From Acidimicrobiales bacterium (GTDB lineage Bacteria; Actinomycetota; Acidimicrobiia; Acidimicrobiales; UBA8190): 47,137 nt of DNA. The stretch lies in assembly GCA_035319705.1 (NCBI GenBank), contig DATHCF010000409.1, positions 1 through 47,137 on the forward strand. The letters run 5' to 3'. Positions within the stretch are counted from its first letter, which is position 1; the number at the start of each line of letters is the position of its first letter. This document shows, one piece after another, positions 1-47,137 of this stretch. The notes beneath the pieces are model-generated. The model worked only from the letters and a program-made list of their open reading frames with translations. It searched no databases and was not told the DNA's origin. The translations under genes and the position numbers were made by a program.

Positions 1-132
1 TGCCAGGACGAGCTCGTCATCCCCATACCTGGGGCCACCAAGGCCTCTCACGCGACAGAGAACGCTGGCGCACTGAACTGGCGGCTCCACGAGGAGGAGT
101 TCGCCATGCTCGACCAGATCAGTCGAGGCTGA
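1..132 (+). CDS. aldo/keto reductase, C-terminal 43 codons only (rest lies left of the window)
   Basis: Frame 1 reads CQDELVIPIPGATKASHATENAGALNWRLHEEEFAMLDQISRG, then TGA at 130-132. IPGAtK...EN...L..EE is the usual AKR C-terminus. Confidence 0.6.
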   Translation, partial: CQDELVIPIPGATKASHATENAGALNWRLHEEEFAMLDQISRG

Positions 133-396
133 TGCGAAGCAGGGCTCGGCACTCAATCGTCCTTCCCGTGAAGAAGAGGCCAGCTTGCGAGATGAAACGG
201 AACGTCGGTGCCATCCGTCTTCACGTGCCAGATCTTTGCTCAACTTGATTACCCCGGACGACTCGGGATAGCCGAATCGGGGGCTGCCGAGAGGCGCGCG
301 AACGGCGACCATACCGAGCAGAACATGCTGCTCTGCATGGTTGCACCAACGAGGAGAAGTACCAGGGTTGGGACGATGCACGTCGGCTAGCGTGTC

Positions 397-648
397 GTGA
401 TGGCCGGCGACGACCTCGCGGAGAGGCTTATCCAAGCCCTTGGCCAGTTCGCGGAAGTAACCGACGCGGTGACCCCTGATGAGGCCATGCGCTTGCTGGA
501 CGACGTGGCCATGGAGGTCTTTTGGCGAGACTGGCCCAACATCAGTTCATGGGCAGGCGCTCTATGGCGGCGACTGGATGAGGATCTTGGCGGTCCTGCT
601 CGACCACCTCAAGACCCTGGCCTCGACGAAGTTGGCGAAAGCGGCTGA
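397..648 (+). CDS. hypothetical small acidic protein
   Basis: 83-aa ORF from the track (MMAGDDLAERLIQALGQFAEV...). The composition looks protein-like but I recognise no family. Confidence 0.35.
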   Translation: MMAGDDLAERLIQALGQFAEVTDAVTPDEAMRLLDDVAMEVFWRDWPNISSWAGALWRRLDEDLGGPARPPQDPGLDEVGESG

Positions 649-1067
649 TGGTGAGTGGTCCGATGCGGCCCTCACCCCTCTATTCGCCACTTCTGTCGAC
701 CGGAAGATGAGACGCCCCCAGAGATCTCGCCCAGAGGTGATCCCGGTCCTTCGAGCACTGAACCATGGTGACACGCGTCTTCTCTCGTGGTGCCGGACCT
801 CGAAGGAACGGTGCTTGACATCGCCGTCCGCGCCTTGGGGTAGCTGCTCGCATGAGCCCAAGCACCCGGGGCTTCGAGTTCTGTGCGCCCGCAGGGTCTC
901 GGTGAGAGTGCCTGAGGTGATCCTTGTACCACCAGTGGTTGATCACAAGGCGCTCACTACCGAGCAGCGGCCGCCTCATGAGCATTTCTCGACAAGGGGG
1001 ACGTGCTGGGTGAGCCAGTGTCCAACTAACGCCGGCGGAGGCGAGGATCTCCGCTCCGAGGTCCCTG

Positions 1068-1706
1068 ATGAATGAGGGACCCGCACCAATGCCCATGAGG
1101 GCAGCTCGCCGGCGGACAAGGCGATTCAGTCGGGTCACGGCCGCCTGGTACTCGTGCAACGCGGCGCGCTACGACCGGGTGGTGACCCGTGGGATGCTGC
1201 GCCTCGCGACCGGCGGTGGAGGCCGCGATGCCATCGCTGCCTGGGCGCGCTCGATCCCTCCGGACATGGTGCCCGTGCTCGACGTGCCGACGGGGACCGG
1301 CGAGTACCTCCCCGTCCTGCCCCGCCCCGCTGTGGGTGCTGATCTCGCCGCCGGGATGCTCCGGGAGGCGGCGGCTCGTGGCACAGGTGCGTTGCTGGTG
1401 CGAGCCGATGTCTTTGCGCTGCCGTTCCCGGACGCGTCCTTTGGGTCTGTGTTCACATCGCTCGGACTCCAACTGATGCCGCGGCCGAGCGAGGCCGTGG
1501 CCGAGATGGCGCGCGTACTGCGCCCGGGCGGCCGGCTGGTGGGCGCGGTGCCCGTGGGCCTGTTCTCGCGGTTCCTCAGCGCAGCGAGCCTCCGTCGGGC
1601 GCTCGAGGTTCCCGGTGTAGACGTCCTCCGACTTGAGCATCGCGGCTGGCTCGTGGTGTTCACGGCCGAAAAAAGCACGAGGGCCGGCGACGGGAGCGGC
1701 GCCTGA
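1068..1706 (+). CDS. class I SAM-dependent methyltransferase (Methyltransf_11-like, small-molecule type)
   Basis: SAM-binding motif I VLDVPTGTGEYL, post-I ADLAAGML, ADVFALPFPDASF, and MARVLRPGGRLV. The exact start is uncertain (several in-frame M between 1068 and 1190). Confidence 0.8.
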   Translation: MNEGPAPMPMRAARRRTRRFSRVTAAWYSCNAARYDRVVTRGMLRLATGGGGRDAIAAWARSIPPDMVPVLDVPTGTGEYLPVLPRPAVGADLAAGMLREAAARGTGALLVRADVFALPFPDASFGSVFTSLGLQLMPRPSEAVAEMARVLRPGGRLVGAVPVGLFSRFLSAASLRRALEVPGVDVLRLEHRGWLVVFTAEKSTRAGDGSGA

Positions 1707-2051
1707 GCGAAGGACCTCAGCCGACCTTGTGCTGCCCTCAGCCGAGGCGTTTCGCCGAGCATGTGGTGGACGCAGGCCGGAGGACGGCCCGAGCGCCTCG
1801 GCGGGCGGGTAGCTGAGCCGCCAGGCCGGCGCCGCCCATATTGTGAGCGAGTGCAGAAGGTCCGATCTCTAGCGGGCTGATCGGGACTCCAGGTTGACTC
1901 TGAGCCGTCCATATCGAGACGGTTCACGCGCCGCTAAGAGTCGCTCGTGAACGCCGATTATGCCGGTCCGCCACCCATTGACTCAAGCCCCTACGGGTGT
2001 TGTTATTGGCGGGTTGGGCCGCTCGCGGCCCTCACGGGCCCTTTGACGGTG

Positions 2052-2068
2052 TGCCGCGGCCCGCGGCA
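2052..2068. terminator. GC-rich palindrome TGCCGCGG-C-CCGCGGCA in a convergent intergenic region (possible terminator, no U tract)
   Basis: Perfect 8-bp arms 10 nt beyond the stop of the minus-strand helicase gene. A second palindrome, GGGCCGC-TC-GCGGCCC, lies at 2016-2031. Confidence 0.25.
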
Positions 2069-2077
2069 GCCCTATGG

Positions 2078-4450
2078 TTAGAGGTAGGTGGGCTCGCCGC
2101 AACCCAGACTCCTGTAGCCCTTGCATCGCTCGCGATGGGTGTAGGCGAGCACAGGCACTTTGCTGTCAAGGTAGTCGTGGACCTCGATGCTCGTCTTGCC
2201 GGGGTGGGTACGAAGTGTGCGACCCACGTATTGCACCACACGGCCCTTGAACTTGGTAGGAAAGGCGAGAAAGAGCGTGTCCAGAACCGGGCAGTCGAAT
2301 CCCTCGCCCAGGTAGGGTCCCGTCGCCACGGCGAGCACCGGATCACCATGGGGCGGTTCACGGAGGGATTGCACGGCAGCTCGCTTCGCTTTCGCCCCGA
2401 GCCCTCCGTGGAGCAGGACAGGTGTACGTCCGACCTTGCGCAGACCCGCCGTCAGGATCTCGGCATGCGAGGTTCGGCTTGTGAGCACAAGGCAGTTGCG
2501 GCCTCGTTCAAGCGCCTCCCGGACGTCATCGACGATTGCGGCGTTGCGCTGCTCGTCCTCCACCAGAGCCCTATAGATGTCCTGCAGTACCGAGAGCGAG
2601 ATGGGAGCGGCCTCTGTCTCGTAAGTGAACGACGTCGAGTGGACGAGAACCTGACGGATAACTGGACCATGACTCGACGTGGAGTCGTCAGCACCGAGCA
2701 CCCGATGTCGGAGTGGGCCACATTGCATGAGGATCATTTGGTCGAGTCCGTCACTGCGATATGGAGTTGCGGTAAGCCCGATCCAGCGGCGGGCCGGGAT
2801 CTGACGAACGGCTTGCTCGAAGGTGGCAGCTGGGAGGTGGTGGCACTCGTCGGAGACGACAAGGCCATAACCACTGAGCAACTCTCCCAGGTCATCGCGC
2901 CGAGCGAGGGTCTGGAGCGACGCCAGGTCAATCACGCCGGTTTGCTTTCGCCGACCCCCGCCCAGCTGTCCGATCTTCACCCCAAGGAACCGATGGACCT
3001 GTTCACGCCACTGGTCCAGTAGAGCACTGCGGTCCACCAAGATGAGACTGGGCAATCCGAGCCGGGCGATGAGCGCGCAAGCGACCACGGTCTTTCCGCT
3101 GCCCGGTGGGGCCTCGAGGACCCCGAGTTCGTGAACTGACATCTCCTGAAGTGCAGCGTCTTGGAGCGGGGAGAGCTGTCCGGAGAACTTGAGCTCCAGG
3201 GGTGCGTGCTCAGGCCGGTCGTCGACGATCTCGAGACGGCTACCGGCCTGGCGAATGAGTTCCTCGGCGATCTCGGACACACCCCGGGGCAGGTGAAGGA
3301 AATCGAGATCCTCCCGGTAACACCGGATGAATCGAGGCACACCGAAGGTCGATCTCCTTTGCTTCTCACGCTTGTAGAACTCGGGATTGTGGATGGACGC
3401 TGCATGTTTGAGAGAGCTCAAGAGTGCTGGAGGCAGTCCGGCCCGTTCGATCGAGAACGACGCGGACAACCGCGCCCGGATGACAGCGGGCGCGGGGGGA
3501 TGTGTGCGTGTGGCTGTGCTCGTTCGAAGCCGGACAACCTCTGATCCGACGGCGGGAGGCCTGAGGGCTTCGGCAAGCTCCGTCGCCCGCCGCGGAACGA
3601 CGCGTTCGAGACTTGATAGGTACGAGAACTGATCGTGATGCGGCTCGATCGTGGCCAGATCGAGGAAGACCGTCGTGCCGCGTTTGCGGCAGTCGCCTTG
3701 TAAAGGGAGAGCAATGAGGTTGCCAATTGATCCCGAGGCCGGAAGGTAGTCCTGGGCCGGAAAGAGCCGATCGTAGCTTGACAGGTCGAGCTCGCCTCGC
3801 ATTGCGATCGCCTCTCGAAGAAGTCCAGCTCCAATCCGGCGCGCCACCATGGCAGGCACCGGGCCCGTGAAGAACATCCACACGTGAGCGCCTGACCCGG
3901 AACGGGAAATCTCCAGGCCGGTGGGGACATCAAAGGCTCTCGCAGCCTTGCTATAGGCAAGAGCATCGAGCAGGGCTGCAGGCCCGTCGAAGTCACACGC
4001 CAACAGACAGCAGGTATCCCCAGCCATCAGCGGATACAAACCGGCATGGATCTCTCCGGTCAGGTGAGCTGTCACGACGTCGTCGGTCAGGGGCAGGTAC
4101 ATACGATTTCGCTGCCCGCGCCGGAACCCCCCTTCCACCGCGGGCATCCAGCCCGAGCGGCCGGTTCGCTCGTTCTCCCAACGGACGGCATATACGTCGT
4201 CGCGGCCGACGAAGAGACTGCGAAAGAAGGCGAGCTTGTCCTGACTCGAAGAGGCGTGGTCAACAGCACCCGGTGCGCCGCTGAACAGAGGCGCTCGAGC
4301 CGGCTCGTCGGGAAGTGCACGAGGTCCCACCAAGCCGAGGAGGCGCTCAAGGCGTGCGTTCTCCGCCTTGAGATGCTCGACTTGGTCTTTCAGCTCGGTG
4401 AGCACGGGATCTACGGACAACGGCGATCGACGGTGTGCGGTCGAGCTCAT
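2078..4450 (-). CDS. archaeo-eukaryotic primase (Prim-Pol) domain fused to an SF2 (DEAD/DEAH, ResIII-like) helicase
   Basis: 790 aa. N-terminal coiled coil LTELKDQVEHLKAENARLERLL. AEP hallmarks DDVYAVRW, ACDFDG (acidic metal motif), SGSGAHVWMFF, GNLIALPLQG. Helicase motifs PPGSGKT (I), DECHH (II), GLTATP (III), QYVGRTLR (VI). Confidence 0.9.
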   Translation of the reverse strand: MSSTAHRRSPLSVDPVLTELKDQVEHLKAENARLERLLGLVGPRALPDEPARAPLFSGAPGAVDHASSSQDKLAFFRSLFVGRDDVYAVRWENERTGRSGWMPAVEGGFRRGQRNRMYLPLTDDVVTAHLTGEIHAGLYPLMAGDTCCLLACDFDGPAALLDALAYSKAARAFDVPTGLEISRSGSGAHVWMFFTGPVPAMVARRIGAGLLREAIAMRGELDLSSYDRLFPAQDYLPASGSIGNLIALPLQGDCRKRGTTVFLDLATIEPHHDQFSYLSSLERVVPRRATELAEALRPPAVGSEVVRLRTSTATRTHPPAPAVIRARLSASFSIERAGLPPALLSSLKHAASIHNPEFYKREKQRRSTFGVPRFIRCYREDLDFLHLPRGVSEIAEELIRQAGSRLEIVDDRPEHAPLELKFSGQLSPLQDAALQEMSVHELGVLEAPPGSGKTVVACALIARLGLPSLILVDRSALLDQWREQVHRFLGVKIGQLGGGRRKQTGVIDLASLQTLARRDDLGELLSGYGLVVSDECHHLPAATFEQAVRQIPARRWIGLTATPYRSDGLDQMILMQCGPLRHRVLGADDSTSSHGPVIRQVLVHSTSFTYETEAAPISLSVLQDIYRALVEDEQRNAAIVDDVREALERGRNCLVLTSRTSHAEILTAGLRKVGRTPVLLHGGLGAKAKRAAVQSLREPPHGDPVLAVATGPYLGEGFDCPVLDTLFLAFPTKFKGRVVQYVGRTLRTHPGKTSIEVHDYLDSKVPVLAYTHRERCKGYRSLGCGEPTYL

Positions 4451-4470
4451 CAGGTTTGCGGCACAACTCG

Positions 4471-4788
4471 TCAGGCGGTCCGTTTGCTTGGAGGGCCCAG
4501 CAGTCTGAATCGCCGACGTCCCTTTACCGCAGCCACCTCGAGCTGGCCACCCAGTGCGGCGACGTACTGCTCGAGGACTTCGATTGTGACATTTCGTGCC
4601 TGCTCAATCGCCGCTACTCGTGGTTGGGAGACGCCGATCCTCCGTGCCAGCTCGCGTTGTGAAAGACCGGCTTGCTCTCTGAGCGCGGTGAGCGCCGTGG
4701 CGATCCGGAGTTCCTCCTCGATCTCGACCACGCGTTCCTCTGCCCCGTCTGCCGAAAGTACCTTCTGCTCCCAATCCTTCACGCTCAT
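4471..4788 (-). CDS. XRE-family HTH antitoxin (HigA-like)
   Basis: HTH LSQRELARRIGVSQPRVAAIEQ. Its ATG overlaps the stop of the upstream toxin frame (TGATG at 4786-4790). Its stop lies 20 nt before the helicase-fusion start. Confidence 0.8.
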   Translation of the reverse strand: MSVKDWEQKVLSADGAEERVVEIEEELRIATALTALREQAGLSQRELARRIGVSQPRVAAIEQARNVTIEVLEQYVAALGGQLEVAAVKGRRRFRLLGPPSKRTA

Positions 4789-5215
4789 CAGCGTCTTCCG
4801 ATCTTCTTATTACCGCTCGATCTGGCACTCTTCGAGTTCGTCTTCGTGGCTGGCCTCGTCTGGATCTGAAGTTCGTGTTCGTCAAGTCGATCGTCAGCGA
4901 TGGGGATGTTGCCGTCGTACCAGGTCTTCCAGTCACTGCTCTTGTAACCGCCCACGAGAAGGATCGCCCTGCGCTTCGTGTCGAATGCAAACGGCACGCG
5001 GATCTCGCTACGCCCCGTAGACCTTGGTCGAAGCTCTTTCATATTCGGGTGGCGGCTTCTTCGATGCTGTCGACGAGCGGTTTCCCCAAAGCGGGGCCGA
5101 CGTCGCGAAGCACACGAATGGCGGCCAGCAGTGCCTCTGAGTCCGCCTGGCCGAGTGACGAGGCCCATCTCTCGAAGGCTGGGTGGAATTCAACTTCCCA
5201 GGGGCGCTTGGCCAT
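4788..5215 (-). pseudogene. RelE/ParE-superfamily (HigB/Gp49-like) toxin, split by a 1-nt frameshift
   Basis: The N-terminal part MAKRPWEVEFHPAFERWASSLGQADSEALLAAIRVLRDVGPALGKPLVDSI is in the frame of ORF 5039-5272. The C-terminal part SRHPNMKELRPRSTGRSEIRVPFAFDTKRRAILLVGGYKSSDWKTWYDGNIPIADDRLDEH is in the frame of ORF 4788-5168. The frames switch between 5063 and 5057. Confidence 0.7.
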
Positions 5216-5245
5216 TCCTATAACAGTATCATTATCACGGCTGCG
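5216..5245 (-). promoter_or_regulatory. AT-rich patch upstream of the toxin start; possible leaderless-type -10 (TACTGT, 7 nt before the ATG)
   Basis: The minus strand reads GTGATAATGATACTGTTATAGGA-ATG. This is the only AT-rich stretch in this GC-rich neighbourhood. TANNNT lies 7 nt upstream of the ATG at 5215. Confidence 0.3.
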
Positions 5246-5600
5246 GGCCTCCCAGAGCTTTGGAATGTGCACGAACGAACTCGTCGCCGCCGGGTTTCAA
5301 CAGGTGGAGCACTTAGGAGCGACACCTGAGGGTCGTCCAGAATGAAAAATCGGGGCCTGACAACGCGGGTCTGTGGGCGCCGGCGCCCGCCCCGATCAGA
5401 CGGCTCCGCGTGCGGTCCGACACGCTGACCCCGCGCCATAATTGAGGGCGCTCCGGCTTGCCGGATGGGGTAGGCGCCCGGTACCGACTGCCCTCGGGGA
5501 GTCGCCTGGGGTGTAGGGCGTGAAGGTTGTGGACGACGCCGCACGCGCTGCCATGATTGCCCTCGGAGTCGCGCACGGCGAAGCGTTGTTGGGGTATCGC

Positions 5601-5622
5601 CGTGAGAACCTCCGTGAGAACC
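5601..5622 (+). repeat. direct repeat CGTGAGAACC x2 (12-bp register)
   Basis: CGTGAGAACC at 5601-5610 and 5613-5622, about 135 bp left of the tRNA fragment. Confidence 0.5.
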
Positions 5623-5753
5623 AAAGGCGCCGTAAAGCTGGTTACGAGCGGTGTGTCTTGGTCTGTCGCTGTCACAACAACCGACCAGCTGGGAGGCTGT
5701 TTCGGTCCGTTTCGGGCGACCACGGACCGCTGTGAACCAACCCATTATTCGAA

Positions 5754-5795
5754 CTACGGATCAGAAGGTTGGGGGTTCGAGTCCCTCCGAGCGCG
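5754..5795 (+). other. 3' half of a tRNA-Arg(ACG) (anticodon loop to discriminator), not a complete gene: att-like scar
   Basis: CTACGGA (loop, anticodon ACG), TCAGA, AGGTT, GGGGG-TTCGAGT-CCCTC (T arm), CGAGCGC-G (acceptor 3' strand). No matching 5' acceptor (GCGCTCG), D arm or 5' anticodon stem upstream. Confidence 0.65.
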
Positions 5796-5816
5796 CTGAC
5801 CTGCGGTTTGGACTTC

Positions 5817-5846
5817 GAGAGCATCTGATCGGAGAGCATCTGATTC
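5817..5846 (+). repeat. 15-bp tandem duplication GAGAGCATCTGAT(CG/TC)
   Basis: gagagcatctgatcg followed directly by gagagcatctgattc. Confidence 0.8.
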
Positions 5847-5921
5847 TTGGGGGAATATTCCGGCGGCTTCACAGCTCCTCGAAAAAGAGCCTCTAACCGA
5901 AGTCCGCGACGCCACCAAGTG

Positions 5922-6078
5922 CGGTGCACCAAGACCGGGAATAGCTCGGCGAATAAGACGCTCCGGGCACCCGCCAGCCTTCCACCAGTACGGTCCACCG
6001 AGGCCGGGGAATAGCTCGGCAAATAAGACGCTCTGGGCGCCCTCCAGCTTTCAACGGTGCGGTCCACCAATTCCGACC
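5922..6078 (+). repeat. about 69-bp tandem repeat, 2.3 copies, non-coding
   Basis: Units at 5922-5990 and 5991-6059, plus a partial third from 6060. They share CGGT(G/C)CACC...GGGAATAGCTCGGC(G/A)AATAAGACGCTC(C/T)GGGC at roughly 80 percent identity by eye. Confidence 0.75.
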
Positions 6079-6534
6079 CCCAATCCGACACCGCTAATGC
6101 CATAGGCGAGATTCGGTGTCTCGTTGAGCGAGGTGTGGTCGCCACACCCCTCCGGGTCGAGGTCTCCGGTCCTAGCCAATCCAGAGCTGGCTGGACGTGG
6201 AAAGCGTAAAACATGACTCTTCTGGGCCTCTGCGGAGGGATCGGCTCGCGGTTGGTTGGGATCGGACCTAGGCGTGCGCAGCGAGCGACAGATGGGCGGA
6301 TCGCCTTGCGAGGGGGTCAAGAATGGATAGTCCCCCATCTCCTCACCGATCTCGTCCACGATGGCTGAATGGCGCTTCCCGGACGGCGAGGAGCAACCAA
6401 TGCCCAGAACTCCGAGGCCGTCAAGGTGCTCCACGCCGAAATCGTCTCCCTGAAGACCTCCAATCCAGAGATGACCTGGAAGGAGGTTGGCCTGGCGACC
6501 GGCTACCACGGAAAGTACTGCGCACAGGTTTTTC

Positions 6535-6726
6535 GAACACATCTGGCATGGAGACCGGGACCGCAACGTTCCCATCTCGCACGGTCGGCTGTTGGCGAAG
6601 GTGATCCCCGACGCCAGGCTGCACGAGTGCCCCGGTGAGGGCCACTGGCTCGTCGTCGACCACATGGGAGAGGTCCTCGACGTGCTCAAAGGTGCTTCAC
6701 GAGAAAGAGGCGCGCAGCTCCGGTGA
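6535..6726 (+). pseudogene. alpha/beta hydrolase, C-terminal fragment only
   Basis: HIWHGDRDRNVPISHGRLLAKVIPDARLHECPGEGHWLVVDHMGEVLDVL is the catalytic Asp/His tail of alpha/beta hydrolases. No nucleophile-elbow (GxSxG) part lies upstream. Confidence 0.5.
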
Positions 6727-7126
6727 CCGGCGGAGGACCGTGACCCGCCACCATCGAAGGCAGATGGGTGGACGGCACGACGAGCCCCTGTTTGTGCGGG
6801 GTTGAGCCGGAGCAAGGCGACTGGATCCGCCCCCGTGTGTCCCGTCAGGGCCGAAAGTCCCTACTCCGGCCAGCCACCACCGCCGATCTTCCGGGGGAGG
6901 AGGCAAGTTATCAGCTGTCTTAATCGCATGTGGTGGCGACCTACGAGACGCCGTTCATACCTGGAACCGTATCAACTCGGGTCGAGCCGCTCCTCACTCC
7001 ATACGAGGTCCAGCAGCCTTTACAAATCTTGCGTTGCCCTTCTCTGGCTTGGTCGCCCAGCCTGAGTTCGACCGCTTCCTGTCTGCGTGAAAAGTCGGAC
7101 TTGCAACTGTCCGGTCGGTGAAGCTC

Positions 7127-7438
7127 CTACGGCCGAATCCATTCCTGGTATTCAGCTCGATCCTGCAAAGGTATAAGCCCCAGGCTTTCAGCTAAGGCCC
7201 GAGCCTCGTACTGACTCATCTGCTGATGGTCATGGCCTCCGTCCTCATAATGGAAGGTTGCGACACCTGGACCCTGCCGATGCTCACGCCACACCAGGCG
7301 CTGAATGCCCGTCTCTGGACTGGAAACCATTGGGAAATGGTAGCTGGAGTATCGAGCGCCTCTCACAGCCCGAGCTACCCACGGTAACGACCTTTGCTCA
7401 CACGCCTTGTGGCAGATGTTAGTTCGACCGGGACGCAA
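7127..7438 (-). CDS. hypothetical protein
   Basis: 103-aa ORF with no recognisable motif. The true start may be the internal MVSSPETG. Confidence 0.3.
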   Translation of the reverse strand: MRPGRTNICHKACEQRSLPWVARAVRGARYSSYHFPMVSSPETGIQRLVWREHRQGPGVATFHYEDGGHDHQQMSQYEARALAESLGLIPLQDRAEYQEWIRP

Positions 7439-7465
7439 TGCTGTCGATGGTTGGTTTCAATGCGC

Positions 7466-7858
7466 TTAGCGAACGATGACGACCGGGCAAGAGGCGTAGT
7501 GGGCGCAGTAGGAACTGACCGTCCCCAAACGGCGTCGTGTGCCGACTACAAGGAGGCTGGCTTCGCCGGAACTGTTGACTAGGGCTTCACCAGGGGACCC
7601 CTCCACCACACGCTGGTCGATCCTCAGTGAAGGATGCCGCTCGGCCACCCGCATGGATGCGGTGCTGATCACCTCGTCCGCCCATGTGTGGAAATCGGCA
7701 TCGCTGAAGCCTGTTCGACCATGGGCCGTCGGTGTAGGGAGATGCCAGGTCACGATGATGGCTAACGAATGATCGAACCTGGCAGCAAACTCAGCTGCCC
7801 AGTCGAGCGCGGCCATCGATTCATTCGACCCGTCGACTCCCACAACGACTGAACCCAC
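7466..7858 (-). CDS. universal stress protein (UspA family)
   Basis: VVVGVDGSNESMAALDWAAEFA ... LLVVGTRRRLGTVSSYCAHYASCPVVIV. Confidence 0.85.
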   Translation of the reverse strand: MGSVVVGVDGSNESMAALDWAAEFAARFDHSLAIIVTWHLPTPTAHGRTGFSDADFHTWADEVISTASMRVAERHPSLRIDQRVVEGSPGEALVNSSGEASLLVVGTRRRLGTVSSYCAHYASCPVVIVR

Positions 7859-7969
7859 AGCAGTTCTCCCACTCCAGCGTGGTTAGTTCTTGGTGACTTC
7901 CGGCGCTCCATCCTCCCCACCAGTCGATGGCGAAACCCGGACGGCGCAACAGTCAAGCAGGTCAGGTGA

Positions 7970-8129
7970 CGACTTTCCGGTACGGCCACGGTCGCCGAGG
8001 TTGCTGCCGAGATGATGCAGCAGTATGTACGCTACATCCTCGTCGCGCAGGACGGCCATCCTGGTGGGCATAGTGTCGGCTCGTGACGTGCTTGGCGTGT
8101 ATGCAGCTGCGGACGTCGACATCGAGTAG
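7970..8129 (+). pseudogene. CBS-domain remnant with a frameshift
   Basis: LSGTATVAEVAAEMMQQYVRYILVAQDGH in one frame continues as LVGIVSARDVLGVYAAADVDIE-stop in the next frame, with one extra base near 8060. An in-frame TGA lies at 7967-7969 and no first CBS repeat is present. Confidence 0.45.
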
Positions 8130-8224
8130 CGCAGGAGTTCCCAGCGGCTGACCCGAGGCCTGTCTCTGCCTCAGTTACTCGAGAAGCTGAGTCTCTAGTG
8201 AATGGAGGCGAAGCCGCCGAGACC

Positions 8225-9076
8225 TCAGCCGACTAGCACCCTGGCCAGCTCTCGGTACTCGCTCATCGGGAACCCCTCCTTGCCGGTCACCACCTGCACG
8301 CATACGTGGTCAGCCCCGGCCTCGAGGTGCTCCCAGATCCGCCCGGCAATGGCATCGAGGTCACCCCACGCGACGACGGCGTCCACCAAGCGGTCGCTCC
8401 CACCCCCGACGAGGTCCTCCTCGCCGTACCCGAGCCGCCGGAGGTTGTTAGCGTAGTTGGGCAGCCCAAGGTACCCGGCAGTGAAGCTCCTGGCCAGCTC
8501 GTGCGCCTTGGTCGGGTCGGGCTCAAGAACGACGGTCACCTCGGGAGCGAGGAGTGGACCGGAACCCATCACCTCCCGAGCGCGGGCCGTAAATTCTGCC
8601 GGAACGAAATACGGGTGTGCTCCGGCCGCTCGCTCCGCCGCAAGCTCCAGCATGCGCGGTCCGAGGGCGGCGAGTACCCGGCGGTCCTTGGCCACCGCAG
8701 GTCCAGCCGAGTCAAGGGCATCGAGGTAGCTCACCATGCGCGAGTACGGCCTGGTGTAGTTCTCGACTATCGCTGAATGGCTGGCTCCGAGGCCCAGGAC
8801 GAAGCGCCCGGGGTACTTGGCATCGAGGTCTGCGACCGCCCCTGCGACGTCTTCGTGGGAGGATGCCCAAATGCTCACGATGCCGCTGGCGACAGTCAGC
8901 TTGGTGGTAGCGCTCAGGAGCCGACCGAAGCGAGACGACAGGCCGGGGTTGAAGCCGCCGCTCGACCAGATCGCCCCATAGCCGAGAGCTTCCAACTCTG
9001 CGGCCACGTCGAGGTGAGGCTGGCCGGGGGCCTCCCAGGAACCGCTCCACCACACACCAACCGAGCCCGCGTCCAC
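8225..9076 (-). CDS. LLM-class F420-dependent oxidoreductase (luciferase-like)
   Basis: GVWWS...ELEALGYGAIWSSGG...FVLGLGASH...LGLPNYANNLRRLGY...AWGDLDAIAGRIWEHLEAGADHVCVQ is typical of the TIGR03620-type family. Confidence 0.85.
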   Translation of the reverse strand: MDAGSVGVWWSGSWEAPGQPHLDVAAELEALGYGAIWSSGGFNPGLSSRFGRLLSATTKLTVASGIVSIWASSHEDVAGAVADLDAKYPGRFVLGLGASHSAIVENYTRPYSRMVSYLDALDSAGPAVAKDRRVLAALGPRMLELAAERAAGAHPYFVPAEFTARAREVMGSGPLLAPEVTVVLEPDPTKAHELARSFTAGYLGLPNYANNLRRLGYGEEDLVGGGSDRLVDAVVAWGDLDAIAGRIWEHLEAGADHVCVQVVTGKEGFPMSEYRELARVLVG

Positions 9077-9198
9077 TAGGGAAACGCTAGTGCGTGCTCA
9101 GACCCGTAGCCCGGGCCGTCGTTACCGAGCGGATCGCTCCCTGGCCCCAGTGGCGAGGTATCGGCACAGTGACTTGAGATCGGAGGTGGCTTTCGTTC

Positions 9199-10272
9199 CT
9201 AGCCTTGACCGACAAGCCGTGCCCCCTGTGGAGCGGGACCGACCGGTAATAGTGTCAGTCTGTCAAGGGTTCTGACGGCGTCGATAACTTGAGCCGCATC
9301 CTCGGGGCCGATGATAGTGACCGTCCCACCCTCACCGCCTGCTCCATTCACCTTCCATCCAACGGCTCCGCACCTTTGCGCCACCTCGATCACCTGTAGT
9401 GCCCGGTTGCTGACCAGTCCCAGCTGCAAAGCGGCTTGCGCCTCGGTATTGGAGATCATCGCCGCGCCATAGTCTTCGATGTTTCCTGCTTCAAGGGCAC
9501 TGGCGGCACGAACGGCGGCAGAACGCAGAGGTTCCAGGAGCATCTCAACATCGCTGCCGGCGAGCCGTGAGATGACGGCCTCATGCACGGCGCTCGAATG
9601 GTGCGAAGTACCGAGGTACACGGTCACCATTCGCCGGGACAGTGCCTCCCAGGTGGATGGGGCGATCTCCAGCGAGCGCACCTCGGTCTGGGGATACGGG
9701 TCGATCTTAATTAGATTGGCCCCGCCATTGGCGGCGGCGATCTGATCCTGTACTCCGCTTTGCCCGCCGAGGTCAATCGTCTCGATGTCGTGGGCAGCGG
9801 AGGCAAGGGTCGTTGGGTTTGGCTTCTCGCCGAAGAGGCTCTGGAGGGCAAGGACCAGGGCCACCACGACAGATGCCGACGTCCCCATCCCTGAGCCTGA
9901 TGGGACTGACGACGTGACGGTGATCTCAAGCGCGCAGTTGAGGGGGGTCCACCTGCGAAGAGTCGATTCCAAGAGCCGATGACGCCCAGGAAGAGCTTCG
10001 TCGAGCCCAAAGCGGTACCGATCCCCGTAAGACGGCAGGTGGAGCTCAATGGTCCTTTCGTCGAAAGAACCGGCTTTTCCACGCTTTTGAACAAGGACAT
10101 CGATACCGGGTTCCACAGCAAGGTTGCAAACGGTTCCATGGCCCGCGAACCATGTGTCGGTCCACCCGCCAGCATCGAGTACACGTACCGGAGCCCCAGC
10201 TCGGACCCAGTTCGTCACACCGGTTACGTTAGGTCCTGCCAGGGACCGACCGGGTGACGCGGCCCGGAACAT
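9199..10272 (-). CDS. GHMP-family sugar/small-molecule kinase
   Basis: N-terminal APVRVLDAGGWTDTWF and GHMP motif II VPSGSGMGTSASVVVALVLAL. Confidence 0.8.
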   Translation of the reverse strand: MFRAASPGRSLAGPNVTGVTNWVRAGAPVRVLDAGGWTDTWFAGHGTVCNLAVEPGIDVLVQKRGKAGSFDERTIELHLPSYGDRYRFGLDEALPGRHRLLESTLRRWTPLNCALEITVTSSVPSGSGMGTSASVVVALVLALQSLFGEKPNPTTLASAAHDIETIDLGGQSGVQDQIAAANGGANLIKIDPYPQTEVRSLEIAPSTWEALSRRMVTVYLGTSHHSSAVHEAVISRLAGSDVEMLLEPLRSAAVRAASALEAGNIEDYGAAMISNTEAQAALQLGLVSNRALQVIEVAQRCGAVGWKVNGAGGEGGTVTIIGPEDAAQVIDAVRTLDRLTLLPVGPAPQGARLVGQG

Positions 10273-10591
10273 TGCCGCCTGGGCTGGGCTCCCGGACAGG
10301 GCCTAACTGCCCTGCCCGATCACACAGCCGCCCCCGCGAGCCATCGGTAACAACACCTCGCCCGAGGTCCATTCGTGGCCCTGACCGCTCGGCTCGAGCG
10401 GCGCTTGCGTCCTCGGGTCTCCATCTGACCCTCCAGGTCCGGAGATGTCGCGGTCACCCCTTGAGCCCAAGTGGGGAGCGATCCCGGTCAGGTCTCCTCG
10501 GGAGCGGGGTAGCCGCACACCGCTGCACAGCACAGTGCGATCCGTCGAGGGAGGACGCTGCTGCAGGCGGGCGAGCCTACGATCGGACGCC

Positions 10592-11752
10592 GTGGGTCAA
10601 GACTTGCCGGTCTCGGGCACATGCGCGAGCGAGTTCAAGGCGGTGAGAGAGGCGTTTGTCGCCAACTTCACTGAACGAGGCGAGGTGGGCGCAGCGGTGT
10701 GCGTGATGATCAACGGCGAGGTCGTCATCGACTTGGTAGGCGGCTGGATAGACGACGCACATACCCGGCCGTGGCGGGACCGCACCTTGGTCAACATCTA
10801 CTCAGCCGGCAAGGGCCTGCTGGCCACTCTCGCCCTTCAGCTGATCGATAAGGGCCGGCTCGCCCTCGACGGCCTGGTCGGAGGCATCTGGGAGGACTAC
10901 GCCTGCCGGGGCAAGGAAGATACCCTGGTGCGCCACGCAATGGCTCACCTGGCCGGCGTCCCGGCGATCCGAGAGCCGCTCACTAACGACGACCTATGGG
11001 ATTGGGACCGGATGACCGCAGCCCTTGCGGCAACCCAGGCCTGGTTCGAGCCAGGAACCCGGGTCGTGTACCACACGAACACCTATGGCCATCTGGTCGG
11101 CGAGATCATCCGGCGGGCGGGCGGGCGAAGTGTGTCCGAAGCGCTGCGAGAACTGACCTTGGGTCTCGGTGCAGACGTATGGTGTTCAGTGCCACCAGAG
11201 GAACAACCTCGCTGCGCCGATGTGATCTTCGATCCTCCACCGGCGCTGCGAACCTCCATGGCGCGAGCCACCAGCTCTCGGGACGAACTGCAACGAATGA
11301 CCTTCTTGGCCTACCTGAACCCGCCCGGCTACGGGTCGGCCGGCGTGGTCAACACTCCTGAGTGGCGAGGTGCCCAGATTCCTGCCGCCAACGCCCACGC
11401 CACCGCCAAGGGTTTGGCGCAGGTCTACGCCGCTCTGCTTGTTCCGAACCGTCTGGTCTCGTCCGATCTGCTTGTCGAAGCCACAACGATCCAGGCCGCG
11501 GGGGACTGCCCCATCCTGGGCGAGCATGTGGAATACGGGCTTGGCTTTGTGCCAACCTCGGCCAGGCGGCCCATGGGCACGAATAAGCGAGCCTTCGGAC
11601 ACTTCGGCACAGGAGGGGCGGTTGGTTTCGGAGATCCGGACGCAGGCCTTGCCTTCGGGTACGTCATGAACCATGTCGTGCCGCGTTGGCAGAGCACCCG
11701 GAACCGAGCGCTCATCGACTCGCTCTACCGCTGTCTTCATCGGTTTGGTTGA
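10592..11752 (+). CDS. serine hydrolase, beta-lactamase/EstB-like family
   Basis: SxxK motif IYSAGKGL, and N-terminal FKAVREAFVANFTERGEVGAAVCVMINGEVVIDLVGGW. The start is placed at the in-frame GTG 10592; the track ORF opens at 10445. Confidence 0.85.
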   Translation: MGQDLPVSGTCASEFKAVREAFVANFTERGEVGAAVCVMINGEVVIDLVGGWIDDAHTRPWRDRTLVNIYSAGKGLLATLALQLIDKGRLALDGLVGGIWEDYACRGKEDTLVRHAMAHLAGVPAIREPLTNDDLWDWDRMTAALAATQAWFEPGTRVVYHTNTYGHLVGEIIRRAGGRSVSEALRELTLGLGADVWCSVPPEEQPRCADVIFDPPPALRTSMARATSSRDELQRMTFLAYLNPPGYGSAGVVNTPEWRGAQIPAANAHATAKGLAQVYAALLVPNRLVSSDLLVEATTIQAAGDCPILGEHVEYGLGFVPTSARRPMGTNKRAFGHFGTGGAVGFGDPDAGLAFGYVMNHVVPRWQSTRNRALIDSLYRCLHRFG

Positions 11753-11931
11753 ACGCAGCGAGGCCGGAATCAGTGCCGCTGAGCCTGAGAGCGCTCTGGT
11801 AACGCGCCGTGGAGCGATCGCGGTCAGGTGCCCTCCTGAGTTGGGTAGATGGCATGTAGCGGGGACCCCCTCCGCTCAAGTGCGTGACGCTGGACGCACT
11901 GATTATTCACATGAGCTGGAAGAGGTCCCCA

Positions 11932-12003
11932 ATGCCGATCGTAGGAGGGCTGGACATTCACCGGGCACAGATCACCTTCGACTATCTGGATGAAGATATC
12001 TAA
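11932..12003 (+). mobile_element. IS110-family transposase, N-terminal stub (23 codons then TAA)
   Basis: MPIVGGLDIHRAQITFDYLDEDI-stop matches the characteristic IS110 (DEDD) N-terminus (..GLD.H...ITFDYLD). The rest of the gene is missing. Confidence 0.45.
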
Positions 12004-12470
12004 GTTTCCCGGGGCCACCTGAGAAGAATCCAAGGAGACTGGTTACCCCGCCAATCAATGGTGAGCTCTGGTCACAGCCGTCGCTGAGATAAGCCTGCTC
12101 TGTTAACTGCGCAGAGCTTCCGACATAATCGGCGTCACCCGAGTAAGTAGCGACGATAGTGTTGTTGCCCAAAGACAACGATGAGGTCGTGCAGGGCGCC
12201 GCGAAAGCATCAAATCCGGCGACATAGAAGTAAAGCGGTTGGTTCCCACACCCAGAGATGATGTTTCAATGGTCGGTGAATGCCGAGCGCACTAAAAGTG
12301 ACTGGTTGGCCCAGACGCGAGATCGAACGGACAGAGTAAAGGATTGCATTAGGTGGCGAGACTCGTGATGGCGTCTGACGATTGTGAGACCGTGGTTGTG
12401 GTGGACGATTGGGAAACCGTCGTTGAAGCCTGATTTACAGAGTGTCTGATTCCAGATCCCCGGCTGTGCT
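11972..12470 (-). pseudogene. shattered Ig-like (Big-type) surface/adhesin protein fragment
   Basis: Minus-strand pieces lie in different frames: ASTTVSQSSTTTTVSQSSDAITSLAT-stop, GQPVTFSALG, and CTTSSLSLGNNTIVATYSGDADYVGSSAQLTEQ. Confidence 0.35.
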
Positions 12471-12579
12471 CCCTGGGGCCTCTGATCACCGGTCAGGAGC
12501 TATTTTTCAGAATCCCCATTCGTCTTGCTCTTCGACTTGGCCGAGAACCTCCAGCCACCACCTAACATCTGAGCGACCT

Positions 12580-12924
12580 TCAGCTGCCTGGTCGACTTAA
12601 ACCGTTGCCCTCGTGGTCGTAGACCACGGCTCGGCGTTCGTGTGCGTCGTTGTATGGCCCCTTCACGATGCCACCGCTGTTGGCCTCAACAGACTGGGCT
12701 GCCGCATCGACGTCGGCGGTCTTGATGCGAACGACGACCTTCCTGGGCATGGGGTGATCTGCAGAGGTCGCCAAAGCGACGGTAATCGACCCTCCGTCAA
12801 GGGCTGCCAAGTGGGCTCCATCGCGGAACTTCAGCGACATCCCGAGGGTCTCGGTGTAGAAGTGGATTGATTCATCCAGGTTGTCGGTTGACAAGAGAAC
12901 CTTTCGTACGTCATGTTCACTCAA
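12580..12924 (-). CDS. VOC (glyoxalase/bleomycin-resistance) family protein
   Basis: LSTDNLDESIHFYTETLGMSLKF ... AVVYDHEGNGL, single-domain size (114 aa). Confidence 0.8.
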   Translation of the reverse strand: MSEHDVRKVLLSTDNLDESIHFYTETLGMSLKFRDGAHLAALDGGSITVALATSADHPMPRKVVVRIKTADVDAAAQSVEANSGGIVKGPYNDAHERRAVVYDHEGNGLSRPGS

Positions 12925-13037
12925 CGGGTCCTCCTCGGACGGGACTAAGCAAAATTAGGTGAACCGCAAGTTCTCATGACCGAGCCCACACCTTCGGATC
13001 CCCTCCGTAATCCGGTGGCTCGCGCTCCGAGCGATGG

Positions 13038-14228
13038 TCAGTTGCCCGCCGGAAGCACCTTGTCCGGCAAGGGATGTCGGTAGAGTTCGGCAGCGTTCTC
13101 GCAGCACATTCGGCGCAGCTCCATCGGCGGGATGTGGCCCCAAGACCTCGCGATCGTCTCCTGGGTGTCGGGCCACGTGCCGTCGCCATGGGGGTAATCG
13201 ACCTCGAGCATGATGCGGTCGACACCGATTGAGTCTCGGGTGTCGATGGTCGATGGGTCGTCCAGAGTGCAGAACCAGAAGTTGCGGCGAAGGACCTCGG
13301 CCGGCCTCAGATCCCAGCCAAGGCCGTACCCCGACCGGTCGACAAGGTTCTCGAGGCGGTCCATGAGCATGGCGACCCACCCGATGCCGCCTTCTGACAT
13401 GGCTACCTTGAGATCGGGGAATCGCAGCGCCCATCCGGACCAGAGCCACTCCGCACAGGCGGTCATGGACATCTGGCCGAACAGTGTCGCCGCGAGCTGT
13501 ACGGCTGGGCACCCCTCAGGCATGTCGGCCATACCCGACGAGCCGACGTGGAGGCTCACTACCGTGTTCGTCTCGGCGCAGGCTCTGATAATCGGCTCCC
13601 AATAGTCCAGGAATATCGACGGCAGTCCCAGGCGGTGGGGGCGTTCGGGGAGGGTGACCGAGCGGAATCCGCGCTCGGCGTTGCGGCGGATCTCTGTGGC
13701 TCCGAGAAACGGATCGGTGAGAAAGGTGATGCCGAGCGGAATAATCCGATCCGGGTACGGCGAATACCACTCCTCAAAGACCCAGTCGTTCCAGGCGCGG
13801 ATGACGGCGAACCCGAGCTCGGGATCCGAGCACTGTGAGAAGACGCGGCCGCAGAAGCCGGTGATCATGGAAGGGAAGTTGAGCGAGGCCCACACGCCGT
13901 TCAGATCCATGTCGTGGATGCGGGCATGGACGTCCCAGCATCCTCGGCGCATCTGGTCGAAACGGAACGGCTCCATCTTCACCGTCTCCGGCCGTCGACC
14001 GGCCACTGCGTTCATACCGACCTGCGAGTAGGTGTTCCCGTCGAACCGCCAGATCTCGTGGCCGGCCTTGGTCTCGAAAATCTTCGGCGCTCGGTCGGCC
14101 AGGTGCGCCGGCACACGACCCTTGAACATGTCGCCAGGCTCGACCACGTGGTCGTCCACCGATATGACGGTGTAGCGGACCTCACGCGGCTCCGGTTCCG
14201 GGAGAAATAGGTCCTCGGCAAGGCTCAT
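13038..14228 (-). CDS. amidohydrolase (Amidohydro_2 / ACMSD-LigI-like TIM-barrel metal hydrolase)
   Basis: N-terminal metal motif VISVDDHVVEP, LHVGSS, and C-terminal MLEVDYPHGDGTWP. Confidence 0.9.
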   Translation of the reverse strand: MSLAEDLFLPEPEPREVRYTVISVDDHVVEPGDMFKGRVPAHLADRAPKIFETKAGHEIWRFDGNTYSQVGMNAVAGRRPETVKMEPFRFDQMRRGCWDVHARIHDMDLNGVWASLNFPSMITGFCGRVFSQCSDPELGFAVIRAWNDWVFEEWYSPYPDRIIPLGITFLTDPFLGATEIRRNAERGFRSVTLPERPHRLGLPSIFLDYWEPIIRACAETNTVVSLHVGSSGMADMPEGCPAVQLAATLFGQMSMTACAEWLWSGWALRFPDLKVAMSEGGIGWVAMLMDRLENLVDRSGYGLGWDLRPAEVLRRNFWFCTLDDPSTIDTRDSIGVDRIMLEVDYPHGDGTWPDTQETIARSWGHIPPMELRRMCCENAAELYRHPLPDKVLPAGN

Positions 14229-14394
14229 CTTCGTACTCCTCTGTCCTCAACCTTATCCGCTGGCCTCGAGAGCCAAGACTTGGCCCACAGTTTCTGCCGG
14301 CTAGAGGACCTGCGGCAACGGCGCAGCAGCTGGGGGAATTTCGCGGTCCGGATGCCGTCGATTGGCCTCGGTGTGGGACTTAGAGACTGCCATC

Positions 14395-15639
14395 CTAATT
14401 GATGAAAACGAGAGGCAACGGTTCGATCTGACGAATCCCTGGGCTGTAGCGGAGGTTCACTTCGGGCGCGATCTCATAATTGGGGATCAGCTTGTGCCAC
14501 TCCTCCAACGCCACACTCAGCTCCCGTCGCGCGAGATGCGAACCGAGGCAACGATGAGGGCCTCCACTAAAAGCGAAGTGCCGGTTTCCAGAGCGTCCGA
14601 AGTTCACCTCGTCGGGGTGGTCGAAAATCCGCTCGTCAGTATCGGCAGCTCCGAGCAGGAGCATGACCCGTGTGCCAGGCACCAGACAGCGGTTGCCGAT
14701 GTCAATCGGTTCTGTAACCACGCGTGGAACCATGGTGACGGGAGTCTCGAATCGAAGGAGCTCTTCTACCGCCGACGAATTCATCAAGGGTGTATCGACA
14801 AAGCACTTGCGTTCCTCAGGATGTGCCGCAAGCCGAGCGAGCATGCAGTCGAGAGATGCTGTCACCGTGTCAAGACCACCGAGCAGAAACAGATAACACA
14901 TCCCCAGGACCTCGTCCTGATCGAGGCGATCTCCTTCGATTTCGGCGGTTACAAAGAAGGTGAGCAAATCGTTACTAGGGTTCAACAGCCGTTGGGCAAT
15001 GGCAGACTGGAAATACTCATCAATGGCCGCACCGGCCTGCTTCCGGATCGCGTTCATCGCCTCGAGGTCGTATGGGTCATCGACGACGGGCCGAATGATG
15101 GCGTCCTTCCAGGCGAGGAAGCGATCCAGATCCTCAAGTGGCAGCCCCATGAGCCGCAGGAAGATCGTGCAAGGGAACGGCACCGCGAACTCGGCGTGGA
15201 AGTCACATGATCCTCGATCGACGAAATTCGCCAGAAGGTTGCGGGCAAGCTTCCTGATCTCAGGTTCCATACCGTCGATGACCTTGGGACCGAACAGGGG
15301 ATCGAGCACTCTCCGGTAGCGGGCATGGTTGGGCGGGTCGACCTGGAGCGGGATCAGCGATCTCGGCGTGCCGAGGTCGATCGGGTCTTGGGCAGATGAG
15401 AAAAGGTGGGGATGGCGAAGGGCATAGTGAACGTCCTCGTAGCGAGAGATGAGCACCGTGGGCTCGCTGTCCGTGCCGAAATAGGCAATGCCCAGGTCTC
15501 GCAGTTGTCGGTACACGCAATGGGGACTGGCAGCTGCCTCTGGCGTGAAGAGTTCAGGAGTCAAGAGTTCTCTCGGGGGCCCCTCGTGCCCAGCTCCGTT
15601 CCTGCCAGAGGTGATCTCGAGTTCGTCAGAGTCTGTCAT
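14395..15639 (-). CDS. cytochrome P450
   Basis: Heme loop FSGGPHRCLGSHLARRE, EELLRFETP (ExxR), and I-helix LLGGLDTV. The start is taken at MTDSDE (15639), which avoids overlapping the upstream gene. Confidence 0.9.
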   Translation of the reverse strand: MTDSDELEITSGRNGAGHEGPPRELLTPELFTPEAAASPHCVYRQLRDLGIAYFGTDSEPTVLISRYEDVHYALRHPHLFSSAQDPIDLGTPRSLIPLQVDPPNHARYRRVLDPLFGPKVIDGMEPEIRKLARNLLANFVDRGSCDFHAEFAVPFPCTIFLRLMGLPLEDLDRFLAWKDAIIRPVVDDPYDLEAMNAIRKQAGAAIDEYFQSAIAQRLLNPSNDLLTFFVTAEIEGDRLDQDEVLGMCYLFLLGGLDTVTASLDCMLARLAAHPEERKCFVDTPLMNSSAVEELLRFETPVTMVPRVVTEPIDIGNRCLVPGTRVMLLLGAADTDERIFDHPDEVNFGRSGNRHFAFSGGPHRCLGSHLARRELSVALEEWHKLIPNYEIAPEVNLRYSPGIRQIEPLPLVFIN

Positions 15640-15652
15640 GGTGCTGTCAGCC

Positions 15653-16936
15653 TCACGACCGGCGAGGGCCTCGGGCCAGATCGGTCCCGGTGGTGCCACG
15701 CTGGTCGCTTCTCTTGCCCCTGGCTCGCACCGTCGTGTCGACGCCAGATGTCACGGCCTCAGCCCGTAAGGCCCCGACGGTGCAACGCTCGCGTCCCCGA
15801 ATCGAGATCGGGTCGTAGTCGAAGATGCGCATAGCATTGAGGTGGGTGATCTTGTCGATGTCGGCATCCGGCACATCGGCGAGTGACTTCATCAACAACT
15901 CCGGCGAGTCAGGCCAGGTGCAGTCCGAATGCGGATAATCACACTCCCAGGTCATGTTCTCCAGTCCGGCCTGCTCACGGAGCTGGATTCCGACGGGGTC
16001 GTCGATGAAGCAAGTTACGAAACGATCCTTGAACACCTGACTCGGTAGCTGATCTCCGAAGTCCTGACCGGTCCACAGCCGATGGTGCTCGTAGGTGTAG
16101 TCGATGCGCGAGAGGAAGTAGGGGATCCATCCGGTTCCACCCTCGACCAGGGCGAACTTCAGGGTGGGAAACTCCTTCAGTACTCGTGACCAAATGAGGT
16201 CGGCAGCAGCTTGGACGATGTTCACCGGCTGCAGGGTGATGAGGACGTCGATGGGTGCGTCGGCCGCCGTGATGGCTAGCTGTGACGACGAACCGATATG
16301 GAGGCAGACGACCGTCCCCGTGTCCTCGCAGGCCGTCCAGAACGGGTCCCAGTGCGTGCTGTGCAGGCTGGGGTACCCGAGGCGCTCGGGGTTCTCCGAG
16401 AAGCTCACGGTATGGCACCCTGACTCGGCCATCCGGCGCACTTCGCCGCCGGCAAGCTCCGGGTCCCAGAGGACGGGAATAGCACACGGAATGAACCGGT
16501 CGGGATAGGCGCCACACCAGCTCTGGACGTGCCAGTCGTTGTACCCACGGATCATGGCAAGGGCTTGGTCCTTGTCGTCACCCTTGGCAAAGAGCTGGCC
16601 GCAGAACTGCGCCACCGATGGGAAGTTGAGCGAACCGAGTACACCGTTGGCGTCCATGTCTCTCACCCGCATGTGGACGTCGTAGCAGCCAGCGCGCATG
16701 TCGGCGAAGGAAGTCGGCTCGATTCCGTACTCCTCCCGGGGCCGGCCCACCACGGCGTTGAGCCCGATGTTGGGGAGCCGCCTTCCCTCGTACACCCAGA
16801 AATCGGTGCCGTCGGAGCGGTGCTCGACCTGCGGCGCGGCGTGGCGGTACCGGGCCGGCAGGTGCGGCTCGAGGAAGCCAGGAGGCTCGACGACGTGGTC
16901 GTCGACGCTCACCAGGACCAGTTCGTCGACGTGCAT
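15653..16936 (-). CDS. amidohydrolase (Amidohydro_2 family), paralogue 2
   Basis: LVSVDDHVVEPP, LHIGSS, WECDYPHSDCTWP. The start is taken at MHVDELV (16936). Confidence 0.9.
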   Translation of the reverse strand: MHVDELVLVSVDDHVVEPPGFLEPHLPARYRHAAPQVEHRSDGTDFWVYEGRRLPNIGLNAVVGRPREEYGIEPTSFADMRAGCYDVHMRVRDMDANGVLGSLNFPSVAQFCGQLFAKGDDKDQALAMIRGYNDWHVQSWCGAYPDRFIPCAIPVLWDPELAGGEVRRMAESGCHTVSFSENPERLGYPSLHSTHWDPFWTACEDTGTVVCLHIGSSSQLAITAADAPIDVLITLQPVNIVQAAADLIWSRVLKEFPTLKFALVEGGTGWIPYFLSRIDYTYEHHRLWTGQDFGDQLPSQVFKDRFVTCFIDDPVGIQLREQAGLENMTWECDYPHSDCTWPDSPELLMKSLADVPDADIDKITHLNAMRIFDYDPISIRGRERCTVGALRAEAVTSGVDTTVRARGKRSDQRGTTGTDLARGPRRS

Positions 16937-16980
16937 CTCCCGCTCCCGTGGACGAGGCCGGGTCGCCCGGCCGGACTTGC

Positions 16981-16996
16981 CTGACGTTCCCGTCAG
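16981..16996. promoter_or_regulatory. palindrome CTGACG-TTCC-CGTCAG (operator-like), copy 1
   Basis: Perfect 6-4-6 inverted repeat in the divergent intergenic region 16937-17162. Confidence 0.4.
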
Positions 16997-17027
16997 AGTA
17001 CGTGCCTGGCCAGGCATTCTCAAGTTC

Positions 17028-17055
17028 TTGACATGAGAATCGCTACAAATAGAAT
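17028..17055 (+). promoter_or_regulatory. sigma70-type promoter TTGACA-N16-TAGAAT for the plus-strand amidohydrolase/BVMO pair
   Basis: TTGACA at 17028-17033 and TAGAAT at 17050-17055, about 108 nt upstream of the ATG at 17163. Confidence 0.4.
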
Positions 17056-17065
17056 CACGTTAGAG

Positions 17066-17083
17066 CCTGACGCTGACGTCAGG
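17066..17083. promoter_or_regulatory. palindrome CCTGACG-CTGA-CGTCAGG (operator-like), copy 2
   Basis: Same CTGACG/CGTCAG arms as copy 1, 86 bp away and just downstream of the -10 box. Confidence 0.4.
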
Positions 17084-17162
17084 GATTGCCCGCGCGGCGG
17101 GGTCGGACTGGGTCGACCCTTCGCCGGAGCCGGGAGAGACGTACGCGCAGAGAGAGCGACCC

Positions 17163-18317
17163 ATGGACATCTACCCGATCTCAACCGACGACCACGCCTG
17201 GGAGAAACCCGACACCTTCACGTCGCGGGTGCCGGCGAAGCTCCGCGACGAGTGTCCACACCTCGAGGTCGCCGATGGCGAGCACTGGTGGGTCTACGCC
17301 GGGCGCAGGGTACGCAAGGTCGGCACCGGGGCAGCCGCCATGCTGCCGGATCGCGGCGCCGTCCGCCTTTTCGAGGAGGCGCCCGCCGCCGTGTACGACG
17401 CGGTGGCCCGGTTGGAGACGATGGACGCCGACGGTGTCGCAGCTGAGGTGCTCTTCCCCCAGGCTTCGGGCTTCGGCGGCGGGCCGTTCGTCTCGACTGA
17501 AGGGTCGGTGGAACTCCGGCTCGCCTCCATCAGGGCCTACAACGACTACCTCGCGGAGGAATGGGCCGGGGTGAGTCGGCGCTTCGTGGCTCAGTGCCTG
17601 CTGCCCATGTGGGACGTGGAACTGGCTGTGGCCGAACTCCGGCGGGCCCACGAGCTCGGGCACAAGGCCGCCGTGTGGACATCCGCGCCGCAGAGCCACG
17701 GTTTTTCCCACTTCAACGACCGCTACTGGGATCCGCTGTGGTCGACGCTGTCCGAGTTGGACATGCCCGTGGCGCTCCACATCGGCTCGGTCAAGACATC
17801 GGGCGAGTTTTGGGAGGGATACTCGGCCTTCTCGCGACTGGCTGTGGTGTCTGTCACAGCCATCACCAGCAATGTCCAGGCCATCGCCAACCTGCTCTTC
17901 TCCGGGGTCCTGGAGCGCTTCCCGTCACTCGCCTTTGTCTCGGTGGAGAGCGGGCTTGGGTGGGTGCCGTACCTGCTCGAGACCGCCGACCACCAGTACG
18001 AGGCACAGCACCTGTGGGACGAGGGGATGTCGATGCGTCCGAGCGAGTACTTCCGCCGGCAGGTGTACGTGAACTTCTGGTTCGAACACAGTGGCATCGA
18101 GCTGCGCCACATGATCGGCGTCGACAACATCCTGTGGGAGGCGGACTTCCCGCATCCGACTTCGACGTACCCGCACTCGCGCAAGGCCATCGAGACCTCA
18201 CTGTCGGGGGTGCCGCCTGAAGAGCAGAAGAAGCTGCTCGAGTCGAACGCCTCCCGCCTGTTCGGGATCGACCTCGATCCGTCGACACTGCCGGAATCGG
18301 TCTGCTACCGAGTGTGA
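17163..18317 (+). CDS. amidohydrolase (Amidohydro_2 family), paralogue 3
   Basis: PISTDDHAWEKP, LHIGS, WEADFPHPTSTYP. Confidence 0.9.
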   Translation: MDIYPISTDDHAWEKPDTFTSRVPAKLRDECPHLEVADGEHWWVYAGRRVRKVGTGAAAMLPDRGAVRLFEEAPAAVYDAVARLETMDADGVAAEVLFPQASGFGGGPFVSTEGSVELRLASIRAYNDYLAEEWAGVSRRFVAQCLLPMWDVELAVAELRRAHELGHKAAVWTSAPQSHGFSHFNDRYWDPLWSTLSELDMPVALHIGSVKTSGEFWEGYSAFSRLAVVSVTAITSNVQAIANLLFSGVLERFPSLAFVSVESGLGWVPYLLETADHQYEAQHLWDEGMSMRPSEYFRRQVYVNFWFEHSGIELRHMIGVDNILWEADFPHPTSTYPHSRKAIETSLSGVPPEEQKKLLESNASRLFGIDLDPSTLPESVCYRV

Positions 18318-18416
18318 TCGTCATGTACGCCGGATTGGAGCGCTGGTTGAGCACAAACGTCCGCTCACCGACGGGCCAGAGTTCGACCCCGTCGAGGCCG
18401 TGATCAGAGGACGAGG

Positions 18417-20273
18417 GTGACCGGGTCGAACGAGTCTCCTCGAGGGACGAGCGGAGCCGCGAGCTACGACTTCAAGAGCGTCCGTGCCAAATACTTGGCC
18501 GAGCGGGACAAGCGCCTTGTCCCTGGTCGCGCCGAGATCCGCGACCTTCGAAGCGACGAGCGCTTTGCCCACTACCGCCGCGACCCATTCACGCCGATTG
18601 TCGAGCGCGACCCGGTGGCCGAGGACGTCGACGCTGTGATCCTGGGGGGCGGGATCGCTGGGCTCCTCGCCGGTGTGAACCTCCGCAAGGCCGGCATCAC
18701 GCGGATCCGCATCGTGGATCAGGCGGGCGGCATCGGGGGCACGTGGTACTGGAACCAGTACCCGGGGCTCATGTGCGACGTCGAGTCGTACATCTACATG
18801 CCCATGCTCGAGGAGCTCGGCTACGTTCCTAGCCAGCGCTACGTTTCGGGCAGGGAGATCTTGCACCACCTGGAGGCGATCGCGCAGCGCTTCAATCTGG
18901 CGGGCGATGCCCTGCTCCACACCGGGATCACCCGCGCCGTGTGGAACGAGTCCGGCGCGCGATGGCGGATCAGCACCGACCGCGGCGACGAGCTCAGCGG
19001 GCGCTACTACGTGGTGGCCGCGGGGATCCTCAACCTGATGAAGTTGCCTGCCATCCTTGGCATGGAGGACTTCGGAGGGCAAGCCTTCCACTCGGCCCGG
19101 TGGGACTACGGGTACACGGGCGGTGGGCCCGAAGACCCCCTCAGCGGGCTAGCCGGCAAAACGGTCGCCCTCATCGGCACGGGATGCACGGGCATCCAGC
19201 TTGTCGGGCCGTTGGCGGAGTCGGCGGAGCAGCTCTACCTGTTCCAGCGCACGCCGTCGGCCATTGGCGAACGGGACAACCGACCAACAGACCCCGAGTT
19301 CGCCAGTGCGCTTCAACCGGGCTGGCAGCGCGAACGTTGGGACAACTTTCAGGCGGTCATCATGGGCCGCACGGTCGACGTGGACCTGGTCGATGACGCC
19401 TGGACCCACTACTGGGCAGCTGTCCAGCACCCCCCGCGCCGCGAGGGAATGACGACGGAGGAGTACCTGCGCAGCGCCGAGGAGCTCGACTACTCGATCA
19501 TGGACCACCACCGGCACCGGGTCGACCAGATGGTGACCGACCCGGCCAAGGCGGCCATCGTGAAGCCCTACTACCGCTACCTGTGCAGGCGGCCCTGCTT
19601 CCACGACGAGTACCTCGTGGACCTCGATCGCACCAACGTCACCGTGGTCGACTGTGCCGGGGGGATCGAGCGGATCTCGACCGAGGGCTTGGTCGTGGGC
19701 GGCAGCGAGTACCCGGTCGATTGCATCGTCTATGCCACCGGTTTCGAGCCTGAGCTCACACCACTGCCCCGCCGCGTCGGCCACGAGATCGTCGGTCGTG
19801 ACGGGATCACGCTGGCCGAAAAGTGGGCCGACGGCGCCGCAACGTTGTTCGGCATATTGAGTCGTCGTTTCCCGAACATGTTCGTGATGCCTGCCCCTGG
19901 GCAGCAGGCGGTTGTGACCGTCAACTACACCCAGCTGGCGGCGCTCGGGGCCGAGTTCGTCGGCCGCACTGTCGAGCTCCTCGAGCGCAAAGGGGTGGAT
20001 GTTTTCGACGTGAGCGCAGCGGCCGAGGAGGCGTGGACGAAAGAAATCGTCGAATCCTTCGTCGATGCCAGCCCGGTGATGGCGGCCTGCACTCCGAGCC
20101 GCATCAACAACGAGGGCCACCCCGAATTGCTCAATCCCCGCAATGGCAACTACGGACGGGGGATGGGCGACTGGTTCGCCTACCGCGATCGCCTTGAGGA
20201 GTGGCTCGAGGCGGGCGCATTCGAGGGCTTGGAACTTGAAGCCGGGGCGCCCGCTGCGGCGTCATGGAAGTAG
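18417..20273 (+). CDS. type I Baeyer-Villiger (flavin-containing) monooxygenase
   Basis: FAD motif ILGGGIAGL, GGTWYWNQYPGLMCDVESYIYMP, BVMO fingerprint FGGQAFHSARWD (FxGxxxHxxxW), NADP motif IGTGCTG. Confidence 0.9.
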   Translation: MTGSNESPRGTSGAASYDFKSVRAKYLAERDKRLVPGRAEIRDLRSDERFAHYRRDPFTPIVERDPVAEDVDAVILGGGIAGLLAGVNLRKAGITRIRIVDQAGGIGGTWYWNQYPGLMCDVESYIYMPMLEELGYVPSQRYVSGREILHHLEAIAQRFNLAGDALLHTGITRAVWNESGARWRISTDRGDELSGRYYVVAAGILNLMKLPAILGMEDFGGQAFHSARWDYGYTGGGPEDPLSGLAGKTVALIGTGCTGIQLVGPLAESAEQLYLFQRTPSAIGERDNRPTDPEFASALQPGWQRERWDNFQAVIMGRTVDVDLVDDAWTHYWAAVQHPPRREGMTTEEYLRSAEELDYSIMDHHRHRVDQMVTDPAKAAIVKPYYRYLCRRPCFHDEYLVDLDRTNVTVVDCAGGIERISTEGLVVGGSEYPVDCIVYATGFEPELTPLPRRVGHEIVGRDGITLAEKWADGAATLFGILSRRFPNMFVMPAPGQQAVVTVNYTQLAALGAEFVGRTVELLERKGVDVFDVSAAAEEAWTKEIVESFVDASPVMAACTPSRINNEGHPELLNPRNGNYGRGMGDWFAYRDRLEEWLEAGAFEGLELEAGAPAAASWK

Positions 20274-20572
20274 CGGCGGGGGGCCACACGAGGGTTTGAA
20301 AGAGCACCATCCTCTGGGCGACGGAGACGACACGAAAAACTGTAGCTATGAACAGGGATGACGGCTGGATTTCTCACAGGGGCGGAGAGCCTGAGACTTA
20401 ATACGATCTAACTGTTGATCAGAAGGTGAACTCGGGGCGCCCGATATTGCCCGCAGAACGTTGGTTCACGTAACAGTCGCCCGGGCGCCGCAGGACTTGA
20501 CTGTTTCTTCACTGACTTGTGTGAAGCCCCGCTTCGAGCCGCTCAGGACCTTGCTCGTGGCGCTACCCTCGC

Positions 20573-21808
20573 CTAGCCGAACCCGAGGGTGAATGGGTTT
20601 AGCTGGCCGGCTGCCAAGATGTACCAAGAAGTCGCGCCGGTATGCAACGAGGCGTAGTAATAGTCGCCGTCACAATCGCTGAGCATGTCCTTGGAGGCGG
20701 CCACGATCCCCAAGCCGTCGGCGTTCGGGGCGTTTGTCTGGGCGTACGCGATGTCGGAGAGATAGGAGCTGGCAAGGGTGGCATCTGTGCCTGTATCGCG
20801 CAGTTCGAGAGCGTCGGCAAGATGGGCTGTTCCTTCGAACCACACCCCTGACTTGTCGCCCAGGCAGAAGCTCACACCGCTCAACCCGCCTGCTGACACC
20901 GACAGGTTCTCCACGTCCCAGTCCAACGACGAGGCGTAACTCGGGTCCCGCAGAGCCAGATATGACCAGCTATTCACATCCTCGGGTTGCTCCTCGGTGT
21001 TGGGAGTCACGCCGTTGGTGGTGGTGCCTACGTAGAAGGACCCGGAACTCGGGTCCCACATGGAGACGACAAAGCCTTTTGCCCAGGCGGCGTCGGTAGC
21101 CCAGGTGGTATCTCCGGTTTCCGTCGCGAGCATCGTATAGAGCGCGTAGAGGTCGATATTGTGCTCGGTGGACTTCCACTTGATGCGGCCACCGCTAGCA
21201 GAGATTCCACCCGTGAATCCCCCCGCACCACGCTGGTCATAGCAGTGGTTCACGACCCAGGTCCCGATGGACTCAGCACCAGTCAGATAGCTTGAATCAC
21301 CAGTTGCCGCGTACAGCTGAACCAATGACATGGCCACCCATGCCATATTCCCGACATCGCTTGTGCGGTCGGTGACGCGGATGTGCACCCTCCGTTTTCC
21401 TCTTTTAGAAGTCGAGACGAGCGGAGCAGGTGAATATGCTGCCCTGACCCTTCCATCATGAGCCGGGTCATAGGCCTGAACTAAAAGTAGCGAATCGCCG
21501 ATGGTCTCCGCTCGTTCTAGGGACACTGGCGTACCCTCGGCGATGTAGACGTCGATGACAAGTGCGTCGTCGTAGGTCTCCGAGTCAGTGAAATTCTCTT
21601 GGCTAAGAACACCCCCGGTGAAGCTCTGAACCAGTCGCAGTGTCGTCCCTGTGGCATAGAGGTCCATCATCTGGTCTAAGAAGAGATAGGCATTGCTCAC
21701 GCTGGCGGTATCGGCCTCCGCAGCTTGTGGAGGCGATAGCGCCACCAATCCCAAGCCAAAGACAGAGGCGCAAGCGATAAGTGTGGAGATAGGGCGTCCT
21801 CTACGCAC
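20573..21808 (-). CDS. secreted hypothetical protein (possibly an alpha/alpha-barrel glycosidase-like fold)
   Basis: Signal peptide VRRGRPISTLIACASVFGLGLVALSPPQAAEA after an in-frame GTG at 21808 with a G-rich SD. Repeated aromatic/Gly helical-hairpin-like motifs (NMAWVAMSLVQLYAATGD, HNIDLYALYTMLA). The fold call is a guess. Confidence 0.65.
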   Translation of the reverse strand: MRRGRPISTLIACASVFGLGLVALSPPQAAEADTASVSNAYLFLDQMMDLYATGTTLRLVQSFTGGVLSQENFTDSETYDDALVIDVYIAEGTPVSLERAETIGDSLLLVQAYDPAHDGRVRAAYSPAPLVSTSKRGKRRVHIRVTDRTSDVGNMAWVAMSLVQLYAATGDSSYLTGAESIGTWVVNHCYDQRGAGGFTGGISASGGRIKWKSTEHNIDLYALYTMLATETGDTTWATDAAWAKGFVVSMWDPSSGSFYVGTTTNGVTPNTEEQPEDVNSWSYLALRDPSYASSLDWDVENLSVSAGGLSGVSFCLGDKSGVWFEGTAHLADALELRDTGTDATLASSYLSDIAYAQTNAPNADGLGIVAASKDMLSDCDGDYYYASLHTGATSWYILAAGQLNPFTLGFG

Positions 21809-21966
21809 GACCCCCCCTGCTCGTGTCGGTGGGCAGAACAGAAGGGAGGTTACAGCTTGAAGTGCGTAGGGCGCGTGGGGATGTGTCTCTCTCAGAGCCT
21901 CTTGACACGAAAGAGGCTTCACACAAGTCGAGGCGACTATCGGTGCTAAGCCTGTTATCCAGAGGC

Positions 21967-22158
21967 TCAGGTCACCTGACAGTGGTGGATCCAAGCTCCC
22001 TGAAGACTGACCTCAGCTGAGACCTGGCGCGGTTTACCGGCAACGTCGAAGGACCAACCGCATTGGCAGCGCACGATGCCGCTCCAAGTCCCGTCGTCGT
22101 GCTGGAAGGTCTCTTGTTCGATAGCGAAGTGTGACGTTTCTTCCCGCGCTTCGTCCAC
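21967..22158 (-). CDS. small hypothetical protein (63 aa, CxC...HHC)
   Basis: ORF from the track only; no family recognised. Confidence 0.25.
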   Translation of the reverse strand: MDEAREETSHFAIEQETFQHDDGTWSGIVRCQCGWSFDVAGKPRQVSAEVSLQGAWIHHCQVT

Positions 22159-22597
22159 GGTTGTGGCAACTTACAATCAGCAGGTTGGTTACCGGTGGGT
22201 CAGTGGATACCCGTCGGTAATGCAGAGGCGATGGGGCCTAGCTCAAGACGTTCTGTTTGGTGTCGGCAAGTCCCTAGCCCGGGTGCGCTCGTGGCCCCAC
22301 GACAGCTTGTGTCCAGCCAGCAGACAGCGGCCAGTCAACTCCCAGAGACGCCCGTCACTACTGCCCAAGTTCTCGGCCACTGTTGCCTCCGCTATTCGTC
22401 GGTCGAGTCGTTCTAGGCTGACAGCGTCCATTGCATCTCCCCCCCGTTCTGCCGCCATCTGGCATCCTGTTGAAAGCCAGGGTTACGCAGCGGTCAGGCT
22501 ACGAAGCCCACTCCCTGGCGTGAAGGGACCAATGGCTCTCTCACACGATGCGACTTCCCGACTTCGCTCGGCGCTCAGGTCGTCGTTCCGAGAGTGC

Positions 22598-22816
22598 TCA
22601 CAGCACCCTATGTAATAACCAGCGTCCGCTCAGCGTTCGCGGCACCATTAACGGGACCTTGGGCCTCATTGGGGTTGGTCTTTCGGCCTTCCTGACAACG
22701 AGCATTCCAAACGATACTGCCTTCGGACGCCATTCCACCTGGCCGTCCACGACTTCGGAAGTGGCCGTCAAAGCGAACGACCCGAGCCCAGTCCCCCGGT
22801 TCGGGTCGTTTCGCAC
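22598..22816 (-). CDS. small hypothetical protein (72 aa) directly after the HTH gene
   Basis: The GTG start lies 1 nt after the TGA of ORF 22818-23165. GC3 is only about 68 percent by hand count. Confidence 0.25.
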   Translation of the reverse strand: MRNDPNRGTGLGSFALTATSEVVDGQVEWRPKAVSFGMLVVRKAERPTPMRPKVPLMVPRTLSGRWLLHRVL

Positions 22817-22817
22817 T

Positions 22818-23165
22818 TCAGGGGCGAAGGATGTTCGATATGCGCTGGTGACTCACGCCGAAGGCCCGACTGATTGCCGGAATGCTTGTTTCCTCCGCTC
22901 TCATACTGCGGACAAGGGCTCGACGTACTCTCCCGCTCGTGCTCATCGAGCGGCCAAGGGCTCGACTTAGCAGCGGCAGAGTGTCTCCGAGGGACTCCGA
23001 GGAAAGAGCAGTGGTCACTGGCGTTCCCTGGTCGAGAAGCCGCCGCAAATCCTTGACCTGCTTCACTAGCCGGGCTTCGTCTTTGCGGTTTGCCTTTATG
23101 GCATCCAGCAAAGCCCCCAGCGCGGCAGACACCTCTTCACGGAGGGCGCTTTCCTCCTCTGGCAC
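22818..23165 (-). CDS. coiled-coil plus C-terminal helix-turn-helix protein
   Basis: C-terminal HTH SIPAISRAFGVSHQRISNIL and a charged helical N-terminus. Confidence 0.55.
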   Translation of the reverse strand: MPEEESALREEVSAALGALLDAIKANRKDEARLVKQVKDLRRLLDQGTPVTTALSSESLGDTLPLLSRALGRSMSTSGRVRRALVRSMRAEETSIPAISRAFGVSHQRISNILRP

Positions 23166-23321
23166 AGCAATAATTCTTAGGCGACATCAGTGGTCGTCGT
23201 CCAGGTGCTGAGGGGACCGGGGCACAGCCATTTGGCGATGGGCCGTACGCAGCGTCTTCTCATAGAGTGCTGTTGGACGAAGCCCCAACTCCGTAGGAAA
23301 CTCCCTGTCCCTCACCCAGCG

Positions 23322-23762
23322 CTAGCCAGCCGACTCGTACCGGTGCCGTAGCTCGCCGTTGGAGGAGACACAGTCGAGGCGGGCCAGGCTCCGACCCGAT
23401 GCAGCCACGTGGTCCTCAGCCCACTGAAGAAGTCGTCGTCCCAGACCCTGACCGGCGAAGGAGCGGGCCACGATGAGGTTGTGGATATAGCCAGCCGCCA
23501 CCTCTTGTTCACCCCAAACAAAGGGGTCGTCCCATAGGACGGTGACCGTGGCGGCCAGCTCCTCGCCGTGTCGGAGAAGAAAGACCCACTCTTGGGCGAT
23601 GAGCTTGTCCAACCACGACGCAGCGAACTCACGTGGTTTCCACTGGTTGATGCCCCTGGAGCTGAGCCACTGGGCAGCCTCATCTCGGAGGCGAAGGAAG
23701 GCAGAAACGTCCTCCGGTGCAGCCACGTCGACCGTGAACTCCCCCCATTCCACTGGCCACAT
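23322..23762 (-). CDS. GNAT N-acetyltransferase, apparently truncated by an in-frame TAG
   Basis: Acetyl-CoA motif VARSFAGQGLGRRLLQWAE. The ORF ends ...RHRYESAG-TAG, and the same frame continues for 44 GNAT-tail-like codons to the TGA at 23187. Confidence 0.8.
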   Translation of the reverse strand: MWPVEWGEFTVDVAAPEDVSAFLRLRDEAAQWLSSRGINQWKPREFAASWLDKLIAQEWVFLLRHGEELAATVTVLWDDPFVWGEQEVAAGYIHNLIVARSFAGQGLGRRLLQWAEDHVAASGRSLARLDCVSSNGELRHRYESAG

Positions 23763-23859
23763 TCTGCTCAGGTGTGGCCCGACCGCCGGGTTACACGGAA
23801 TCCGAGCGCAACGACGGCCTCCCAGCTAGATTTCTGCGTGACCTATCGGGGGGTAGGCG

Positions 23860-24363
23860 ATGGCTGCAGCGGTGATGGCGTTTCTGTCCGACAAGGACCA
23901 GCCCGTCCCCCGCCCCGTACTCAGAGCCGCAGGACCAGAGAAAACCGACGAGGGTCCGAGGACAACGGGCAGGGCAGACAGCCCGAGGGGCATCGTGCTC
24001 GTTGCCGACGACGATGAGGCTGTGCGCTCGACGGTGACCGATATCCTCCGATTGGCTGACTACGACGTACTCCAAGCGGCCAACGGTGACGAGGCCCTGC
24101 AAGTGCTCAGCCGTCAGCCCGTCGATGTCCTCATCCTCGACCTCCACATGCCCGTGCGTGACGGCCTGTCGGTCCTGGAAGCCTTGGGACCACCACCACC
24201 GAAGGTCATCCTTGTCTCGGCGTTCGCTCACTACAGCCCCGAGGACATCGACCGCATGGGGCTGGGCAGGAAGGTCACCCGAGCACTGCGAAAACCGTGC
24301 ACACCGGTAGAGCTGCTTGCTGCGGTCAACGACGCCATGGACGAGTTGGAGCGAGAGAACTGA
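23860..24363 (+). CDS. stand-alone response-regulator receiver (CheY-like)
   Basis: VLVADDDEAVRSTV, phospho-acceptor context VDVLILDLHMPVRDG, VILVSAF, RKP. No output domain and no adjacent histidine kinase. Confidence 0.85.
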   Translation: MAAAVMAFLSDKDQPVPRPVLRAAGPEKTDEGPRTTGRADSPRGIVLVADDDEAVRSTVTDILRLADYDVLQAANGDEALQVLSRQPVDVLILDLHMPVRDGLSVLEALGPPPPKVILVSAFAHYSPEDIDRMGLGRKVTRALRKPCTPVELLAAVNDAMDELEREN

Positions 24364-24383
24364 CCGGAGGGAGGCACCGGCTT

Positions 24384-24794
24384 ATGACCCGAACCGAGAT
24401 TGTCCGAACCGCCTACCAGAGGATCAACGACCAGGACTTCGACGGTGCTCTGGATCTCTGCGATCCCGACATCCAGTTCCGTGACGTGTTGAACAAGGAT
24501 GGCTGGGCCTATGGACGAAAAGCCGTACGTCAGCGGTTCGCAGAGCGGTTCTCAGTGGCAACTGTCCACGTGACCGTTGGGGCCTTGGTGGAGCTAGGCA
24601 ATATCGTTATTGCCGCGGTGTGTTGTCAGGTCTATGGACCGGCAGGCGATCCCGTGGGTCCAAATGTGATCGTCACAGACCGCATTAGCTTCCGTGGCAA
24701 TCAAATCTTTCGGGTCGAGACAACACAGTTTGAAGATGTTCCCGACGAGGTGAGGACGGTTTTGCTGGCTGGCACTACGTCTCGACAAACCTGA
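24384..24794 (+). CDS. SnoaL-like / NTF2-fold protein
   Basis: MTRTEIVRTAYQRINDQDFDGALDLCDPDIQFRD..., with GGAGGGAGG SD about 10 nt upstream of the ATG at 24384. Confidence 0.75.
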   Translation: MTRTEIVRTAYQRINDQDFDGALDLCDPDIQFRDVLNKDGWAYGRKAVRQRFAERFSVATVHVTVGALVELGNIVIAAVCCQVYGPAGDPVGPNVIVTDRISFRGNQIFRVETTQFEDVPDEVRTVLLAGTTSRQT

Positions 24795-24853
24795 CCCGTA
24801 GCCCTGGTACTGGGACCTAGGTCCCTACTCGTACCGGCTCCATCAAGGCACCA

Positions 24854-25081
24854 TTGCCGTTCATGGGCGATGAGGTTGTCGAACCAGACAAGTACGTAGC
24901 CACGTATTGCCGGACTGGGCACCATGAGGATTGTCAAGCCCATTCGGCAGTCATGTGTGCCTGTGCGTGCCACGGGCCGAGGACGATGCGAACCGGACAA
25001 GACCTCCGTACCTATTCAGAAGACCTGCGCTTTCGGTCAGCCATAGGCTTCGTTACCAGGCGGACGAGATTTCGGACATGA
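24854..25081 (+). CDS. small Cys/His-rich hypothetical protein
   Basis: YCRTGHHEDCQAHSAVMCACACHG. TTG start, no family recognised. Confidence 0.2.
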   Translation: MPFMGDEVVEPDKYVATYCRTGHHEDCQAHSAVMCACACHGPRTMRTGQDLRTYSEDLRFRSAIGFVTRRTRFRT

Positions 25082-25248
25082 CGCCTAACAGCTATCGGTC
25101 CGCACGGGTGAAGGAGCAAGAGGGGTAACGTCCTGACCGGTGAGGGGCCGAGCCTGGAGGTCCCTGCCGTGGCCGACGTTGTCCCTTGCCTGACTTCGCC
25201 AACGTCATCTCGCCCGCACCTGGAAGCACTTTGGGGACGGTCGTCCTC

Positions 25249-25590
25249 CTATGCCGCGGGTCTCATCTTGGCGAGCACGACCGAACGACCATCTGGGTAC
25301 GCAAGGACGACAAATCTCCCCCAGCTCGCCTCCTGCTCACGGGCGTCCGGGTCTTCTACCGCGAAGCGCACCGCTGTGCCTCCGATTCCCTCGCCAGCGG
25401 GGAAGATGTCTCGCTCGTCGTAGCCCCTGTCATTGCGATGAAGGACAACACGTCCGGAGTGGCCTCCGACCACCACAATGATGTCGCCCTCGAACAGCAG
25501 CGGCAGCTGAAGGCCGTCGACGTAGAAGGCTCGCGCTGCTTCTAGGTCACCAACGAACAGGATGAGACTCTCAAAACCGTCGGTTCGCAT
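25249..25590 (-). CDS. VOC (glyoxalase) family protein
   Basis: LILFVGDLEAARAFYVDGLQL ... FVVLAYPDGRSVVL. Confidence 0.75.
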   Translation of the reverse strand: MRTDGFESLILFVGDLEAARAFYVDGLQLPLLFEGDIIVVVGGHSGRVVLHRNDRGYDERDIFPAGEGIGGTAVRFAVEDPDAREQEASWGRFVVLAYPDGRSVVLAKMRPAA

Positions 25591-25785
25591 GGCGCGATCC
25601 TATGGAAGAGGTCCGATCGGTTGTACCGGGACGAGCAGGGCAGGCAAGCACCGAGCGCCAGGTCGATCAGGCCGGAGCCATCCCCTATCGCTCTCGGCCG
25701 GTGGTCCCGGTCGGGTGCCTTCCCCACCAGGGAGCGAAGGATCGGTATCACCTATCGGATGCGTTGCCTTACGCGCTGGTACGCC

Positions 25786-26058
25786 CTAGGGCATGCTTTC
25801 GCCGGCCGCGTCCCAAGCAGCCTCCACGGGTGTCTCCGTCGGAGATTCTCGTTGGGCGTCGTCCGCCCGGCGTAGGTCGGATGGAGTACCGCTCGCCCCG
25901 AGAAAGACCGGGGTGACCTTGAAAGGTCCATCAGGTGGAGGATCTTGACTTTCGACCGCCCCGTCACGGACCAAGGGTGTGGGCGTACCTTGGGAGATCC
26001 ATCGAGCCTCGTGCAACTCGTATGGGTCGGTGTACCAACCTTCGAGCGGTTTATCCAT
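25786..26058 (-). CDS. DUF2510-like protein
   Basis: N-terminal GWYTDPYELHEARWISQGTPT matches the GWYPDP...RWWDG..WT signature. Confidence 0.6.
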   Translation of the reverse strand: MDKPLEGWYTDPYELHEARWISQGTPTPLVRDGAVESQDPPPDGPFKVTPVFLGASGTPSDLRRADDAQRESPTETPVEAAWDAAGESMP

Positions 26059-26502
26059 TGCCCGATCTTACGTTCGGGGTCGACGACTGATCAGAGTTGC
26101 TGAGGAGGATATTCCTGGCTGAGGCTGGGCTAGCCCCCGAAAGGATCACGCCCCGCCGGGTTTTGCTTGGGTCAGCTCCGGGGCGAGGCGCAAAGAAGCG
26201 GCACCTATGCGCGAATGTCCGCGCAACTCAAGTCCCTTCCAGGACAATGGGCCCCATCCAGTTGCGAAGGGAGGACTCGGGGCTGTCGACCCGCGAGAGG
26301 GTCTCGGCTCCACTTCGAGGCTCTGGCTCTATCGGTATTGGGGTGACAAGGAACGGCTAATCCCCAGACACCGGATCGTTTGCCTCGACGCCGTGATCTC
26401 TCACAAGCGCTGTCAAGGCCAGAACAACTTTATGAGCCGATCGCTCGACTAGGGCCTTTCGGCCCTATCTGCATCCCGCTTCCGGAACCGAAGGACCAGG
26501 TC

Positions 26503-28965
26503 ATGAGCGCAACGACGCGGGTGCACAGGAGCGTCAGACGGATGGCCCCGTGGTCCATCCTGGTTGTTGGCACCTGCATGGCTGCGACCGCCGGGTGGAT
26601 CTGGCAGGCGGCCGTCCAGACTCAGCAGCGCGGGTCCTTTGAGACCATCTCGTCCAACATCGGCGCACGGATTGCAGCGACATTGCGACAGAACATGGAC
26701 CTCGTCACGACTGCCCAGGGACTAATCGCCATTGATCCCAGCATGAACGATTCCCAGTTCGTGCAGCTCATGGAAGCCATCGGCGCCTCGACGCGCTACA
26801 AAGAGTCCGTCGACGTCGGCTACATCGAGCGGGTACCGGAGAGCGGGCTCGGCGCCTTTTGGGCGTCCATGGGATCTCCCGTCGCCGGCACCATTGGGGG
26901 TGCTCAAGTGTCTCCTCCGGGGATCCGAGCGCAGTACTGTCTGGACCGCGCCGGATTCATCCAGGGATTCGCAGGGGGAGTCAGCTCCCTCGGGGCGCTT
27001 ATTCCGGCTGGAGCCGACTTTTGTGCGGCGTCAGCAGCCGACAAGCTCTTCCAGGCGGCGGCCAACGAGGACGAGCTTCTCGTGACGTCGGTCGCCGGGG
27101 GCCTCGCGACGGCCGACGTCTCGATGGAGACTTCCAATCTCTCGAAGTTGCCACCGGACGCGCTGCCGGCCCTCATGGCACTGCTTCGCGACGACGTCGT
27201 CATCGCCCCGGTCTATCGCGTGGGCACGGCTCTCACCACGGTGGCCGACCGCCAGGCCGCCCTGGTCGGATGGGCGACGGACGTGCTCGACGTCCCGGGC
27301 ATCGTGTCTGAGGGACTGAGAACCAGCGGGTTCGAGCTCCGCCTGACCCACACCAACCCGGGTCGGCCACCGCTTTCACTGTTCCACACTGCCATGAGAA
27401 GCACCGGTGACTTCACCCGGACGATGCGTATCGCCATCGACGGCCAATGGGCGATCACCTTGATCGGTTCCCCGCCGTCGGGGGCCATTTCTTCGTTCAG
27501 CCAGGGGGTGCTCTTGGGCAGCGGTCTTCTCGTCGTCGCCGTGTCGCTCTTCGCCCTGGTTTGGGTGCTAGGCAGGTCGCGCGAACGAGCTCTGGGCCTT
27601 GTCGACCAGAAAACTGCCGAGCTCGTTCATCAGGCTCTCCACGACGGGCTCACCGGCCTTCCTAACCGTGTACTTATCGTCGACCGCGCCGAGCAGATGC
27701 TCGCCCGCGCCGCCCGCCAGCATCTGCAGGTCGGCGCCTTGTTCCTCGACTTGGACAACTTCAAGGCTATCAACGACGGTCTGGGGCACGCGGCTGGCGA
27801 CCGCATACTGCAGCTGGTAGCGACACGTCTAAACTCCGCGCTGCGGGCGAGCGACACCATTGGGCGCCTGGGCGGAGACGAGTTCGTGATCCTCGTCGAA
27901 GGTGCGCTCGACATGGGACCCGAGTTGGTTGCCACTCGCTTGACGGAGGTCCTCCGGCAACCCTTCCTCCTAGACGAGGCGAGCGTCCCGCTCAACGTCA
28001 GCGCCAGCATCGGCATCGCCGTGGGGGCTAGGGAAACGGCCGAGCGGCTGCTGCGGGACGCCGACGTCGCGCTCTACGAGGCCAAGGCAGCCGGCAAGAA
28101 CTGCTACCGGATCTTCCGGACGGAGATGCAGCACGCCGTCTCAGACCGTCTCGAGCTCGAGATGGACCTGCATCTGGCCCTGAACAACGAGGAGTTCTTC
28201 GTCGTTTACCAGCCGATCTTCGATCTCCGTAGCGAGGACGTCACCGCCGTGGAGGCCCTTCTGCGCTGGAGGCACCCGACGCGCGGCATTGTGGCGCCCA
28301 CCACGTTCATCCCCATCGCCGAGGAAACAGGTCTCATTGTCCCCATCGGACGCTGGGTCTTGAACCAGGTTTGTCTCCAGGGCGAGACGTGGCGAGGGCG
28401 GGGTTCCACTGTGGCCGTGTCGGTGAACGTTTCGGGACGCCAGCTGGAGACAGACGAGTTCGCAACCCACGTGCAGGAGGCATTGGACAACAGCGGACTC
28501 GATCCAGGGCTGCTCACCCTTGAGATCACTGAGTCCACGCTGATGCGCGACACTGGGGCAACGATCCGGCGATTGCGCCATCTCAAAGATCTAGGGGTGC
28601 GCCTTGCCATCGATGACTTCGGGACCGGCTACAGCTCCCTGGCCTATCTACGGGAGTTCCCCGTGGATGCGCTCAAGATCGACCGATCCTTCATCGCCGG
28701 CATCGCCGAGTCGACTGAGTCCGGTGCCCTTATCCATACCCTCATCCAACTGGGCAAAACCCTCGGTCTCGAAACCCTTGCCGAAGGAATCGAGGAGCGT
28801 GCGCAGCTGGTGCGCCTCCAGCGCGAGCGCTGCGACACGGGACAGGGTTTCCTCTTGGCGCGCCCTCTCGAGGTGGACGAGATGGAGGAGTTCCTCGGTG
28901 TCCGGGGCACCGCTGCGACTTCGGGGTTCGCCTCACACGGTTGGCGGCTACCCGCTCGCGGGTAG
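26503..28965 (+). CDS. membrane sensor diguanylate cyclase/phosphodiesterase (CHASE-like, TM, GGDEF, EAL)
   Basis: TM1 WSILVVGTCMAATAGWIW, an extracytoplasmic domain of about 330 aa, TM2 LLGSGLLVVAVSLFALVWVL, GGDEF (RLGGDEFVIL), EAL (VEALLRW, DDFGTGYSSL). The start is taken at MSATT (26503). Confidence 0.9.
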   Translation: MSATTRVHRSVRRMAPWSILVVGTCMAATAGWIWQAAVQTQQRGSFETISSNIGARIAATLRQNMDLVTTAQGLIAIDPSMNDSQFVQLMEAIGASTRYKESVDVGYIERVPESGLGAFWASMGSPVAGTIGGAQVSPPGIRAQYCLDRAGFIQGFAGGVSSLGALIPAGADFCAASAADKLFQAAANEDELLVTSVAGGLATADVSMETSNLSKLPPDALPALMALLRDDVVIAPVYRVGTALTTVADRQAALVGWATDVLDVPGIVSEGLRTSGFELRLTHTNPGRPPLSLFHTAMRSTGDFTRTMRIAIDGQWAITLIGSPPSGAISSFSQGVLLGSGLLVVAVSLFALVWVLGRSRERALGLVDQKTAELVHQALHDGLTGLPNRVLIVDRAEQMLARAARQHLQVGALFLDLDNFKAINDGLGHAAGDRILQLVATRLNSALRASDTIGRLGGDEFVILVEGALDMGPELVATRLTEVLRQPFLLDEASVPLNVSASIGIAVGARETAERLLRDADVALYEAKAAGKNCYRIFRTEMQHAVSDRLELEMDLHLALNNEEFFVVYQPIFDLRSEDVTAVEALLRWRHPTRGIVAPTTFIPIAEETGLIVPIGRWVLNQVCLQGETWRGRGSTVAVSVNVSGRQLETDEFATHVQEALDNSGLDPGLLTLEITESTLMRDTGATIRRLRHLKDLGVRLAIDDFGTGYSSLAYLREFPVDALKIDRSFIAGIAESTESGALIHTLIQLGKTLGLETLAEGIEERAQLVRLQRERCDTGQGFLLARPLEVDEMEEFLGVRGTAATSGFASHGWRLPARG

Positions 28966-29357
28966 TGCCGGTCCTTCTCAAGGTCGGGGCGGCGGCCAGC
29001 TCGTTGACTCCACTCCATAACTGACTACCGAGCTATGTCGACCGTCACGTAACGTAATTCCCCGGCGTTTTCCATCACGGAATTCCCCCCTCCGGCGTGC
29101 GTGTTTCACTCGATGGCACCTTCCTCCTGCCCTCGCCCACGCCGAGGAAGCTGCGTAGTTACGGTGGCGAAGGCCTTGGGCCTCGTCGCCACGCTCAGCC
29201 CCAACGAGGCGCCGAGGCAAACCGAGCCGAAGTGCGAGCTAGGGGCCTCGCGCGGCCCCTGGTTCGCGCCATGCCGTCTGTCGTATGTCCGTCGATACCG
29301 CGATTCCTAGCCCCGATGCGCCTCGCCGCCGCGTCTCGTCTGGGCTCGGTCTCGGTG

Positions 29358-29522
29358 CTAAGGGAGTGATCCGACGTAGCGGTACTTGACCGCCTTATGG
29401 CAATGCGGACACGGGGGGAACTCGTCGCCGATATGGGACATTTGGACTGACCACTGCGGCCCACAGGCGGAGATATAGGTTCCCACCCGCTTGCAGCGGT
29501 CGCCGGTCTTGGGCATGACCAT
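29358..29522 (-). CDS. 54-aa zinc-ribbon-like mini-protein (below the ORF-track cutoff)
   Basis: MVMPKTGDRCKRVGTYISACGPQWSVQMSHIGDEFPPCPHCHKAVKYRYVGSLP-TAG. Cys pairs C-x8-C and CPHC, and GGAG 6 nt upstream of the second ATG. Confidence 0.35.
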   Translation of the reverse strand: MVMPKTGDRCKRVGTYISACGPQWSVQMSHIGDEFPPCPHCHKAVKYRYVGSLP

Positions 29523-29618
29523 CTCCGTTCAGTCCAACGGGACGGCAAGCTACAGCCAGCGGTTTATTACCCGCTAGTCACCGGCTGCAAGTGCCTTCAA
29601 ACCGAAGGATTGTCTGCT

Positions 29619-29633
29619 CTCAGGTACCCTGAG
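29619..29633. promoter_or_regulatory. inverted repeat CTCAGG-TAC-CCTGAG upstream of amidohydrolase 4
   Basis: Perfect 6-3-6 palindrome about 70 nt before the ATG at 29703. Confidence 0.2.
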
Positions 29634-29702
29634 CTCCTTGGTGGCCACAGGCGTATGCTTTTGGGCGGCGTTTGCCATGGTGAGACCACGAGGTGACATG
29701 AC

Positions 29703-30923
29703 ATGAGCCTCCTAATCGACTCGGACACCCATCTCTTCGAGCCGTCGGACATGTGGCAGAACTACATCGACCCGAAAGACCGTGACGTCGCCCTGCACAT
29801 GGCGACAGATGACCTCGGGTACACATGGCTCATGTACGGTGACCGTCGCCTGAGCCTCGGTGGACCACATCGCCCAGGAGATGTCGACGGCATAGGTGTG
29901 TTTCGCCAGCGCCTTGTCGATGGCCTGCCCTCCAACTTCAACTTGTCGGAGTTCAACTGCTCGTATAGCAACCCAGTGGAGCGCCTGGCGCAGCTCGACA
30001 AGGCGGGATTCGACGCCTCGATCATGTTCCCCAACTACGGCATCAGTTGGGAGCGACCCCTCCAGAACGACCTGCGCGCCACACTGGCCAACATGGCGGC
30101 CTGGAACCGCTGGATCGTCGAGATTGCCGCCCAGGGTGAAGGTCGGCTCTTCCCGGTCGCCCACCTGAGCCTCCAGAACCTCGACTGGCTGGAGGTCCAG
30201 CTCGAAGGCCTGGCCGACGGGGGGATCCGGCTCGGGCTCATCGCACCTGCACTGGTCAATGGGAAACCGCTATCGCATCACGACCTCGACAGGGCGTGGG
30301 CGGCGTTTATCGACCACGACATTTCCCCCGTATTCCACGTCGCCAACCAGACTCGACCCTTCGATGACGCATGGTACGGAGAGGATCTGGAGGGCGGGAT
30401 CAACCCTATGAGCGTGGTCTTCATCTGGACAGCGGCAGCTCTCGCTCTAAGCGACCTGATCCTCAACGGCGTGTTAGAGCGCTTTCCCGATCTACGTATC
30501 GGCATCATGGAGCTGTCTGCCCCCTGGGTGTCGCTTCATCTGCGAATGATGGACGGTGGCTATCGCCACACTGGGCGGTTTAATGGGGAGTCCACTGGGC
30601 TCTCTCTTATGCCGAGTGAGTACTTCCGTCGGCAGGTCCGAGTGGCGGCGTTCTCCTACGAGCAGCCGCATTCACTCATCAAAGCTTCCGGCGACATCTT
30701 TATGGCGTGCAGCGATTATCCCCACACCGAAGGTACTTACTCTGCCATCCAGGACTACGAGGCGACGGGTCTGGCACCGTCGGAGGAATCTGCGGCCTTC
30801 TTCGGGGGAAACGCCGCATACTTGCTGAGGCTGCCCACCGGCTGGACGTTTCGGACGGCGAGCAGGCGCGAAGCTCCTCGCCGTCAGACCCTGAACGGCC
30901 CGATGAAACGCGAGGCTGTGTAA
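29703..30923 (+). CDS. amidohydrolase (Amidohydro_2 family), paralogue 4
   Basis: LIDSDTHLFEP, FHVANQ, MACSDYPHTEGTY. Confidence 0.9.
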   Translation: MSLLIDSDTHLFEPSDMWQNYIDPKDRDVALHMATDDLGYTWLMYGDRRLSLGGPHRPGDVDGIGVFRQRLVDGLPSNFNLSEFNCSYSNPVERLAQLDKAGFDASIMFPNYGISWERPLQNDLRATLANMAAWNRWIVEIAAQGEGRLFPVAHLSLQNLDWLEVQLEGLADGGIRLGLIAPALVNGKPLSHHDLDRAWAAFIDHDISPVFHVANQTRPFDDAWYGEDLEGGINPMSVVFIWTAAALALSDLILNGVLERFPDLRIGIMELSAPWVSLHLRMMDGGYRHTGRFNGESTGLSLMPSEYFRRQVRVAAFSYEQPHSLIKASGDIFMACSDYPHTEGTYSAIQDYEATGLAPSEESAAFFGGNAAYLLRLPTGWTFRTASRREAPRRQTLNGPMKREAV

Positions 30924-31133
30924 CAATCTGGACCGAGCGAGGAGTGATGCCGGTATCGCCCTCCCCGTCGGGCAGGAACCTCGCGATTCAGTTCGCCCCC
31001 CTCGCCGAAAGCTCGCTGCCGCCGCTGCTGACCGCCTCGTCAACTATCGCCAGCAGTTCCCCGACGTAGCCTCCGTCGCAAGGGCATACGGGAGTAAGCA
31101 TCTCGGACACCCTGGGACGAATGGCACTTTGGG

Positions 31134-31334
31134 ATGGTGCTTGCTCTACTAGGCGATGCCGAGGCCCGCCTGCACTTCACCTGCTTTGCCGCTATCGAAG
31201 ACGACAGGGACTGGGCCATGCGCAAGCGCCAAGAACCCCGCGACCTTGTTGAGGTGACCGACCCGAATGCTCTCAGGGCCGAGATTGAGGCCCGGATTGA
31301 GGCATGTCGGGCGTTACTCAGGCTTCCGGCCTGA
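31134..31334 (+). CDS. small hypothetical ORF, possibly a gene fragment
   Basis: 66-aa ORF (…ARLHFTCF…VEVTDPNALRAEIEARIEA). It faintly resembles the middle of VOC-like proteins, but this is unsupported. Confidence 0.2.
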   Translation: MVLALLGDAEARLHFTCFAAIEDDRDWAMRKRQEPRDLVEVTDPNALRAEIEARIEACRALLRLPA

Positions 31335-31785
31335 CCCGCACTGAAATCCCGGTGGTCGCCTGGCCTGGCCGGGGGCCGGTCAGGACCTCTGAGAGGCCGG
31401 ACCACCCCGGTAACCCGGCCAGGAGCGTTCTCGGGTGGGCGGTCGTCCGGCCAGGTCGACATGAAGCGGCACAACCCGGACGGTCGGCCTATTGGCCGTT
31501 CGCTCCCCGAGTAGAGCGGCGGGCAAGCATCCAGACCCCTACCGAGATGGAGATGACACCCAGTAGTCCGGCGACATAAGCGTAGGGGGTGAAGGCGAAA
31601 CCCACGACCAAAAGGAGGAACAGGACACCCAAGGCGATGAAGAAAACCCCCACGGCTTCCACGTTACGGCTCGGAATAGGAATCCGTCCAAGATCGTTTT
31701 TTTGACGTCGTTACCGCCTGGGTCGCCTCTGCTGCCCAACCGCCCGACTCCGGCACGTTGCGGGCGGGGGTGTCAGACTGACGAG

Positions 31786-32712
31786 ATGCCTATTGACCCA
31801 GCCGTTCAACAGGTCCTGGACGGTGTGGCGGCCATGCCCGGTCCGACCGCCCTGGAGGAGATGAGTCCTTCCGAAGTCCGGTCGATCATGGATGAGATGG
31901 CAGGGATCTTCCCCGGCCCAGAGGTTGATACCGAAGATCGCACTATCCCCGGCCCAAATGGCGACATTCCCGTGCGCATCTACCGTCCCGAGGGTGACGG
32001 TCCATTCCCGGTTGTGGTGTTCTTCCACGGAGGTGGCTTCGTCATCGGCAGTATCACCAGCCACGACGCCACGTGCCGGTCGCTGTGCCAGAAGGCGGGC
32101 GCGGTGGTCGTGTCAGTGGAGTACCGCCTGGCACCCGAGTACCCCTTCCCAGCCGCCCCGGAGGACTGCTACGCAGCGACAAGCTGGGTATCGGAACACG
32201 CTGTCGAGCTGGGCGTGAACTCGTCGCGCTTAGCGGTGGTCGGTGATAGCGCCGGTGCGAATCTGGCGGCTGTCGTCTGTCTTATGGCAAAGGAGCGGGG
32301 TGGTCCACCAATCGCCTTCCAAGCGTTGGTGTATCCGGTCACCGACCATGTGGACACCGAGTCGCGGACCGAGAATGCCGAGGGCTACCTCTTGACCACA
32401 GCGGCCATGGACTGGTTCATCGGCCACTACGCCGACGATGAGACCCGGAAGAACCCTTGGTGCGCCCCTCTCCGGGCCTTGGACCTGAGCGGACTACCGC
32501 CAGCGTTGGTGATCACGGCGGAGTTCGACCCGCTTCGTGACGAGGGTGAGGCTTACGGCCAGAGGCTCCAGGATGCGGGTGTCCCCGTCACCATCTCTCG
32601 CTATGACGGGATGGTCCACGGCTTCTTTTCGATGACTGCGCTCGTCCCGAGAGCGGTCGACGCCGAGGACGAGGTGGCGAAAGCGCTTCGGCTCAGACTT
32701 ACCGCCAGCTAA
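31786..32712 (+). CDS. alpha/beta hydrolase, hormone-sensitive-lipase (family IV) carboxylesterase
   Basis: Oxyanion HGGG (VVFFHGGGFVIGS), nucleophile GDSAG (VVGDSAGANLA), DPLRDEG, HGF. The start is taken at MPIDPAV (31786). Confidence 0.9.
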   Translation: MPIDPAVQQVLDGVAAMPGPTALEEMSPSEVRSIMDEMAGIFPGPEVDTEDRTIPGPNGDIPVRIYRPEGDGPFPVVVFFHGGGFVIGSITSHDATCRSLCQKAGAVVVSVEYRLAPEYPFPAAPEDCYAATSWVSEHAVELGVNSSRLAVVGDSAGANLAAVVCLMAKERGGPPIAFQALVYPVTDHVDTESRTENAEGYLLTTAAMDWFIGHYADDETRKNPWCAPLRALDLSGLPPALVITAEFDPLRDEGEAYGQRLQDAGVPVTISRYDGMVHGFFSMTALVPRAVDAEDEVAKALRLRLTAS

Positions 32713-32907
32713 CCGCCCTGAAATGCCGGAGTTCGGCCTGGACAGAGCCTCGAGCCAGGCCGGGACGGCTGGACCTGACCGAAGAACGCGGCCCGGAGCA
32801 TTACCACCTGAGGTCGGCTCCCAGACCGACCGAGGTCCAGGTAGCGCACGTCACATGTCGGACGGGGCCCGCCCGTTCAGCTGATGCAGAACTCGCTCGG
32901 CAGTGCC

Positions 32908-34158
32908 TCAGACTAGCTCCATCTGGACTGGCATAGACGAAGCTCCACGAAGAAGTAATCCTCCGGTTGGTACAGGTGGCGCTGTGATTTCGACGTCTGC
33001 GACTTGACGGGCAAGCGTCTCCAATGCGATGTGAGCCTCCAGGCGGGCGAGCGGCGCCCCGAGGCACAAGTGGATGCCACTTCCAAAGCCGAGATGGTCG
33101 GTCGGATTACGGTGGAGGTCGAAGTGATCTGGATCTTCGTAGTGGCGCTCGTCTCTGTTTGCCGCGCCCACATAGGCGAGCACGATTGTCCCCTCAGGGA
33201 GACGGGCGTTACCGAGCTGGGTCGAACACGTCGTTCCGCGTGGGACGGCCTGGACCGGGCTTTCGTATCGCAGGGCCTCCTCGACCGCGCCAGGTATGAG
33301 GGATGGCTCATCTCGCATGGTCCGCAGGGTCGCAGGGTCCTGAGCGAGAACCTTCATGACATTCGACAGCAGGTTGGTGGTTGTCTCGTTTCCCGCCACG
33401 AGAAGGAGCACGCAGAACATGACTAGCTCATCAGCGGTCAAAGGCTGCTCGTCGGCCTCGGTCTTGCCGATAAGCATACTGACGAGGTCCCCACGGGGCT
33501 GGGAACGGCGACGATCGATGATCTCGCCGAAAAAGCCGACCATCTCCAACATGCTGTCTGCTTTTTTGTCGCTCAGGTTTGGACCGCCTACAAAGATCCC
33601 GATAAGATCGTCAGACCAGCGCTTGAAGTCATCACGCATGGATGCAGGGATACCCATCAACTCGCCAATCACGAGCACCGGAAATGGCCAGGTGAAGTCT
33701 CGCACCCAGTCAGCAACGCCCTGCGAGTTGGCGGCTAGGAGAGTTGCAAAGCGTTCCTCGCACACCGTCCGCATCCAACCCTCGTGGAGTCCGATCGACC
33801 TGGGCGTGAAGGGACGACTGAGGAGGCGTCGCAAGCGAACGTGGTCCGGTGGGTCAATAGCGATGAGTATCCGTAAGTTGTCGGTGTCCGCCATGCCTAA
33901 TGGATTGCCACTCGAATCGTCATCAAGAGGTCGACGTCGCGATCCGCCGAAGGTGCCTCGCATCCCGAGCTTTGAGGAGAAAGTGTCAGGATCGCGGAGT
34001 ATCTCGGTACAGTGCTGGTAGCGGCTCACCACCCACAGGTCTGCGTCTTCGATGTAGTGAACCGGCGCCTCATCCCGAAGAGTACGGTACGTAGGATAAG
34101 GATCGAGGGCCTCGTAGATGGTGGAAGGATCGAAGGCGATGTCGGCAGTCGATCCCAC
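32908..34158 (-). CDS. cytochrome P450 (second copy)
   Basis: Heme loop FGSGIHLCLGAPLARLE, EEALRYESP, VAGNETT. Confidence 0.9.
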   Translation of the reverse strand: MGSTADIAFDPSTIYEALDPYPTYRTLRDEAPVHYIEDADLWVVSRYQHCTEILRDPDTFSSKLGMRGTFGGSRRRPLDDDSSGNPLGMADTDNLRILIAIDPPDHVRLRRLLSRPFTPRSIGLHEGWMRTVCEERFATLLAANSQGVADWVRDFTWPFPVLVIGELMGIPASMRDDFKRWSDDLIGIFVGGPNLSDKKADSMLEMVGFFGEIIDRRRSQPRGDLVSMLIGKTEADEQPLTADELVMFCVLLLVAGNETTTNLLSNVMKVLAQDPATLRTMRDEPSLIPGAVEEALRYESPVQAVPRGTTCSTQLGNARLPEGTIVLAYVGAANRDERHYEDPDHFDLHRNPTDHLGFGSGIHLCLGAPLARLEAHIALETLARQVADVEITAPPVPTGGLLLRGASSMPVQMELV

Positions 34159-34236
34159 GACCCCTTTCTAGTCCTCCAGGTCTTCTGCTTCCACTCGTTC
34201 TTCTGACCTCTCGTCGTAGCGCCAAGAGGAGGCCTG

Positions 34237-34896
34237 TCAGGCAAGTTGCCAGAAGACTCCAACGAGTCCCAGCCGGTCAAGGATCGCTTGGTTCTGTTCT
34301 CGACTGTGGGGTTGCCATTCCGGATCGAGCCGATCGTGCCACCAGACCTCGGCCAGCTCAGCCAGCTTGGACACCGTCGTCGTCTCACCGCGTTGGCGAC
34401 TGCCGTGCCAACCGTCGACATGGGCCTCAGATCGAAAGAGGTTCATGGTCGTACAGGTGTAGACGATGTCATCCCACCACCGGCTGGCTGGGACAAGACA
34501 GTGGAAGAGCAAGGTCTTATCGTCCGGTGCGTGGTTTCTCACCCTGACGCTGATGGGGTGTCCGCAGTCGGGACAGGACGACTCGATGCGACCGTCGGTC
34601 TTCAACGCGGCACAGATCCCGAAGGCGTCCCATGCACAGTTGGCGTACCACCACCTCTCTTGCGCTTGGACACGGTAGGCAGAGGGGATCGCCGAGAACG
34701 GATTGGCCATCCTGATTTCATCTGTAGCCCGATTGAGCACGAGGGCATGAGCTTCGTGAAGTCGATGCCAACTCTGAATGACCTCGCCACTGCTCAGGTG
34801 AGAGTCCCGCGCTACGTCATCAGCGGTTGGGGCGTGCCCCGATTCGACGAATAGGCGGTACGTCGCGTTTCAGACTTCGAGGTCTATCTCATCCAT
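34237..34896 (-). pseudogene. alkylmercury-lyase (MerB)-like family protein with an in-frame TGA at codon 9
   Basis: MDEIDLEV-TGA-NATYRLFVESGHAPTADDVARDSHLSSGEVIQSWHRLHEAHALVLNRATDEIRMANPFSAIPSAYRV... is a single frame. The first usable start after the stop is the GTG at 34740, which is inside the N-terminal HTH region. Confidence 0.7.
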
Positions 34897-35248
34897 TGGC
34901 AAAGCATTCTTCACCAGGCTCGGGCGTGCTCGGCAGACGATCCTCGGGCTAGCTCACGGACGGTGACTCCGTCCGGGATTACTCAAGGGGGTCGTCAATA
35001 CCGCCTGGGTGGATGAAAGTGGCCGCCCGCCCGAGTGCGGCACCTACGGGGCGGGGTTCCCTCCCGCTCCATACGTTCGCGCTGGCAGGTGTCGCCTGAG
35101 GCGAGGCCCCGTCGTACTGAAGACGCCTGGCTGCCGGTCCTTGACAATGTTCAGCTCAAACGCTCAATTTGTGCTAGTCCTAAGCCTAGGTAGTCTCAGA
35201 GCCAGCGTCCGAAGCGGCGCTCCGCGGGTCGGACGGGGAGGGGGAAAC

Positions 35249-36811
35249 ATGGCGACGATCCCAGCACCGTCTAGCCAGGTTGATAGAGACGTTCACCAGC
35301 TCCACCAGCTTGGATATGCGCAGGAGCTTCGTCGCCGGATGGGTAGTTTCTCCAACTTCGCCGTCTCGTTGACGATCATTTCAGTCCTCTCTGGCTGCCT
35401 GACGCTCTACTACTTCGGGATGCAGGAGGGCGGCCCGGTCGTCATCGTGTGGGGCTGGATCATCGTCGGGGTGATGACGACCGTCGTCGGGCTCGGCATG
35501 GCCGAGATCGCCTCCAAGTACCCCACCGCCGGGGGTCTTTATTACTGGTCCGCCAAGCTCGCCGGAAAGAACTCCGGCGCATGGAGCTGGTTTACCGGCT
35601 GGTTCAACCTCCTCGGCCAGGTGGCCATCACGGCGGGCATCGACTACGGCTTCGCTTTCTTCTTTGCTTCCTTCCTCAACATGACGACAGGCTTCCCGAC
35701 GACCGCGGGCTACATTCTGATCGTTTACGCGGGGATCCTCCTCATCCACGGTCTCATCAACACCTTCGGTGTGCGTGTGGTGGCGTTCCTCTCGGACGTG
35801 TCGGCCTGGTGGCATATCCTCGGCGTGCTGGTCATTGCCTGCGTGCTCGCCTTCGTGCCGAGCCACCACGCTTCGGCCTCGTTCGTGTTCACAAAGTTCG
35901 TTAACCTCTCCGGCTTCCACCTTTCCCCGTACGTCTTCTTCGTGGGACTGCTCATGGCCCAGTACACCTTTACGGGTTACGACGCCTCCGCCCACATGTC
36001 GGAGGAGACCCGGGGGGCCGAACTTTCAGCACCCCGAGGACTCGTCAACTCGATCGTCGTTTCTCTCATCGCCGGATGGATTCTCATCCTTGCGGTCACA
36101 TACGTCCTCCCCACGAACATGACCACTTACGGCAAGTACGCCGCCGAGGAGTTCGCGCCCGTTCTCATCTGGGCCAACGCCATCGGCCGGCACGGAGCCG
36201 AGCTGCTTCTGGTCATCGCCTTCATGGCCCAGGCCTACTGCGGCATGGCGTCCGTCACGGCGAATTCCCGCATGCTGTACGCCTTCAGCCGAGATGGAGC
36301 TGTGCCCGGCCACCAGTTGTGGCACCGAATCAATCGGCGCACCAGGACGCCGACAAACGGGATCTGGTTCTGCGTCGTCTTCGCCTTCATCCTGGCGATC
36401 CCCTCCATGTGGAGCGGTGTCGCCTACGGAGCCGTCACCTCCATCGCGACGATCGGCCTCTACATCGCCTACATCCTCCCGACCCTCCTTCGCCGCTTGC
36501 AGGGCAAGGCGTGGGAGGGCGGCCCCTGGAGTCTCGGCCGCTGGAGCCCGTTCATCGGCATCCTTGGGATCGTCTGGGTGGCCGTCATCGTCGTGCTCTT
36601 CATGCTCCCGGAGGCCAGCCCGATCAACGTCGACACCTTCAATTACGCGCCAATTGCCGTCGGCGTCGTGCTTCTGTTCTCGGGCGGCTACTGGATCTTC
36701 AGTGCCCGGCGGTGGTTCAAGGGGCCGGTGGCACAGGGTGACGAAGCCCAGCTAAAGGCGATTGAGGCCAAGTTCGAGCACGTCAGCGAAGAGCTCGCCA
36801 AGGTCGACTGA
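35249..36811 (+). CDS. APC-superfamily amino acid/amine permease
   Basis: About 12 hydrophobic segments. N-terminal LGYAQELRRRMGSFSNFAVSLTIISVLSG. GGAGG SD before the ATG at 35249. Confidence 0.9.
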   Translation: MATIPAPSSQVDRDVHQLHQLGYAQELRRRMGSFSNFAVSLTIISVLSGCLTLYYFGMQEGGPVVIVWGWIIVGVMTTVVGLGMAEIASKYPTAGGLYYWSAKLAGKNSGAWSWFTGWFNLLGQVAITAGIDYGFAFFFASFLNMTTGFPTTAGYILIVYAGILLIHGLINTFGVRVVAFLSDVSAWWHILGVLVIACVLAFVPSHHASASFVFTKFVNLSGFHLSPYVFFVGLLMAQYTFTGYDASAHMSEETRGAELSAPRGLVNSIVVSLIAGWILILAVTYVLPTNMTTYGKYAAEEFAPVLIWANAIGRHGAELLLVIAFMAQAYCGMASVTANSRMLYAFSRDGAVPGHQLWHRINRRTRTPTNGIWFCVVFAFILAIPSMWSGVAYGAVTSIATIGLYIAYILPTLLRRLQGKAWEGGPWSLGRWSPFIGILGIVWVAVIVVLFMLPEASPINVDTFNYAPIAVGVVLLFSGGYWIFSARRWFKGPVAQGDEAQLKAIEAKFEHVSEELAKVD

Positions 36812-37164
36812 CCCACTATTCGCAACAGGCCGACGCTCGCGGCGACCGGTGCCCGTGCGCCGCCGAGACTTAGAAGAGCGGACCCATCGGCGCCTTTCCG
36901 CGTGACAACGACGTTCATGAACACGTCAGCCTGGTCCTAGCGTGACGCAGGGGGCCCCGAGGGCGCCTTCCTCGGCGGACGCTGACCGCTCTGCCGGACC
37001 GGGCGGAGGTCCCTCCGAGCAAGGTCGGTGACCGTCGCCCCGCCTGCTCCTCGGGCCCGGGCACTCGATTGAGCGCGTTGAGGACGTTGAGTCCAGTACC
37101 GTATCCGGGTAGCGAGGGGTTCGATGGAACTGGTCCGGATTGCACAGCTCCCTCGCAGATCGGA

Positions 37165-37599
37165 GTGCTGACGACGGTGTTCGAGAACCTTTTCGTGGCA
37201 GTCGACAACTCCGAGCAGTCGGACCGGGCGGTCCAGATGGCCGCGGCCTTGGCAAAGCTCTCGGGTGGTCGGGTAAAGGTGTTTCACGTGCGCGAGACGC
37301 TCAAGGTGGTTGGCAAGGGCGCCGGGACCTACGAGCTCGAGGAGGCCGATGACGTTTCCCACCTCGTGGCCAAGGAGGTCGCCGTGTTCGAGGAAGCGGG
37401 TGTCCCCGTGACTTCGGAGGTTCGCCACGCCCGGCTCGGCCACGCTGCGGCTGAGATCATCAACGCCGCCCGCGAAGAAGACGCTAGCGTGATTGTGATC
37501 GGTTCACGTGGACTTGGCGAGGTCGAAGCGCTCGTCTATGGCAGCACGGCGTACAAGGTCCTCCACCTCGCCGATCGGCCGGTGCTGGTCGCCCGCTGA
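37165..37599 (+). CDS. universal stress protein
   Basis: LFVAVDNSEQSDRAVQMAAALA ... VIVIGSRGLGEVEALVYGSTAYKVLHLADRPVLV. The start is uncertain (GTG 37165 or 37177). Confidence 0.8.
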   Translation: MLTTVFENLFVAVDNSEQSDRAVQMAAALAKLSGGRVKVFHVRETLKVVGKGAGTYELEEADDVSHLVAKEVAVFEEAGVPVTSEVRHARLGHAAAEIINAAREEDASVIVIGSRGLGEVEALVYGSTAYKVLHLADRPVLVAR

Positions 37600-37693
37600 C
37601 GACCGAGCCGAGGGCGCGATTCGGTGTGCTTGCCAAGCCCCGCATCGAGGAGGAGTTCATCCACATCGAAGCCGAGCTAACAGAGGTCGATTG

Positions 37694-39070
37694 ATGAATC
37701 CAGGAGACGGCGGAAGCCAGTCAGGTTGGCTCTCGCTCGAGGATCTCAGACACGAGACCGCCGCCGGTCGTATCGACACGGTGCTGGTGGCGATGACCGA
37801 TATGCAGGGTCGTCTCCAGGGCAAGCGCACCGACGCGCGCTACTTCCTCGAGGAGGTCGTCCCCAAGGCTGCCGAGGGGTGCAATTACTTGCTGGCCGTG
37901 GATGTCGACATGCGGACGGTGGCCGGCTACGCCCTGGCCTCGTGGGAGCTCGGATACGGGGACTTCGTCCTTCGTCCAGATCTGGACACGTTGCGCCGGG
38001 TCCCGTGGCACCCGAACACCGCCATGTGCGTCGCCGACGTCGTCAGCACCGATGGCGAAGACGTCGTCGCCTCCCCGCGCCAAGTGCTCCGCCGCCAGGT
38101 CGAACGACTGGGCGAGCGGGGCTACCAGGCCTATGCCGCCACCGAGCTCGAGTTCATCGTGTTCCGGGACACCTATGAGGAAGCGTGGAGAAAGGCGTAC
38201 CGGGACCTCACCCCTGCCAACTTCTACAACGTCGACTACTCGCTCCTCGGCACGGCCAGGATCGAACCGCTGCTCCGGCGCATCCGCCTCGAGATGGCCG
38301 GGGCGGGGATGCAGGTGGAGTCGGTCAAGGGCGAGTGCAACTACGGCCAGCACGAGATCGCCTTCCGCTACTGCGGCGTCCTGGCGAAGGCAGACGAGCA
38401 CTCGCTCTTCAAGACGGGCGCCAAGGAGATCGCTGCCCAGGAGGGTTACAGCCTGACGTTCATGGCCAAGTTCGACGAGCGCGAAGGCAACTCCTGCCAC
38501 GTGCACTTCTCGCTGCGCAACCAGGACGACGAGGCAGCGTTCCCGGACGGGCCGCACGGGCACACTGACGTCTTCGAGCATGCTCTGGCCGGGATTATGG
38601 CGACGCTCAGGGACGTGACCGTCCTCCACGCACCCAACATCAACTCCTACAAGCGCTTCGTCGAAGGGTCTTTCGCCCCCACGGCGATTGCTTGGGGACG
38701 GGACAACCGGACCTGTGCCTTCCGGGTTGTCGGCCACGGCGAGGGATTGCGCATCGAGTGCCGAGTGCCGGGCGGCGACGTGAACCCGTATCTGTCTATC
38801 GCCGCACTGGTGGCAGGCGCCATCGAGGGAATCGACGACAAGATGGCACTCGAGCCCGAGTTCGTGGGCAACGCCTACGTGTCCGACAAGCTGCGGGTGC
38901 CTGGCACGCTGCGCGAGGCCGCTCGACTCTTCACCGAGAGCGCCTTCGCCCGCCGCGCCTTCGGCGACGAGGTCGTCGACCACTACACGAACGCGGCCCG
39001 CATCGAGCTCGAGGCCTACGACGCGGCCGTCACGGACTGGGAGCGCTTCCGGGGCTTCGAACGGCTGTGA
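37694..39070 (+). CDS. glutamine-synthetase-family gamma-glutamyl-amine ligase (PuuA/GlnA3-GlnA4-like)
   Basis: GS catalytic-domain motifs EGNSCHVHFSL, NSYKRF, NRTCAFRV, RVPGGDVNPYL. Operon context with ALDH and a C26 hydrolase. Confidence 0.9.
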   Translation: MNPGDGGSQSGWLSLEDLRHETAAGRIDTVLVAMTDMQGRLQGKRTDARYFLEEVVPKAAEGCNYLLAVDVDMRTVAGYALASWELGYGDFVLRPDLDTLRRVPWHPNTAMCVADVVSTDGEDVVASPRQVLRRQVERLGERGYQAYAATELEFIVFRDTYEEAWRKAYRDLTPANFYNVDYSLLGTARIEPLLRRIRLEMAGAGMQVESVKGECNYGQHEIAFRYCGVLAKADEHSLFKTGAKEIAAQEGYSLTFMAKFDEREGNSCHVHFSLRNQDDEAAFPDGPHGHTDVFEHALAGIMATLRDVTVLHAPNINSYKRFVEGSFAPTAIAWGRDNRTCAFRVVGHGEGLRIECRVPGGDVNPYLSIAALVAGAIEGIDDKMALEPEFVGNAYVSDKLRVPGTLREAARLFTESAFARRAFGDEVVDHYTNAARIELEAYDAAVTDWERFRGFERL

Positions 39071-40434
39071 GCGGCGAGTTCAGCGTCGTCAACCCGGCCA
39101 CCGAGGAGGTGCTGGGGACCGTGCCCGATCTCACGGCCGAGGAGACCGACGCCGCCATCATCCGGGCCGCTGCCGCCTTCCCGGCTTGGGCGACGTTGGC
39201 GCCCGCTGAGCGCGGCCGGGTCCTGCATCGCTTCGCCGAGCGCATCGACGAAGCGCGCCATGAGCTCGCCGCCCTCGAGGTGGACGGGGCGGGCCACACG
39301 GTGAGCAATGCCCGGTGGGAGGCGTCCAACGTCCGCGACGTGGTCGCCTACTACGCGGGGGCACCCGAGCGGCACTTCGGCCGCCAGATCCCGGTGGCCG
39401 GGGGCGTCGATGTCACCTTCCGCGAGCCCCTCGGCGTCGTGGGGGTGGTCGTACCCTGGAACTTTCCCATGACCATTGCCGCCTGGGGTTTCGCCCCGGC
39501 ACTCGCCGCTGGGAACACCGTCCTCGTGAAGCCGGCCCAGCTCACCCCCCTGTCGGCCGTTCGCCTCCAAGCGCTGGCGATGGAGGCCGGGATTCCCGAC
39601 GGCGTCCTCCAGGTGGTGACCGGATCGGGCAGCGAGGTCGGTTGGCGCTTCGTCGAGCACCCGGGGGTTCGCAAGGTCTGCTTCACCGGATCGACCGAGG
39701 TGGGCAAGCGGATCATGGCCGGCTGTGCCGAGCAGGTGAAACGGCTCACGCTCGAGCTCGGGGGCAAGTCGGCCAACATCGTCTTCGCCGACGCAGACCT
39801 CGAAGAAGCGGCTCGTAGCGCCCCGTACGCCGTCTTCGACAACGCCGGTCAGGACTGCTGTGCCCGGTCTCGCATCCTGGTCGAGCGCACGGTGTACGAC
39901 CGGTTCATGGAGTTCCTCGAGCCCGCCGTGCAAGGCGTCGTGGTGGCCGATCCCCGTGATGAGTCGAGCCAGATGGGACCGCTCATTTCGGCCGACCACC
40001 GGCGCCGGGTGGCATCGTTCGTCCCCGACGACGCCCCGGTGGCGTTCCGGGGCTCGACGCCCGAGGGCCCCGGCTTCTGGTTCCCGCCCACCGTGCTGGC
40101 ACCCGTCGATCCGAACGAGCGCGCCTTCAGGGAGGAGATCTTCGGACCGGTCGTAGCCGTGGTGCCCTTCGAGGACGAGCAAGACGCTGTCCGCATCGCC
40201 AACGACACGGTGTACGGCCTGTCGGGTTCCATCTGGACCCGGGACGTCGGAAGGGCGCTGCGGACGGCCAGGGCGCTCGAGACGGGGAATCTCTCGGTCA
40301 ACTCGAACTCGTCGGTGCGCTACTCGACGCCCTTCGGCGGGTTCAAGCAGTCGGGTCTCGGCAGGGAACTGGGTCCCGACGCTCTCGAAGCCTTCTCGGA
40401 GGTCAAGAACGTCTTCATCTCCACGGAGGGCTGA
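39067..40434 (+). CDS. NAD(P)-dependent aldehyde dehydrogenase
   Basis: VVPWNFP, LELGGKSANIVF, catalytic GQDCCARSR, EEIFGPV. The GTG start overlaps the ligase stop (GTGA at 39067-39070). Confidence 0.9.
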   Translation: MSGEFSVVNPATEEVLGTVPDLTAEETDAAIIRAAAAFPAWATLAPAERGRVLHRFAERIDEARHELAALEVDGAGHTVSNARWEASNVRDVVAYYAGAPERHFGRQIPVAGGVDVTFREPLGVVGVVVPWNFPMTIAAWGFAPALAAGNTVLVKPAQLTPLSAVRLQALAMEAGIPDGVLQVVTGSGSEVGWRFVEHPGVRKVCFTGSTEVGKRIMAGCAEQVKRLTLELGGKSANIVFADADLEEAARSAPYAVFDNAGQDCCARSRILVERTVYDRFMEFLEPAVQGVVVADPRDESSQMGPLISADHRRRVASFVPDDAPVAFRGSTPEGPGFWFPPTVLAPVDPNERAFREEIFGPVVAVVPFEDEQDAVRIANDTVYGLSGSIWTRDVGRALRTARALETGNLSVNSNSSVRYSTPFGGFKQSGLGRELGPDALEAFSEVKNVFISTEG

Positions 40435-40497
40435 CGCTTACCCGGCTAGTTTTAGCTTTGTGAGCCCCAGTGACGATTCGGTGACGAAAGGGAAGGA

Positions 40498-41265
40498 GTG
40501 ACGAACCGCCTCGAAGGCAAGGTGGCCGTGATCACCGGTGCGGCGAGCGGCATCGGCAAGGCGAGCGCCCGGCGCTTCGCGGCCGAGGGCGCCTATGTGG
40601 TCGTGGCCGACGTTGCTGATGAGGCGGGCAACGCCATCGCCGACGAAATCGGGGGCCTCTACGTACACGCCGATGTCAGCAAGGGACCGGAGGTCGAGGC
40701 GATGTACGAGGCCGCCGTCGATCGCTACGGCACGCTGGACATCTGCTTCAACAACGCCGGCATCTCACCGCCCGAAGACGACTCGATCCTTGTCACCGGG
40801 ATCGAGGCCTGGGACCGGGTCCAGGAGATCAACCTCACGAGCGTGTACCTGTGTTGCAAGCACGGGATCGCCCGGCTCCTCGAGCACGGAGGCGGTTCGG
40901 TCATCAACACCGCGTCGTTCGTGGCGGTGCTCGGGGCCGCCACGTCGCAGATCTCTTACACCGCCTCGAAAGGCGGAGTCCTGGCCATGTCGAGGGAGCT
41001 CGGCGTCCAATTCGCCCGCCAAGGCGTTCGGGTCAACGCCCTGTGCCCGGGGCCGGTGAACACCCCTCTCTTGCAGGAGCTGTTCGCCAAGGACCCGGAG
41101 CGGGCACAGCGCCGTCTCGTGCACGTGCCCATGGGGCGCTTCGCCGAGCCGGAGGAGATCGCCGCCGCCGCCTCCTTCCTGGCGTCCGACGATGCCTCGT
41201 TCATCACCGCCTCGACATTCCTCGTGGACGGAGGAGTCCACGCCGCTTATGTCACGCCCGAGTGA
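40498..41265 (+). CDS. SDR-family oxidoreductase
   Basis: TGAASGIGKA, NNAG, and YTASKGGV (YxxxK). Confidence 0.9.
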   Translation: MTNRLEGKVAVITGAASGIGKASARRFAAEGAYVVVADVADEAGNAIADEIGGLYVHADVSKGPEVEAMYEAAVDRYGTLDICFNNAGISPPEDDSILVTGIEAWDRVQEINLTSVYLCCKHGIARLLEHGGGSVINTASFVAVLGAATSQISYTASKGGVLAMSRELGVQFARQGVRVNALCPGPVNTPLLQELFAKDPERAQRRLVHVPMGRFAEPEEIAAAASFLASDDASFITASTFLVDGGVHAAYVTPE

Positions 41266-41980
41266 GCCGGCCGCGACGGCCGTGCCGGTCATTGGGGTCA
41301 CGGCCTACGAAGAGCACGCCCGCTGGGGGCCGTGGGCCGAGCGGGCCGCGCTCGTGCCGGCAACGTATATCCACGCCGTCGAAGCGGCCGGAGGTGCCGC
41401 CATGGTCCTTCCCGTTCAGTCCCCGACGCTCGTGGTCCTCTTGGACCGGGTCGATGGTCTCGTCGTCTCAGGTGGTCCCGACGTCGGCGCCGAGCGCTAC
41501 GGCCAGAGGGCGCATCCCGAGACCCAGGAACCCCGCGCCGAGCGCGACAGCTTCGAGCTGGCCCTCGTGGAGGAGGCAACTCGCCGGGAGCTACCCACCC
41601 TCGCCATCTGCAGGGGTATGCAGGTCCTGAACGTCGTGCGTGGCGGGACCCTGCATCAGCACCTCCCCGACGTGGTCGGCCACAAGGGCCACTCCCCGAA
41701 GGCGGGCGAGTACGCCTGGCACGGGCTCGACATCGCTCCGCGGTCGCGGCTCGCCCGGATCGTCGGCGGGTCGACGGCGGAGATCGCCAGCCACCATCAC
41801 CAGGCCATCGACCGGCTGGGCCGCGGCCTCGAGGTCAGTGCCCGGGCCGAGGACGGCACGATCGAGGCGGTGGAGGACCCGACCCTTCCGTACCTGCTCG
41901 GAGTCCAATGGCACCCCGAGGAGGGCCCGGACTTCTCGCTGTTCCGAGCGCTCGTGGCCGCGGCAGCGCGGCGGCCGTAA
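41249..41980 (+). CDS. gamma-glutamyl-gamma-aminobutyrate hydrolase-type class I amidotransferase (peptidase C26, PuuD-like)
   Basis: Nucleophile elbow LAICRGMQVLNV, HHQAI, GVQWHPE. The ATG at 41249 overlaps the SDR 3' end by 17 nt. Confidence 0.9.
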   Translation: MSRPSEPAATAVPVIGVTAYEEHARWGPWAERAALVPATYIHAVEAAGGAAMVLPVQSPTLVVLLDRVDGLVVSGGPDVGAERYGQRAHPETQEPRAERDSFELALVEEATRRELPTLAICRGMQVLNVVRGGTLHQHLPDVVGHKGHSPKAGEYAWHGLDIAPRSRLARIVGGSTAEIASHHHQAIDRLGRGLEVSARAEDGTIEAVEDPTLPYLLGVQWHPEEGPDFSLFRALVAAAARRP

Positions 41981-42135
41981 CCGGTCGCCCGAGGCCGTTG
42001 ACACCGAGACCACCACGGGCGACACCTCGCTAGGGTCCTGATGGCGTCCCCGAGGAGTTTCCACTCGTCTGTCACGTTAGAATCGCAGAGTCAGGCGTAA
42101 CGACCGAATTCATGTGGGCGGTCTACGATTGACCC

Positions 42136-42507
42136 GTGGACGTTGTGATTACGCCCGCCGCCCGGGAATTCATCAGGGCACACAGCGGAGCGGTGTTCAT
42201 CAGGTCTCACACGCATCGGTGCTGTAGCGGACCACTCACAGTTCTCGACACCTCGATGACCGAGCCGCCTGATGGCAAGGGCTATATCCAGATCAAAGCC
42301 GCCGATGGCGTCGATGTCTGGTACTGGGGGAATCCGGTTGCTTCCCCTCATGTCCTGACGGTGGGGCTACGGGGGATCGCTCGCCGCCATCTGGTGTCGT
42401 ACTGGGATGGGTGTGTATACGACCTCAACGGTGAGTATCGCTCACATGGGCGGCCTATGGACGTGTGTGGACCAACCACCCGAAGGTCGCGCCATGATGC
42501 TGGTTGA
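42136..42507 (+). CDS. small CC-motif protein (resembles the CC/Se motif (seleno)protein family as I recall it)
   Basis: MDVVITPAAREFIRAHSGAVFIRSHTHRCCSGPLTVLDTS...DGVDVWYW...HVLTVGLRG. The layout M.i.IT..A..fI...gg...I......CC.G is family-like. The assignment is from memory. Confidence 0.5.
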   Translation: MDVVITPAAREFIRAHSGAVFIRSHTHRCCSGPLTVLDTSMTEPPDGKGYIQIKAADGVDVWYWGNPVASPHVLTVGLRGIARRHLVSYWDGCVYDLNGEYRSHGRPMDVCGPTTRRSRHDAG

Positions 42508-42733
42508 GCCGAAACTCCCCGACGTTCTTTCGGCATGGGCACTGTGACGGGCAAGAGCGTTGGTAACGACACTCTGAAACCGGCGCAGTGGTCCCAGCAA
42601 CCGCACGGAACTGCCTGGAGCAGGATGCCCTGGCCAGGCCGTCCGGCCAGGTCAGACAAGCCGAGGGCGAGCGAGATCACGCAGCGGCGTCATAACAGGG
42701 CGGGTGGCCCGCCAGCCCAAGTGCGGTGAACCT

Positions 42734-42766
42734 CTGCTCCCGCCCATCCGGGTTTGCCGGGAGCAG
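42734..42766 (+). other. strong hairpin CTGCTCCCG-N15-CGGGAGCAG inside an ORF-poor repeat region
   Basis: Perfect 9-bp stem. The 3' arm is part of the thrice-repeated GCAGGATGCC motif. Confidence 0.4.
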
Positions 42767-43010
42767 GATGCCTCTGCCGGGACTGGGCCCAGGGCCTAGG
42801 AGGGCCAGACCGCCCTGGTAACCCCCCGGAGCGATCTCGGGCAGTCGGTCATCCTTCCAGGGTGCGATGAAGCGGCATTTGCAGGATGCCCGCCCATTTC
42901 GATACATGCAGCGCGATACCGGCACGAGCCCGGACGGAGGGGGTCTTGGGCTGAACTGGTAGGCACGAGCCGGGACGAGCCCGGACAAGGGAGCATGTAC
43001 TCAACTGGAG

Positions 43011-43031
43011 TTCGAGTCCCCCCCGAGCCGA
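43011..43031 (+). other. tRNA-like T-loop/acceptor fragment TTCGAGTCCCCCCCGAGCCGA (no complete tRNA)
   Basis: It aligns to the tRNA-Arg fragment TTCGAGTCCCTCCGAGCGCG at 5776-5795 with one substitution plus indels. No 5' acceptor, D arm or anticodon arm lies upstream. Confidence 0.3.
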
Positions 43032-43047
43032 CTGTTCAGACGCGAGG

Positions 43048-43476
43048 TCAGGAACTTCCTCCCCCGGCGCCGGGACCCACCTTGAGCTTCACCTTCTTGG
43101 ACTTCGACTTCGTGCTGCCACTCACAGTCAATTCGATCTTGTACTTGACAGACTTCTTCGTGGAGGTGTTAAGCGGCGGATAGAGCGTTTCGCTCACGGA
43201 TCCGCTCGAGCAGGTGACGGTCACGGGCAGACCCGAGAATGTCGGTGTCGACGAGAATGTGCAACTCGTGGCGTTGGCCACTGTCGCAGACACAATCGAC
43301 GACCCGCCGGCGGCGGTGATAATGGCAGGACTCGCTGCCAGTCCGGCAATGGTCGGCTTGGGCGTCTTGGTCTTGGTCGTCTTGCCCCAGGCGGCTTCCG
43401 ATACGCCGAAGGTGGTCGCCACAGCCACAACCGCCACTCCGGCGATTGCCGCCCACCTCACGCCTCGAGTCCCCAT
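43048..43476 (-). CDS. secreted hypothetical protein with an Ig-like beta domain and a Lys-rich tail
   Basis: Signal peptide MGTRGVRWAAIAGVAVVAVATTFGVSEAAWG, then PTIAGLAASPAIITAAGGSSIVSATVANATSCTFSSTP. Confidence 0.6.
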   Translation of the reverse strand: MGTRGVRWAAIAGVAVVAVATTFGVSEAAWGKTTKTKTPKPTIAGLAASPAIITAAGGSSIVSATVANATSCTFSSTPTFSGLPVTVTCSSGSVSETLYPPLNTSTKKSVKYKIELTVSGSTKSKSKKVKLKVGPGAGGGSS

Positions 43477-43822
43477 GGCGCCCCCCCGTTCATCGTCCGC
43501 CGGCCGGACCCGGTATGCCCACTCCATCGTTTCAGCCGACGAGGAATCCTACTGCTTCAGAGCAAACATTCGTCACCGGGCGCCGAATCTCCCCGGGGTC
43601 GACAAAGGGTGTCTACACATGCTGCTCGACTGCAGGTAAGCGGCAGCAACTTCGCCGATGGCGACTCCAAGGGAAGTTTCCGCCTCCGCGGTCCCGTTGC
43701 CACCGTCGGCCATTGTGGAGTTGGGCTGAAGTACAGGTCGTGGCCCGGATCGTCAATCGCACTCAAGCGGCTCATCTCGGATGCCCGCTCCTTTCGATAC
43801 ACACACCGTGTTTCCGGGCGGA

Positions 43823-45271
43823 TCAGGCCCGGACGGCGAACAATCTCCACGTCCCAGGCACACCCTTCAGCTCTCGCTCACCCCGGTCATCGAACTCGAT
43901 GCCCGAACCCACTACCAGGTCTGTCACCGTACGGGAAACGAGCACCTCTCCAGCCCCAGCGAGGGCTGACACCCGAGCCGCGATATGGACGGCAACTCCA
44001 GCCACACCGTCCCCACGGGATTCGATCTCTCCAGTATGAAGCCCTGCACGGATGTTGAAGCCAAGAGATCGGACGGCCTCGACGAGGCTGCGCGCACATT
44101 CGACGGCCCGTGCCGGACCATCAAAGACTGCCAATGCGCCGTCCCCCGTGGTGTTGACGTATCGACCTCGAAAGCGATCCAGTTCACGCCGAGTCAGTGC
44201 GTCGTAGTCGTCGAGGGTGTCTCGCCACCGTCGGTCACCGATCTCGGCCGCTTTTGCGGTTGAACCCACGATGTCGGTAAACATCACGGTGGCGAGCACC
44301 CGGTCAAGGACGCCGCTCGGCCGGATACCAGTCATGAGTTCTTCAACCGCGTCGAGGATGTCCTCGCTTTGACCAGCGAAGGGCCAGTGGTCATCGCCTT
44401 GCAGCTCAACGAGCCTGGCACCCTTGATGCGACTGGCGAGATGGCGACTGTGTTCACAGCGAACGTGATGGTCACCTGCTCTGCTGATCACGACGGTGGG
44501 TGTTTGGATACTGGCAAGGACATCTGTTACGTCGCTCTCCCAAAACGCCCTGGGGATCGCTGCGGAATCGGGCGTGGCCGAGAGGCGCTCGATGCGTCCC
44601 CATCGCCGTTTCGCCTCCACACTGCTCACGAAACTCGGAGCGATCACTTGGGTTATGTCGCCGGTCCCCCATCTGTTACGCATTGCTTCGACGTAGGCCG
44701 GAATCGCCTGGGGTGGCATGGCCCATGGAGATGCCTCGCTGCGCTGGTATCGGGCATAGCAGTTGACGAGCACCAAACTCATGGTCCTCTGGGGGTAAGT
44801 GGCAGCAAAGAGCATGGCTGCGAGACCGCTCTCTCCAAAGGCCATGATAGCTGCCCGTGGCGAGTCGGCGGCTGCCATCACCGTGCCAATGTCGTCCATC
44901 CAGGTTTGGACGGCCGGAACGTTCTGGGGGTCGAGGTGACCGGAGCTGCCGAATCCCCGAGGGTCAAAGGTGATGACGCGGCTAAAGGAGGCCAAGCGAC
45001 GCATGAACGAGCTGATCGACGGGTCCTCCCACATGAGGTCGATCAAGACGCCGCCGTTGAGTGGGAATACGAGGTCCATCGGGCCGTTGCCCAGGATTTG
45101 ATAGGCGAGGTAAGCGCCTTCGGTCGTCCTCGCGTAGCAGGTGTCGGGAGTCTCGGTCACCGCCGCACAGTCTGCCCAAAGGGAGGCGGGCCTGTTGTAC
45201 CCGCCAGTCAGCGCTCGTGTACCGGCTAGGGTTCGATCTGATCTGGGACTATGGTGAGTGATCGGGATCAC
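43823..45271 (-). CDS. alpha/beta hydrolase fused to a class III adenylate/guanylate cyclase (M. tuberculosis LipJ/Rv1900c-like architecture)
   Basis: N-terminal hydrolase fold (ITFDPRGFGSSG, AIMAFGESG). C-terminal cyclase VMFTDIVGSTA...NTTGDGALAVF...IRAGLHTGE...GVAVHIAARV...GERELKGVPG. An alternative GTG start lies at 45160. Confidence 0.85.
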   Translation of the reverse strand: MIPITHHSPRSDRTLAGTRALTGGYNRPASLWADCAAVTETPDTCYARTTEGAYLAYQILGNGPMDLVFPLNGGVLIDLMWEDPSISSFMRRLASFSRVITFDPRGFGSSGHLDPQNVPAVQTWMDDIGTVMAAADSPRAAIMAFGESGLAAMLFAATYPQRTMSLVLVNCYARYQRSEASPWAMPPQAIPAYVEAMRNRWGTGDITQVIAPSFVSSVEAKRRWGRIERLSATPDSAAIPRAFWESDVTDVLASIQTPTVVISRAGDHHVRCEHSRHLASRIKGARLVELQGDDHWPFAGQSEDILDAVEELMTGIRPSGVLDRVLATVMFTDIVGSTAKAAEIGDRRWRDTLDDYDALTRRELDRFRGRYVNTTGDGALAVFDGPARAVECARSLVEAVRSLGFNIRAGLHTGEIESRGDGVAGVAVHIAARVSALAGAGEVLVSRTVTDLVVGSGIEFDDRGERELKGVPGTWRLFAVRA

Positions 45272-45640
45272 TCGGCGTCGGAGTTATGGGGCAGTCGGCC
45301 AGCGGGCCTGGGAGCGAAGAAACGGCACCTTCCGACCGGGGTCGGGAATTGATGCAGTTACCGTGGACCCGCGGAATGGGGTTGACCTGATGTCGACATG
45401 ATCGCCCCGTAGTCGGTAGTGGTGGCAGACGAGCCTTTGGCTCGCCAAGTTATGTTCATCGAACCCCAGCCCTTTCGGTGTGACAAGGAAGGGCATCACC
45501 TTCTCGCCAGGCAGCAGCCCCGCTGTAGGCGCGGGACGCTCGCCTCGATCACGAAACGACCATCAGCTTGTAAAGTTCCGCCTCTCGTGACGTATTGCCT
45601 GGGAGTATCGTCGTGGCAGCACGAGGGAGAGGGGGCACCG

Positions 45641-46078
45641 ATGTACAAGACGATCCTGGTTGGGACGGACGGCTCGCCCACCGCTGACCAAGCGGTAGCA
45701 GTGGCGGCCGGCCTCGCTCGACAGTGGGGAGCCACGTTGCACGTCGTTACCGGCTTTCGATCAGGGTCGTCGGCCATGGCCGACCTTGCCGGTGCCGCCA
45801 TGGTCGATACGGGAGCAGGGACGGCGCTGCGGAGGGAGGCTGCCGATGACGTGGGCCGGCGGGCTGCAGAGTCGTGGTGCGACGGGGTCGACACCGAACT
45901 GCATGCCGTGGCTGGGGATCCTGCCGATGCCATCTTGAATACAGCCAACGGCGTCGGAGCCGACCTCATCGTGGTGGGCAGCAAGGGCATGCGAGGGGCA
46001 CGACGGATTCTGGGCAGCGTGCCCAACTCGGTGGCGCACGGGGCGGAATGCGCTGTGCTCGTCGTCAAGACCGACTAA
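45641..46078 (+). CDS. universal stress protein
   Basis: MYKTILVGTDGSPTADQAVAVAAGLA ... LIVVGSKGMRGARRILGSVPNSVAHGAECAVLVV, with a purine-rich SD before the ATG at 45641. Confidence 0.85.
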   Translation: MYKTILVGTDGSPTADQAVAVAAGLARQWGATLHVVTGFRSGSSAMADLAGAAMVDTGAGTALRREAADDVGRRAAESWCDGVDTELHAVAGDPADAILNTANGVGADLIVVGSKGMRGARRILGSVPNSVAHGAECAVLVVKTD

Positions 46079-46203
46079 TCAAGCGGATGAACGCCAAGAG
46101 TCTATCCCCGTGACATTCCACATGCGGTTGTGGACGAAGGGGATGGAAGGGACCAAGGTCCCGATGTCGTTCTTGCGTCCGTAACCTGCGTGGTAACTAT
46201 CCC

Positions 46204-46232
46204 TTGACTGTCTAACCCTCAGCTTATACAAT
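46204..46232 (+). promoter_or_regulatory. near-consensus promoter TTGACT-N17-TACAAT, 6 nt before the transposase ATG (implies a leaderless mRNA)
   Basis: TTGACT at 46204-46209, a 17-nt spacer, TACAAT at 46227-46232, and ATG at 46239. Confidence 0.4.
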
Positions 46233-46238
46233 GGGGGT

Positions 46239-47137
46239 ATGCCTCCCGTAGATCGCAAGACTCCGACCAGGGCAAGAACCTCGGAGTCCCGCTACTCGCT
46301 CATGGAGTTCCAGGCCCGCTATCCCGACGATGACGCCTGCCTGGAGTTCCTGTGGCGGACCCGCTTCGCCCCGGATGGGGAGCACGCCGTCTGCCCGAAG
46401 GAAGGCGTCGAGCGGGTGTTCCGCAAGTACCAGATGGTCAACCGAAACACCTCGTGGACGTGCACGGGGTGTGGCCACCACGTGCACCCGACAGCGGGGA
46501 CGATCTTTCACAAGTCGTCCACATCGCTTCACCTGTGGTTCTACGCCATGTACATCATGGCCAGCACCCGTTGTGGCATCTCGGCGAAGCAGTTGGAGCG
46601 CGAGCTGGGAGTCACGTACAAGACCGCATGGCGGATGTTCAACCTCATCCGCAACCAACTGATGACCCAGGACGAGACGACGACCCTGGGCGGGAAAGTC
46701 GAGGCCGACGAGACCTACCACGGCGGCCGTCGCAAGGGCCGGACGGGGCGCCCTGGGGCTGGCGATAGGCAGAAGACGCCGGTGTTTGGCATGGTCGAGC
46801 GCAAGGGGCATGGCGGGCGTGTGGTGGCACTCACGGTGGACAACGTCAAGGCAACGACGCTGCTCCCGCACATGCGCAAGCGCATCCTCCCGGCATCGGT
46901 CGTGTTTACCGACGAATACCAGTCCTATGCCCAGTTGTCCCGCAACGGCTACACGCACCAGCGGATCAATCACTCCGAGGGTGTCTATGTGAGCGGAGAT
47001 GTCCACACGAACACCATCGAAGGGTTCTGGTCGCTTGTGAAGCGAGGCATCTCGGGGACGCATCACGCAGTCTCCGCCAAGTGGCTACAGGGGTATTTGA
47101 ACGAGTATGCCTGGCGGTACAACCACCGCCGCGACCC
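46239..47137 (+). CDS. IS1595-family (ISXO2-like) DDE transposase, 3' end beyond the window
   Basis: Not in the ORF track because there is no stop inside the window. N-terminal zinc ribbon CPKEG...CTGCGH, HTH ISAKQLERELGVTYKTAWRM, VEADETYHGG, FTDEYQSY, HTNTIEGFWSLVKR, YLNEYAWRYNHR. Confidence 0.85.
   Translation, partial: MPPVDRKTPTRARTSESRYSLMEFQARYPDDDACLEFLWRTRFAPDGEHAVCPKEGVERVFRKYQMVNRNTSWTCTGCGHHVHPTAGTIFHKSSTSLHLWFYAMYIMASTRCGISAKQLERELGVTYKTAWRMFNLIRNQLMTQDETTTLGGKVEADETYHGGRRKGRTGRPGAGDRQKTPVFGMVERKGHGGRVVALTVDNVKATTLLPHMRKRILPASVVFTDEYQSYAQLSRNGYTHQRINHSEGVYVSGDVHTNTIEGFWSLVKRGISGTHHAVSAKWLQGYLNEYAWRYNHRRD

Follow-up and report, generated by a model that had tools for sequence, protein, structure and literature searches.

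An IEE-family primase-polymerase/ATPase gene, probably the surviving cargo of a degraded tRNA-Arg(ACG) element

The stretch of Acidimicrobiales DNA analysed here (the window, 47,137 nucleotides) carries a gene for a 790-aa protein in which a primase-polymerase domain is fused to an SF2 helicase-type domain, directly behind a HigBA-like cassette. What is the function of such a fusion in this position? A first-pass annotation, made from the sequence alone, offered a conflict (defence) module or an element-replication module as candidates. Our analysis points to another answer. Its product is probably an enzyme of the IEE family, with a Z1568-like Prim-Pol joined to an XPB-like SF2 ATPase, and the gene would be the surviving cargo of a degraded element of tRNA-Arg(ACG).

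Domain structure and kinship with E. coli IEE

The IEE-like gene is intact and occupies positions 2078..4450 of the minus strand; the ORF list, Pfam and BLASTP identify its product as a 790-aa IEE-family (Z1568-like) primase-polymerase/SF2 ATPase fusion. All eight motifs previously read from this frame (DDVYAVRW, ACDFDG, SGSGAHVWMFF, GNLIALPLQG, PPGSGKT, DECHH, GLTATP and QYVGRTLR) are present in the translation, and the proposed layout of coiled coil, Prim-Pol domain and SF2 helicase was borne out by Pfam, by the PDB matches and by the helix in the AF2 model. The N-terminal helix or coiled coil (aa 14-37; 4340..4411, minus strand) contains the motif L(K/R)AENARLxRLL, which is found in E. coli IEE too, where BLASTP aligns it with 'LRAENARLVSLL'. 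Its residues L27, E30, N31, R33 and L34 are invariant in the alignment of homologues. The AF2 model places a helix at residues 14-37, with a pLDDT of ~59-64 for aa 11-30 and of 44 for aa 31-40. This helix could conceivably serve in dimerisation or end-bridging.

The AEP (Prim-Pol) domain (aa 71-288; 3587..4240, minus strand) was matched by Pfam as AEP-TOTE (PF22548, E=5.8e-70), by the PADLOC PrimPol model PDLC01465 (1.3e-76) and, in a PDB profile search, by CAPP (7nqd, 5.5e-11) as the nearest solved AEP structure. The AEP fold suggested by the motifs is upheld by the profiles, and the family label given in the first-pass annotation is the right Pfam name. The AEP motifs A (hDhD), B (sxH) and C (hD) are all there. 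When aligned to IEE, the metal ligands are D153, D155 and D227, the nucleotide-binding residue is H189, and Y139 replaces the ribose-2'-OH-sensing (rNTP-selecting) His of AEPs. The XPB/Rad25-like SF2 ATPase ('helicase') domain (aa 428-765; 2156..3169, minus strand) matches Pfam ResIII (aa 428-565, E=1.4e-21) and weakly Helicase_C, and in the PDB XPBII (6p4f, 9.3e-28) and Rad25 (2fwr, 2.4e-20). It contains the Walker A motif GSGK453T, DECH at 534-537, TAT at 560-562 and the arginine finger R744 in QYVGR744. Across an alignment of 16 homologues the catalytic positions, including D153, D155, H189, D227, Y139, K453 and R744, are unchanged. Compared with its copy in the independent contig L001 the gene has 5 synonymous differences and 1 non-synonymous difference, which suggests purifying selection. 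A Shine-Dalgarno sequence is absent before its ATG.

In a BLASTP comparison with IEE of E. coli O157:H7 (ECs1305) the protein is 36% identical over 97% coverage (E=2e-151), and the alignment is colinear from aa 22-783 of the 790-aa protein to 8-774 of IEE. E. coli IEE itself matches AEP-TOTE (1.7e-98, Pfam) and also ResIII. All residues of IEE with a shown or modelled catalytic role are kept: D153/D155 correspond to D142/D144, H189 to H178, D227 to D216, Y139 to Y128, K453 to K451 and R744 to R735. Judged from its sequence, the 790-aa protein is an additional member of the known IEE/Z1568-like family. The family had been described in the first-pass annotation as predicted only computationally, with no experimental work. 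This does not hold, since IEE, a top-scoring AEP-TOTE member and a full-length homologue of the 790-aa protein, has been characterised genetically and biochemically (PMC9943667; bioRxiv 10.1101/2023.06.07.543989).

Within the family, E. coli IEE is the one member with known polymerase, MMEJ and IS-excision activities (PMC9943667). In vitro it polymerises DNA in a Mn2+-dependent, error-prone manner, joins ends at microhomologies and fills gaps, and it is a DNA-dependent ATPase with no detectable unwinding (PMC9943667). It stimulates IS excision (PMC9943667), and this excision needs the transposase (PMC9943667; 10.1101/2023.06.07.543989). Its in-vivo mechanism is disputed between end joining of double-strand breaks and strand switching during copy-out (10.1101/2023.06.07.543989). 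Going by its homology to E. coli IEE, the ATPase domain of the 790-aa protein would bind DNA ends or stalled 3' termini, the protein would then seek and anneal short microhomologies, and the paired 3' end would be extended with dNTPs in a Mn2+-dependent, error-prone manner. In cells of this host the expected outcome would be an increased transposase-dependent loss of copy-out-paste-in IS of the IS3, IS1 and IS30 families, often together with adjacent deletions. As the identity is only 36% and across phyla, the biological role could differ from that of IEE.

Such generic in-vitro activities (PMC9943667), together with a layout of polymerase plus SF2 ATPase that parallels Pol theta (PMC11724360), would also suit a general host polymerase for double-strand break or gap repair. 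Such a bacterial analogue of Pol theta would have no particular tie to IS, and its island location would be incidental. The window fits this in one respect, as target-type IS were not seen there: the only transposase seen is of the IS1595 family (46239-47135), and no IS3-, IS1- or IS30-family element was found among the ORFs examined. This negative result, which covers the 47 kb of the window, is also a point against an action on IS in this host. We nevertheless judge a pure repair role very unlikely. Members of the family occur patchily and have spread horizontally; they sit on islands and plasmids beside integrases, TA genes and IS, not in a conserved chromosomal repair context; a homologue on a Pseudonocardia plasmid (55% identical), for instance, sits among IS3/IS630/IS5 transposases. 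The transposase requirement of IEE also speaks against it, as do the IS629-like transposases that accompany IEE in 94.75% of the E. coli assemblies carrying it (PMC9943667).

The AEP matches could also be read as a CRISPR-associated primase-polymerase (CAPP-like) acting in spacer acquisition. The PADLOC model named above is annotated 'PrimPol, CAS-associated', the nearest structure is that of the Marinitoga CAPP, and NCBIfam PrimPol_Msp is matched with 1.1e-13. This last match reaches, however, only 50.6 bits against a cutoff of 200 bits. No CRISPR-like array or repeats were found in the 47-kb window, and no Cas domain turned up in the window ORFs that were examined or in the families that most often flank the gene in 78 related loci. 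The same CAPP match is obtained with E. coli IEE, which has no CRISPR link; the nearest structures reported for it, CAPP for the AEP domain and XPB/UvsW-type SF2 proteins for the ATPase domain, are those found here (10.1101/2023.06.07.543989). A CAPP function at this locus is effectively refuted.

The upstream cassette and the gene neighbourhood

The XRE-type HTH gene upstream of the IEE-like gene (4471..4788, minus strand) is intact and encodes a HigA-like antitoxin of 105 aa (HTH_3 8.9e-13, HTH_31; Pfam). In the related loci L089/L090, where the Gp49 toxin is intact, the XRE protein paired with it shares 37% identity with this antitoxin. The Gp49/HigB-like toxin gene (4788..5215, minus strand) is a pseudogene: a 1-nt deletion near 5055 shifts the frame and leaves its halves in two frames. 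The frame from ATG 5215 ends after 58 codons at TGA 5041-5039, and the Gp49 homology continues in the -1 frame as far as the stop at 4788. In the phrog_3445 profile the N-terminal half corresponds to positions 2-54 and the C-terminal half to positions 46-97; Pfam Gp49 is covered from 27 to 89 of 90. The span of 428 nt is not divisible by 3, and across the break the sequence in intact relatives (113-125 aa) is '..(L/I)E(G/H)SR..NMKELRP'. Because an independent MAG contig (L001, 99.7% identical) has the identical sequence at the break, we regard the toxin as a real pseudogene and not as a read error. With the toxin frameshifted, also in this second strain, the module cannot act as an addiction system as it stands. 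Of the HigBA-like cassette proposed earlier the antitoxin is real, but the toxin is not one ORF.

Exactly 20 nt separate the XRE stop (TGA 4473-4471) from the ATG of the IEE-like gene at 4450, and the TGA upstream of XRE (4790-4788) runs into the XRE ATG (4788-4786) as TGATG; both spacings had been read correctly in the first-pass annotation. Between the toxin, XRE and IEE-like genes a consensus scan gave no promoter-like and no terminator-like site; its two terminator-like matches both lie inside the IEE-like coding sequence, and their number is within chance expectation. The short gap and the overlap, with no terminator or promoter predicted in between, speak for the single transcription unit that had been proposed, and with such close packing co-transcription of the toxin remnant, XRE and the IEE-like gene is likely. 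A candidate for the promoter/operator of the cassette is the AT-rich stretch GTGATAATGATACTGTTATAGGA (5216..5260, minus strand) directly upstream of the toxin start, in which no sigma-70-like site was detected by the consensus scan. The IEE-like gene is probably transcribed together with the intact XRE gene from the old TA promoter. The HigB-like toxin being dead, the XRE protein would now simply be the repressor of the IEE-like gene.

On the other side of the IEE-like gene, convergent to it, is a class-I SAM methyltransferase gene (1068..1706, plus strand; Methyltransf_11, 8e-17, Pfam) with a GC3 of 0.80, like core genes. It had been overlooked when the absence of a downstream methylase was noted, but the ORF list indeed holds no convincing ORF in 1707-2077.

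In related loci the TA families found beside homologues comprise HigBA, PIN_3/HTH_17, PemK, RES-Xre, ParE-Phd, HicB and DUF5615. They vary in family, position and orientation, and no partner family occurs in more than about 14% of the loci. Within +/-8 kb all seven Gp49 and all seven PIN_3 occurrences are <2 kb from the gene. Thus the expected recurrence of the HTH/TA linkage is seen insofar as a TA module is often next door, but there is no conserved partner family, position or orientation. Other neighbours in relatives (AbiEii, Fic, HNH_2, SLATT/LSDAT proteins) are typical of defence islands.

These neighbours, the tight spacing of Gp49 and PIN_3, the Pfam and NCBI name 'TOTE conflict system AEP domain' and the Cas-associated PrimPol model as best PADLOC match are what one would expect if the 790-aa protein were the effector of an anti-phage or anti-plasmid conflict system, either of TOTE type or in a TA-coupled form. 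In such a system the AEP-helicase would make or remodel nucleic acid on the DNA of the invader, with the HTH/TA genes as sensors or regulators. TOTE stands for TPR, OB, TBP and Effector (Aravind, Iyer et al. 2022, as cited in PMC12458937). The effector-type AEP-TOTE domain is present, but that domain alone also describes E. coli IEE. We looked for the defining partners among the window ORFs around the gene, in the 25 most frequent families among the 137 nearest flanking ORFs of 78 related loci, and in the Pfam matches of nine further-inspected loci (seven relatives); a TPR, an OB/cold-shock (CSD) or a TBP-fold component was found in none of these. The Pfam name therefore does not make the locus a TOTE system. 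In addition, PADLOC gave no system-level match, no single partner is common among the loci, the toxin at the window locus is a pseudogene, IS elements are the target of the family member that has been characterised, and the searchable literature yielded no phage-defence phenotype. A conflict-system effector is accordingly an improbable reading of this gene.

The tRNA-Arg(ACG) fragment and the island

A tRNA fragment had been placed at 5754-5795 and the locus taken for mobile accessory DNA. The fragment is real: positions 5753..5796 (plus strand) are a 44-nt 3' fragment of tRNA-Arg(ACG), corresponding to positions 31-74, i.e., from the anticodon loop to the 3' end, of the intact gene in L015 (91%, E=4e-11, blastn-short); blastn-short also matches it to the intact tRNA-Arg(ACG) gene of L066. 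It forms an att-type boundary with the integrated element to its left, and the location of the IEE-like gene beside a tRNA-derived att remnant is thus confirmed. ARAGORN and Rfam found no complete tRNA anywhere in the window, and no integrase or intact tRNA is left at this element. The GC3 of the IEE-like gene is 0.70 as compared with 0.80-0.87 for core genes.

In L066 and L015 the segments with the IEE-like gene are flanked by direct repeats formed by the same 43-nt tRNA-Arg segment. Five related loci have the homologue within a segment of 4-7 kb, with a tRNA gene at one side and a copy of its 3' end at the other, so that the island location does recur; a TA pair is present in three of these segments and an integrase in two. 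The att-bounded segment of L067 and L045 (5-6 kb) contains an integrase, an IEE-like gene and HigBA, that of L066 (4.1 kb) an IEE-like gene and a PIN_3/HTH_17 pair. With regard to a role in IS control, the TA linkage and the integrase in the two 5-6 kb segments could mean that the gene serves the element itself. In the window the element would once have been integrated in tRNA-Arg(ACG) and have degraded since, the distal att fragment alone remaining.

Integrase, IEE-like gene and HigBA, or IEE-like gene and TA pair, are also the contents expected of a minimal self-maintaining element, and in mobile elements of archaea and bacteria the replicase is usually a fusion of AEP and helicase (PMC5862659, PMC11724360). 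The 790-aa protein might on these grounds be the replicase (primase and helicase) of a small integrative element, priming and unwinding an excised 4-7 kb circle which the TA pair maintains as an addiction module and which the integrase re-integrates. Several observations make this unlikely. The helicase is XPB-like SF2 and not of the hexameric SF3, SF4 or MCM replicative type, Pfam found no PriCT, D5_N or zinc-finger priming module in the protein, and its E. coli homologue does not unwind DNA (PMC9943667). No full-length homologue was found in 50,697 phage records. Full-length homologues occur in 98 of 72,556 plasmid records, but among the matches listed these plasmids range from ~90 kb to megabase size, mostly >100 kb, and the one inspected, that with the Pseudonocardia copy, has its own replicon type (rep_cluster_235). 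Iteron-like or origin-like repeats were not found next to the gene. A plain replication initiator, as had been considered for this locus, is likewise unlikely given the phage and plasmid records, the type of ATPase and the lack of unwinding by IEE.

A broader reading, which we consider rather unlikely, is that IEE-family Prim-Pol-ATPases are the core gene, not incidental cargo, of widespread 4-7 kb tRNA-integrating elements in Actinomycetota and serve the element rather than host IS control. Such an element would consist of an IEE-like gene and an interchangeable TA operon, sometimes with a tyrosine integrase; the TA operon would give stress-responsive transcription of the enzyme, and the enzyme would replicate or repair the excised circle or act against competing mobile DNA, for example.

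Comparison with known systems

The replicative primase-helicases of the pRN1 ORF904, P4 alpha and D5-like kind join an AEP to a hexameric SF3, SF4 or MCM helicase and to a PriCT or zinc-binding priming module; the 790-aa protein has neither such a helicase nor such a module. With TOTE conflict systems it shares the AEP domain family which Pfam named after those systems, but not their TPR, OB/cold-shock and TBP components. CAPP of Marinitoga piezophila (PDB 7NQD/7NQE/7NQF) is the closest solved AEP structure by profile search, and the match to the PADLOC PrimPol model is strong; the matched CAPP chains are not reported with an XPB-like SF2 fusion, and the window gene is without CRISPR-cas context. 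The ATPase core aligns with XPB/Rad25 (Sulfolobus XPBII, AfXPB), E. coli RadD and T4 UvsW (9e-28 to 1e-11) in motifs I, II, III and VI. These proteins, however, lack an AEP domain, and a Bax1-type nuclease partner was not found at the window locus. Eukaryotic DNA polymerase theta, a polymerase with an SF2-type ATPase promoting microhomology-mediated end joining (PMC11724360), is a functional analogue only: its polymerase is of family A, a fold unrelated to AEP, its domains come in the opposite order and we do not claim homology. The upstream cassette resembles HigB/HigA-type (Gp49/XRE) type II TA modules in having the toxin first, the antitoxin ATG over the toxin stop and the Gp49 and HTH_3 families, and differs in that its toxin is inactivated by a frameshift common to a second strain.

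The closest known system is IEE (ECs1305/Z1568) of the Z1568-like family in the Prim-Pol clade of AEPs. The hosts differ, Enterobacteria for IEE and Acidimicrobiales-type Actinomycetota for the IEE-like gene, and so do the upstream genes: iee follows AlpA, DUF3987 and ECs1304 in the tRNA-integrated SpLE1, whereas the IEE-like gene is directly behind a TA cassette. IS30, IS66 and IS3 copies surround iee in SpLE1, and no IS3, IS30 or IS1 copies were found near the IEE-like gene among the window ORFs examined. The two proteins are of similar length (786 and 790 aa), belong to one Pfam family and have the same order of parts, i.e., an N-terminal LRAENARL helix, the AEP domain, a linker and the SF2 ATPase, with the catalytic Asp, His and Tyr residues, the Walker A Lys and the Arg finger at equivalent positions, and both genes are located on tRNA-associated integrated DNA.

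A probable three-gene unit with a broken toxin gene

The minus strand of the window sequence carries three tightly spaced reading frames between 2078 and 5215: a frameshifted Gp49/HigB-like toxin gene (4788-5215), an XRE/HTH_3 gene downstream of it (4471..4788, 105 codons) and a large ORF of 790 codons (2078..4450). The spacing described in the first-pass annotation is correct, as exactly 20 nt separate the TGA of the XRE gene from the ATG of the large ORF and the TGA of the toxin gene overlaps the ATG of the XRE gene (TGATG); likewise, all the peptide motifs quoted are found in the large ORF. A scan predicted no terminator or promoter between the three genes. The short spacer, the stop/start overlap and the lack of predicted signals together point to co-transcription of the large gene with xre from the promoter of the toxin-antitoxin (TA) module, which, to judge from the sequence, probably lies in the AT-rich stretch 5216-5260.

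The toxin had been taken for a single intact ORF, which it is not. Its Gp49 homology is split over two frames: the frame starting at the ATG at 5215 closes after 58 codons at the TGA 5041-5039, and the remaining homology is found in the -1 frame. The pieces complement each other in their profile matches, the N-terminal one matching positions 2-54 of phrog_3445 and the C-terminal one matching positions 46-97 of this profile as well as positions 27-89 of 90 of Pfam Gp49. The gene spans 428 nt, i.e., a multiple of three minus one, and intact relatives of the toxin (113-125 aa) are continuous across the break point. A 1-nt deletion in 'GAAGGAAGC' would explain the frameshift. Programmed -1 frameshifting of the toxin appears unlikely, as a slippery heptamer of the type X XXY YYZ is absent at the break.

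In L001, an independently assembled MAG contig of an Acidimicrobiales bacterium (DASPSK010000377.1) sharing 99.7% identity with window 1226-5691, the toxin gene (L001 520-964) shows an identical sequence at the break. This makes a sequencing error untenable; the lesion is real and was inherited. Six codons of the large ORF differ between the window and L001, and five of these differences are synonymous, which suggests that the large gene is maintained in spite of the dead toxin. The XRE antitoxin gene and the large gene downstream are intact in both of these 99.7%-identical strains. A dead toxin along with a kept XRE gene is the pattern expected of a decaying TA module whose antitoxin is retained as a regulator, and the XRE protein might now act as a plain autorepressor. 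Apart from the broken toxin, the initial observation was thus largely correct.

Relationship of the large protein to the IS-excision enhancer

The primase-polymerase domain proposed for the large protein is borne out by profile search: in Pfam, residues 71-288 match AEP-TOTE (PF22548) with 5.8e-70, residues 428-565 match ResIII with 1.4e-21, and the match to Helicase_C is weak. When the PDB was searched with a profile built from 16 homologues, the AEP half matched the CRISPR-associated Prim-Pol of Marinitoga (7nqd, 5.5e-11) and the ATPase half matched archaeal XPB/Rad25 (6p4f, 9e-28; 2fwr, 2e-20) and also RadD and UvsW. The AlphaFold2 model calculated from the 16-sequence alignment was poor (mean pLDDT 59, pTM 0.44), the AEP region being largely below 50 pLDDT; the assignment of a putative AEP fold rests on profile evidence.

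We compared the protein with ECs1305 (Z1568), the IS-excision enhancer (IEE) of E. coli O157:H7, using the sequence from the Sakai chromosome. Residues 22-783 of 790 are colinear with residues 8-774 of 786 of ECs1305 (36% identity, E=2e-151), and the N-terminal 'LRAENARLxxLL' helix falls inside this alignment. IEE itself scores 1.7e-98 against AEP-TOTE. Calvo et al. modelled or mutated the IEE residues D142, D144, H178, D216, Y128, K451 and R735 (PMC9943667); their equivalents in the large protein, D153, D155, H189, D227, Y139, K453 and R744, are all invariant in the 16-sequence alignment, and Y139 is found at the position of the ribose-sensing His, like Y128 in IEE. In the older AEP classification these proteins make up the 'E. 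coli Z1568-like family' of the Prim-Pol clade (PMC5862659; PMC9943667). The family is large, with more than 6,000 database clusters at E<=1e-10, many of which are named 'TOTE conflict system archaeo-eukaryotic primase domain-containing protein' at NCBI. We conclude that the large protein belongs to the IEE family as a new and distant member and is located on a decayed tRNA island.

It had been stated that this protein family is known only from computational work. This is wrong, because the activities of IEE have been documented both genetically and biochemically. IEE promotes the transposase-dependent excision of IS629 and other elements of the IS3, IS1 and IS30 families, often accompanied by adjacent deletions; DNA synthesis by its AEP domain depends on Mn2+, is error-prone and copes with dislocation of primer and template; both domains are required for joining 3′ overhangs that have 4 nt or more of homology in common; and the C-terminal domain, a DNA-dependent ATPase, does not unwind duplexes in vitro (PMC9943667; 10.1101/2023.06.07.543989). 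IS629-like transposases are found in 94.75% of the IEE-carrying E. coli assemblies, and the mechanism is debated, end joining after transposase cleavage being set against strand switching in the copy-out step (PMC9943667; 10.1101/2023.06.07.543989).

By homology, the enzyme encoded in the window would bind DNA ends or 3′ termini, its ATPase domain would hold or synapse the bound ends, and short microhomologies would be found and then extended with dNTPs. The expected effect in the cell would be the loss of copy-out-paste-in IS copies with associated deletions. Both the activities and the effect on IS elements are ascribed to the large protein by analogy with IEE.

The first-pass annotation had proposed an uncharacterised conflict module as one of two candidate readings. 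TOTE stands for TPR, OB, TBP, Effector, as the acronym is expanded in a passage of PMC12458937 citing Aravind, Iyer et al. 2022. The partner domains TPR, OB and TBP are absent from the window ORFs around the large ORF, from the 25 commonest Pfam families of the 137 nearest ORFs at 78 genome loci and from the Pfam annotation precomputed for seven closer relatives (nine loci). The reading as a conflict module does not hold: the protein is a relative of IEE and the TOTE partners were not found in any of these sets. Searching the literature for anti-phage systems built on an AEP-helicase yielded papers on reverse transcriptases and proviruses only. As for a role as CRISPR accessory protein, the strong PADLOC match was to the generic model 'PrimPol, CAS-associated' only, and the window contains no CRISPR-like array. 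The label 'TOTE conflict system AEP domain-containing' hides a relative of IEE, whose biochemistry and genetic phenotype are known. The protein should not be counted among the uncharacterised defence candidates, and the value of this result is mainly corrective.

Probable remains of a tRNA-Arg island in the window

A 44-nt 3′ fragment of a tRNA-Arg(ACG) gene, reaching from the anticodon loop to the acceptor end, is located at 5753-5796 on the plus strand. It shares 91% identity with the intact tRNA gene of L015, one of the loci carrying a homologue of the large ORF. The fragment could be recognised only via the intact tRNAs of related loci, as ARAGORN reported no tRNA and Rfam gave no match at the gathering threshold and none at E<=1 on 5500-6100. 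Its orientation puts the integrated DNA on its left, and the TA-IEE unit is therefore the outermost cargo. The 47 kb contain no complete tRNA, no second copy of the att fragment and no trace of an integrase, and hence nothing that would mark the left end of the island. Given the single att fragment, the missing integrase and intact tRNA and the frameshifted toxin, the locus has the appearance of a tRNA-Arg island of which an eroded distal end is left.

GC3 is 0.70 in the IEE-like gene and 0.80-0.87 in the neighbouring core genes. On the left a class-I SAM methyltransferase gene (1068-1706, plus strand; Methyltransf_11, 8e-17) has a core-like GC3 of 0.80; it is convergent with the IEE-like gene, 371 nt from the stop of the latter, and is of the small-molecule (UbiE-like) type and no DNA methylase. 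To the right of about 7.4 kb there are ordinary metabolic genes (Usp, LLM oxidoreductase, amidohydrolases, P450s, GGDEF-EAL, permease). The only transposase gene seen in the 47 kb belongs to the IS1595 family (ISXO2-like; 46239-47135, plus strand; DDE_Tnp_IS1595, 6e-47) and runs off the right window end.

Several repeats and differences were observed near the tRNA fragment. A 60-nt stretch directly next to it (window 5692-5754) is missing in the otherwise nearly identical L001 (at L001 57-61), which may reflect either a genuine indel at the att boundary or an artefact of the L001 contig end. Just to the right of the fragment there are two tandem copies of the 13-nt sequence GAGAGCATCTGAT, separated by 15 nt (5816-5845); the core of this sequence corresponds to positions 21-31 of tRNA-Arg(ACG), directly 5′ of the start of the att fragment, with E=0.58 per copy, and the pair could be scrambled tRNA/att debris or a chance occurrence. 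Two 49-nt direct repeats (5937-5985 and 6007-6055) are 88% identical and 70 nt apart, in a region (about 5800-7400) with no ORF having a Pfam match; an Rfam match to mir-5316 at 5932-5991 was far below threshold and was taken as chance. Unrelated to the finding, a lower-GC stretch at 22900-22969 contains a pair of 28-nt direct repeats with 82% identity and a distance of 42 nt.

Gene neighbourhoods of the IEE homologues

An all-against-all clustering of the ORFs of 80 genome loci revealed no conserved partner gene, no ORF cluster being present in more than 15 of the 80 loci. The commonest adjacent cluster is a protein of about 388 aa without Pfam match which starts with MSEYQYYEFLAVDRPL. It occurs at 11 loci, mostly of Pseudonocardiales: immediately upstream on the same strand in L005, L010, L011, L012, L021, L022, L036, L065 and L078, and also adjacent to the IEE homologue in L009 and L079. 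Five of these loci have a 123-aa protein further upstream. The 388-aa protein might be a partner that IEE homologues have only in certain lineages, chiefly the Pseudonocardiales.

TA modules abut IEE homologues far more often than scattering would give. Within ±8 kb, all seven Gp49 and all seven PIN_3 occurrences lie at most 2 kb from the IEE homologue, and among the closer relatives (60-71% identity) a TA-like pair adjoins the gene in seven of seven. TA family, side and strand all vary between loci. The Gp49/XRE pair precedes the IEE homologue on the same strand only in the window and L001; it follows the homologue on the same strand in L020, L033, L045 and L061, and it is divergent in L067 and convergent in L089/L090. 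Directly upstream on the same strand, L087 has PemK and an RHH gene, and L088 and L091 a small RHH gene with an uncharacterised partner; RES/Xre, ParE/Phd, HicB and DUF5615 pairs are further neighbours. The supposed link to TA/HTH genes thus exists physically, without being a specific conserved partnership. Two closer relatives have a SNF2-family helicase with DUF3670 2-7 kb from the IEE homologue (L083, 2943-5783; L085, 16921-18403). That nearly every homologue in Actinomycetota has a TA neighbour, several of them following it immediately on one strand, is a modest lead for IEE research. If functional, the TA linkage would inform when IEE-type enzymes are expressed and might help decide between end joining after transposase cuts and copy-out abortion as the role in vivo.

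The IEE homologue often has a tRNA gene on one side and, on the other, a direct repeat of the 3′ end of this tRNA (five loci), the segments being 4-7 kb and the repeats 39-47 nt long. Besides the IEE homologue, L066 (9585-13787; tRNA-Arg(ACG), 43-nt repeat, 4.1 kb) has a PIN_3/HTH_17 pair. An integrase and a Gp49/XRE pair are present both in L067 (8980-14135; tRNA-Met, 46-nt repeat, 5.0 kb; extra repeat at 4249-4294) and in L045 (7094-13370; tRNA-Thr, 39-nt repeat, 6.2 kb; extra repeat at 21496-21535). L015 (2797-9610; tRNA-Arg(ACG), 43-nt repeat, 6.7 kb; extra repeat at 2393-2427) encodes a Helicase_C_3 protein and a CcbP-like protein, and L079 (6908-14729; tRNA-Phe, 47-nt tandem repeat, 5.3 kb) an AAA_14/DUF4143 protein. 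A TA pair is thus present in three of the five segments, two of which also have a tyrosine integrase. In L066 and L015 the att core corresponds to the very stretch of the tRNA that is left in the window. At several loci the repeat is present in two or three tandem copies, which suggests arrays of small islands at one tRNA. The recurrence of actinomycetotal homologues within tiny tRNA-bounded islands provides another modest lead for IEE research. We consider it improbable that the gene, with a TA module and sometimes an integrase, forms the core of a class of mini-elements and has an element-centred function.

It is unlikely that the large protein is a replication initiator. Its helicase is XPB-like SF2 and not of the hexameric replicative type, and PriCT, D5_N and a zinc module are all absent. 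None of 50,697 phage records contains a full-length homologue, the phage matches being helicase-only and covering at most 59% of the query, and only 98 of 72,556 plasmid records contain one. The plasmids among the matches listed are replicons of about 90 kb to megabase size, and the one inspected (L092) has its own replicon type, rep_cluster_235. This is the 242-kb Pseudonocardia plasmid pLS1-1 (NZ_CP011869.1; L092 covers 73309-87666), whose IEE homologue (55% identical) sits amid IS3, IS630 and IS5 transposase genes, an IS-rich setting which echoes that of iee in SpLE1 of E. coli.
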